Position numbers and translations under genes: made by a program
Notes under the pieces: generated by a model
Seen by the model: only the letters and a program-made list of their open reading frames with translations
The model's database searches: none
Told to the model about the DNA's origin: nothing
In this document: piece after piece, positions 1 to 64,000 of the stretch
Numbering within the stretch: position 1 is the first letter of the stretch
How the letters are laid out: each line of letters starts with the position of its first letter
DNA from: Paramecium tetraurelia
Taxonomy: Eukaryota
DNA: 64,000 bases
Assembly (NCBI GenBank): GCA_000165425.1
Contig: CT868039.1
Coordinates: 62,001-126,000 of the forward strand
Direction of reading: 5' to 3'

Positions 1-790
1 CCACAAGAATCCTCATGAATGGATTACCAGTGAAGTCGAAGTCATGGCTATCAACAAAATCAAAGCAGCTATTAGGGCTTATCTCTAAAGAAAAAAATAC
101 TAGAAATAGAAACAATTAAAATAAGAGCAGGAAGAATCAAAAAAGAATTTATTGGCATCTCTTGCCAAGAAGAATCCAGAGAGAATCAAAAGAATTGAAC
201 TAGAAGTCATCAATGTGATTAAAAGTTTAGCTCTAAATAAATAAAAGAGTTAATCTACTATGTATTCATCCAAATAAAGAATACAATCAGATATGAAATT
301 GAAAACTAGAAAATTGTTCTAAGCTGCCAAAAAGAAATGTCTAAACATTGCTATCTAATCAGGTTTCATGTATACACTTGAAGATGCTAATCAGAAGGAT
401 GAATTTGGCAGAACTCCACTATCATACGCTGCTGAAAATGGAGATGAAGCCATTTGCAATTATCTATTAAAAATTGGAGCCAATGTCAATATTCCCAGTT
501 TAGATGGAATGACTCCCATGCATTTTGTTTTTAAGAGCAATTCAGTTTCTCTTATTATGAGATTTATTCATTTAGGGGGCAATTTGAATAAGTTGAATAA
601 CGATGGGTTAACGCCAGTAGCCTTTTGCAACCAGGAAACACTAAAGAAGTTAAATCTAACTCAAATGATCTCCTCTTCTCATAAACAAGGATCATTTGAT
701 AATCACTCGATCTTGAATAAGAAATACCCTCAACAGTCAGAAATAATAGAAGCACTAGAATTTTCAGGCAATTTCAGTAAATTCTAATGA
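1..790 (+). CDS. Ankyrin-repeat protein with IQ-like motif (5' truncated by window)
   Basis: Frame 2 is open from the window start under code 6. It contains IKAAIRAYLQRKKY (IQ-like) and ankyrin repeats (DEFGRTPLSYAAENGD, DGMTPMHF, DGLTPV). TGA at 788-790. Confidence 0.8.
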
Positions 791-1333
791 AAATTAATTT
801 TATATACTATTCAATTTATATTATGACAGTATTTAAGTCATCTAACTATTTGGAATTGGATTTTAAACTGATATCGAATCCCCAAAAAGATGTATTAAAT
901 TCTTAGCCTATTAGTAATTTGCCGTTACAGATACCTATAAAAATTGTTCCCTTTAAATGGTAATCACTTTATCTTATATCAAGGAGCTCCTCCTAGATAT
1001 ATGATAAAGTATCTATAAAATACCCATAGAAAAAGTAGATAATTTTATCTAATTTGAAATTGTCTATTTTTTATAAAATTTTCAGCTTTTTGAATGAGTT
1101 AAATTTGAAAATTACAAAGAGCACTTCTTATGATTTAATTTACATTCAACAAGAAAAAAGATATTAAATCTAGATCTATATTATTTATAGTTTTTATATA
1201 AACATCAATTTTCTTTCACATAAGTTATATATTTAAGGAATTATATGTATTATTCTTCCATTTAATTATAAACCCTTTACCGAGATTATCAGCTATTTAC
1301 ACTCCGTATTTACTTTCCCATTTAATTTATTAT

Positions 1334-2469
1334 TCATTTTTTAAAGAACCTTTTTTGCCTTTAACTTACAGAAAAAACCCAGATAGTTAAGGAGAACTAC
1401 ATTGATAGGCGACAAAATCACTGTTTTCATTAATTATTAGGATAAACTTACCAACTAGTATCATCTATTCAACGCATTTTAAGGCCATCCTTTCCAAGGT
1501 TGTAACATCATTAGCCTTATTTTCTACTTTTTATTGAAAAACTTGGGTATTCATATTTTGGAAAGGTACTGTGTTGTTATTTGGTGGATTTCCAAATGGA
1601 TTCATAAATGGTTATGCTTTTGGGGGTTATTAGTTATTTTGAATTTCGAAGTTGGAAGCAGGAAAGCCTGCATTTTCTGGTATTTTAACTTTATTATTAT
1701 TAATTAGGTTTTAAGGCTTAGTCTATAATGAAAAAATTGGGAATTAAAATTTTTAATTCTATAGACCAGAGGGTTATAGAGTTCCTTAATTGGCTAGTGG
1801 TCGAGGAGGGTTTTATGGGAATGGAAATTGAGGAAAGAATTTCTTTTATTGTAACTAAACTTATGGCACTTGTCCAGTTGTAGTAAAGTGGATTATCAAT
1901 TGAGGATCCTTATCTTAGGGATTAACTAGTTTGCACATCTGCAACTGTATCATTGATGCCAAGATTTTAGTTTGTTCAAAGTCTGTCACTATAATAGATT
2001 GTGGCATTTATACTATTATATCCTTCTATTTGGCTTCTTCCAATACCTAGACATCACAGTTGTATTACTTCTTCGAATGATAAGTCCGAGTTTAATATCA
2101 CTCCCATATTCAATTCAATTCCATCCTATTTAAACCAGCAAGTCACTTTGGGAAAATAGGACTAGTCGTAAACTCTCTTTGCGTAAATAATGTTTCTCAA
2201 ACTTGCTTAGCAAAGGCTTAATGATGAGTCAATCTCTTAATTACATTCTTTGTCTAAAAAAAGTTGAACATCGTAATTCAGGTATTCAGCACACTTGGCT
2301 AGCAAGTCTTTGAAGTGTTGGAATGCCAAGGTTATTTAGAATGATTTAATCTACTCTGGAGGTAGTGTCTAAACTGTAATGCAATTAAACATAAATTAAT
2401 AGAATTTGGGTTATAATTTATTATATTATATTCCTATTCTTTTGGAATCTTACTTAGGATGAATACCAT
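1334..2469 (-). CDS. Hypothetical Pro/Gln-rich protein (ends approximate)
   Basis: Long code-6 frame (...KKFFPQFPFPQNPPRPLANQG...) with short GT..AG introns near the 5' end. No recognised domain. Confidence 0.55.
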
Positions 2470-2758
2470 TTAGTTATCTCAAGTATACGAGTATTTAATA
2501 AAATGATATTTTACTACTTGGATTAATTAATCGAGAGAGTGACAACGGACATTCTAATGATTGACTAATACGTAAATCTGTATATATTCCTATGTGTTTA
2601 CAATATGAATAAGTTTTTGGATAGGAAATTGATTTCAGTAATTTATTGCATTTTAAAATAAATCTTTATAAAATAATCAACTTCCATTGGCATGACAATT
2701 TTAATGGGATAGCAATGAAATGAAAAATACCAATTATTTAACTTGTAATAATAAATTT

Positions 2759-4162
2759 ATGAATTTGATTACATTGAAATTTAAAGATTAAATCCTTGAA
2801 AAATAATATTAGGAACTCAAAACAAAATCCATTCGTAAACCAATTTACTTTGGGATCTACTCGTTTTGTTTTTGTCTCAATGCTTTTAAAATTACAAGGG
2901 ATTTAATCTTGCAAGAGTCATAGCAACTACTATACATAAATTACGTATTTTTGGCATTTATGGTGCTGTCGATAATCTTGATAGTCCAAAATTAGAACTT
3001 CGTAAAATAGGCTCTAGTGATATCGAATCTAGTATCTGGACTGCTTCAAATGAACTTTAATGAATAGTAAACCCAGAAACAAGAATACTACTCTTTCGGA
3101 AGTAGTTTTGCATAATTGCAGGCAGCGTCGTATTTCGTATCAGATTTTTTGGATGGAATACTTTAAGTTGGGGGTCATTTGATTATGAAAGTCACGATTA
3201 CATCAATGTCAACTCATAAAATTGATGCACTATGCTCTAGCTTTGCTATAACAGGTTCTGTATTTATTCTCGTTACAATTTACATTTGTGATTGCAGTTC
3301 AAGAAAGTAATTTCTCTCAACAGTGTGCGAAGACATATGGGATCAATAATTGCCGCATCTTATATAAAAACCATTCATTAAGCTCAGCTACTCGAATACC
3401 ATAATAAACATTTTGCAAAGTAGTCTCATTGAGGCATTCCCCAGTTTCACAAACGAATTATGCAATGGATGTAATGGAAGATAATTTTTAAGAGATTGTT
3501 AGATTGACAAAATTGCATTGTCACAACGCATTCTTAAACCAAGTGATATTCTAAATAAGACCGTCCAGGCAAATTACAAATGTCACAGGTTCAATTTGAG
3601 AGTGTGTAAGTATGGTGTGGAGAACATGAATTTATTAGTAATTTTGGAGAAAATTATTACAACCACTCAAACCAAAGTGTTCCCAACTGAAATCAGAAAG
3701 GATCTCAGTAGGCAGATAAGAATCAACCATCAAGACTGCTTGCGTTTCTTTAATTGGGGCTTGTTTTCCCTTGTCCTTCTTAACAATCACGAAATAAAGC
3801 AAATTAAATTGTTCCTTATGATTAAAAGACTCAATAAGTGTTATCGCAATTATTTGCTACCAATTTAACTTTTTACAAAATAGAATGAACTTCAACTTAA
3901 TACGTATGCCAACCTATTGCGGATATATCTTATTCAATTATACCACATTTTGATTGAACTCTATTCCAAGTCCTATCGAACCAGAATTTAAGTTAGAGAA
4001 TGCGATGAATATATTGAAATGCATATTTTGATAAATTCAAGTATGTTTCATACTCTCTATGAAAACAATGTGTTTATTTAAAATATAGAGAGAGTAATCC
4101 TTTATGAACCCATATCAAATGATTTAAGAATACGATTAAGTAAGCAGTTATCTTTTAAATGA
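2759..4162 (+). CDS. Intronless multi-pass transmembrane protein, 467 aa
   Basis: ATG 2759 to TGA 4160-4162 in one frame (MNLITLKFKDQILEKQYQ...). Several hydrophobic helices in the N-terminal half, followed by a soluble tail. Confidence 0.75.
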
Positions 4163-5275
4163 TTATTATTGGTTGTGTAATGAAATTTATTTCAAAACGA
4201 ATTTATTTCGATTGTTCTGTAAATATCTACCCTGATTTAATTCTTGCTATAATTAATTTTTATTCTTATCTCTATGCCCAAACCCTCAGCAATTAGCAGG
4301 CAAACAATTTAAGGGAAAAGAGTGAGATAAAAAAAGAGTCTCAATATGGATTTTTAACAATTAAATTTGTAGATTAATTTGAAAAGATATAATTTCAGCC
4401 TAAAATTGGACTTCTCAATTTCACTATCAACGATTCATTTTATATGAGTTCTTTCATTTATTACTAATTGTGTATCTCTATTGCAAGTTAATATAGATGT
4501 AATAATATGATTAAGAATTCAATGGATCCAAAATATTATAATCAAATTAGGTGTATATTTAAATCTTTATTTCATAGAATATATTAAAGTCTAAAATTCA
4601 GGTGGATTATAATTGAATTGTTATATTCCTAGTGAATTTAGTATCCTGAGATTTTAGATATATTAAATTGTAATTTAAATATAAGTTAAGTGAGATACTA
4701 AAATACTACTGTTAGCAATAATCATACGTAACAAACTAATTTATAGTCGATAAATAAGATGGATTATGAAATTCTTAATTTAAACAATTTAGATTCATTT
4801 AGGAAAATAAATAAATTAGAAATTTGCAAAATATTGAGACTGCATTGGAGAACTACATTTTATTAAATTCTTAATTGCATATTGATATATTGGATGTCAA
4901 CTCTACCATAAATTATGCATATTAGCATAATATCCTAATAAGTGCTTATTAAATTAAAAAATCCTGAACTCTATCCTTTCTTATATATTTTCTTCATTCA
5001 ATGAGAACTTAAGTTAATTCTCAGAGAGTTTGAATTGAATTTCAATAAATATATCATATATATTATATTGAAATTTTATTAAATGTAATTCTGGGTGAAT
5101 TTAACGCTTGGTTAAATAGATGCGAATGATAAATGAGTACTGGAGCAATGAGTGGATTAGTACCAAATAATGATAGGAATTAAAGTATTAGCAACTAGAG
5201 AGTGGGATGGAACATGTAAATTGAATGCTCATGCAAAATTATATATATTTGTTGTAATGTACTTAAATTATAACC

Positions 5276-5787
5276 TCATTATTTCTTGGGGGCTGGAGCT
5301 TTCTTTTAGGCTTATGGCTTGTCAGCGGCGGCAGCAGCAGCGGCAGCTTTTTAGGCGGCGACAACTTGAGCATTTACAGTGAAGATGTATTATTTAGAGT
5401 TTTAATCTCCGGCTGGTACCAACAAACCTGATTTTGCGAAATGTCTAATGCATCTTCTTGCCAATGAACTTTAATAAGGTGTAAGAGACCAATAAATACC
5501 CATTAACTTTGAATTTATCTGATACTGTAGAGACTGTGATCAATGCACCCATTTTTGGTAATTGGGTCTCAATTTATTTGTAGGATGTATTGTCCAAAAA
5601 CACGGCATTGTTTAATTTATCCTTTGCTCTTCCCTTAGTCCATTTCTATGCACGTTATCAAAGAACAATATTACCTTCTTAGTTTAATTACTTCTTTGGG
5701 AGGCTGCCTTAGAAATCTAATCCTTGGTTTTCTTTTAACCTTAGGTTGGTTGTTTTCCCTAAACTATAATTGATAATGTATTACCAT
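5276..5787 (-). CDS. RPS25: 40S ribosomal protein eS25
   Basis: KKWTKGRAKDKLNNAVFLD...ITVSTVSDKFKVNGSLARRCIRHF matches eS25. Three short introns, the first directly after the ATG. Ala-rich C-terminal tail. Confidence 0.95.
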
Positions 5788-6115
5788 GATTTTAAATCTT
5801 TAATAAAATTTTTGAAATTATTTTAATCTAAATCAATGTAAAATGTCACATATGCAAGTAGTAACAGAAACAAACTAGGATTTGTTATTTCAATTCGAAT
5901 GTGATAGGTATAGGAATACAGGAATACCAATGATAAATTCAGAAGGAATGATGAAGATTTTAAGATATTAATTTAACTTAATCTAAATATTATGAAAGAA
6001 TAAGAAGGGATCATGATATGGATATAGATGAAAAATTGTAAGTTGAATCAATAATGAGTATGAGATATTTAATAAATTGTTGAGTATTTATTAGTTATAA
6101 TATAATTATAAAATC

Positions 6116-8547
6116 ATGGGAAACAAGGAATTGAAGGTGCTCAATTATAATCCCCAAGATCCAGACTTAATTTAATTCAGACAATTGTACATGCGTTATC
6201 CGAAGTAAAGCAGTGTCAAGAAGTCATAACTCATTTAAAATACTTAAGAGCTTCTAGAATATGAGATCGTGATTCACAATGAGGCATTTTCTGAAGTGTT
6301 TGAGCGTAATCATTACATCAATCTCAAAAAGACTTAGATGAGAGTGGACATTGATTTAACTAGATTCTGCAGTGGTTATCACGGTCAACAGATGAGATTG
6401 CTTGGTTACAATACCATATTAAACGAAAAGAAATCCGTAGGCAAATTCATGCGTCTCAAAGACTTCGTTGAATTAGTAACAGAGAATTAAAAGATTCGAA
6501 TTTTAGATCTAAGTGATCATTCCTTTTAATTTACTCGCAAACTCAATCCAGAAGACAAATTGCAAATAGAATACAGATATATACTTAAACATGAAATACT
6601 CTAAAATAATGTCCGAATATTATGCTTATAACTTAATCCAGAATGTCCCTATAAAATATCAATCACTACACCAGAACTTTCATCAGTGTTATCGCCCACT
6701 CATAAATTACAAATTAACAACAATCATATCCAATGCAATTTTTATAAGGGAACAGACTCTTCCCTGTTTATTTTACTATTTACAATAAAGCCAGAGTTGA
6801 TATGCACCAAGATACAATTCGGAGCCCCTGGGTATTCGATCAATTAAAAATATTGCATGTACTTGAATCTTCCATTGCCTACCACATTGTATGATGAAAT
6901 GATTTATTTTAATTGTGAGGATCCACTGAAAAATTAAGAATAAGAAACCATGGAATCTATGCCATCTTATTCAAGCATCACTCCAGAATCTATAAATTAA
7001 CATTATTGGCCTTACTTTTTCAACATCACTCCAATTACTCATTAAAGAAACATAACATTCTTCTTGGATCAAAGCAACTCTATGGAGGGAACCAAAATCA
7101 TGCTGGCTAAATAGGGATTGCAATTGTTCATTCGATCTTTGCCATCAGAATGTTATTTCAATATTTACAGTTTTGGAAGCAAGTGGAGAAAGATATTCTA
7201 AACTTATTAAAAGATCTGCGAACCTGTTTTAAAGTAATGCGAAAAAGAAATTAAAATGATGGAAGGCAATATGGGAAGTACATTCTTATTGGGTGCTATG
7301 AATGATGCATTGCTCAATTCTGTAAAGTCATCGGATGCTACATGGTTTATATTGACAGATGGCCGAATAGCTGAAATTGAAGAAATATTCGCCTTATTGA
7401 AATCTAATCCTCATATTCGAGTGTTCTCCTTGGGATTTGGATTAGAATTCGATTAGGAAATAGTGGAATAATTAGCTAATCAAACCAATGGGAGGTAACA
7501 TAATATCAATATTGTAGTTGCATCTTCTGTCAAAATGTACAGTCCTTAAACTCTTAAATGATCTAATTATTGCAATTGGCCCTATTGCCAAAGTTTAAAA
7601 TGAATGTGAAATTTGACAGTCATTTACACATCACTACTATGTATCCAAGTCCAAACAGACCTTAAAGAGAATTACTATGCTACCTGGATAATCAGCAGTT
7701 GCAAGACTAATCAGAAATAGAATTAGAAATCAATTTCGGAAATGAGAATGAACCTCAGATTATCTAGCAATACAAATGCAATTTAAGAGATATTCAAACC
7801 AATTACTTGTTACATCTCTATGGATACATCTAAATCTTGGAGAAGATCTTGGATGAAATTTGGTATTCAGATAGTATATCCACCATTTTATGCAACCAAC
7901 TTAAGAATTCATTCGATATTAACAACCCATTACTGTTGCTATTCTTTAATCCACTTAACATCCTTATGATTGACAACTGCGCTGTGATCTGCAACATCAA
8001 TATAGAGAATCTCTAGAAATTGATTAATGAATAAAAGAAATCTCGGGATTACTTGGGTCTATTGTTGTAATACATAAGTGATCAAACCTATGAGTAAGCA
8101 ATCAAATGTATTAATGCGAATGAAAAGATCTCCGAGGAATCAGTTTCCATCGAGATGGGCTCCAGTTACACCTAGGCCAATTAAGATTATTTGATTAAGG
8201 TCATCCAAACACAATAAATTGATGGATCTTTCATGGATCAGTAGGCTCTTGCTCTAGTTTGTCCCAGCTAATCTATGAATGCTATACTAGCTAAAATGCC
8301 AGAATCTAATCAAAGCCAATCTCTTGTTAATGGGAGATAAACCTAATAACTACCTGATTTCATATTAACACAGATCTGGGTGACTGCCCTAGTGATTGCA
8401 TATTTGAAGAAATACTAAAGACAACAAAGGGGCTAATGGATCATCATCTATATAAAAGCTATTAATTTTATCAAATAATATTTAAAGAATTGGCAATCCC
8501 TCTTATACAAGGCCAGAATTGAATTAATAAATGCAGGTCTTAAATGA
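6116..8547 (+). CDS. von Willebrand factor A domain protein (VWA5A/VIT-vWA-like)
   Basis: MIDAS-like FFLDQSNSMEG, then LQLFIRSLPSECYFNIYSFGS, FILTDG and RVFSLGFG. Intron at ~7495-7517. MGN N-terminus. Confidence 0.85.
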
Positions 8548-9395
8548 AGTACAAATATTGATAATAAATAAATTCATCATCTTTGCCTATTATATTTGAA
8601 CACATAAAATTATGTAATTGTTTATAAAATACCTATTGATAATTTCTTTTTATGCTAAAATGACATCCTTACATTTATTAGTCTAAAGTTGGTGAAAATT
8701 AAATAACAGTCCATTGCAGTTCAGAACAAAAAAATAACAAACTTTAATATGAAATCTGAAATACTCTTGATTTTCTACTTTTCTTTTCTTAACTTGTATA
8801 AGAACATATCATCAGAAGGCATAATTCAAAACCCATCTCTTGAAATAACTATGAAATTTTAAAAGTAATCCTCTTTAACAATCTTAGTGAACAGAAAATA
8901 AATTATTATACAAAGATATAAAGAAGCTATAATATAATAATTTATATGTTTAAAGTTATATTCCTAGTATGAGAATATCTGAATTTGAAACTGGTTGGTC
9001 AATTAAAAATGAATTTTAGATCAAATTTTTCTCTTACTTCAAAATGAGAAAAACTTTTCGCTGTTTGACTTATAAAAATGATATAATCAAATGAAAATTG
9101 CTTTGATTCATTTAGCCTCATATTAAATTGAAATTTACTACTATTTTTGTAGATTATTCAACTATTTTAATGCTAAGATACTTCGTAATGTTCATTTATT
9201 ATTCAACGAGAGAGATGTAGTCATTCAGAATAGTTCTAAACTCTATTTAGTCATGAATGACTATCTTATAGAATTGAGATATATTATTCTACTTGAATTT
9301 TCTAAACATAATTTTATATATCTTTATTGTTGATAGTCAACAACAAATTATAATAAGAGATATTAAGAATTCTTAATTGAAAATGCACAAATATT

Positions 9396-10615
<1,220 letters not shown>

Positions 10616-10681
10616 GATTTTATATTAATTATAATTTGTCGTATTTTATAATAAAAACAAGTATATAAATTTAATAATAAA

Positions 10682-11922
10682 TCATTCATTAGATAACAAT
10701 TTATAGCTTTGATTCAAATGATGCAATTTATTTATTAATGAATCAATTTTTGAATTATTTTCCTTCATTCTCTCAGATGACAATTTGCTCTCCTACTTTT
10801 TTGTTCTAATAAAACTACTCCTATTTAAGTCTCTCTAAAATAGACCACTCAATTCAGTAGTTTGATTTCGATATTATTACATGACATCCTTCATCTGTCT
10901 AATTTGACTATCCTCCTCCTCTTTCAGATTGCTGAAATCCATTTCATTCACTTAAGTATGATTAGTCTTTGGGAGAAATGAAGACTCCTGAGACCTAAAA
11001 CTCTTATCGCCCATTTGCTATTCTATAAAACTATTATGCAAAGTGACTTCTCCCAATTCCCTCACTTTCTCTGAAAATTCTTTCAATTATTATTTGACTT
11101 GTTTGCTATCTTGTAAATTCCATTTATCATCTAAACAAACTATTAACTTATTCAATAATTGTAATTAATTATTCATTTGATCATACATCTTTTTTAGTTC
11201 CTTACTGTTCATTTACATAGATCCACTCAAATTACTTTTGCTTGACTTCTTAGAATTAAAACAAGATGTCTTTTCTAATTTATGAAAGATGTCTTGCATT
11301 ACTTCTCTGTCATTGTTAGTTAATTTATCATCTTCAACTTTCATTATAGCTTTCGAAGTAGTCTTAAATAATTTTTATTACTCTAAGATATAGCACAAAT
11401 ATATTAGTACAATTATTAAGATTGTTTAGTATTTGATTTACATGATGATCTCCACGAAAACTAACATTATTACTTTGAGGATATATCACATATGTTTAAG
11501 ACTATTATGGTTGACTGTTTATAACATATTGTGGTTATTACACCAAAGTGCTTACTGGTACTGAGAAACTTTGATTACTCATGAATTAGTTAGTTTATTA
11601 TCGAATAGGAGGACAAGAAAGAGCCTGCTGAGTTTGGATTCTGTGTTGGATTGGAGAGTGCTTAGGCTGGAGTTTAAATTGGTTAGTATTAAAGTCATCG
11701 AATTTGTTGGGGGATCTGGATACTCGGAATTGTTGAGTTTTATAGGAATAATATTATGACTCGGATTTGTATTGTTATGTAGAGTTGTCATCAAATATTG
11801 GTTTCTTGCATATTGGTGCTGAGTGATCTGTGAACTCAATCGTAAGTAATACCTCTTTGTTATTTGAATGGATTGATTTGCTCTAATCTATTCCTTATAC
11901 CATTGGCTTCACAACATCCCAT
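10682..11922 (-). CDS. Hypothetical protein with MGCC acylation start
   Basis: MGCCEA.. start, short introns, Asn/Ser-rich middle and coiled-coil C-terminus ending ...YKLLSNE-TGA. Confidence 0.6.
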
Positions 11923-12131
11923 TATCGTTAATTTAATAATAAAACAGAAATATTAATCAAAATTTTAGTAAATTTATTTCATATTAAATGAGTTACTTTA
12001 TAATTCTTAGGTTTGTTTAGATTACAGTTTTTTTGTGTCCTTTGATATATTCAAAAGAATAAAATACGATTAATAATTTATTAAGTTTAAATAATAATAA
12101 TTTTAAAATCCCCTTAGACATGTAATCAAAC

Positions 12132-12396
12132 ATGAACGGATCCAATATGAAGAGTCAAATGCGAGTATCCTCAATGTCAGAGAAAGAGGAAGCCCAAGAA
12201 ACCTTGGAAAGTATAAATAAGTTGTGATTAAGTCATTCATGAGATGTCCCAAATTTTGAATTGCGGATTGGATAGATAATAATTAGCCATTTTAGTTAGC
12301 ATGATAGAAAATGGTGTGAATCCTGAAGCTTTGGCCTTGGTTGTAAATGAGATGAAAACGGAGCTGAACACATACAAAAAAATTCATAAATAATGA
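12132..12396 (+). CDS. MZT1: MOZART1 (gamma-tubulin ring complex protein)
   Basis: ETLEIIHEMSQILNCGLDRQQLAILVSMIENGVNPEALALVVNEMK is the MZT1 signature. One 22-nt intron. Confidence 0.93.
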
Positions 12397-12404
12397 TTTT
12401 ATAT

Positions 12405-14144
12405 TCACTTTTTCACAAAACTAAATATAGTTGATTAAGTTTATTTAAGTGCTTTTTCTATAGATTTTATTGATTACTTCTTTTGAGTAGATTGATCATG
12501 TGTTGGTTTGCTTTTTATCTAAAATAATACAAGTAAATACATACTTAACTTAAGCATTATGTGTTTGTAACTTTGGATTTGATAGAGAAGGGATTGAAAA
12601 ATTCAGATGAACTTTCATTAGACTCAATGTCATCAATATTATTTTATTAAGTGATTTGCACTTACTTTTGCTATAACTTCATGCCTTCCTCATTCTCATC
12701 ATCTCCTTATACGATCTCCAATTCATCTACATTTTATTGATTGTGCTTTTCCTGTTAATCAAAAATCTCTTCACACAACTTAAATATGCTTAACTCCTCC
12801 TTCTATGTCTATGTACGTTTTGCTGGTAAAAATTACTATTCTCTTATAACATTGGCAGGTTTTTCAACAAATTCTGGTAGATTATCAATATCAGCAGTCT
12901 ATAAAAATTATTAAACTCTTTGCTTAGCTTCAATATCTACAATTTATTATTTCGAATTTTCCAATCTCCTTTCAATCCTTTTGAACAATTAAGTAAAATC
13001 TATCTTCATTCTTTCTCTGAAAACCAAAGTCTTAATGTCCAAATCACCATTACAGAATTGAACCTACAGATTCTCTTAGATTCTTTCACCCACCAATTGC
13101 TATATCTAATCAAGAGGCAGGAATTTATCTTATTCAAGTGTCTCCAAAAAACCATCATACTTCTCTTGATTCAATTATACCCATTATTTCTTAGTTGGGC
13201 AATACACTGTTTAAAATTAGAAGATCAATCTCGTGGCTTTGACTATTTTTTCATACTCCTCAGGGATCTTACCATTAAATTACTTAGCCTTTTTCAATTT
13301 ACTAATTGTATTACTAATGTCATCGTATTTAGACATATAATCAATCGCTTTTTTTATTCCCATCCCCCTAATAGATGGAACATAATCACATCCACTCATA
13401 ATGCACACATCAATCAGTTGTTCATTCTTGAAGGCTAAAAACTATCTTATGTCATCGCTTTTAATATGCGCTCTATTTTAGCGAGATTCTCTTAGTTTCT
13501 ATAACTCCAATTCAAAGCAGGCTCCGTTGCTTTACAATTTAAAAACAATCAACGGACATTGATAACAAATTAAATCACTCTGAAAGACATATAATTAATT
13601 AATACATCTTCTGTTATGGCGAAGTCACACTACCCACTTAAACACATATGGGCAATCTAAGCATCAGCCTCATATGGTGCTATTATGTATTATACTTCTA
13701 ATTCCCTTAACACATCAAATGTAGTGTACATCATTTACTTACGTATTTTCAAACATCTTTGATAGTACCTTTTAGCCTCCTCTGTGTTTCCACTTTCCTA
13801 CAATTCTTTTGCTTTTAATAAGTTTTGCTGTTTGATTTACTTTCGCATCTATTCAGTCTTCTCTTTAGCTCTCAAATTTCGACCATCAAATATTAATATT
13901 GGAGTTATTTCATATTCTTTCAACATTATCAACTAACCATCATCACAAATCTCATTACCATTTTTTACACATAATAGAGATAATCATTTGTCTTGATGTC
14001 TTGATTTAATTCATGAGCACACGAATAGCATCCTCGATATAGCCAAGACATAGCATCGATTGCAGCAGTCTTTCCACGGTAAAAAGTAATGCATCGTTCA
14101 ACTAAAGCTGGTTTTAGAAAATTGAGCAAATTCTCTATTCCCAT
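12405..14144 (-). CDS. EXO1: Exonuclease 1 (XPG/Rad2 family)
   Basis: MGIENLLNFLKP...AIDAMSWLYRGCYSCA, ILIFDG, APYEADAQIAHM, ITEDSDL and GGCDY motifs. C-terminal PIP-like QSTIFSF. Confidence 0.92.
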
Positions 14145-14618
14145 TTAAATTTAATATAAAATTTATTATCCCGCCTTTTTTCCTATAAATATTTTAAGTC
14201 ACTTATTGGATGCGATTAATTATCTAAAGCATCCAAATAACTTAAAATATTTTACAAAAGCAGACTCATATAGGTATAGATGAACTAAAAATTGCTTACA
14301 TATATATTTGAAAGAACAAAATTAATTAATCTTTTTGATATTATGTTAATATTTTAATAATAATAACTTTTTTTTTTAATTAAATTAGTCTAGTTTAATT
14401 AGTTATTGATAACTATGCAGTAATTCTCTCACAAAGGTATCATCTATCTTTGTGAGGTAAACATTTTCGAATTAGATTAAGACACTAATTCTCATTTTGC
14501 AATTGTGTTACTTTATATAAAAAATCTTGGAGAGGGATTGTATATAACTTCTAAAACTAGGGATAATAATAAATTAAAATAAGATTTAAACTCTATTATT
14601 ATTTGAGTATTATATAGA

Positions 14619-15408
14619 TCACTTTTTAAAATTAAAAAAGTCTATAGGCAATCCTGCTTTTGCAGTTTTGGGGATTGATGTTTATTTTGTTCTTTTTTCT
14701 GATAATTTGATTTTGAGTTCTCTTGTTGAGAGCATAAGCAAATCAAGGATTTTATCTGGTACATCTGTTTTGAGCTTGGTGTTCTTATTTTAATTTTCAT
14801 TTCTAATGTCCAATTTGAGATTGGTGGTTTCATCTGTCTATTTATATAATGGATAAATTTGTTTGCAAATAGATTTAATTTATTCTTTGGATTGAATTTA
14901 TTTGGATGTCAGAACAGGAGTTCTATAACAAATGATTCTGTCGCTGCAAATTTATGTGTCAGGTTCAGTTTTTATAACAGTTTTATCTTTATTAAAGCTT
15001 TGGTAGTCAATAATTTATTATTGCTTGGGAGATTGATAGGAATTAGAATTTAGTTATTGTTTAACCATGTAGCCATTAATAACTTTGGATTGTTTGGGTG
15101 GTTATTTAATAGCTTAATTGATTGATTATTGGATTGTTTCGACGTCTTGGGATTTTTGTCTTCGAGAAGAGTGTAATTTGGTTGAGGTAATGTTTTTCTG
15201 GCTTTTGAATTTGTGTTAGTTAATATGGGGATCCTTGTTAGTGTGCAGGGATTGATTTACATGTTTTTTGGATTTAAGTAATTTTAATCTGATGATTATA
15301 TATAAATTTATACTAATCAGCAATATTGTCAGCATTTCTGTTTAGACATGCTTACTATGAAATATGGTAACTAATTTGGTGGGAAGGTACATAATATGCA
15401 TGATTCAT
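14619..15408 (-). CDS. Hypothetical low-complexity protein
   Basis: MNHAYYVPSHQ... start, one ~25-nt intron, then an open frame to ...GLPIDFFNFKK-TGA using TAA as Gln. Confidence 0.6.
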
Positions 15409-15689
15409 GATATTCGAAAATATTAAAAAAATTAATCAATGTAAAATTGAATTCGGTAAAAGTGCATCAAAAAAATCTGTTGTGAATTTAGTTATTGCCC
15501 CCTTTTGGTATTAGTAATTTGTTGGGTTGACTTATATTACTTTTAGAGTTTGGAGTTTTGTTTAATTCTGTGAATATCCTTTTTAATCTTGAGTTGAAAG
15601 AAATAACAAGTCTAAAGTTTCTCTTTTTGGTTTATAATTGTATTGATGATCATTTAATATGTTTTGGTTGGTATCTTGGAGAAATTGAT

Positions 15690-16472
15690 AATCCTGATCT
15701 AGCTAAATGAAAATTTGCTCATCTTACTTACCCCCTCATCAAATAACTGTAAGGACTTGAGTCTCACCCTTCGAATACAAAGCAGAACCATTAGCAGTTG
15801 GAAAATATGGATTAGTTTTTCTATTTTTTTATGCATTTTATTTTATTATACAAAGTCTTTTACCAAAGTAATAAGCCATCTCGACACTTGATTCAATTCT
15901 AATAGTCACCAAAGCTGATATAAATTCATCAATAGAACATTCTGGTATTTCCCTTTAATTATTACCACGGATACATCATTGATAACTGTAATAATTTCTG
16001 ATTTCGTATTTTGAAATGTCATTCCTTTCACCATAAAACTGGGTTTTGAAATGGGAGATCAGAAAACAATAAAGCAGGAGATACCCAAGCAATGCAGCCA
16101 TCTTAGGATCATAAAAAAGAGTTGTGCATGATATCCGAATTTCTACTTCAGTAAAATCTGAGAGAATAATAGTCTTTTTTGCCTATCTAGCCTGTGTGCA
16201 ATAAAAATCTCTCTTTCACTCAGCTTAGTTTCGCGTTTTATGAAAACCACCCCAATATTTTTCCAAGAAGCATAAAATTGGTATTGATACTTCACCTGCA
16301 ACGGCGAAAAACCCTATATCTTTGTCCAATTTAGAGCAAGCTACCATTCAAAACACCGTTGTATCTCGTATTTTACCACTACAGAGGAGTCAGGTTGTGT
16401 AGTTAGAGCTCTTGTTTTCAGTTGCACCTAAATTGGGCAATAAAAAGGAATTTTTGAAGTATCTAATGACAT
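15690..16472 (-). pseudogene. pnp: Degraded bacterial-type polynucleotide phosphorylase (PNPase) fragment
   Basis: Colinear PNPase blocks across frameshifts: LKTRALTTQPDSSVVVKY/DTTVF, GFF/PLQVKYQYQFYASWKILG/KRETKLSEREIFIAHRLDR, ALLFSDLPFQNPV, ECSIDEFISAL, FPTANGSALYSKGETQVLTV, DEQ. In-frame TGAs, an internal deletion and no evident introns. Confidence 0.85.
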
Positions 16473-16529
16473 CCAGTTTTTCTTGGAGTTACACTCTACT
16501 TTACAGCCTCTGAGTAGAATTTGATAAAA

Positions 16530-16850
16530 TCACTTACGTATATACCTAAATCCTTTGTCAGTTCTCTAATGTGAGTGGAAGACTTGTTTTTAAGGTATTG
16601 GAATAGCCTTGTATATAAATTAACTAACATCACAAAACTTCTATGACTGCTAAAGTCATTTTTGGTCATGTGTAAGTGCTCAATTTAAACTCTATATTTT
16701 AGGAGTAAAAAGGGACATGGTTTCTCTTTTGGATTTGTGAATTTAGCTTTCTCTCTCAAGAGCCTTGTTGTTCGACTCCTTCTAGTACTACAGATACTTG
16801 CTTCAGCTCTTTATATTGCTGTATTTGATTTTGTTTTGTTTCTGCTGCCT
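16530..16850 (-). pseudogene. rpsO: Degraded bacterial-type ribosomal protein S15 (uS15); 5' end approximate
   Basis: SLFTPKIQSL/IEHLHMTKNDFSSHRSFVMLVNLYTRLFQYLKNKSSTHIRELTKDLGI/RK-TGA aligns by eye to the S15 C-terminal consensus (..EHL...KD..SRRGL..LV..RRLL.YLK......Y..LI..LG.RK). It ends 57 bp before the pnp-like ATG. Confidence 0.75.
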
Positions 16851-17242
16851 TTTTATTCTTCCATTTTATCTAACAATAAGGTTTGAGCATAACGAATACT
16901 TAAGTTACTGTTTTCAATACAATAATTATATCAGTACCACTATAAAAACCACCATAGATATTAAGATAGTTTTATGAAAAATCCTCTATATGCTATTTGT
17001 TTTTGCAATTTCGAAAGAATTTATGTTTTTTAAAGTGTTTTTCTCTGAATCTAATTGGGAGTTTTCAATTGTTAACGATATATCTCAAATGAATGATAAT
17101 TTAATTTATATTTAAACTTAGATTTCCAATCAAACCTTACTTTAGTTAGTTTTGTTGAATAAATATGTTTTCAAGAAATTTTCTTTAAAACGATTATGTA
17201 TAGTATCTGGTGAAAGCTTGAGAACATCTTTCTGGCTCATGA

Positions 17243-17266
17243 ATATTGCTATATTGCTATATTGCT
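17243..17266. repeat. Perfect 8-bp tandem repeat (ATATTGCT)x3
   Basis: Read directly from the sequence. Confidence 0.9.
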
Positions 17267-18254
17267 CCATACACTTATTACTTTGAGCACTAATTTTCTA
17301 TTTTATGGTAAAGAAAAATAACACTATCAAAAAGAGTAATTGCTTCTACAATGATGTGGTGCGTAGGGATATCTTAATGTAATATGAGCACATCTCGTTA
17401 TACTCAATTCCCCTTTTAGAGTATTTCCTCCATAAAGAGAATCTTTGTTCTTTTGACGTTTTCATGATCTTTAGTTTAATATTAACCTATCAATTAAGCC
17501 CATATTTGGTTATAATCTGTATCCAAATTATCAAAGAGTTTTGTAAATTGTTGAAGATGATTTATCTTTCATCATTTAATTGACATTTCTCTTACATAAT
17601 TTCTTTTTAGTTTAATTGTATTTTTTTATATTTAAATAAAATTAACTATACTTTAAATGATTAACGAAATAATTCAGAATGATTAAGGTATGATTTATCA
17701 ATCTTTCATCTTATTACTATGATTAATTCTGATATTATTGTTAATTACTTCAGTTAGCTGCATTGATTTACAATTTATTAATTTAAACCTAATTTATTCT
17801 CTATTGCAAAATGAAAGATAATTTAATATCTTGAAAGATATCATTTAAAATAATTAAAATAATATGGTTCCCAAGAGTTTTAAAAGTGTTGATATTAACC
17901 GTCAATTTGATTGTAGCATGTTTGATCACATTTTTCAATAATCTAAATTGTTTACACCAGCAGTATTAACATCGGGTACCTAATTTATTAATATAGATTT
18001 AGAATTCTTTGAAATCTGAGTTTCTAACAAATCCAGAAGTTACATTGATGTATTAATCTTACAGGAGACATGTTTTAAATAGTGGTAGAATTTAACTATG
18101 AATGATGTTTATTAATGCTGCTTGTTAGTTTTTAATAATCTTTACCTTGATTGAATAATAGATTTAATTATTAATTTGATTTTATGCAATAATTGAGTAA
18201 TAATTAGTGCATAAATAGCAAATATTTGTATAAAATAAAGTGATAATTTATTAA

Positions 18255-21200
18255 ATGAATATTGAAGAGCTGAAGGATTCTATATAGAAGTTAGGGTCGC
18301 AATCACAGGAGTAAGATAAAATACATTATTAAAGTTGCCAGAAGGAATTGGAGATAGTATGGTAATAGATCTAACATTAAGTGGGTTTGGATTTGATATA
18401 TCAAAGTGGAAAGGCAGTGATTGAATTGAGATCGTAGGCAACTGGTTGGAAAGTAAGTTATACTGTTATTGAGGATAGTAAGCAAATAAAATCTTGTCGC
18501 ATATAGTGAAGGTGTGTTTAAATAATAAGGAATAATTAAAGGCATGGGAAACATTGAAGATTGTGATGGATCCAGACAAGCAAATATATAAATGCCATGA
18601 GTTGCATTAGATTGATGTAAATTAGGTATCAGTAACAAAATGATGAGATAGTTTTCACATCATGAATTCACATAATATGAGTTTTGTGCAGAATTGCAAG
18701 AAGGTTAATAAGTGGATGCATTGTATGAAGATGAGAAGGGAAATGTGATAGGTTGGTGCAGAGCGACGATTGACAAGTTGAATGAGAAATTTGTGTGGGT
18801 CAAATGGCATGAGAATGACGATAAGAGGAAGATAGTCAGATACTCCATGGATTTGGCACCATTCAAAAGCAAAGTCACTGATGAAGAGTGGCAATGGAGA
18901 CATTCCTTGTAACCTGGAGACCTAATTGATTGTTTTGAAAACAGACATTGGCAGAATGCAACTATTATTGCAGCCTTGAAGGATGAAGAGGTCGAGTATA
19001 TTGTAGGCTTTAGAGTGTATGATGAGAAGGGCAATCTCTATGATTCGATGGGCAAGAGATACATCGGTTGGAATTCTCAAAACGACGAAAGGATTCGAGC
19101 AGTTAATCCCAGAATCCAAAAGAGAAATACTTTTTCTAAAGGTCAATATCCTAATCCTTATTGTCAGGAGGATATAATTATGGATTGCAACGATTTCTTA
19201 TACCCAGACACCCACTATGCCATACCTCGCTTTACTACCAAGCAAACTGGTCGTTCGATCGTTCTTACTTAGATGATCAACGATTTTGGGACTTAAGGGT
19301 TATTTCATTATATTTTAGAATAAATCTAAGCTAAATGTACAATAGACTTCCTTCACTTTTATATGCAGGTTCTAAATAACATCCATGAAATGTTGAATAA
19401 ATAATTCGTTACTAGTTATGTTCCAACTCTGGAGATCGCTGTTTAAAATAATATTCTATAATCTCCAGATAACAATCTGCGTAATTTCTCTGCTTAGAAA
19501 ATAACAGACATTTTGTAATCATTAGCAAATTTGTTGAAAAGAGTCTACACCTTATAAAGAAGATAAGAAATCATTGATAAATTTGATTTCGATATAGCAT
19601 TTAAATGTTTCACCAGTGATTTCTTGGAGAGAAAAATCCAAGGACTCAAGGCAATTCAGGAATTGATTAAGCGAACCAAAGACCAATATAATTAATATGG
19701 AATTCAAGAATACTAGAAACAGGCTGCTATCTAAACGATATTGGAATGGTTGAATGAAAAGAAGATATTTGAATCATTATATGTTGGATCAGGTAATTCC
19801 CATCTTGTTTAGAGAAGTGGAGAATTCTTTAAATTTCTTGTTGAGGAAAAGATGATCGGAATACAGAATCTAAAGGAGATCTTGAGTAGTTTAGATAAAG
19901 CAGAATATGAACATAAACTAGCCATTCATAAGTTGTTCAAGGATGTATCTAATTCTCTGGACAAAGAGTGGCTGGATTTCTTAACTGATGAAATTTGCAA
20001 CAAAGATCCAAAAGAAGTGAGCAAAGATGATTTGGATTTATTATTAGATATTGTCAAATCAAATCATAAGTATAAAGAAGATTACATTTAAAAATGTTGC
20101 AATTGCTATTGGAATGTCTTAAAGGATGGACAATTGAATTAAACTCTTTTTGAGTAGTATCTAGCACAGTATATTGAATAAGTGACTTCTTTTGAAATGA
20201 GACCACATAAGGGAGGACAAGTTAACATGATTGGAGAAAGCATTGTAAAATTGTAATCCCCTCTTATTGGGTTGAAAGTACTAACTAAATTAATTGAAAA
20301 GTTGGACATCACAGTTGCTGTCTGGGAATAATATACTCGTAACACAGCTTTGACTGATTTACAATAGAACTATTAAATCATAGAAGACGTTATCTTTTAA
20401 ATTAAAAATGCCAAATAGTAAAATGAAAACTTTGAAGAAATCAAAGTGAGGATGAACTTTATATAGATTTTTTATTAGAACATCACTACATATGATTATC
20501 GATTACAATTCAAAGTTATATCTACTCTATGGGAATTATTGGTTTGCAAATCTGACTGCTAATAAGAGAAAGAACTAGTTTATAAATGGTTTAATGCATT
20601 AAATAATTTGGATGGACAGTCTTAATTGGCATCAATGGTTACAAGCTAAGAATTAAAGAAGTTTTTTAGTGAGAAGATGACAGCTGATCTTGCTCACTTG
20701 ACTGAAGAAGGATTTAATTGTTTAAAGACTGTTTTATTGACAATTAATAAAAGTGAGTCCTTTGGAATTGATGTCTTATGGTAAATAATACTAGAAGGAG
20801 AGAATGAGAAGGTCTCATAGATGGCGATTGAATATTGTCATTTATTTGAATCAAGTGTGGATAGATTGTTTCAAAAAATATAGGAAAATAGGGAATCAAA
20901 TTAAAAGTTGCTCAGATGTTTATTAGTATTAGAAGATTTCATAGATTAAAGTGAAGTAAATGGAGTTGGAAACTTAAAGAGTTTGAATGCTCTCTCTTAA
21001 GGAGAAGAATTGTTAATTTAAATTTAGTATGATAATAGTCAGCAAAGAAGATTTACAATTCAAATTAATGATAATCAAACTATTGTTGAATTGAGAGTAG
21101 CAATCAGCAAGGTGATTAAGATATAATGGGATGCTTTAGGTTTGAATAGTCTAAAAGGGGAAATTAAGTTTACAGAGAATGGAAAGATGATCAAGGATCT

Positions 21201-24200
21201 GAGATTAAAGAAAGATGAGATAATTATAGTTTTTAAAAAGTAAATTAAGGAAGTCCCAGAAGCTCAACTATTAGAAGGGGATAACCTATCCGAATAGGCT
21301 AAGGTTGTATTTACTGAAATCTTCAGCGAATATTCAACCGATGGCAAAATGACGAAAGAGGATTGCACTAGATTTGTAACTGGATGCACTGGTAATCCAT
21401 GCAGTATTGATGATGCTAACATTCAAAGAACATTTGAGTAATATGATAAAGACAAAGATCAAATCTTAACTTTATAGGATTTCTTTGAGTTTTATACAGA
21501 TTCAGCTAGAACTAAGAAATCAACTGTTTGGTTGAATTTGCAAACATTACACTATAGAAATGATCTAATAAGAGGTGATAGAGTGCCTTTGCCTCAAATC
21601 AATCCCTAGTAATTACCAAGAGGTTAGATAGTGTAAAATTAGGAATATTTAGATTTGCTATTTGAATTCCTCTCAAGTTCTAGTATTGATGTGTAAGAAA
21701 AAACTTGGTATTTATTGAGAAGATTGCCACCTTCACCTTAATTGATCAAATAAATGTTAACATTTGAAAATATTACTAAACCAACAGATTGGGATTCAAT
21801 TTTAGTGAGCAACCATTATAGATTGCTATACAGTTTGTATATTATAGAATTTCTGATGAATCAATAGGATTCGAATAATTTACAAGCTCTGATAGAGGAT
21901 CAAGATATCCTAAATTTAAAAGATAAATGGATGAGTAAATTCTTGTAATATGGCGGTTTCGATAGATTATTATAGTTCTTCAAAGAATATCAGGACAAGA
22001 GTGTTAGTACTTTATCATAAATTGAAAAAGAGATCTTATCATTTTTATTAAACACATTCTAAAATTATGTGATTGCTGCTTGTGCTGTTCAGATTCCAAA
22101 TTTATTTAAGGCTTCAAGAGGAATTCAAATAATTAGACCATTAGATCAAGTGCTATTAGATATAAGATAATCTGAAGAGCCCAAGGAATTTTAATTGTTG
22201 GTTTAAAAGTTGAAGGAAAGTAGATTAGGGGATAACATAATAGAAAAGATAGAGAACTTCATCTCTGTTCTAATCAATCTGATATAGGAATTGTTAAAAT
22301 GTAATGAATTGGAATAGGAGGATAGATAAATTATCGAACATAGCATAATAATTATAATAGTAATCCTGTTACATAATCAAGAATTGTTAGTGAAAAGTAT
22401 TGAAAACATCGAATTTATTAACATATTTTTCAGTGGCATCTTTACTGGTAATTCTGATACTTTGCGTAATCTGTTTAGTAGAGCCATTCTTGTACTTTGT
22501 CATGAAAGTTAAAAGAAAAACAATTAACCAACAAGAATCATTTTACAATAGTTGATAGCCATGGAAAATTCTCAGGGTAGTTCTGCTCAATATTATGAAT
22601 TATTGAGTCAGTTAATAGATAGTGCATTTGAATCTGAAGAATCCTAACAATTCATTGATTATTAATAACTCAGTTAATAAGTATTGCAGAATTTAATGAA
22701 TTATTAAAGTTAGGAAACTAGATCCAAAAATACTTCAACTGACAAAATATTGGTTGGCTTATTGAATCTCTTGACCAAACTATATAGATTCATTAAGCAA
22801 CCAATTGTTGACATTATCTTCAATGATTGTTTATTTAGTATGCAAGAAGAGAAGGAGATCAAATGCAAGTCTGCTGATAGTAGAAAAGTAGCATTTAACC
22901 TACTCAATAAATTAGCTTAGTAATAGAACATGAATACCATCATAGCAAACCTCTAATTGTTAAGTTAGAAAATACCAAATATCAATAGATGGAACTATAT
23001 ACCTACAAGTGAAATCAGAAGTACTCTGGGCTATTGTGGTATAAAAAATCTAAGATGCATTTGTTACATGAATGCAATGTTACAACAATTTTATATGATA
23101 AAACCCTTTAGATATGGTATACTACAGGCTAATGATCAAAAAGAGGTAGACTTACAAATTAGTAAGACAGGATTTACTTATGATGATAATGTGCTACATC
23201 AATTGCAATAAATGTTTAGTTATTTAGAACTATCAGATCGCGTTGATTATAATCCTTAAGAGTTTTGTGCAGCTTTTAAAGATTATGCTGGTGAGCCAGT
23301 CAACATATTTATATAATAAGATGCATAAGAATTTTTAAATATGATATTTGATAAATTGGAGAATATGTTAAAGGAAACCGTCTATAAAAACATTATGGAT
23401 GGAGTATTTGGTGGAAAGACTTGCACATAGATTTAATGTCAAAATTGTAAAGCAACAAAATCAAAGGATGAAATATTTTACAATTTATCTTTACCGATCA
23501 AGAATTTAAAGAATTTGTAGGAGTGTTTTGATAAATTTGTTTAAGGAGAGATTATTTCAGATTTCAAATGTGAAAGTTGTAATTAGAAAGTGGATGTGAA
23601 CAAATGTTAACTTTTGGCTCAATTACCAAATATATTGATTTTGCATCTTTAGAGAATTGTATTTAATTTGGACACTTTTATGAATGAGAAGATTAATACA
23701 AGATTGGAATTCCCAATTAATTTAGATTTGCAATAATACACGATTAACAAGGATTAATGCACATCATATAAATTAGTTGGAGTAGTTGTTCATGTTGGTA
23801 CTGCAGATGTTGGACATTATTTCAGTTACATAGATATCAAAAATCAGGATTAATGGTTAGAGTTTAATGATCATAAAATAAAAGAATTTAAATTGAAGTA
23901 GATGCAATAAGAATGTTTTGGTGGATCAGGTAATATGGATTATAATGAGAATGACGTATGGGGATCAGGATTTAGAGAGAATTCTTAAAGTGCTTACATG
24001 CTTGTCTATGAAAAGGTTTAGAAAGATCAAATATCTCTTGTATTCAATAGTGAGCAAGAACTATAAAATAATTTACACTAATTTGAGAATTACACAATAG
24101 ACCCCAATTAAAAAAATTGCCTATTGGTTGACTATAATTCATAGAAACCTTATATTCCAAAAGAGTATTAAAGCAAAGTGAATTGTGATAATCAACAATT

Positions 24201-26268
24201 CCTATTAGAACGTAATCTGTTTAGTCAAGATTTCTTGAAATTCATCCTAGATGCAAGTGAATTTGTGAATGAAGAGAATGCCAATAAGATGATTGATGTA
24301 TTAATCAAGTTTAATTATGATCTGTTGTCAAGATCATATGAAAATTCATTAATGGAGTAATTCAATACCAAAATCTTACAATTAATTTAATAATATCCAA
24401 ATATCAATTACCTTGATTTGGTTTACTTTGGCAAATTAAACAAAGTGGTGGATTTATTATTAGTGTGTCCTGAGGCGAGAACACGCAAACACTTTAGCAA
24501 ATTGTTATCAACCCTATTTAATTAAGCAATCTAGATTTAAGGAGAAATCACAGAAAAATTCAATGAAGGATTAGATCAATTATTCTTGATGATTCAAGAT
24601 CAAGTCCCTAAGAATTGGACTAGATATGAATTTTATTTTCAATTTTGGTTAGACTTTTTGTAAGAAGGCAAACCCTAATAAGAATACTTGAAGAAGAAAA
24701 ATATGTTCCTATATATGATAGATTTTATATTAGATAGAAGCAGTCCATTACAATTGTATGAAAAAAAGGTGTAAATGGGGAATGCCTATGTCGCTATGAA
24801 TATCCAAATTTAAGTTTAAATAGTATCTACACTATTGAACCTAGATCAATAATTAAGTTTGAATGAGAAGAAATTATTGTATTAACCTAAGTTATACGAT
24901 AAAATACTGAAAACTAAAGTAGATGACATTTTACCTTTGATATAAAAATTATCTTATAAGAACAAGTACTTCTCAGAGATCATTTCAGGATGTATTATGC
25001 GTGGTATGTCGAATGGTGAGGTTGATGAATTCAAGAATTATTTATAAGTAGCTTAATCCTTCTTATTGATTGATGACAATCTCTAAATTGAAAGGCTAGA
25101 ATGGTTAATCGGCATTCCATCATCCAAACAAAAGGACTCAACAAAAATCTATGATAATCAAATAAATGAAATCCCATCATTTGGATTGTTTGGACTATCG
25201 AGTTTGGAAGAAGATTACTGGACATTTGCCAGTCCATTAGGGTGGTCAAATTGTTTATTTGATTATTTCTGTTCTCACAGAGGAATCAAAAATTATGATA
25301 CCCAATGTTTATTAATACTCAAGTGTCTCCTTCAAATAAGTGTCTAAAATCAAACATGCTTCAACTACATTTCCAATCTGCCATGCGTTAATTATCAATA
25401 CGTAATTATTTTATCTATTTGTAGAAATATAATGAAGACATCTTCAAGACCTTTATAGACATTTACATTTTAGATACTAAGCGATTCTATTCATTGAATA
25501 ATCGTAAATAGGAATCTGAAGAAACTAAACTTCTACTTGAAGAATACCTAAAAAAATTAGAGTAGACACGTGACCCCTCTAAACCATAGTATGATTATAT
25601 CATTGGAAAATCTGTTGAAGTCATTAAAAAAACTAAGCTGTTTTATCTATTCAATCCTGTTACTAAAGAGGAATTAACAGTTAACGAAGAATCTTCAAAC
25701 TTTAAATAAATCAAATAACAAATTGATGATGGATCACTTCAAAAAATTATAACTTTAGAAGTAAATAATCTTATTATCTTAGGAAAAAGTCTTCATTACA
25801 CATGTTTGTGACAATCTACCAACTGGGTAAACAAATGAAGCCTTGCCTGAATAATATGTAAAGGGAACCTAAATACATCATTTTTCAGTTGATCCAAATT
25901 CAGAAGCAGCTAATTTCATATAATCTAAAGCTTGGAATGTTGAGAGCAATGATAAAGCAGTAGTATCTAATCCAAGATAGGCTGAAACTGTGAGGTAGAT
26001 ATAATTGCAGAATAATACAAATCGAAATCTCCAAGTAATCCTTGAAATCAAAGGACCGTAAAATGCTTGTCATTACATTCCTACTTCTAAAATTTAATCC
26101 CTCATGAATCCAAAAATTATTGCTACAATGCTTACAACTATCAAGATGAAAAGCCAAGATGAATTTCCAAAGTTAGATTTATTTTTGTAATACAAAAAAC
26201 AAGAACCTAAGTCAGAATCTTATCTGTATATATCAGATTAAAATGAAATGAATTTGGAGTTGTTATGA
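18255..26268 (+). CDS. Giant ubiquitin-specific protease (USP9X/24/34-like), ~2600 aa
   Basis: Cys box GIKNLRCICYMNAMLQQF (~23035), QQDAQEF and His box YKLVGVVVHVGTADVGHYFSYI (~23770). Long helical regions, an EF-hand-like segment at ~21300-21560 and a few tiny introns. Confidence 0.92.
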
Positions 26269-26329
26269 TCAAGTGAAGTATATCTAAAATTATTATAAAT
26301 AAATTTCGTTTGTTTAATTTAACAATGGT

Positions 26330-26441
26330 TGGGGGTCTTTCGACCTCTAAAAATTTCTGTAAGTCACCGGTATGAGCCCAACCCACGGTAATCTTTAGTA
26401 AAAGGCGAAAAATTAGCACGTAATAGGTTGAGCTCGGTGAT
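26330..26441 (-). ncRNA. U5: U5 spliceosomal snRNA
   Basis: The minus strand carries invariant loop I (UUCGCCUUUUACUAAAGA), a closing stem AUCACCG..CGGUGAC, an Sm site AAUUUUUAG and a terminal GGUC-GAAA-GACC hairpin. Confidence 0.96.
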
Positions 26442-26495
26442 GAATAAATTAAATGTAATTCTAATTCACTTTATATATTTAATTAAATTTTTAGA

Positions 26496-26507
26496 TTTTA
26501 TGGGTTT
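26496..26507 (-). promoter_or_regulatory. Ciliate snRNA upstream sequence element (AAACCCATAAAA)
   Basis: Lies ~55-66 nt upstream of the U5 5' end and resembles the ACCCAT-core element known upstream of ciliate snRNA and telomerase RNA genes. Confidence 0.7.
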
Positions 26508-26914
26508 AAGTATATCTATTATTTAATATGTCCTTCAGTGCATTGCTTACCTAGCTACAAAAATAACGTTAAACAACAAACATAGCAATAAATCTATAAG
26601 CTAGGGAAATGCAGTAAATCATTTTTTTTAGATGAAGGAATAATTAAAATAAAATGCTGAAATGCTAAAATTTTGAGATATTTTCATGTGAATGGAATCA
26701 GTACTAGCTTTATCAATTAAATATAACAATAATAATGGTAAGAGCATAGTCAACAAAATTCAAAGAATAGATAGACAAGGGAATTTACAATTATTAGTCC
26801 ACTAAAGAGCTATATATATCATTCGCATCTATTATGATTCTTCCCTTCTACAATTATATATTTATTCTTTCCAATCATTACTTAAATTATAATATATTAA
26901 TTATAATAAAATAA

Positions 26915-27311
26915 ATGAGTGAAAGCGAGAGTGAAAAGTAAGATGGTTAAATGGATTTTTACAAAGAAGCTGTGAAATTATATTACTATAATTGTATCTT
27001 GTACAATCATGTAAGGAATATAATAAATGGAGTTGGAAAAAGTAATGACAGAGAGGAATGATCTAAAAACTAAAGTGCTGAAATATGAACTACTAGGAGG
27101 GGAATTAGCATAATTGGATGACGATGAAATTATGAATTAATTAGAAGATAGAAAGAAAAAGAGCAGAAGAACCGCGGCAGATATTGATCGTCAATTTTTT
27201 TGCACCTTTAATAATTGCAAAAAAGCCTATGGTACCGAAGCCTCACTTATATAACATCAAAGATTAAAGCATGGAGTAAATAGTGGCATGGATGCTTATT
27301 TTAGAATTTGA
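26915..27311 (+). CDS. Small C2H2 zinc-finger protein
   Basis: RRTAADIDRQFFCTFNNCKKAYGTEASLIQHQRLKHG preceded by a coiled coil. Short introns near the 5' end. Confidence 0.85.
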
Positions 27312-28095
27312 TATTATTTGAGGACAATTAATATTAACTTTAATTTATGATCAAATTGCATTCTTAAAGAAGAATAATAATCATCATACAAAACATATTG
27401 ATGATAATATTCTATAATTAATTCATAAAAAAATCCTTTACATCTTATTTGATGATATAATAAATAAAATTCAAAAAAGATCAAAATGCACAATCTATTT
27501 CTTATTAACCAGTTATTATTAAGTATACTGATAATACTTCAGTCTTAATCAAGACTCAAATAACATGATGATATTCGACAAAATATCTAACAACAAATTA
27601 ATTCTGTAACATCAACAGATATTAATTTACACTTAAAAAATAGGAAATCCATTTAGGGATTATCACTATAATTGAATAAATTAATTACTCAAAATTAATT
27701 TTCGGTTATTTTCTTATATTTTTTGCAAGACTAAAAGTTGAATATATGAAGAATATTCATAGTTTGTAATATGTAGCATTTTATATACATTATGGAATTT
27801 TTCTGAGATTTTCAAAATCATAAATTTAGAAGATTTATCTAAAGTTATCAAATTATATTAGATATATTAATTATGTCCTATGTATTCCAATATTATTTGT
27901 TTGTTTAATTGTTATCACAAATTAATAATTATTTATTTTGACTTACACTATATCTATCTCACATTCTTATAGTCGATGTTAAATCGTTCAGATTATAGAA
28001 AAAATGGATAAGTGATATTTACATATATTACTACTTCATTTTACAGAAATGTTATAGATTCATTCTTATTTAATTAAATTTCTAATTTTGTAATT

Positions 28096-30283
28096 ATGGA
28101 CTTTGTAAATGAAAAGTACGCTGTTATCCCGAAATCTTTGAAGGTAAAAGTAATTCTTTAAGTGAGAGTGATGAAGAAATTTAAAAAAATATGGCCCCGG
28201 AATGTAATTCATTCGTTGAAAGAGCTAAATTTTTGTTGGTAAATGGATAAATTTTCTAAAAAATATTTGTTACAAAGAATATTGGAGATTCTTTATCTGA
28301 TCCAATTGGGGCATCATAATTATTAGAAATAATTGCAAATTAATTACAATCTTTGCATGATGAAGCCTTAATAAAAGAATACATTAAAGCAGTGAGTGAA
28401 ATATTCAATAAAATCGAAGTATTATGAATTAACATTTTTAGATCACCAATTAACTAAAATAGTCTTATAGTGACATTTGCTTCAATATTTTTACAAAACA
28501 ATATCAATAGTACGATATCATTAATTCTTGCTCAGAGATATTAAAATACTTAGATGACCTTGATATTTATAAAGAGGGGTTATATTTAGAAACGGACAAT
28601 CAAATGTATTAAATCCTAAAGATAATCGAAATATATTATCATAAATTCACGCCTGAATTAAAAAAATAGGCTCATCTTCAAATAAAATCGAGTATGAAGC
28701 ACAAAGACGAAAGAGTTCGTAAGACTATTTCAGAAATATTACTGAGTAATCAATTATTATTAAAATCCATATTACGAGAATTCGATTGGATTGATAAATT
28801 TACAACTTTAATTTATGACTCATCTAAAGATGTTAGAACGAGCTCAGCAAAGTTATTTTTAGTTACTTATGAACTCAATGAAGAGATTCATAAATCTAGA
28901 TTGCTACTTTTGTTAGAAAATATTATTAAATAATTAGATTCATCTTAATTTGAGTTTTGTCAATCAATCTCATAATATGTAATATTAACTATATTATTTA
29001 GAGCTTAAATTAAGATAACTTGCAATCACTTTTAATTGAAAAAATAACAGAAATCATAAACCATAATAATGAAAATACCTTTTTATTTTTGGAATCTATC
29101 CATAAGTATTACTCAATAATAAAATAATTTAATGAGAAGCACTCTAATTCAATTGATGATTTATTGATAAATTCTATAGAAGTACTTTCAGAAGATATGA
29201 GAAGTTACGACATATTTAAGTGCTTATCAAATTTATACTCTAATTTATCTTAGGATATGTAATTTAAAGTAATTTAAAAATTATTTCTTAATTTTGAATT
29301 AAATTAGCTAATGTTTATTCCATATTTATCTGAAATTATTGAGAAGGCAGCTCTAATAAATAAAAATAAAATTTGGCTTTAGTAACTTCAGATGATATAT
29401 GAAATGTTTAAAAGAAATGTTTTTCAATTTGAATCAAAAGGTTTGTGGAATGAGATATCAAATATGATCGATATTATGATCATGATATCTAAAATCTTAT
29501 TCTTGTAGAAGGATTTTCTTCAGTAATGTTTAAAAATGAGCCAAATTGGTTCTAAATCTATTAGAGATAAAATTATGAATTTTCTAATTGAGAAAATTAT
29601 TGAATTAGACTCTCTCGAAAGTCGAGATTAAATAATTCAAAATTATTTAGGACTTATAAATCATTCAAATTACTAATTACGATAATTATCTATTGAGTTT
29701 ATTATCAAATTATGCTAATAAAGATCTAGGAAGTTCTTCATTTCAAACAACTTGATAAATATCTTATAATTGTAGTATGATTCAGTTGCTTTGGTAAGAG
29801 CAAAAATTCCAAAATTGTTATTCCAAATAAAGTTATTATTTTGGAATGACGAAAAGGAAATTCTTAGTAGAATTGTTTAAATCTTTTAAAACCTGATGAG
29901 CGATAAGAAATTATACATTTAACAAGTACATTCTTATATAATAAGATTTCCAAAGACTTTTGGGCTGAACTAGCAAATATTTAATTTTCAAATGCAGAAA
30001 ACACAATTGAACAAAATTAGTTAATGGATGAAAGGGAACAATAAGAATATGCAAATTTAAAAGTATATACAAATAATATTAGATGATTAAATAATAATTG
30101 TTGCTTAATCCTAAAAATATTAAAAATGATGTCAGCAAATCCAGAAATCAAACTCCTACATCAAGACTGCCTCCATCAAATAAAAGATAAAATAATTTCT
30201 TATAAGTTCCCAAAGGCACACAGCCAAGAAAAACATCTGCCCAAAGAGTTATTTAATCAAAGTCTCCACAACCCTTTAAATGA
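28096..30283 (+). CDS. HEAT-repeat phosphatase regulatory subunit, PP4R4-like
   Basis: N-terminal LK..DEEIQK.....SFVERAKFLLVNGQIFQK resembles PPP4R4. HEAT repeats (DERVRK, DSSKDVRT, DSVALVRA). Multiple tiny introns. Confidence 0.7.
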
Positions 30284-30301
30284 TTTATTATATATTTTAA
30301 A

Positions 30302-31143
30302 ATGTTCACATTTAGAACAATTTACAAATTTACAGCCAAAGCAGTTGATACAGAGGCGCTTTTAAAGAAACTTTAGACAAAATCTTTAATCACCTTAACG
30401 AGGGACAATTATTAACTGAATATGGGTTTATTGATCCAAAGAGATACAATATTTCTTCATTACACAGAAGAGGAAATGAAACTTAGAAAATTCAGATATC
30501 AATTAGGTATTCATTAAGGGTGAATCTTTTATAGAAAAAAGAAACAATTATATTCCGAAATTGCCAAAAGAATTGCATGAGTACACTCATTTCACAGGTG
30601 ATTAGAATGTTTTTGGAGACGAAACACCAACTCATGTGAGATTGGTAGGGGATGTCCGTAGTGTATTTTTAGAAAACAGCAAATTCTTTAAGCATTGTGG
30701 TATTCATGCAATTTAATTCTTAGATCCAAATGAAAAGAATAATAAGTTGATTTAGTACAATTCATTGCACACAGTTTACTTATTGGTTAAACAAAATGGA
30801 ATTTGGAGTTTTCCAAATATCAATATCGAAGAGAAAGAAACTTTTCAAGAAACATAAACAAAATTATTCGAAAAGATGACTTAAAATAAGTGGCAAGTAT
30901 TATTTTTACATCAATTAGGTATACTACTTTACCAGAAGCCCAAGATTAGTGACTGTTGATCCTAACCCAGATGAAAATGCAAAAATAAAAGGAGTCAAGA
31001 CCATCTATTTTTAGGCCAAACACTTAAATGGAAAAGTTTAGATTTTTGGATATGATGATTGGGCTTGGGCTTCTAGATTAGAAATGAATAAATATTTAAC
31101 AGAAAGTGCTTATAACAAAGTTATCCATGCTCTAGATTTGTGA
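30302..31143 (+). CDS. Mitochondrial ribosomal protein mL46-like
   Basis: Presequence-like start MFTFRTIYKF, then VYLLVKQNGIWSFP and KTIYFQAKHLNG...DDWAWASRLEM (NUDIX-like mL46 pattern). Two introns. Confidence 0.7.
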
Positions 31144-31199
31144 GTTTATATTTTAAAGTATATTAAGAGAATTTTACATTTTCTGTAGATAAAGTAATT

Positions 31200-31836
31200 A
31201 ACCAATGATATGAATCATATTTTAAACTTAGGTTTTAAAGACTTTTTTTTAGGAAATATTTCTCTATTCTCTTTATCACAACTAGGTTCTTGTAATGAAT
31301 AGCTTATATTTCTTAATGGTTGTTTTGTAATTAGTTGAATTGAATAATTATGCCTTTTCTTTAAAGGAGAACTTGATAAAAAGTCACCATTTATATTATT
31401 TGAGATCTATTTCAATTTATTTTTCAAATCCTAATTTGTAGAACTTAATTTATGAATTGTAACTTAATTTTCTTATTGAACTAACTTCAATGCCTAAATT
31501 TCTTATGTATAACCATCCAATTTTTTTGCTAAAAACATTTCAAACTAATATAATTGCTTATTTAAATTGCTAATCATCTAATTATGATCTTTTTTCAAAT
31601 TCATCTCCTTAATTACCCATGCGCAAAGCTATTTGTACTCCATTAAAACACTTTCTATAAAATTAGTGTTTGTACACGATTTTTTTGATAAACAATTTTA
31701 TTGTGATCCCCCACTAAAATGAAATTAAGACTAATTACTTGTAAGGTACTCTTAAAGGAGTTATTGATTATTCTGATTTACAGGAGGCTCTATAATTGTG
31801 AGAAACGTTTGAATTTATGCTAATCATTGTCTTCAT
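31200..31836 (-). CDS. Hypothetical coiled-coil protein (3' end uncertain)
   Basis: ATG at 31836 followed by a heptad-rich code-6 frame. Confidence 0.5.
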
Positions 31837-32931
31837 ATTATTCGTTAAAATAATAATCAAAATAATAAATATGCAAAATTTACAATTTATCTAGATTTCT
31901 AAATTTTATTATCTGTAAATTTTTAGATTTATCAAAGTATATCTATGATTAATTTAATTAATTCAGTTTCCTATTTTTTGAAACATTAAAAGTAACAAGA
32001 TCAAAGGAAATTATAAATTTTAAATTAAATTACTTGAGTGAAATCAAATTTCGAATTGCTACATAAGAAACCAATCGATGATGTTATGTTGTTGAAGTTT
32101 AAATTGCAAAATACTTGAGAAATTTACATATGTTTTTTGTGATCTATTTAAATCCAATATTAATTCATTTAAAATTGTATCATAAATTTGGACAAAGATT
32201 CATATTTCTAGGCTTATGTTTGGCAAATAAATCATCTTTATAAAATGTAGACTTAAATTGAAATTTCATTATAATTTATGAGACAATTTAAAAACTTCAC
32301 ATCAAAAATTAGATTATTAGGGAAACAAATTCATTTGTTATTATATCTAATAACTTTAATTAAGCGTCTCATAACCTAATCATTAAATTCAGTTAATTGA
32401 CACATAAACCTTCAAGAATAAAGGAATTCTGAATGAAGGAGAATTTGTTTGAAAGGTAAAAACCCAGCATAAATACATACTCAAAAAGACTCTTTAGGAA
32501 TAAATCACACTAAATTAAAGTGCAAGAGAAATAAATCAACAACAGAATAATAATTTACATTTAATATACATTAAAGACTAAATTCATTAAAAATTTAGGA
32601 ATCAAAATATAATATAGTAATTACTAAATTATGGTTAGTTTCTTAAATTTTAAGATTAGAATAAAATTTTATAGTATTTTATACATATTTAGAATTTTAA
32701 TGATTATCCTATGTATTGTTTCTTATATTTATAGAATTTAGAGATTTCAAAAAATTAGATAGATATGTATGTCAAATATTTTTAATAGTAAACCCATTCA
32801 TTATTCTATTAAAACAAAATCCCAATTCAAGTATGGAAAATCTATAAAGGAATAGTTAACTTTACTTAATAGAATCATTAACAAAAACAGATAAATATAT
32901 TATGTAAAATATTAGTAATCTTATAATATCT

Positions 32932-34374
32932 TCACGAAATCTTATTGATATAATAATAATCTATGTCATTATATATCTCTTCTGAAATTAGATCATAACT
33001 TTTATCGATTTTTTTTCTGGAGTGAGATAATATGTCTGCATCATCCTCATTTAAGGCATAATTATTTTCATAAGATTTTTCTGACTTTGGAGAGAAAACA
33101 ATTTCACTCTCTTTTTACTAAAGCAAGTTGATCTTTATTCCTATTTAATGAGATTTCTGAAATTCATTTCTAAATTTTGATGATCTCATAACAAAATATA
33201 ACCTAGATATTTCATACAATAAATTCAAATAACTAAACTTTTATCGCATCTAATTTGAAACTTTCTCATAAAATCTTTCATAATTATTGATATCTATTTT
33301 CAACTTATTTAAACGAACTTCAACTATTTTCCCCCTCCAATTCTTTGTAATTTCTATTTTCTTAAATTCTGGGTAGTAAAAACTCATAAGCTCATTTAAT
33401 ACCTTTTGATTTAAAAAATATTCATTGAATAACATAATGATGTATTTCATCATAAAGAGTATGGATACAATAGATCCGATATTTGCTAATAGATCTCCTA
33501 CACGTGGATACTCTAAAATTATTTTTTCTTGGGTTCCTTTCATTCCAAGATACACTATTGCAAGTGCTTCATTTTAATATATTTTTTAGCAATATTCTAA
33601 TGAATTTGTTTAGGTTTGTATTTATAAGTCGACAATATACTCTTTGTATTGAGATGATCCAAATAAAATATAATTTTAGAGCTCAAATAAGGTTGTCTTA
33701 AAAAAAGATTGCATTGAATAGCAATAGTGTTATTCTATTTATAAATAGTATTCTTAGAATCCACGTTATTTTTTTCCATCCCGAGGATCTATTGTTGTTG
33801 AATAAAATTCAATTATAACGACATTTCCTATTTAGGCAAAGAATTGTTCTTTAAGTTCTTGCGATGCGCATTTTTCACCAGGTTTTAAATATTTTTCTGA
33901 ACATAACACTATTTCAATGTACATTTCATTCGAAGTATATATATAATCGTCAAAATTAGAAAAACCAAACTTCATATTAGGTACATAAAAATCTCCAGAA
34001 GAAGTAGGTGTATAATTTTGTATTATCTAAGCGTCTGTTAAAAAATTGTTATCAGCATAAACCACTAATGGCAATAAAATTTTTTATTCAAATGGATCTA
34101 TTATGCCTTCTTCGTATTTCCAATAGGATACTCTTACTACTTCTTCACTCAAGTCTAGCAAAGAATAGTCAGATATGTAATTTTAACGAGATACCTTTGG
34201 ACTCATCTAATTAGTTTACCAAAGATAGCCAATCCAAAATACATAAGCTAAACTTACTATAAAGATTGTAATCGTTATTATTCCCCCAAATATACTTTTA
34301 TATTTTGCTTAATCATGATCTATATTTTATACAATTGGCACTCCAAAGAAATCTGCCTTTTTTAGAATTTTCAT
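32932..34374 (-). CDS. Two-TM membrane protein with large central loop (copy A, 480 aa)
   Basis: Intronless 1443 nt. MKILKKADFFG..., TM1 GGIITITIFIVSLAYVFWIG, TM2 YPRVGDLLANIGSIVSILFMM. Confidence 0.85.
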
Positions 34375-34610
34375 GAATTAATTTGAATTAATATCTATAT
34401 ATCAAGCTTAATTGATAGGTCAAAAGAAAGATTTTTTGGTAATCATCCAATAAATTATGCCAAAAACTACGCCAAACAATTCAAAATTCTCATATATTCA
34501 TAAAATACTATATATCCTTAAGAATTTAGCACTGTATTATTGAATATGATTTTTAATATAACCTGCTAAGTTTATTATGATTATTTATTAATAATAGAAA
34601 TATAAATAAA

Positions 34611-35618
34611 ATGGCCGATTGGACAGCAACCAAAAATGATTATATTAGTGAAAGAAATTAAAACGAGAAATTAAAAGCTAAAGTTGAATCGTAAAATGAA
34701 GAATTAAAGAAATTACAAGAATAGATTGGTTAAGCTAGAACTTAAGTTGAGGGATTATTGCTGCAAAGAGGAAAAAAATAAGAAGTAATTTGAAATTAAA
34801 TTATGATTAGGTATTAGATAATCTTGAATACGTAAAATAAGTCTAAGTAACAACAGGTTAAAATAAATTGGAAGAATTAAACAGATAATTAGAAAGGGCA
34901 TTAGCTGAATAAAAAGCACTTTAACATGAATAAAATGTTGTTTAAGTACCTGAAGTAGCTGAATTAGTGATCAAATCTAAGGTATTCTTTGATTTTCCAA
35001 TATGATTAGTAAAGTGAGGTTGACAATGGAAAATTAAAAGTAGAATTTGAATTAAAGGAAAACTCTTCTCAAATTGAAGTTCAAGAATAATTATTGGCCA
35101 ATAAAAAGTCTGTATAATTGAAGGGTTATGCAATTCTTGATTCAACTTTATATTATTTTGACAAGGTTATAGAATTATGGAAGTAAGTTTAAGAGAGAGA
35201 ATCTATCGAATTAAATGGACATGTATTGACAATAATATATAAATGATAAATATTAATACGATTTCAACCTTAAGTATTTTCTAAACAAGGTGATCCTCTA
35301 CATCCGTATTCTATAAAGTTCTAAATAGGGAAAGTAACTATTACTAAAAATAATGATGGTAGAAAATCATTCTCAAGCTGGGTACTAAGTGTGATAGGAT
35401 GCATCCTTAATTAGCAGCGATATTAGAGCTACAGGAGCAGTATTACAATCAGAATTATAAGAGAATTTCTATTAAGATTATTCGGATAGTAAATTCTACT
35501 TCAGGATTTGCTCGAAGATTCAGATAAGTCAGAGACCTTCTTTACTTATTAGCATGTAAAAGAGTCAACCAGATTTGAAATAAAATAAGGAGAAGAGAAG
35601 CTGGATTATCGAATTTGA
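34611..35618 (+). CDS. Hypothetical coiled-coil protein
   Basis: MADWTATKNDY...EKLKAKVESQNEELKKLQEQ start with tiny introns. TGA at 35616-35618. Confidence 0.6.
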
Positions 35619-35640
35619 TAGTTAAAATTATTTATTTTAA

Positions 35641-38265
35641 ATGAGAAAATAAGCAGAATATGAACTATATAAACGTCTTAAATTACTAGGCGAGGGATCA
35701 TTTGGGAAGGCGTATTTGGTGGAATGTCTGTAGGACAAGTAGATAATGCTTTTAATTCTTAGGTCTCTGTGGGTCACCAAATACATGGATTTAGCTGCAA
35801 TGACTCCTTAGGAGAAAGACGAAACCTTGAGAGAATCTAAAATTCTTGAATTTCTATCCCATCCCAATATTGTGAAGTTTAGAGAAGTTTATAAAACAAA
35901 AAAGGCGAGATTGTGTATCGTTATGGAGTATGCCGATGGTAAATATAATATTAATTCTTAGGTGGTGATTTGGCATAAAAAATCAAGGAGGCTAAAGGCA
36001 AATACTTTCCTGAAACACAAATTTTAGATTGGTTTACTTAATTATGCTTGGCCATTAAACATGTTCACGATAGGAAGATTATTCATAGAGATTTAAAAGG
36101 ACAAAACATTTTCCTGACCAAAGAAGGCCAAATTAAATTAGGAGATTTTGGAATAGCAAAGATTTTGAAAAAAACAGTTGAGAAGGCTAAGACAATGGTT
36201 GGGACACCTTATTATATAAGTCCTGAAATAATAGAAGGCAAACCTTATACATTTATGACTGATATATGGTCAATAGGAGTTATACTATATGAACTGTGTG
36301 CATTGTAACCGCCTTTCAATGCTGAATCGCTACATTTTCTAGCCTTGAATATCGTTAAAGGACAATACAAGCCTATTCCTTCACATTATTCTAAAGAATT
36401 GAAATAGCTTGTCTAATCGTTATTGCAAGTTGATTATCGAAGAAGACCTACAATCTAAGAAATTTTAAGTACTGATTATATCTTATTCATAGAAATGCCA
36501 GTTATTACAAATAGAATTAAAAGCTTTTTAAGTGAAACCATCTAGAAGTAAGAATTTTCACACACTGTTTTCCACAATAAAGTTTTTGAAGTCAAAGGAA
36601 GTTTAAATTAAGTGAATTTAATATTGAATGAATAACCATGTCCTCCTTAGTATTTAGAACAAAATGCCAAGAATTTGTAAGAGTTTCCCAACATAGCTAA
36701 AAAACCTTCCATTCAAGAATTCGATGCTGTTCGACCTCCCTAACTATCAAAATAATAATAACAACCCTCATCTAGGCAATCTGATCCCTAAAAAGATACA
36801 CCAAAAATAATATAATAAGAATAATAAAAACCATAGGAATTACCAAAATAAATTGATGTTCCTAGAAAAATAGATCCCATCACAAAGAATTCACCTTTAG
36901 TATAAAAAAAAGATGTTTAAAAAGGAACTCCACCATAGAAGGAAATCAAAAAGCAATCACCATTATAAAAATATAATTCAAGACCCAGTAGTGATTAAGA
37001 AAAATAATAAAGAAGCGAGCCCTGTAAATTTGATGCCTAGGAGTAAAAGAAGCATTCAAACAGCAATGAATAACCAAAACATTAATAAAAAATTGAATAG
37101 CCAAGGTTAAATTATATTTAATTCATTTAGACCTCCAACTGCTCCAAAAGAAAAGCCAAAACCTCAAGTAGTCCAGTAAAGACCCTTAAGTTCAAAGCCA
37201 CAAGTTTAAGAGTAAAAAGTAGTTTAGAAAGTGAATGTTGAAAAGAAAAGACCCACAAGTGTGGATAAAGTTTCACCTGCCCAACAATAATAATAAAAGC
37301 AATCCCAATCAGAATAGTAACGTCAGGAAGAAAGAATTCGTTTGCTAAAATAAAAATAACAATAGGAGTAGTAAGAGAAAGAAAAGAAAGAAAAGAAGGA
37401 GAAAGAATAACAAATTTAATAAGAATAATTGCTAGAGAAATAGAGACAATATGAAAAATAATAATAGTTGGAAAAGTAATAAAAAGAAAAATAACAATAA
37501 CAATAATTGGAAAAGTAATAACAATTAGAGAGACAAAAAGAATAAGATAGAATTAGGTAAGAAGAAAAACAGAAAATTGCGTAAAATTAATAAGTTTCTA
37601 AAGTGGATGTTAATAAGTAAGATTAATAAAAACAAAATTTGGAAAGATAACCATCATAGAAATAATCTCAAATGGATAGCAAATAAAATGAATCAAAGGC
37701 ATAGTTGAAATCAAAAGCAGACTAACTCCAAAAGATAGAATAGAATGGCTAAGACTTTGCTCTTATGCTTAAAGAATTAGAAAGCTTGGTATACATTAAA
37801 TTTAATTAAGATTAACAACGTTAATAGTGCTATTGATAAATTTCCAAATATGGGTGGCAAAGAAAATTACTTTGACTTTAATTCTATTTTGACTATGTAG
37901 ATGGAAGATAGAGAGGATGATGAAGACGAACCAACTAATTAATTCGAGAAGAAAACAAAAGGTGGTCTAAAATTAATATCAAAAGAAGAGGAGGAATGTT
38001 TAGAGATGTTAAATAAGCAAGAGTCAAGACCCTCTAGTTTAAAAATAAAATTAGAAAGTGTTCTTGGAGTAGAAAAGATGAACAAAGCAAAAAACATTCT
38101 GAAATAAACTGTAATGTTATTATTTATGAATAGCTAGAGAAACTGGATTTAGAAACTATGGAATAAGAATACGGACCGAATTATGAGAAATTATTACCAT
38201 TTTTAACTTTTGAAGAAAGGAAAAAATACGCACCACTCTTATTTACTTATATTATATGCGGATGA
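35641..38265 (+). CDS. NIMA-related (NEK) kinase with Q/E-rich coiled-coil tail
   Basis: [62 protein letters not shown]. Confidence 0.95.
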
Positions 38266-38799
38266 TAGAATTGATTAGTTATTAAATAATATTAAATGTA
38301 TTTATCATATTGTAATCTTTAAAAAGGAAGTATTATAAAAAAATATGTAATATAATAAATAATGAAATATTGGACCAATCTTATATTATTATCTTTATAA
38401 TTTAAGATATTAATGTCAGTTTCTTAAAATATCCATCAAATAATTAATTTTTATATCGAGATAAACTAATAAACTGTTAATTGAAATCAGTTGTTAGATA
38501 GTAATGTAAAACATTGATTATAATGATTTCTCAAGCTACTTTCTTTTAATAACAGTGTATGAATTTAGCATAACAGGAATATTTTTATAAATATTTCAGA
38601 TTATCTAAACCTCAGAATACTTATTGTAGAATATAGAGAGAAAAGTAATGAATAAATAGACATGATTTGTCTTTATATATAGTTTTATTTATAAAGAATC
38701 AGGGAATTGTAATCTTTTAGGGCTCATAGTCTTATTTAGAGACTTGCCATAATATTCTCATCACAATCAATTTTTTAATTAAATTATTTAAACCCCAGT

Positions 38800-39543
38800 A
38801 TGACAGATTTTGCTTTGACAACTTTTAGCAGTAAAGGCAAGTTATTACAAATTGAATATGCTTTAAATGCTGTAGCAAAGGGAGATACAGCTATTGGAAT
38901 CAAGGCTAAAAATGGTGTAGTTTTGGTGGTGGAGAAGAAATAGTCATCAATTTTGATTGAAGAGTCAAGTGTTCAGAAAATAGCTTCGTTGACAGATAAC
39001 ATAGCAGCTACATATGCCGGTTTAGGACCAGATTTTAGAGTGTTATCATAATAAGCAAGAAAATTAGTGAAGAAATATGATTTGAAATATCAAGAGGAAA
39101 TTTTCGTATAAACATTAAGTAGAGAATTGGCAGAAGTAGATTTATAGAATAAAATTAGGATGTATAAATAGCTACTTAGAGAGGTGGAATAAGACCATTT
39201 GGTGTATCCATTCTTATAGCAGGCTATGATGAGGAGGGTCCTCATTTGGTGTAACTCGATCCAAGTGGCGCTTATTATAGTTGGAAAGCAACAGCAATTG
39301 GCAAATAAGCTAAGAATGCCAAAGCATTTTTAGAAAAGAGATATAATGCTGATATGGAAATTGAAGATGCCATCAATACAGCCTTATTAACATTAAAAGA
39401 AGGTTTTGAAGGTATATCAGTAAATATCTATCAAAGGATAAATAACACCTACTAACATTGAAGTTGGAGTGATTAGAGACGATCACGTGTTCAGAGTATT
39501 GCCACCATCTTAAGTAAAGGACTATTTGGAAGAATTAGAATGA
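38800..39543 (+). CDS. PSMA2: Proteasome subunit alpha type-2
   Basis: [48 protein letters not shown] and [16 protein letters not shown]. Two introns. Confidence 0.95.
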
Positions 39544-39591
39544 TAATTGATAATGAGATATTTATGAAATATAAATTAATCCTAATGTAAT

Positions 39592-40411
39592 TCATTTCTT
39601 TATAAACATTGAAAATATTCCTAAAAAGTAGAAAATACAACTAATTGTTGGTAATATTTTGAAGGAATGATGTAATAATAATACTAGTAATTAAATTCCA
39701 ATTATTGCATTTTCAGCCATCTCATTTGGTAATTTCACTTCTTATGGTAACCATTAGAAAAATGTGTAAGTTATTAATACTGGAAATGATGCTATATAAA
39801 CTAAAAAGGAGTTTTCAATTTTGTCTGAATAGAATCCAAAGTTGAATAAAGACATCATTATCATAAATGCTCCTTTGTATAATTGTAGGTTTTGGTTATG
39901 AAATCTATAGCGTTATTGAATAATCCCAGATCCAGTTTGACATGCTTATCCAAAAACCAAAGCCCACACAGCTAAGATTCTATCATTACTCATTAGATTC
40001 AAAGTGAATCCAAACAAAAACAAAATTGAACTCAAGTTATTTTGGAATTGGATGCTGTGAACAAATAAAGTTTTAAAATTGAAAACCAGCATAATCACTA
40101 ATAAATCTATTTTTCGTAGTGCTGCAAATAAGGTGAAATACCCAATGGCATCTTGGATATATAATATTGTTACTTAATCCTCCTATCACAGCCATCATCA
40201 AAGCATCATACTGAGATTCATAAACGTATTGTGATCTCTGAGAGTCAAGTAGCAGAATAAATCCATATTAAATTGACAATGTCACATAATTTGGTTCTAA
40301 TTCTTTTAATATGACCATTATGCCCAAACAACCTATAGCATTAATTGCCATCAATAGTTTTGAAGAATTATTCTGTCCAATTAATGAGTCAAGGTAGTCT
40401 ATACTTAACAT
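39592..40411 (-). CDS. Multi-pass membrane protein of unknown function
   Basis: Many hydrophobic segments and a probable short intron. Ends MFIKK-TGA. Confidence 0.6.
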
Positions 40412-40429
40412 TTATATAATTTAATTAAA

Positions 40430-40849
40430 TCAATGAGGCTTAGGTTTGTGACCATCAACATAGAAATTCCTTGTAGCTTTTGGTAATTATATTATAACAT
40501 TCTCAAATTTCTCGTCAACCTTTACTTAACATCCCAGTCTGGATGTTTCTGTCAATCCATATGCTAGATCCAAGAGATCTTCCTCCTCAGGTACAGGCTA
40601 TGGCAATTTATCATACAATTATTCTATATCAAATTCATGTATGTTACTTGGTAAGATAACATGGCAAGTTGAGCATGCTAGTGATTATTCACATGCACCT
40701 TCTAAATCAACTTCGTTTTTATGTGCGATTTATAATAAATTCTATCCAATTGGTGTTGTTACTTTTGTTAAGGAATTATCTTTATTTTTAAAATAGAATG
40801 TCACCATTTTTGATGAAGAAGCACTGTATTTACTAAAAAGTCTGATCAT
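40430..40849 (-). CDS. Mitochondrial adrenodoxin-type [2Fe-2S] ferredoxin
   Basis: LEGACEQSLACSTCHV, EEEDLLDLAYGLTETSRLGCQ and ATRNFYVDGHKPKPH. One intron. Confidence 0.95.
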
Positions 40850-41793
40850 CAAAATTAATAATTATGGTAATTATTACATTAGATTAATTGATTTATAACA
40901 CATTTTCAAACAATTTTAAATTCCCAATGTGGATTATTGTATACTTACATAGCAACATAAACAATACTTTTCAAATGATTATCAAACACTAATCCTAAAG
41001 GAATTATATTTTAAGAATTTAAATTATTGTTCAAAAAAGGACTGGTATTTATAAAGAGAATCCTGTTATTTAGGTTTAATCAGTATTTCTATGTATCTTA
41101 TTATATTAACGTTTTGAATTTGTAATAATAAAACAAGGGAAACCAATTTATATCTTCCGAATAATAAACTAAATTCAAAGAAAATACCAATATGAAAATA
41201 ACAATATTAAAGGTTTTTTTATTAGTCTTATGTTGAAAATGAATAAAATTTAAGTATAATGAATAGAACTCCTAAATATTTGTTATTTATGAAATTTTGT
41301 TTAAACTTGAAATATTTAATTTTCTAAAGTTAGATATAAATTGATTTATTAAATGTAATTTAATTGATTTATAGATCATCAATTCACATAAAATAACTTA
41401 GAGCTAAAGTACAAAGTTATCAACATTAGTTTTAGCAAATAATTTGATTTAAGTTTACTCTCAAGAACTTTTGGATTTCGGAATGTAGAGTTTAATCAAG
41501 ATCTAAAAATATAAATGGAAAAATTCTGGTATTTCCAAGTATGTAATTATTAGAATATGATTTGTTCAAGGTGATTAATCGTTCAATTATAGAATTTGAG
41601 AAGACACAGTTTCAGAAACTTCATAAATGGATACATAATTGAATTCAAAGAATTTTACAGAAGGAAGAGTAAGCATGAGAGGAATCTAAGTAAAATTTAA
41701 TAATCATTTTAGTGATGCAAATGTTTTGATTTCATTGCTCAAAAAAATGAAATCGATTATATATACAAAATATGAAAGAGGGTTTTTTAATTA

Positions 41794-44335
41794 ATGGTAA
41801 GTTCAAAGATCAAAATATCGTTGGTGATTAAAACACTCATCATATGGTATAAAATTCTAATACATTTTGATTCTCTTCTTATTTTTGTCTATAATAATAT
41901 TACTAATTATTTTAATTATTAGATGACCCAGAAAACAAAATAGTTTGGAATAATGTTTGGGATTATTGTCATATTGGATATAATCAATTGTACTTTGATT
42001 AAAGAAATGCCGATTATAATTTGCAATTCTTTGATTTTGTTGTTTTGCATAAGTAAATTTGTCCATTTATGTAAAAAGCTCATTATATTATGAAAATTAA
42101 GTACAATAAATATGAAGAGCTCTTATTGTTTTCTTTGTTCTTTCATAATGCAGTATAGATATACTATTATGGAATGAAGTCATTGTGGTTTTTAATTTAT
42201 CTTTTACAAATATTCAAATATGAAAAACATAATAAACTACTTAAATATTGTAAATTTATTTAATTAGCTATCAGCATAATTATATATTCTATTTAATATG
42301 ATGGTTGGTTGGATTATGCTTATTTTTAGCAACTCAATAATTTTATTGCTATTTTTATTTATCAAATTTTCAATTAACATAAATAAGATTCAAAAATAGA
42401 GGTAACAGAAAATTTCATTATTTAAGAAATGAAGAAATTAATAATTTTTAAAATATTTGATCAACAATTTAATGAGCTTTCTAAGACTACCTCCAATAAT
42501 TATGTTCTCGCGACTTCTACTCTACAGGATGAAAATCAAACCTTCCAAATTAAGGCTTATCAAGATAAAGAATTAGCCTATACTCCTTAGCATTAATGTG
42601 ATTGGAAACCCAACTTAATATTTAATGACTATTAAAGTTTTATTGAACATATTCACAATCTAGAAAATTTAGATTCTTAAATGTGTTATCATTATGTTGC
42701 TATATAAACTGATTTAGTGAAGAAAATGAAAACAAAGTATAAAGTATTATATAAACAACTTGGGAAATAAGACATTATTATAATCGCACTAGTTAGAATT
42801 GATAATTTTACAGAGAAGCAAATGATTTTTAAGTTCAAAAAGTTTAAAAAATACTTCTACGATATTTTTGCTCACAAATTAAAAACGCCTTTAAATGCTT
42901 CGTTAGGCTTTCTATCATCTGCTTACAATTACACTGAAATGGACAATACCATCAAATAAAATTATATTAAACCAGCATACATAAACTCTAAATTGTAATA
43001 CTTCTAAATTTCAGATCTTTTGGAATTCCTAAATCCTTAATGTGATTAAACCAGATTGTAATATTGTAAAATTAACATGAAATCATTCTTGTACACACTT
43101 AATGAATTAATTGAATCCTAATGTTAAAACAAGAAAATTCCATTCTAGATTTATGTAGAGAGAGTTCCTTTAAATAGTATCGAGAAGTAAATTCTTAAAA
43201 TTATTAATTTTATAGATTTTACATTTCAACTGATCTACTGAAATTAGAGAGAATTCTATATAACTTGTTGAATCTAACTTATAGATACACTCCATAAAAT
43301 GGCTAAATTAATTTACATATATTCTTCGACTAAGCGAATTCTTAGATTATATTTATTATAAATGGTAGTGGGAAATTATTTAATGATGAGGAATTATTAA
43401 AAATAAATTAATGGATTAAATCTCAAACTGAATTTTAATATAAAAAAAAGTAGATTCCACTTAAAAAGGAGATTAAATTATCCTTAGAAATAACTAATCA
43501 TTTGATTAATACTTTAAGTGACTATGAATAACATCTCGAAATTTCCTCTTCTTATATAGGTACTGAATTCAAATTCAGATTAATTCTGAAAGATAATAAA
43601 ACAACAGAAGGATCATAGGAATAGTTCACAATTGGGTTTATGTTAAAGCAAAAGAGTAACAAAAGTTTTAAAACAGGTACTACTAAATAAAAATCTCATA
43701 AATCGATGATCATTGAACTTGCATCAACATCTCCTCTGAATTCTTACAGAAGCATCAATGAACCATAAGCAAACACTCCGATTGCTACTCCAATTAATTA
43801 GACTAAAGTAAACAAAAGTTCTGCTACTTTAAAAAGAATAAGATCATCTTTTACTAATAGAGGGGTGATTGATTTTGATAAGAAAATCTTGATTGTGGAC
43901 GACGAACCATTTAATCATGATATTTTGATTCTTATGATGAGGAATATGGGGTATAATCAATTCTTAAAAGCATTTAATGGACAATAAGCTATTGATTTGG
44001 TTAAAGAGAGAGAGGAGGATATATCAATTATAATAATGGATTTAGATATGCCTATAATGGGAGGAATTGAAGTATTTATTATTCAGATTATAAAGGCTAC
44101 AAAAGTCTTAGTAGATATGATGTTTGAATAAAGCCTTGTATATATACCAATAATAGGTTGCACTGCTCACGATGATAAGGAAACAATTGATAAATGCATA
44201 TAAGTTGGGATGCTCTATGTAGTTGTAAAGCCAGTATTTGTGAAAAGCCTTATAGATGCTTTCAAAAAAATAACCAACACTGATGATACTAGAAAACGAT
44301 CATTTTTGTGTGTCACTTCTTAATTACAAATTTGA
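41794..44335 (+). CDS. Membrane-bound hybrid histidine kinase / response regulator (start approximate)
   Basis: N-terminal TM helices, H-box FAHKLKTPLN (~42870), a degenerate HATPase and a receiver domain ILIVDDEPFN...IIMDLDMPIMGG...PIIGCTA...KP. Confidence 0.85.
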
Positions 44336-44539
44336 TTTAAATATTATTATTATTTACAATACTAAAATGCTAAAGGAGATAGAACATAATGTGATACTCA
44401 TATTTCTATTACAGTTAGTTTCAATTCCATTTTCAATTATTGAACAGAATATTATTTGTTAATTTTGAATTTGAATGAAGTTTCGTTGATTATAGGTATA
44501 GACTTAATTTATGTTATGTAAATGTAATCACTATAAAAT

Positions 44540-45620
44540 TAGACTTTCTTAAAAATCATTCAAAATGATCTAATGTTGTTTCTTTTAGTGGGATCCTTAA
44601 CAATCTTTGGATACACAGAATATTGGATGCACATCTACAACTGAAATTTAAAAAAACATAATTTTCATTCAATTTGCAGTTATCTCTGTTCAAATTACTA
44701 GAAATAAGATTTAAGATTATATCTTAAGATATCATAAGATGGACGGTTTGTTGTACTTTAAATTAATTGGATCAAATAAACGATTTAGGCAACATTTATC
44801 TTACATTTTCTCTCACAAACTCAAAACTCTATTAAATTAAGCATTGGCAAAGATTACATCAATGCTTACTGATACGAATATGCTTCCATATCATAAGTTG
44901 ATGCCCTCGTAGATCTACATTTGTCAAAAAGTCAATTGTAAAGCATTTTGGATTTTTTTTGGATTATGTTAATTCAGATTCAATAATTTTCCAAACTTCT
45001 CGAGTTGCATTAAATTATTTATAATGTGAAGGATATGATTAGAGAATAGTGCAAAGCAAAATCAATTGAATTGAATATTATTGTAGAAAAAGCGCAATTC
45101 AAAGAATATAAAGGGTACGTATGCATCATTTTTAATGTGAATTCATTTCTTAAATAGTTTAGTTTTAAGGAGAGTGGAGCAGACTCAAATCAAGACTAAA
45201 TAGTGGAGAATGATTAATTTATTATGATAGTTGATGATGACCCATTCAATCATGATAAATTGGTTATGATTTTTATGAGAATTGGATATATATAGTTTCA
45301 TTAATGCTTATGATAGTAGAGAATGTATGAACAAGAATTAAAAACCCATTCAAAATAAAGTTGATTTCCTGGATTTTAATATGCCCAATTTGAATGGATT
45401 TAGGTAAAGATAAATATCAATTCAGAGCCGCAAATGTACTCAATGAACTAATGAACACTAAATGAATTAAAATATTCCCATAATAGCACGCACTGCTCAT
45501 GATGATTTTGAGACTGAGACAAAATGCAAAGCTAAGAGAATGTGAATATCATCATTAAACCAGTATTTATAAAATAACTCTAAACTGTAAATTAAAATTC
45601 CTAAGACTTTTTGACTATTC
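44540..45620 (+). pseudogene. Remnant of a second hybrid histidine kinase
   Basis: FSHKLKTLLN (~44810) and receiver pieces IVDDDPFNHD, FLDFNMPNLNG, PIIARTAHDD and IKPVFIK are spread over different frames. Much shorter than the upstream paralogue. Confidence 0.75.
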
Positions 45621-45680
45621 TCATAATAATACAAAATAGAATTTTTATTTATAAATAATATACTTCCAAGCATTCAAATA

Positions 45681-46811
45681 TCATTTACATTTAACATATA
45701 TTGGACTGCTTGTTGGTTATTTGATACCTACTACAAAATGTTTTAATTATATTGAATTGCACAATTCTTCATCAATTTCGGACCCTTCGGATGTACCATC
45801 TTCGAAACTAATCTTTCTGCTTGAATTAACTCCTTTAGATGGAGAACGAACACTCCTCCTTTAAGTTAAAATTGATCTTAACTTTATTATTGGTTTAGAA
45901 GAATAATTATGAGAAATCACACGACTGCTTTTTTCCGCTTGTTAAAAGAGAGAGATCATATAATCATAATCAGGATCTTCTTCAAATTGCAAGTCCTTAA
46001 CATAATCCATAAATATTGACAATTAAATTGGTAATCCAAACAAAGTGTCTAATTTTAAAGACTTTTTCATTTTCTTTATCTTAGAATATCTAATTTCTTT
46101 GTCTTGATTATAAATATTCGACCAAGGCAAATCGCCTTAATGTAAATAGATGAGCATATAGCCTAAAGATTCGAGATCATCCCTTCTTGATTACTCAATA
46201 CCTTTCAAGGCATTAATAGATGCATATCGAGCAGTGCCAATCATTCCCTTATTTTCTCTGTAATTTATATGACTCCCATTAATTATATATTTCTTTGATA
46301 ACCCAAAATCAATTAAATTTACTCTCCCTTGGTGCATCACAAAGTTCTCTGGCTTAATATCTCTATGAATTACTCCTTCCGAATGGAGCTCTTTCAAAAG
46401 CTACAATATTTCTAATCCAATTGGTAAGATCTTATTGAAATTGCCTTTGCTTTAACGAATTTATTCTAAGTTTTCTCCCATCAAATTCATTACAAAATAC
46501 GTATTATTTAAATCCGAACCTGATGCAAATAATTACGTAAAACCTAGAATAATAATATTGCTAAACCATACCTTTCTTGCCTTTTAGCTAATATAAAATC
46601 TATATTTCCCTAAGTAACAACTTTTTTTCCTTTCTCATCTAATTTTTGACAAGTTTACAGGCATATATCTATCCACTCGAAATATGTCTGACTTTCCAAA
46701 TGTAACCAAAAGCCCTATTTTAGTTTATAATTATTACCCTTAACCTAATTTATCGAGAAATTGGTAGGAAGAAGAAGCTGGCTCCTTAAATGATTTTTGA
46801 ATGGAAATCAT
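45681..46811 (-). CDS. Casein kinase 1 family kinase
   Basis: [47 protein letters not shown] and [11 protein letters not shown]. Confidence 0.93.
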
Positions 46812-47056
46812 TTATTTGATATCTATTATTTTAAAAACTATTATAAATTAAATTTTCTTCACTATTATATATGATGATTATTATTATATTAAGACTTTGA
46901 ATAATCTTCCAAAATCCTTTTATGGCAATAGCATTCAAAGTTAGTTCCTTGCTTATAATTATGAAACAAATGAGAAGCCAAGAAATTGCAAACGTGAAGC
47001 CATGATTTCTAGAAGAACAAAAGAATAAACAACTAAAATCGTATTGATAATATGTA

Positions 47057-47230
47057 TCAAAGGGAAAATTTGATTTTGTTCTCTTCTTATCCATCTTCCG
47101 AAAAAAATAATTGTCTCTTTATTGTATTTAATTCTGAATCATTAAAGTTATAGGAGCAATTCCTCTTTTTCTTTGGTGCTTATGGCAATATTAGCTATTT
47201 CTGCTTTTTCTCTGGAGTTCTTTAATTCAT
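47057..47230 (-). CDS. 57-aa microprotein with TP / PxAPKK / RxLF motifs (CDK-inhibitor-like)
   Basis: MNQRTPEKKQKQLILPQAPKKKRNCSYNFNDSELNTIKRQLFFSEDGQEENKIKFSL, ATG to TGA in frame under code 6. Confidence 0.6.
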
Positions 47231-48009
47231 GATAAAAATTAATAAATATAATGAATTTATAATTTTTGCATATCCATAATTTTGATTTGCTTAGAGTAAA
47301 ATCTTGCTCCTAATTTTGAACATCTGCTATTTAGAATTATCTAATATTTTTGGATAAATTGATATCTAAAGCCATAATCTTGAAATTATAGGCAATAATG
47401 TTAAATTCTCAAGTTAGCTAACTGGCTAGTAAATATAAAACAATTATTAATAAAAAACTTTATTATTAAAACAATAAGATTCATGAAAAATCCCTGATTC
47501 CCATTTTCCATTTGAATTTTATAATATCATTTTTAATCCACATTAAGTATTATACCTCCTATATATGCTGATTCATGATTACTGCTTGAGCCTATCTTGT
47601 ATTAAAACCATAAATATTAGTTCAATAGGAACTCTCCCTTTGACCGTATTGTTGTAAATTGTTTTTAGTTTTAAAATAAGGATATGTGATTCCGATTCAA
47701 TTAAGAAGTCTAAATATCAGAGAAAATGATATTTGATATCTGATATTTATCCCTTTTATTTTTTAGAGAACAATATTAAGGATTTTTAAGTTACATAGAG
47801 CAAGTAAGTAATTTGAATCTATTTAATTCTTTATATATGATTCTAGATATTCTACAATTCAGATTTAAACAAATGAGCAATTTAAACTAGAAGATCGTAA
47901 AGAAAATGACCATTTATATGTCTGCAAACTAATTGACATTAGATTACAATTATGAAATACAGATTTTATAGAATATATGAATTAAAAAACTTTATTAATT
48001 TTGGATTAA

Positions 48010-48724
48010 TCAATTATCAAATAAATCCTAATGATCGGGATTGTCGTTAATTACTTTTTAGATAGATATAAATATATACCTTCTTTTTTCTCGCTTGCTT
48101 AGTGTTAAATTTAATCTTCAAAATCAATTTAATCATTATCTAATGGTTATTTTACAGCTGATTCAATAACCTATTATGGTAATGGTTCTTATTCGATGGT
48201 TTGAGGTACTGCTACTACTTCTTATTTTGGTTGAGGCTACATACTTATATATTCCATACCTCTGGTGGGATTAATTCTTAGGCAACATGGTATTGGCCTG
48301 ATCTTTCGTAAATAATTCCACTTTCTTCTGCTTAAGCCAAAAAATTGTGAACAGTTTATTCTTCAACAGCATTTGTGTAGAATAAACTGAGGTTGTTGGT
48401 AATTTCTTTGAGAGCTGCAGATGCTCCAAATGAGGCTATCACATTAATGACATTTTGTTGCAATTGATCAGGGAATTAGGAACTGGGTGCTTCAGGGTAA
48501 TAGAGTTTATCTAGACTAGAATAATGAAGTACTGAATCTGTCTTTTGTGGCCTTTGGTTTTTTATCTTATGCTTGCTTTTTTCCTTTTTTAACAGGAGAT
48601 TGAGGAGGGGATGCAGGTTAATCAGCTGGTTCATCATTAGTTATTCTTCAGCCTTTTTAATTTTCTTATCAACAACTTCTACTTATTTTGCTTGTTCTTA
48701 TTTGGTTTACTTTCCCTTTGCCAT
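48010..48724 (-). CDS. Lys-rich protein with putative winged-helix domain
   Basis: Basic N-terminus, a central three-helix plus hairpin-like segment (LQQNVINVIASFG...VHNFLAQAEESGIIYERSGQYHV) and an acidic tail. Tiny introns and an apparent 1-nt frame anomaly near 48640. Confidence 0.65.
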
Positions 48725-48829
48725 GAAACTTTTCTTGATGATATAATTTAAATATAAACTAAAAGCGGCAAATATTTGTATAGATTATAATCTTATTTAT
48801 TATTGAATTGGCCAATAATATTGTAGATA

Positions 48830-49663
48830 ATGTGTGATAAGAAAAATAATAACACACCCTCAAATAACGGTCAAACAGATGATCCCAATTATGCTTTGCA
48901 AATGTAGATTATAGCATTTTAAGATTGAACCATCAATAATTTAAAAAATATTCTTATTGAAAAGGATTCTGAACTTTAAGTATGATCCACATTCTAATAG
49001 AAAAAAAATCAAGAAAATGCTTAATTGAGATAGTAGATCCAAATGTTGGAAAAGCAATATTCTCAATAACAAATATCATAATAATAAGAAAATTCAAATA
49101 TTTCAAATTTATAATCTCAGCATCAGAAAGTCTAAGATGAACTCAAGATATTAAAAGTGATTTTCAATTAGAATTCGAATCCAGATTTGGTTTTGGAATC
49201 ACTTTAAATTAAGTAATCATAAATTTGATATATATCTATATAGAGAACAGTTGGTAGTCATTTAACAATAAAAAATAAATTTGAAATAAAACTAAAAGTA
49301 AGATTAATGCAAATACAACATATTAGGAGGCATAAACTAGACTGATTTAATCTCAAGAAGTTATTTAAGAACTCTAAAGAGAAAACGATCAATAAAAGTC
49401 TTTTTCAATGCCTTCCTTCTCTAATTCTCCCCCTTTTCAATAGGCCTCAATTAGTTAGTAAAATTCTTATAATAGCCATATCTAATAACTAAGTTTGATT
49501 AATTGTATCATTAAGTTAAAACAGAGAAGTGAATTAAAGAAATTTAAGAAATATGCAATTAAAAAATGAATTAATATAGATTCCTACTCAAAGTAGAACA
49601 TAGCCTTAGTAAAGAAGAATCCAAATAATAGAGGATGAATTGAATTACTAAGAATACTTTTGA
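48830..49663 (+). CDS. Hypothetical coiled-coil protein (5' structure unresolved)
   Basis: Q/E/K heptad-rich frame ending EDELNYQEYF-TGA. I could not fully reconcile the first exons. Confidence 0.45.
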
Positions 49664-49747
49664 GATCGTAGGGACTAATTCATATTTGAATATATTGTTA
49701 TATATATGTATTAATCAGAATATTTAGTTTTTATTTTATTAAATAAA

Positions 49748-50511
49748 ATGAGCAATGATTATAATTACATGTTTAAGTACATAGTTGTAGGCGATACAAG
49801 TAAAGAAATGAATAAACCTATTAAAGATGTTGGAAAATCGTGTTTATTGTTGCAATTTACAGAAAACAAATTTTGTGATCATACTGAGAGTACAGTGGGA
49901 GTGGAGTTCGGCTATAAAACCATAAAGATAAATGATTAATAGATAAAGCTGCAGATTTGGGATACAGTATTATATATTGAAGAGAATTGATAGGCAGGAC
50001 AAGATTCATTCAAATCGATCACAAGATCATATTACAGAGGGGCCATTGGAGGATTACTTGTATTTGATTTCAGTAGAAGATCAACGTTTGAAGACATTAA
50101 AAAGTGGTTAAAAGAAATAAAGACATTTTCTTGTGATAAGATTGAATTAGTACTTGTTGGCAACAAATCAGATATTCCTAAAAAGGATGTGACAATTGAG
50201 GAAGTCGAAGAATATGCATAATAAGAGAAGTTAGATTTTTATGAAACTTCAGCCAAAACAGGGAAGAATGTAGATGTTGTCTTCGAGAGTGTAGCTAATA
50301 AAATTTTAAGAAAAATCGAAACAAAATAAATTAATTTAGATGATTAGGTACATTTATTCCATAAAAATAGATGTTAGGAATTAAGGTTAATTTCAATGGA
50401 AAAATGAGAAAAAAAAGTAAATCTCAAAGTAATCAATCTCCATATTACAATATAACACTAAATGGCAAATAAAGTGATTAAGAGAAAAATGAAAAGAAAA
50501 GTTGTTGTTGA
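49748..50511 (+). CDS. Rab GTPase (Rab2-like)
   Basis: YMFKYIVVGDT.VGKSCLLLQF, TVGVEFG, KLQIWDTAGQ, SITRSYYRGA, LVGNKSD, ETSAK and a C-terminal CC. Three introns. Confidence 0.93.
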
Positions 50512-50699
50512 CTTTTTCTTAATTTTGTGATTTTTTTGATATTTATTTTGTATTATATACAATGTGAGAATATTAATTATGTAAAACTATCGATGATTTG
50601 AAATAATAGCAATTCGATTGATCTCATACAATTAAAGACTTCTGATTATTTATATATTTTCTTAATTCTTATTCCATAATATAATTGATAACCTAAGTA

Positions 50700-51262
50700 A
50701 ATTCTTTGGATTTGATTTTTATAATGAAGGAATTCAACTAAACCAATCTAACTACTCTATTTATCGAATATTGTGTAATATTTTCTCATTAATGGACTGC
50801 TTAAAATCATTAACTGGTCATTGTGAGATCGAATATTAGAGATCAGGATGTAACTAATAGGTTCATTATATTATTGGTGTGAATATAAAATTGAGGTTCC
50901 AAAGGGAATTCCTGATTATCCAGAATAATTTTGATTGATGGAAATTCAGAAATTTCATTTGTTGGACAAGAGCATTGATGATATCTGTCCAACCAGAGTT
51001 TTAAACACATTCTGTAAATCAATTAAGATAGTTTTAGGAAAGATTAAGAGAGAACTTCCAGAATCAATCATTGCATAATTATCAACTCTAAAAACTCCAT
51101 TCATGTCTATTAATTATGATGGGATGATCAATTGTTCATAAAAAATTGACAAATCTTATCTCTTTATTGAATAAACCCTCATCATAACCTCCAAATGTGA
51201 TTTGATGATTATCGAATAGAGTTTTCAAAATTATACACTTAATGTAGTTTATTAATTGATTC
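50700..51262 (-). pseudogene. Pepsin-family (A1) aspartic protease, C-terminal half
   Basis: QITFGGYDE, AMIDSGSSLLIFP and MILSSPLMRKYYTIFDKQSSQIGL, with frameshifts/TGA between the blocks. Confidence 0.8.
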
Positions 51263-51296
51263 AGAAATGATACAATTTAATGTAAATTAATGAAAA

Positions 51297-51476
51297 TCAT
51301 ACATAATTTAGTATAATGAAAACTGATTGGTTTTAATTTATCCTCTATTCGTTTATGGTAAGAATGGTTTCTCTAAGGGTTTGTTGAACTTCAGCAGTGT
51401 TGGTCAAAGCTGGATTAAAATTATTCTTGGAGCTGCTCTTGCTTTCACACTTTTTGGATGAACTACAAACTCCCAT
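51297..51476 (-). CDS. 59-aa microprotein with MGxC acylation start
   Basis: MGVCSSSKKCESKSSSKNNFNPALTNTAEVQQTLRETILTINEQRINQNQSVFIILNYV-TGA. Confidence 0.5.
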
Positions 51477-53608
51477 TAAAGTAATTAAACAATATTAATT
51501 TAATTCAAAACAGTATATTTGAATTTATTTTTATACATATATATATCTCCTAAACAAAATATTTATTGAGTGGCTATGTAAAAAATATATTCAATTCTGA
51601 TTGAGTGTATAATTCTTAACTTTTAAATGAAATGATCAATTATTTGTATAATATTTGTTTACACATAAGGATATCCTTAGATAAGAAATAATATTATAAA
51701 TATCATTTTAAATTTTTATTTATTTGATGTCAAAAGTATTTCTATAATTTTTTACTATTACATTAATATAAATATTAGATTAATATTCAACAAATATAAT
51801 AAAAATTACAAATTATGTAATAATTAATAAATAAATAGTATGATCCTAATTTATATTATTCTACTAAATAAATATATAATTTATATCTTAGTTAAACGAA
51901 CCATTCCATAATATTTATTTTTGAATATTACCTTAGTCCCTAATTTTAGCTAAAATTTATTCATTGATCTTTTCTGAATTTTATTGGTATTTGTCATTTA
52001 ATAAATCTTTCATAATTTACTCTTATCATTCATAAATTCTTAATAAAGATTAAATTTGTAAATAAAGTATTTATTAATAGTTATTTGATTATTAAGTTCT
52101 TATCACTTGCTGTTCTATTTATCATAATTAAAATATTCATTGTATCTTTAAATATGTCTCATTTGTAGTTCAGAAAATTATTGTTATTTTTTGAATTATG
52201 GGAAATTTATTTTAAATAAAAATAAATTTATTACATGAATTAAAATAATTCAATGAATAATAATATTTACAGAGATGATTTAAACTAAAATTTATTCATA
52301 AGTTGTTATAGGGAGTTTACCAATATTGTATGATTTCTATTCATATGAACTGGAGATTATATTTGTGATAATTTTGAATATTCCAAATAAATGTATTGTA
52401 TTTTTTCAAAATCACTAATTTTGAGGCTTGAAATTTAAATTAGAAAGGGATGACTAATTCCTTATTAATCAGAAATATCGAAAATAGTCATCAATTCTAT
52501 GATTTACGATAAATTAGAAATAAATATTTCTATTATAAAGAAAATTATTTTTAATAATGCCTATGTTTCAATCAATTGTTTTACCTAAAGATAAAATTCA
52601 TTTACCTTAAAAAGAAAATCAAATCCTCTGTTTGATAATTTTGAAATTTATGAAATTTATGTTATGGAAACATTATGATATAAGCCTTTTTCTTTAAATA
52701 GTAAATATATATTAAAAATAAGTTTTTCAAAAAATGTTCTTAAATATTATAGACAAAACAGATGCTTCCAAAACCTTAAGAAAACTTTTTCCTAATAAAA
52801 TTTTTATAACTTTTTAAATTCTAACTTCTTTAAAACAGTTTTGGTTCATGATTATTTATTTTCGTACTTATACTGCTTTTTATTTTGAAATGCATCGATT
52901 TTATTATTCTAAGTCCTTATGTTGTCACAAGCAATCTTAAGATAGTCCCAATAGTCTTATTGAAGATAAATCAAATTTTCTATCTGAAATGCACTTTATT
53001 CAAGAACAAACGTTATTTTGATTATTGTATTAACCAAGCCTCTCGCTTCCTTTTATTATTGTTTTTTTTTGGTCGATCTTGGGAACAAAAAACAATAATT
53101 TGAAAAGCCTGCAAATTCTTTTCTCTTTTTATTCATTTTGGAAGTATAAAAGATAAAATTAAATAAAATTTGTCTTATTCTATTCCACGCTTAAAAATTG
53201 AGTTTTTTGGCGATTATCCTTTCATAAATAATTTAGATGATGTTTAGATATTAGATGAAAAATTGATCTTTTTCTCTTTAATTAATAAATTATAAAAAAT
53301 AATTTTACATTAAGATATCAGCTCTAATATTCCAAAACGAAATCATCTAATGATACAAACTACACTGCAATTTCTCTCAAACACTTTCTTCAGCCTCTTT
53401 TTCTAAGAGAAAGATTTTTGCCTTAACTTTTTTCTAACTCTAATAGTTTAATTAAATCACCTTTTAATATAACGATAGAATTTGAAATCATTTCTTTATT
53501 TATCCTGATTAAAAATAAAAAATCTGATCAATAGGGCATCATGTGATTTCCTCAAAATATCTTTTTTTAGACCTATCAAATCTATCATTATTATTTAGAT
53601 ATTAATTT

Positions 53609-55051
53609 ATGAAAATTCTAAAATAGGCAGATTGCTTTGGGGTTCCATTTGTATAAAATATAGATGATTCATAAACAAAATACAGAAGTACACTTGGAGG
53701 AATAATAACGATTACAATCTTTACAGCAAGTTTAGCATATATATTTTGGGTTGGTTACCTCTGGTAAACTCATCAGATTAGCCCAAAAATATCTCGTTAA
53801 AATTACATATCTGACTATTCTTTGCTAGATTTGAGTGAAGAAGTAGTAAGAGTATACTATTGGTAAGATCAAGAAGGAAAAATTGACCCATTTACAAATA
53901 ATATTTTATTGCCATTAATAGTATACACAGTTAACAATTCATTGACAGAGCCTTAATTAATAACAAATCATAGCGCTACACCATTTGGAGAAGTTTATGT
54001 ACCAGAAATGTAATTTGATTTCTCTTATTACGATGGGTACATATATGCAACAGGAGATATGTATATATAAATAGTAATGTGTTCAGAAATTTATTTAAAA
54101 CCTGGTGAAAAATGTGCATCACCAGAACTTAAACAAAAGTTCTTTGCATAATCAAACAATGTAGTTTAGCTTGAATTTTTTACAACATCAATAGATCCAC
54201 GAGATGGAACGAAATAACGTGGATACCAAGAATTCACTATTTAAATAGAAGAAAAATATTGTTATTCTGTGCAATCTTATTTTAAAACAACCTTATTTGA
54301 GCTCTAAAACTATTTTTTATTTGGCTACCCTCAATACAAGGAATATATTGTAGATGTGTTATTACAAACCTAAACGAATTCTTTAGAATTTTGTTAAAAA
54401 GCGTATGAAACTGAGGCAATTGGAATAGTTTACCTTGGAATGACAGGAACTCAAGAAAAAACCACATTAGAATATCCACGTATAGGAGATCTATTAGCAA
54501 ATGTTGGATCAATTGTATCACTACTATTTATGATCAAATACTTCATTATTTTCTTAAATGAATATTTTTTAAATCAAAAGGTATTAAAAGAAATCATAAG
54601 TTTTTATTACCCAGAATTTAAAAATATACAAATAAAAAAGAATTGGAGAGGTAGGATAGTTGAAGCTAATTTAAATAAGATAAAACTAGATATTAATAAT
54701 TATACGAAATTTTATGAGAAGGTTTCGCACTAGATGAGAAAAAAGTTTAGTTATTTGAACTTATTATATGAAATATCTAGGCTGTATTTTGTTATGAGAT
54801 CATCAAAATTTAGAAATGAATTTCATAAATCTCATTAAATAGGGATAAAGATAAACATGCTTTAGTAAAAAGATAGTGAAATTATTTTTACTCCAAAGTC
54901 AGAAAAGTTTTAAGAAAATAATTATATCTTAAACGATGATGATGCAGACATATTATCCTACTCCAGAAGAAAACCTGATAAAAATTATGATCTAATTTCA
55001 GAAGAGATATATAATGAAATAGACTATTATTATGCAAATAAGATTTTGTGA
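53609..55051 (+). CDS. Two-TM membrane protein with large central loop (copy B, 480 aa)
   Basis: Same length (1443 nt) as 32932-34374 and colinear with it. MKILKQADCFGVPF..., YPRIGDLLANVGSIVSLLFMI. Confidence 0.85.
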
Positions 55052-55608
55052 AATATAAATTCATAATAATTTAATTACATTATAAATTTATCTGTGTCTG
55101 TGTTGTGTGAGATAATAATGTTACATTTATTACTGAATCCTGCCTATCATAATATTGTCTCCTCAAATAATTTTGAGTTATTTAAATAGGATTTAATGTT
55201 ATGAAGTGAAGGTATAAACTAAAATATGGATAGTAAGTATTTTAATTTTTCAATATCAAAATGACCCAAATTACCTATTTTTTATATAATTATTTTAAGA
55301 ACGATTAGGAGAAATAATTGTAAATCTATTCATTTTTAGCTAACATTTAAATTTAAATATAAAATACAATACTTTTTTCAACGAAGTTCTTATACACAAA
55401 TAAAGAATGAGGAACTGATTATATAGACATAATGATATCTTGTCTCAATATGGATATCTTAAAATATAAATTTACAATTTATATATTTTTTCGATATATT
55501 GCCTTAACGGAAGTTTCTATTATATTTATTATCAAGCTTTATGCATTCTAAAAACAATTTCTGCAAAGTTCAAGAAAATAAAGTTTAGTTGAAATTGAAA
55601 TATAAGTC

Positions 55609-56151
55609 AGTATGGCCATTCTATTAAAGAATGATTAGATTATTATTATAGTCCCACGACGCCTTAATAGATTGCTCCTTCCATTCCAGTTAGTTCATAT
55701 ACCAAAATAAACTGCGATTCATCAAAGTTCTCATTTATTCAGAAGATGCCTAGATATTTAACTCCTATTAATGCCCCAACATGATATTTTATTGATGCTT
55801 GTTCTTGAGATGGAATGCAGGTTGGTTAATCACAGGCAATTCCAATTGAATTTTTTTTACATCTCTAAAAATTAACACTTGGTAGCTACATTTATGATGA
55901 ACCTGTTTCAAACATCACTTTTAAGCTTTTATCTTATAATGTGTTACTTTTATGTTGACTCTTTAGGGAGAACTCTAATTCTACATAAATATTAATGATT
56001 ATGTAATTGCAGGGTGTTGTTTTATTCCAACTGAGTTGAGTTGATATCAATTGGGAAGGAACCTTCCTACACTTGTTTAGTGTCTAAAAATATTGTATGT
56101 TTAGCTAAAACAAAGTGAATACACACTAATTAACAATTAAACTATTATCAT
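55609..56151 (-). pseudogene. Pepsin-family (A1) aspartic protease, N-terminal half
   Basis: Signal-peptide-like MIIVQLLISVYSLCFSQ, LKVMFETGSSQMQLPS...C (catalytic DTG changed to ETG), flap SIKYHVGALIG and YQGVVGL. In-frame TGAs. Confidence 0.75.
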
Positions 56152-56169
56152 ATATAAATTATATACAAA

Positions 56170-57026
56170 TCATTATAACATTCCGTACTAGGTTTAAGCT
56201 TTAGAAATTAGTAACAATAAACTTAATTTAAATCTTCTATTCTTGTCCAATTTAACGAATGTTCTTCTTCTTTCATTCGCTGTCACATCCTTCAAAAATT
56301 CCAATTAAAATTTACTCATTCTTTCCATCAATATTACATATTGCATTTTGTAATCAGGGATTCTTGTATTATTTTTAAGATTTCATACTTATTTTAGTTA
56401 AACATTTCGATCACATAATTGCTTTAAAAGAATCGAGTAGCTTATGGTGTAGTTGGCTATTTGAACAATTTTAATTCAGGAATCCTAGATTCTCGAGCAA
56501 ATAGAGGCAGTTTATTTTAGAGACTGTTGTTCTTTCTGTGTAATCTCAGAGAGACCTGATTGTGTTTTGAGTTGAACTAGAAAGATTATTTAAATTCGCT
56601 TTAACTAGCTAATAAAGTAGATTAAATTAATTCTGTATTTTCAGGAGTGCCTCCCAAAAGATTCTTTAATTTTAGCCTTGTGGCAGGTAGTTAATTCTCA
56701 TACAAACTACTTGTGTTTGAAATTGAGTTCTTGCTCAGAAAGTGATGACTGCTTTTTGGAGAATTAAAGATACTGGATGCATCACTTTTTCTTTTTCTAT
56801 GATAAGATTCACTTGATATTAGTCTACCCATGCTATCCCTTTCATTGATGAAGGGCACAAATGTTTGTTTTTTTTCGATCAACTGATTGAGAGGATGTTC
56901 ATGGTTTGTTATTGAATCCATGATCAAGGCTCTTTTAACTGCCTCAGTTTTATGTAAAGCTGGAAGTTATCTGTCTTTGTAATACACACAATAATCTAAT
57001 AAATTTTCAGAAGGATGCTTTTTCAT
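56170..57026 (-). CDS. Hypothetical protein (3' end approximate)
   Basis: MKKHPSENLLDYCVYYKDRQLPALH... open code-6 frame with a coiled-coil C-terminus. Confidence 0.6.
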
Positions 57027-57492
57027 TATTTATATTTTGTAATTAATAATGACTTACGAAGCCTGTGATTTATAATTAGATTCCAGATCAAAAACAAATG
57101 TCTTTGAATTAACTAAATGAAGACGCTGCTTGATTAGAATTTAACAGAATTAATATAACACCCCTTAATTTAGATAACTTGAGGGGAGTTCATTGGTCAA
57201 TAGAAGGGCCAAAGTCTAACCAGGAAGTCATTCCAAATGAGGTGGAGTAAGAGTTGCAAAGAATGGGTGATTAATTTGGAATGCAGAGGGAATGTAACAG
57301 AGAGTGAATATTAATTTTATAAATAATGAAATGTTCTATTTAAACACAATATTGGTATGAAATTCTTCAGTAATGAAAATTACGAAGTTATTAAAACTAG
57401 AATTACAAACGCTCATTTTTTTATAACTGGAAAGTGTGATTGCTTTGATTAAATTTGTGTATCAATTGGTCTTAATTGTGTTTATTAAATAA

Positions 57493-59303
57493 ATGAGTAA
57501 ATTATAGGAATCAAATACATTTGAGAATAACAAAAAATATAAAATAAAAACAGAGCGTAGTACTTTGATGGCATCACCAAAGAACAAAGAATTCGATAGC
57601 TAAGAGGATTTGGTGAGGAGATTGAACGAGAGTTAGAAGAGTTTATAAAAAGAAATAGAAAAACTACATTTACAAGTGGAAAATAAGGAGGACTAAATAA
57701 GGAAACTGCATGATTTAGTGAAACTTCAATAGAAGGAGATTGATAGATTGACTCACATTAATGAATATTTGATGCAGGCTAATTAGACGAAATTGAGCAT
57801 CTTGAGAGATGAGAGACAATCAAATTAAGGAAGTAAATCAAATGTAAAAATTAAGAATCATAAATCATTAATGCCTCTTGAGAAAAAGGTTAATAAATAG
57901 CCAGAGGATAACACATAAACTATTAAATTATACAGACGATAGACATTTCGTAATCCAACATTATTGAAGTACCATCAGGAGGAAGGAGACACATTCAAGA
58001 GTGAGAGAAATACATCTGGGTCATCTAACTTTTATGATATTCTACAATAGGAGGATTGTTTCAGAACAAATGCTATTTTAAATATTTAACTATGTACTAA
58101 AGAATTTGTCATATGATAGCCGATGAAGACGCAACCACTTAATATAATCAAGATGGGACTGTATCATTGATGAAAGTGCTCTTGGACTCTGAAGAGATCT
58201 TTAGTGAAATCATCCAATCAATATCTGCTTAGAAATTGTCATTTCTGTTCGATAAATTTAAGAGAGTGATGTCAGATCATCAATAATTGTTTATATTGGT
58301 GTTGAGATTGAAGAAGATTGTGACTGGAGCATTGCAAATGAACACATCAGTCCTTCTAGATGATGCACTACAAAACATCATAGATAAATGTGTTGACTGT
58401 TTGGAATGTGATAGAGCATCCTGTTTCATTGTGGATCAAGCCAAAAAGGAACTGTGGACTAGAGTAGCCAAAGGAACATCCACTACTATTCGACTGCAAA
58501 TGGGTCAGGGCTTGGCTGGCTTTGTGGCCTAGAATCATACAATCTTGAATATTGAAGATGCCTACAGAGATTAAAGATTTAATACACAACAAGATGCAAA
58601 GAACAACTACAAAACTAAGACTCTTTTGGTCTCTCCCATTTTAGATGGCGACAAGTGTGTTGGAGTACTTTAATGTGTCAATAAGTCTAACGGATTCTTT
58701 ACTAAAGATGACGAAGCATTACTATAAATAATGGCTGAATTTAGTAAGAGTGTTCTTAAGAATGCTTTGAATCATGATGCTTAGATGTTGATACAGAATA
58801 AACTTAGGCATATCATCAGAACAGGCATCATTCTATAGGGTTGTCTGTTCAAAAAGGATAGCATATTAGAACTATTGCTATCTTCTGAAGAGCGTCTTAG
58901 ATCCTTGATGAATGTCGATCAAGCAAAGGTGGTCTACTGGGAGAATTGCTTATATCATATCAATAAGGATGGTAAGATGACAGAGACCCAGAATCTTATA
59001 GGGATTGTGGGAAAATGCATTGAGGATTCTTAATTGGTGGCAGTAAGTAATTGTTATACTAGTCCCATATTCAATCCGAATATTGACATTGAAACAAATA
59101 TGCCTGTGATTTGTATGCCTTTGAAAACACAAAGTCATTAGATCATTGGGGCCATCCAAGTTGTTAATGTGAAGGGAATTGGGAATATTTCATCGAATAG
59201 TGATGCCAAAATTAATTCAATCGACTTAGATATGTTGGAACTCTTTTGTTAGCATTGTGCTCAATCTTTATTGTAGTGTAAATTGCATACCTAATAATTA
59301 TGA
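57493..59303 (+). CDS. Coiled-coil plus tandem GAF-domain protein
   Basis: LECDRASCFIVD...GQGLAGFVA...ILNIEDAYRDQRFN...YKTKTLLVSPI...GVLQCVNK...FTKDDE, then a second GAF (GIVGKC...FNPNID...IIGAIQVVN). Confidence 0.9.
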
Positions 59304-59328
59304 TATTAATTAAAATTATTAAATATAT

Positions 59329-60624
59329 ATGGGAAATTCACAAAAAAATAATCAGAAATTAATCTCCACAGCTTGGCTAGGTGTGAATGTAACTAGCAAA
59401 TACTAAGTTAGGATGAATGGTCATCTATAATGAAAGAGAAATTATCTCGTCTTTCTGAAGAGTGGGTTGTTCCCTCAATCAAATGTTTGGATAGATTTTC
59501 TTCTAGAGATCAGACTAAATTCAGAAACCAAGTGAAATTGATTTGTATCTTTGATTGTTATTTCATAGTGACAAAGTAAATGAAAGAAGATAAGTATGAG
59601 GAGTTGTTCAATAAAAGCTAAGTGTTTTTGTAAATTCATTTCAATTTATTATGATTCTATAGAAACAGCAATGAATATCTTCGCCAGGATTTCTAATTAG
59701 GTATACCAATATCAGAACTCACAATTTCCACCAATACTAATTCAAGTAATATGGAATATCATATCATAGTTGGTAAGATCAATGATAATCAATCCATATC
59801 TTCTAAGAACCAAGACAGTTTATTTATGGAAGATCAATGTTCCTAAATTTAATAATTCTACGTGTTCATCTATTGTGTTAACGATGCTCTAATAAGTCAA
59901 AAACACCCTTTTATACATCTGATGAATCAGTTTAAAGAATGGGCAATAAACAAATTAATAAATATCAAGAATCCTCAACACAAAATATAATAAATGAAAT
60001 AGAAGCTCTAGAAATTTTAAAGTTCTTCAGATCTGTTTCTGAACTTCCTCATACATTCTTTGAATGAATATTTAGGCGATTTTGGCGATGAGATAAGTGA
60101 GGAGGGACCCACTAAGTACATCAAAGACAAACAAAACTATTACAATTTATTTCTATCACATGTATTCATTTCTCTCTATTGATATTTAGATATTCAATGA
60201 AACCTTAATTAGTCATCTTATGGATATACTTAAGGTAATCCATTAAAGCAGCTAAAATAATTGCATTAAAAAAATCAAACATATGCAATCCAAAGTTGAA
60301 TGTTTTGAGATCCCAAAAAAATATCTCACTCATGATAAACCATTCTTATAAGAAATCTCATGTTTGAGTGAAGCACAACAATTAATACGACCTACAGACA
60401 TTTTTTATTGCTTCATGAAGACTTATTGGATGATCAAGGATCATTTGGCTAGATCTGCATCCAGCTTTCTGATTTTCCAAGTAACCAATTATGTTATTGT
60501 GCATTCCAACATTGAATATTTTCATGCCCTTCTCCATTTGCTAGAACTCTTCTATTGTAATTCACCTATTTTACTTAAATATAATTAATCGTTGGAATTC
60601 ATATAAAATATTTTAATTTCTTGA
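59329..60624 (+). CDS. Hypothetical protein, possible degenerate VPS9-like C-terminus
   Basis: MGNS start with introns. The C-terminal ...FQVTNYVIVHSNIEYFHALLHLLELF resembles the VPS9 helical pattern, but no DD motif is evident. Confidence 0.55.
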
Positions 60625-60692
60625 ATCCCCCCCAAGAATAATGATGAATTAAGTAACAAGATTATATATAAAAATTTAATAAATAAATAAAA

Positions 60693-62213
60693 ATGCAATA
60701 AAATCCAAAACCTCTACTAATTATCGACTCCAGATACGCTCTCTACGACTCACGACAAAAAAGAACATACAAATATAATACTGTTCTTCAGAAATCCTTC
60801 ATATTACTTCAACAGCATTTTCAAATATTAGTCATCTTTTGTCACTCTAAACCTAATACTAATGAGTTTTTTTACAATGAATTTCACAAGAATTTTCAGG
60901 GAATCGACTCAAAATAACTCTCAATCCAAGAATTAAAAGTCACTTCATTCCCCAATGAAGACATTATCGTAGTAACCCACAATTATGAATAATTCACTCT
61001 CCAACAAAAATATCAGTTATACTATTTTTCTAGTGTCTCCTAACACTTGGATAAAAAAAGATAACTAGAACTCAAATACTATGAATCAAATCCCAAACCA
61101 AGTTTTCATATTTCCCACATTCAGTAAGTCATGTCATATTTTTCAAAGTCACAAAACCCCTTCACTGTTGGCTACTATTTCTATCCTAAAAAGTTCAATG
61201 AACTGATTCAGTTTGATGCATTAATTAGCAACGCCAATTTCAATTACATTCCCATGGACTTTCGATTCTACAATAAATACATACAAATTAATGTTTTGTT
61301 CCATAGAGTCATGGATATCTACAAGAAAAAGGAAATCAACATGAAGCAGAATGAGGTTGAATTGTTTCAACAGAACTATGACAAATTTGTAACAGAAAAC
61401 GCAGAAATACCTGTGATTGACTAAGTTGAATGTTTAAAGACGTTAATTTAGAGAGACGAACTTAATGTCAAATTGCAATCTATCTTCGCCAGTCCCCAAT
61501 TCCAAAATGCTGTATAGGAACATCACATCAAGATTATGACTCCTGAACAAGTTCTCTATGACAATATTGGTGAACCTCAAGAGTTGTAAAATCTCAAATA
61601 CCCACTCATTGTGAAAAGTAAATAAGGAGCCTTGACAGCAAATTGCCATATCATGGCTATTGTAGTAAACGAGAAGGGACTCAGGGAATTGTTTAAGCAT
61701 GAATAATTTAAGTATCAGATTATTAGTAGATTAGAGGCTAATTGATTTTGCAGTAAATTATTAACCATAACAGCATTATCTACAAAATATATCAATTGGG
61801 AAGTAAAATGATTGTGCAAAAACGCAAATCCATCCCCAACATAGAAATTCACAATTTCAAATTTGAAGAAGTAATCTTTTTAATACTAATGTAGGGTTTT
61901 TACATTTTCGATACTCAAAAAGACTTGTTTAAAAATGTTTCGCAATGTCTGAAAGAGGTGGACGAAGGAGTTCATGAATGCTCAAATGAAGATCAATTGC
62001 TTAAACAGATGGAATTATTATCCTCGATAATAGCTAAGGAGTTTAAATTGCATCTCTTTGGCTTTGATATAATTGGTATGAATTGGGAGTTCTATATAAT
62101 TGATATAAATCATTTTCCAGGATACAAGAATGTAAGATATTGTAGATGTGTTTTAGGTTGAAAATGCTAGGGAACTGTTTGAGTAGTTATTTCTGTAAGT
62201 ATCAAAAAAGTGA
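60693..62213 (+). CDS. ITPK1: Inositol 1,3,4-trisphosphate 5/6-kinase (ITPK1 family)
   Basis: TVGYYFYPKKF, LKYPLIVKSKQGA...CHIMAIV, LQQIINHNSIIYKIY, RKSIPN and LHLFGFDII...IIDINHFPGY. Extra N-terminal domain. Confidence 0.88.
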
Positions 62214-62271
62214 GGATCTGATAGAAGAGATTATAATTTATTATAAACATTTGTAAAATGATATTTGCTAA

Positions 62272-63339
62272 TCAAATTAATTTAGAAAATTCAGGGGCCA
62301 AATTTATGATTTCAATTTCCTCTTCTTCATTTTATTAATGCTGAATTCTAGTGTTTCTCTTACTCGGAGTAGTGAGGATATATGAAACCTATTTGCTTTG
62401 TCTTTTGGGACTGATCTGTTTTTATGAGGAATTGTAGGAGAGTTTTGAGCTATTTTACTTATTGTTCTCTCTGGGCTTGTATAGGTAGATTTGGTTATAG
62501 TAGATGATATGCTATTTTTTGGGGGACTTGGGAGTTTTGGTTGGACTTTTCTTGGAGCTCTTTTTGTTATTGTTCTTTCTTCCCATTATTTGTCTATAGG
62601 AATCATTGGGGTTGCAAGCCCATAATTTGAGTCTTGATTATTGTTATTGTTGGGTGTCTTCTGGGTATGAGATTTCAGGCAAATCCTTGATTTCTTATTC
62701 AACATCATTGTTTAGTTTCTATTGGAGTTATTATTGGTTCTGATTTAAGATATTGAAGACTTCCTTTGATATGGGTTATTCGTAATACTATTGTAATTAC
62801 TCGCTCTTATCTGTTTGATCTCCTTGGTTGTTGGACTCCATATAACGGTTTGAACTTGCTTTTGGAAATAGTTACTATTATTCTTATTTCTCCTAGAGCT
62901 TGGTCATATCCAGCAGTTTGAATTGAATAGGCACAGGTGATAAATTTTTATGAGATGGCTTTTCTTTGCTCTTACTATTGATGTTGGATTGCTTCTTTTG
63001 CTGATAGAACCGTTCTTGGGATTCACTCATAATCTTTTCATGTGTTGAATGCACTTTGGTCAATTTAATCTCATTTAATTCTTTGATTGGAGTTTCCTTG
63101 CTTGGAGTATTGTCAGTGCCCCTGAAAGTGAACTTATTTTCTCTTTGAGGAGTAGGATTCATTTTCACAACTGAGTAGGAGAGTGGAGTACAAAGAGTCT
63201 TGGAGCGTAACTTGTAGAAGGAAGGAGAAAGGGATCGACAAGCAAATAAAGGTCTGGTCACAACAAATGCAGGGACAGGATGGAATTTGCGATCTATGGA
63301 GCTGAAATGTTAACGAATTTATTGAATCTGATATTGCAT
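62272..63339 (-). CDS. Hypothetical Ser/Pro/Thr-rich protein, 355 aa
   Basis: ATG 63339 to TGA 62272-62274 in frame (1068 nt). Low complexity. Confidence 0.65.
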
Positions 63340-63787
63340 TGTTTTATATATTAATGCATTCATCAAGAAAAATCAATATTTCTTAACCAACATAAACAGA
63401 ATCAGCATCTCAGGATAATATAACCATCAAATAATCGAATCCAAAATTTAGCAACTTGTGATAATTGCAATTACCAACGCAATAATATATACTCATATTC
63501 ATTTCCTACCTAAATGATTTATTTTATGTTTATCTAATCGTAATATCTCTCTCTATGGGTTCTAGCAAATAAATGCTAGATTGCTTATACTTATGTAATT
63601 GTCTTGTTACAAATGAATACTATATAGTATGTTAATGTATATTAAAAATTTAAATTTTAAATACTCAAAATATGTTGTGAAGTTCTTTGTATATAAGTGA
63701 AATAAGAATTCTATTGATTGATCTTAATTGCATAAATGTTTGAATCGACTGAATTCATAAAAATATTATTGATAATATAATTATAAA

Positions 63788-64000
63788 ATGAAAACTAAGG
63801 AACTTTGGACTTACACAATTGATAAGCCAAACGAGCCAAATTCAAATCTCACAAATCAAGTATTTGCTTGTGCATTTTTAAAAGGTAAAAGTGATTTAAT
63901 ATTATGAATAGACGGAGATGTTGTGGTTGCCGCTGTAGGGAATGCCCTCCTCTTATTTGATACTTAAAAATCTGAAATGCTAAGACCACCTCTAAGAGGA
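63788..64000 (+). CDS. IFT122: Intraflagellar transport protein 122, 5' end (runs off window)
   Basis: MKTKELW...VFACAFLK/DGDVVVAAVGNALLLFDT...LRPPLRG resembles the first WD40 repeat of IFT122. One short intron. Confidence 0.7.

Follow-up and report, generated by a model that had tools for sequence, protein, structure and literature searches.

A probable fossil of Candidatus Fokinia-type endosymbiont DNA in a chromosome of Paramecium tetraurelia

Paramecium is a classic model of bacterial endosymbiosis, and a stretch of its chromosome that reads like part of a bacterial operon raises the questions of which bacterium it came from, how it is joined to the host DNA, and whether it still serves any purpose. 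Such a stretch is found in a window of 64,000 nucleotides of Paramecium tetraurelia (the whole stretch of DNA analyzed here; contig CT868039.1 of assembly GCA_000165425.1, positions 62,001 to 126,000). A first-pass annotation made from the sequence alone had marked positions 15690-16850 (1160 bp) as a broken rpsO-pnp operon fragment lying between native genes, inserted horizontally from an endosymbiont or a prey bacterium and now decaying. Our analysis leads us to read this locus, with a probability of about 0.9, as a non-functional nuclear fossil of DNA from a Candidatus Fokinia-type endosymbiont.

Anatomy of the rpsO-pnp fragment and its setting

The two bacterial proteins proposed for this locus were both recovered in family searches. 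NCBIfam models matched four of the 92 stop-to-stop frames between 12416 and 18659, two belonging to the fragment and two being FEN/EXO1-like, while the other 88 frames had no NCBIfam match. The minus-strand frame 16421-16930 matched S15_bact (TIGR00952; E=3.5e-6) over model positions 37-84 of 86, an incomplete domain scoring 27.2 bits against a curated cut-off of 63.65 bits. The minus-strand frame 16062-16529 matched polynuc_phos (TIGR03591; E=7.8e-11) over model positions 6-98 of 689, and a second, weak PNPase piece covering model positions 329-349 was detected at 15742-15800 (E=0.03). Matches to Pfam alone were weak (3.5e-5 for S15, 0.2 and 0.026 for RNase_PH), and a search of PDB sequences found PNPase at a best E-value of about 1e-3. 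The similarity to S15 and PNPase is confirmed by these sequence comparisons as real and far above chance. The conserved blocks quoted at first pass for both proteins are visible in the minus-strand translation; the S15-like segment ends in TGA as described, with the rpsO stop at 16532-16530, and the PNPase-like frame begins 57 bp further on with the pnp ATG at 16472.

The extent of the fragment was defined by comparison with the rpsO-pnp locus (L081) of genome G199, which on sequence identity is the genome of Candidatus Fokinia cryptica, and with G187, another Fokinia-like genome (0.8 Mb). In blastn, window positions 16714-15812 align to L081 1247-2178 with 77.6% identity over 940 columns, and positions 15809-15713 align to L081 2636-2732 with 79.4% identity over 97 nt; the corresponding values for G187 are 66.7% and 73.9%. 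Local alignment pushes the homology out to 16726 (L081 1234), runs uninterrupted through the rpsO stop and the spacer into pnp, and ends at L081 2732, which leaves pnp truncated after codon 411 of 782. No similarity was found upstream of 16726, where the alignment score of 62 is that of shuffled sequence (62.8 +/- 6.7, 200 shuffles). The interval marked at first pass was accordingly at the right locus but slightly wide upstream, donor homology running from 16726 to 15713. At the protein level, tblastn with the Fokinia PNPase (P0002, 782 aa) placed residues 1-224 at 16472-15816 (E=7e-35) and residues 377-411 at 15816-15712 (71% identity, E=3e-9), with no further match past residue 411. These two tblastn matches meet at 15816 and the two blastn blocks at 15812/15809, which bears out the large internal deletion claimed earlier and assigns it to PNPase residues ~225-376.

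In total, 1014 bp of the minus strand (15713-16726) correspond to 1499 bp of Fokinia DNA (Table 1). Compared with the F. cryptica locus, rpsO is missing its first 69 bp, and pnp is missing about 457 bp internally and all sequence beyond codon 411. The fragment is collinear with that locus in gene order, orientation and spacer, so that the identification of an rpsO-pnp operon fragment is upheld at the level of DNA. The bacterial arrangement of rpsO before pnp on the same strand with a short spacer is thus present, but intact reading frames are not, nor is the PNPase domain set of two RNase PH domains, KH and S1, residues 1-224 and 377-411 of 782 being all that is represented. The spacer, 57 bp long in the fragment and 72 bp in Fokinia, differs at six of 51 comparable sites and has three deletions, of 2, 1 and 12 bp. 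That this non-coding sequence is conserved along with the genes on either side shows that the transfer involved a single unbroken stretch of genomic DNA.

The DNA around the fragment is that of a ciliate, and the database protein identical to the S15-like frame, labelled as macronuclear and from Paramecium tetraurelia, identifies the window as macronuclear DNA of this species. GC content is ~28% across the window, and a 2293-aa open frame at 18616-25497 contains 129 TAA/TAG codons, which are read as Gln. The flanking genes have 25-26-nt introns that are spliced in RNA contigs and are ordinary ciliate genes, in agreement with the earlier placement between native genes of code 6. Their positions place the fragment in a spacer of ~15405-18334 between two divergently transcribed genes.

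Table 1. Positions in the window of the fragment, its parts and neighboring features
Feature	Positions	Strand	Basis or remarks
FEN/EXO1-like gene	12416-14198	-	NCBIfam matches in two frames
Expressed gene	14622-15404	-	RNA contig lacks the 25-nt intron at 15289
Stretch without a counterpart (>=85% likeness) in the paralogous contig	15621-18232	.	Contig joints in both DNA runs
pnp relic, codons 377-411	15713-15809	-	Start of second RNase PH domain; tblastn and blastn
Internal deletion junction (~450-457 bp, pnp codons ~225-376)	15810-15816	-	Abutting tblastn and blastn blocks
pnp relic, codons 1-224	15812-16472	-	First RNase PH domain plus some of the region after it; tblastn, TIGR03591 and blastn
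rpsO-pnp spacer relic, non-coding	16473-16529	-	Aligns to L081 1429-1500
rpsO relic	16530-16726	-	Fokinia rpsO from about codon 24 to stop; L081 1234-1428; TIGR00952
"S15-like" gene model, 148 aa (P0001)	16421-16864	-	100% identical database protein, labelled unnamed protein product (macronuclear)
Ubiquitin-hydrolase-like gene	RNA contig from 18335		26-nt introns at 18453 and 18623 absent from the RNA contig

Relationship to the sequenced Fokinia genomes

A HMMER search with a 156-aa PNPase piece of the fragment against 1.84 billion representative proteins returned seven proteins at E<=1e-3, and none of the seven is from a ciliate. The top match stands far ahead of the others: P0002, the polyribonucleotide nucleotidyltransferase of Candidatus Fokinia crypta/cryptica, was found at E=6e-18 with 57% identity, and the next true PNPase pieces followed at E of about 1e-5. 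When P0002 was compared with genomes of a single order, Rickettsiales (400 of 401 genomes scored), it was 100% identical in G199 and 78% identical in G187, with the next best genome at 43%. Scans with P0002 found at least 80 loci in genome contigs, with 34-51% identity among the matches listed, which did not include Fokinia itself, and at least 80 loci in metagenomes, all at 50% identity or below among the matches listed. No donor closer than Fokinia appeared among the metagenome matches listed, and a metagenome scan with the window piece itself gave 50 pattern matches with no relative among them. F. cryptica is described as a cytoplasmic symbiont of Paramecium biaurelia belonging to Candidatus Midichloriaceae (Rickettsiales) (PMC5118934).

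Reading the fragment through in the Fokinia frame, with an X at each broken codon, left 240 residues, which match G199 at 177 and G187 at 153 positions; identity to 20 other alphaproteobacterial PNPases is 28-34%. A PNPase tree of 23 rows and 237 columns was built with a sample of 22 of 86 loci, six of which had the best scores in the genome comparison and sixteen of which were hand-picked for spread. The window, G199 and G187 form a clade with support of 100/100 (ultrafast bootstrap and SH-aLRT), and on this phylogeny the membership of the fragment in the Fokinia clade is firm. A bacterial horizontal origin, as first proposed, is therefore sustained by the tree, and of the two sources then offered it is the endosymbiont that stands and the prey bacterium that falls away.

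Within this clade, the window likely belongs on the branch of G199. This grouping has an ultrafast bootstrap of 97 and an SH-aLRT of 82, and in nucleotide comparisons the window differs from G199 at 19.0% of sites and from G187 at 30.6%, with G199 and G187 themselves differing at 20.6%. Sites private to G199 number 30, against 145 private to G187. It is also conceivable that the donor lay outside the known genus, in an unsampled sister lineage that split off before the two sequenced Fokinia genomes diverged, and the SH-aLRT value of 82 leaves some room for such a donor. An AU test likewise does not reject a topology in which G199 and G187 are sisters and the window lies outside them (p=0.153). 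Given the bootstrap value, the pairwise distances and the imbalance of private sites, we regard a sister-lineage donor as unlikely. Placement of the window on the F. cryptica branch would put the donor near the stem of the G199 lineage at the time of transfer.

Neutral decay and the annotated S15 gene model

The fragment is heavily damaged. Compared with L081 it carries 21 small indels, 17 of which shift the frame (three in rpsO and 14 in pnp), and nine stop codons at homologous codon positions, one of them within the rpsO part; three of the nine are TGA, the codon that also ends translation in the ciliate code. The frames are broken by true 1-bp frameshifts and not by introns, as had been read from the sequence: a single base is missing between "...VVVKY" and "DTTV...", and an extra base precedes "PLQVKY".

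With G187 as the second Fokinia genome, 998 comparable sites could be polarized. The two Fokinia genomes agree and the window differs at 129 of these (12.9%), which by codon position are 32/30/34 in pnp and 12/10/7 in rpsO, with four in the spacer. The branch of G199 has 30 changes (4/2/19 in pnp, 1/0/3 in rpsO, one in the spacer) and the side of G187 has 145 (26/13/72 in pnp, 1/3/16 in rpsO, 14 in the spacer), while a further 31 sites differ three ways. Differences between the two bacterial genomes are distributed as 30/18/113 in pnp and 2/3/24 in rpsO, and Fisher tests separate the window branch from this pattern at p=6.7e-8 for pnp and p=1.5e-5 for rpsO. The flat distribution over codon positions indicates that nearly all change on the window branch took place without selection on either protein, and that life inside a bacterium accounts for very little of that branch. 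Together with the indels and stops, these counts bear out the earlier description of a decaying insertion; the fragment is dead and has evolved neutrally since it was inserted. A Jukes-Cantor correction of the 12.9% gives ~0.14 substitutions per site since insertion, at a rate that is uncalibrated and does not translate into years. On the window branch, GC-to-AT changes outnumber AT-to-GC changes by 59 to 44, and GC content is 33.6% in the fragment, 37.1% in its Fokinia counterpart and 25-26% in the flanks. The base composition of the fragment is moving towards that of the host.

Public annotation places a protein-coding gene over part of this DNA. The 148-aa "S15-like" model P0001, which carries a Pfam S15 domain in the public proteome annotation, starts at an ATG at 16864 with 46 upstream codons that are not bacterial, proceeds into the S15 relic, and continues past it into the spacer and pnp, ending in the pnp leader. 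Its frame stays open because TAA and TAG are not stops in the ciliate code. The model includes an intron of 28 nt (16510-16537), and the GTAAGT of this intron is formed by the Arg-Lys-stop codons that close rpsO. The statement at first pass that no tiny introns are evident therefore holds for the sequence itself, but not for the public annotation, in which one is drawn over the rpsO stop-codon region and the start of the spacer. A word-indexed protein search with the S15 frame produced nine candidates, of which the annotated protein itself was the sole match. In an RNA-type run, unspliced contigs cover 15655-15883, 16160-16480 and 16679-16862 at a depth of 2-6, compared with 19 in the neighboring gene, and may represent background or some transcription of the relic. 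The modelled intron and parts of the fragment are not covered by RNA contigs, a gap in coverage that is no sign of silence.

The S15 frame could in principle be a domesticated or newly born host gene, either a substitute for mitoribosomal uS15 or a chimera, with pnp alone being dead. The open frame from 16864 to 16421 and its Pfam-supported annotation speak for such a gene, as does the 184-nt RNA-type contig over 16679-16862. The substitutions in rpsO point the other way, with window-branch changes of 12/10/7 by codon position that differ significantly from the 2/3/24 pattern between the Fokinia genomes. In addition, the rpsO part has its three frameshifting indels, has lost the first 23 S15 codons, and scores 27 bits where the family cut-off demands 63.65; the modelled intron begins in the region of the rpsO stop codon and has no RNA contig to attest it, and none of the nine protein candidates is a homolog of similar length. 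We therefore consider a living S15 gene very improbable. The neutral substitutions, the three frameshifts and the missing S15 N-terminus lead us to read P0001 as most likely an artefact of gene prediction, produced by a frame that stays open under a code with one stop codon. Most likely, then, the public annotation should be corrected, the P. tetraurelia "S15" protein being a bacterial relic and no ribosomal protein gene.

Integration, transfer and significance

The fragment is physically continuous with ciliate DNA and is not an artefact of assembly. For the stretch 14200-18700, 0.94-0.99 of sampled words are present in 16 of the 24 runs listed; the 20 entries with any part of this stretch come from 14 studies, and nine of them possibly derive from the source strain. 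Two DNA runs from different studies (X3 and X5) each yield one contig of 3021 nt, spanning 15382-18402 with no differences and overrunning the edges of the fragment by 331 and 1676 nt, and overlapping contigs run into both flanking genes. This junction evidence consists of assembled de Bruijn contigs, and several of the runs are perhaps from the laboratory strain of the reference. Bacterial sequence in eukaryote assemblies is frequently contamination, and with many runs possibly derived from a single laboratory strain a chimeric assembly, or symbiont DNA contaminating the Paramecium data, deserves consideration. The identical contigs from different studies, with their long overhangs into ciliate sequence, weigh against both. 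The state of the DNA does so as well: a living symbiont would keep essential genes intact, and decay as heavy as 17 frameshifts, nine stops, a deletion and two truncated ends is irreconcilable with contamination by a live symbiont. There is also no other Fokinia-like DNA in positions 1-61999 of the window, where comparison with the DNA of G199 and G187 gave the fragment itself as the single match at E<=1e-3. Chimerism or contamination is thus highly improbable, and the earlier argument against simple contamination holds. In eukaryotes, nuclear genes can specify mitochondrial S15 and PNPase proteins that descend from alphaproteobacteria, but relics of two such native genes lying side by side can be dismissed here, as a single symbiont genus is nearest by far with no ciliate among the HMMER matches, the 77.6% DNA identity runs through a bacterial intergenic spacer, and introns are absent.

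Under the preferred reading as a nuclear fossil of Fokinia-type DNA, the material transferred would have been a contiguous piece of ~1.5 kb of a Fokinia-type chromosome, consisting of the final two thirds of rpsO, the spacer of 72 bp and pnp codons 1-411. Its landing site would have been the spacer separating the two divergently transcribed genes, in germline DNA of the P. tetraurelia lineage. Since each sexual generation rebuilds its macronuclear sequence from the micronucleus, we infer that the relic is present in the germline (micronucleus) as well. The symbiont may have lysed, its DNA then being taken in by end joining in the micronucleus. Following insertion, the fragment would have accumulated ~13% substitutions without preference for any codon position, along with 21 small indels and the deletion of ~457 bp, while its GC content drifted from 37% towards the 25-28% of the host. 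At present the relic probably has no role.

Transfers of this general kind are already known. Wolbachia DNA is inserted in the nuclear genomes of arthropods and nematodes, usually as fragments decaying as pseudogenes, and organelle DNA fragments occur in nuclear genomes as NUMTs and NUPTs. The Paramecium relic resembles the Wolbachia insertions in being Rickettsiales endosymbiont DNA in a heritable host nuclear genome. It differs from them in its host, a ciliate whose germline and somatic nuclei are separate, in its retention in the somatic macronucleus, in its donor family, Candidatus Midichloriaceae, and in that only ~1 kb survives. Like NUMTs and NUPTs, it is a random fragment that includes non-coding spacer, sits at an intergenic site, and is neutral and drifting to host composition, but its source would be a facultative bacterial symbiont rather than an organelle. 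Among protists, gene transfers involving Rickettsiales symbionts are described for eustigmatophyte algae (PMC6092422) and in surveys of horizontal transfer in Euplotes (PMC13071891), as far as the available portions of these two papers extend. Those cases likewise present gene flow as the trace of a long partnership, but concern genes that are retained and presumably functional, whereas here the fragment is dead, its donor genus is identified, and the host is Paramecium (PMC6092422, PMC13071891, the same portions). We found no report of symbiont-to-nucleus transfer in Paramecium in a literature search made mostly without subscription journals and supplements, so that an earlier mention is possible; the available portions of PMC5118934, PMC5905368, PMC11253213 and PMC13134042 report no such transfer. 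What is new is thus the host, Paramecium, the donor, Fokinia of the Midichloriaceae, and the retention in a somatic macronucleus.

The relic indicates that DNA of a Fokinia-type bacterium was taken up into the heritable genome of the lineage leading to P. tetraurelia, which would mean that this lineage once hosted such a symbiont. The reference strain is not known to carry this symbiont. The relic also indicates that foreign DNA is able to persist in the macronucleus. It offers a neutral marker, in that over the same time the nuclear copy changed at ~13% of sites and the sister Fokinia branch at ~8% of third codon positions. A broader proposal, which we consider doubtful, is that the relic is the first trace of a recurrent flow of Rickettsiales DNA that escapes RNA-guided elimination and supplies raw material for new genes. 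If this were so, symbiont DNA would be retained in the somatic genome despite RNA-guided elimination at macronuclear development, and the ciliate code, with TAA and TAG as Gln, would keep long frames open in symbiont fragments. Low-level transcription could then turn such fragments, for example the 148-aa S15 chimera, into material for new genes. The relic would further connect the P. tetraurelia lineage with a Fokinia infection in the distant past and could help to calibrate the substitution rates of host and symbiont against each other.

The remainder of the spacer has a different character. The 1.5 kb to the right of the relic (16727-18232) is AT-rich, with 25% GC, and has no NCBIfam or Pfam family above its curated cut-off, no Fokinia match and no RNA family (no Rfam matches). 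A Pfam scan of 37 frames in the spacer gave two sub-threshold matches at chance level, and a word-indexed protein search with the frame 17133-17489 had none scoring among 11 candidates. This DNA may be long-standing spacer of the host, filler that was joined in during the insertion, or foreign DNA that is no longer recognizable. A 26-nt imperfect direct repeat lies near the edges of the relic (15617-15642 and 16720-16745, 20 of 26 matches). It is equaled by one of 398 random window pairs when scored without gaps, and by 19 of 295 in gapped local score; with that many random pairs reaching the gapped score, the repeat is too weak to be taken as a target-site duplication.

Both DNA runs that span the junctions also contain a paralogous contig of 3463 nt, at similar depth and with ~10% differences, which presumably represents the whole-genome-duplication partner of this locus in P. 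tetraurelia. It matches the window at 15412-15493, 15580-15620 and 18233-18402, with joints at 15493->15580 and 15620->18233, and from this the paralogue likely lacks the relic. Variant bubbles at 15267-15409 and 18403-18520 likewise point to a paralogous locus.

An annotated protein built on the relic

A public P. tetraurelia proteome entry carrying an S15 domain is founded on the bacterial relic, that is, the dead rpsO-pnp fragment with homology to the Candidatus Fokinia clade. The Arg-Lys-stop codons of rpsO have been taken in this model as the start of a 28-nt intron (16510-16537). Surveys of ciliate mitoribosomal proteins could be misled by this annotated protein.

Features at and around the relic (window positions)
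Feature	Position	Strand	Basis or remarks
FEN1/EXO1-like nuclease gene	12416-14198	-	TIGR03674; small introns split coding sequence
261-aa frame, low-complexity, Gln/Lys-rich	14622-15404	-	spliced RNA contig
Imperfect direct repeat, 26 nt	15617-15642 and 16720-16745		20/26 matches
148-aa "uncharacterized protein", Pfam S15 domain	16421-16864	-	public P. tetraurelia proteome
AT-rich DNA, about 1.5 kb	16727-18232		GC 25%
Large ubiquitin-hydrolase-like gene	18335-25497	+	label read off translation, not from family search

Edges of the relic and the adjoining AT-rich stretch

The right copy of the direct repeat straddles the 5' edge of homology to Fokinia, and likeness to the paralogous 3463-nt contig stops where the left copy begins. 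A target duplication that has since decayed could account for the repeat, as could chance. Searches of the AT-rich stretch for protein families, RNA families and Fokinia DNA returned no matches, and the paralogous contig has no counterpart of it at 85% likeness. For an intergenic spacer in Paramecium this is unusually long. Small contigs from one RNA-type run lie at 17326-17609.

Neighboring genes

Two exonic frames of the nuclease gene match TIGR03674 (E=1.5e-20 and 1.9e-9). The 261-aa frame has no match in Pfam or NCBIfam. It is covered by an RNA contig spliced at a 25-nt intron (15289), and it is therefore a genuine expressed gene. RNA contigs also reveal 5' exons of the ubiquitin-hydrolase-like gene, from about 18335, upstream of a 2293-aa open frame; two introns of 26 nt, at 18453 and 18623, are spliced out.

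Matching runs under other organism labels

Two runs, X5 and X20, are assigned to two other organisms; they may come from this same species, differently labelled, or from mixed cultures. Both contain sequence identical to the window within 14200-18700: X5 has the same 3021-nt contig spanning the relic as run X3, and both flanking genes are represented by RNA contigs in X20.
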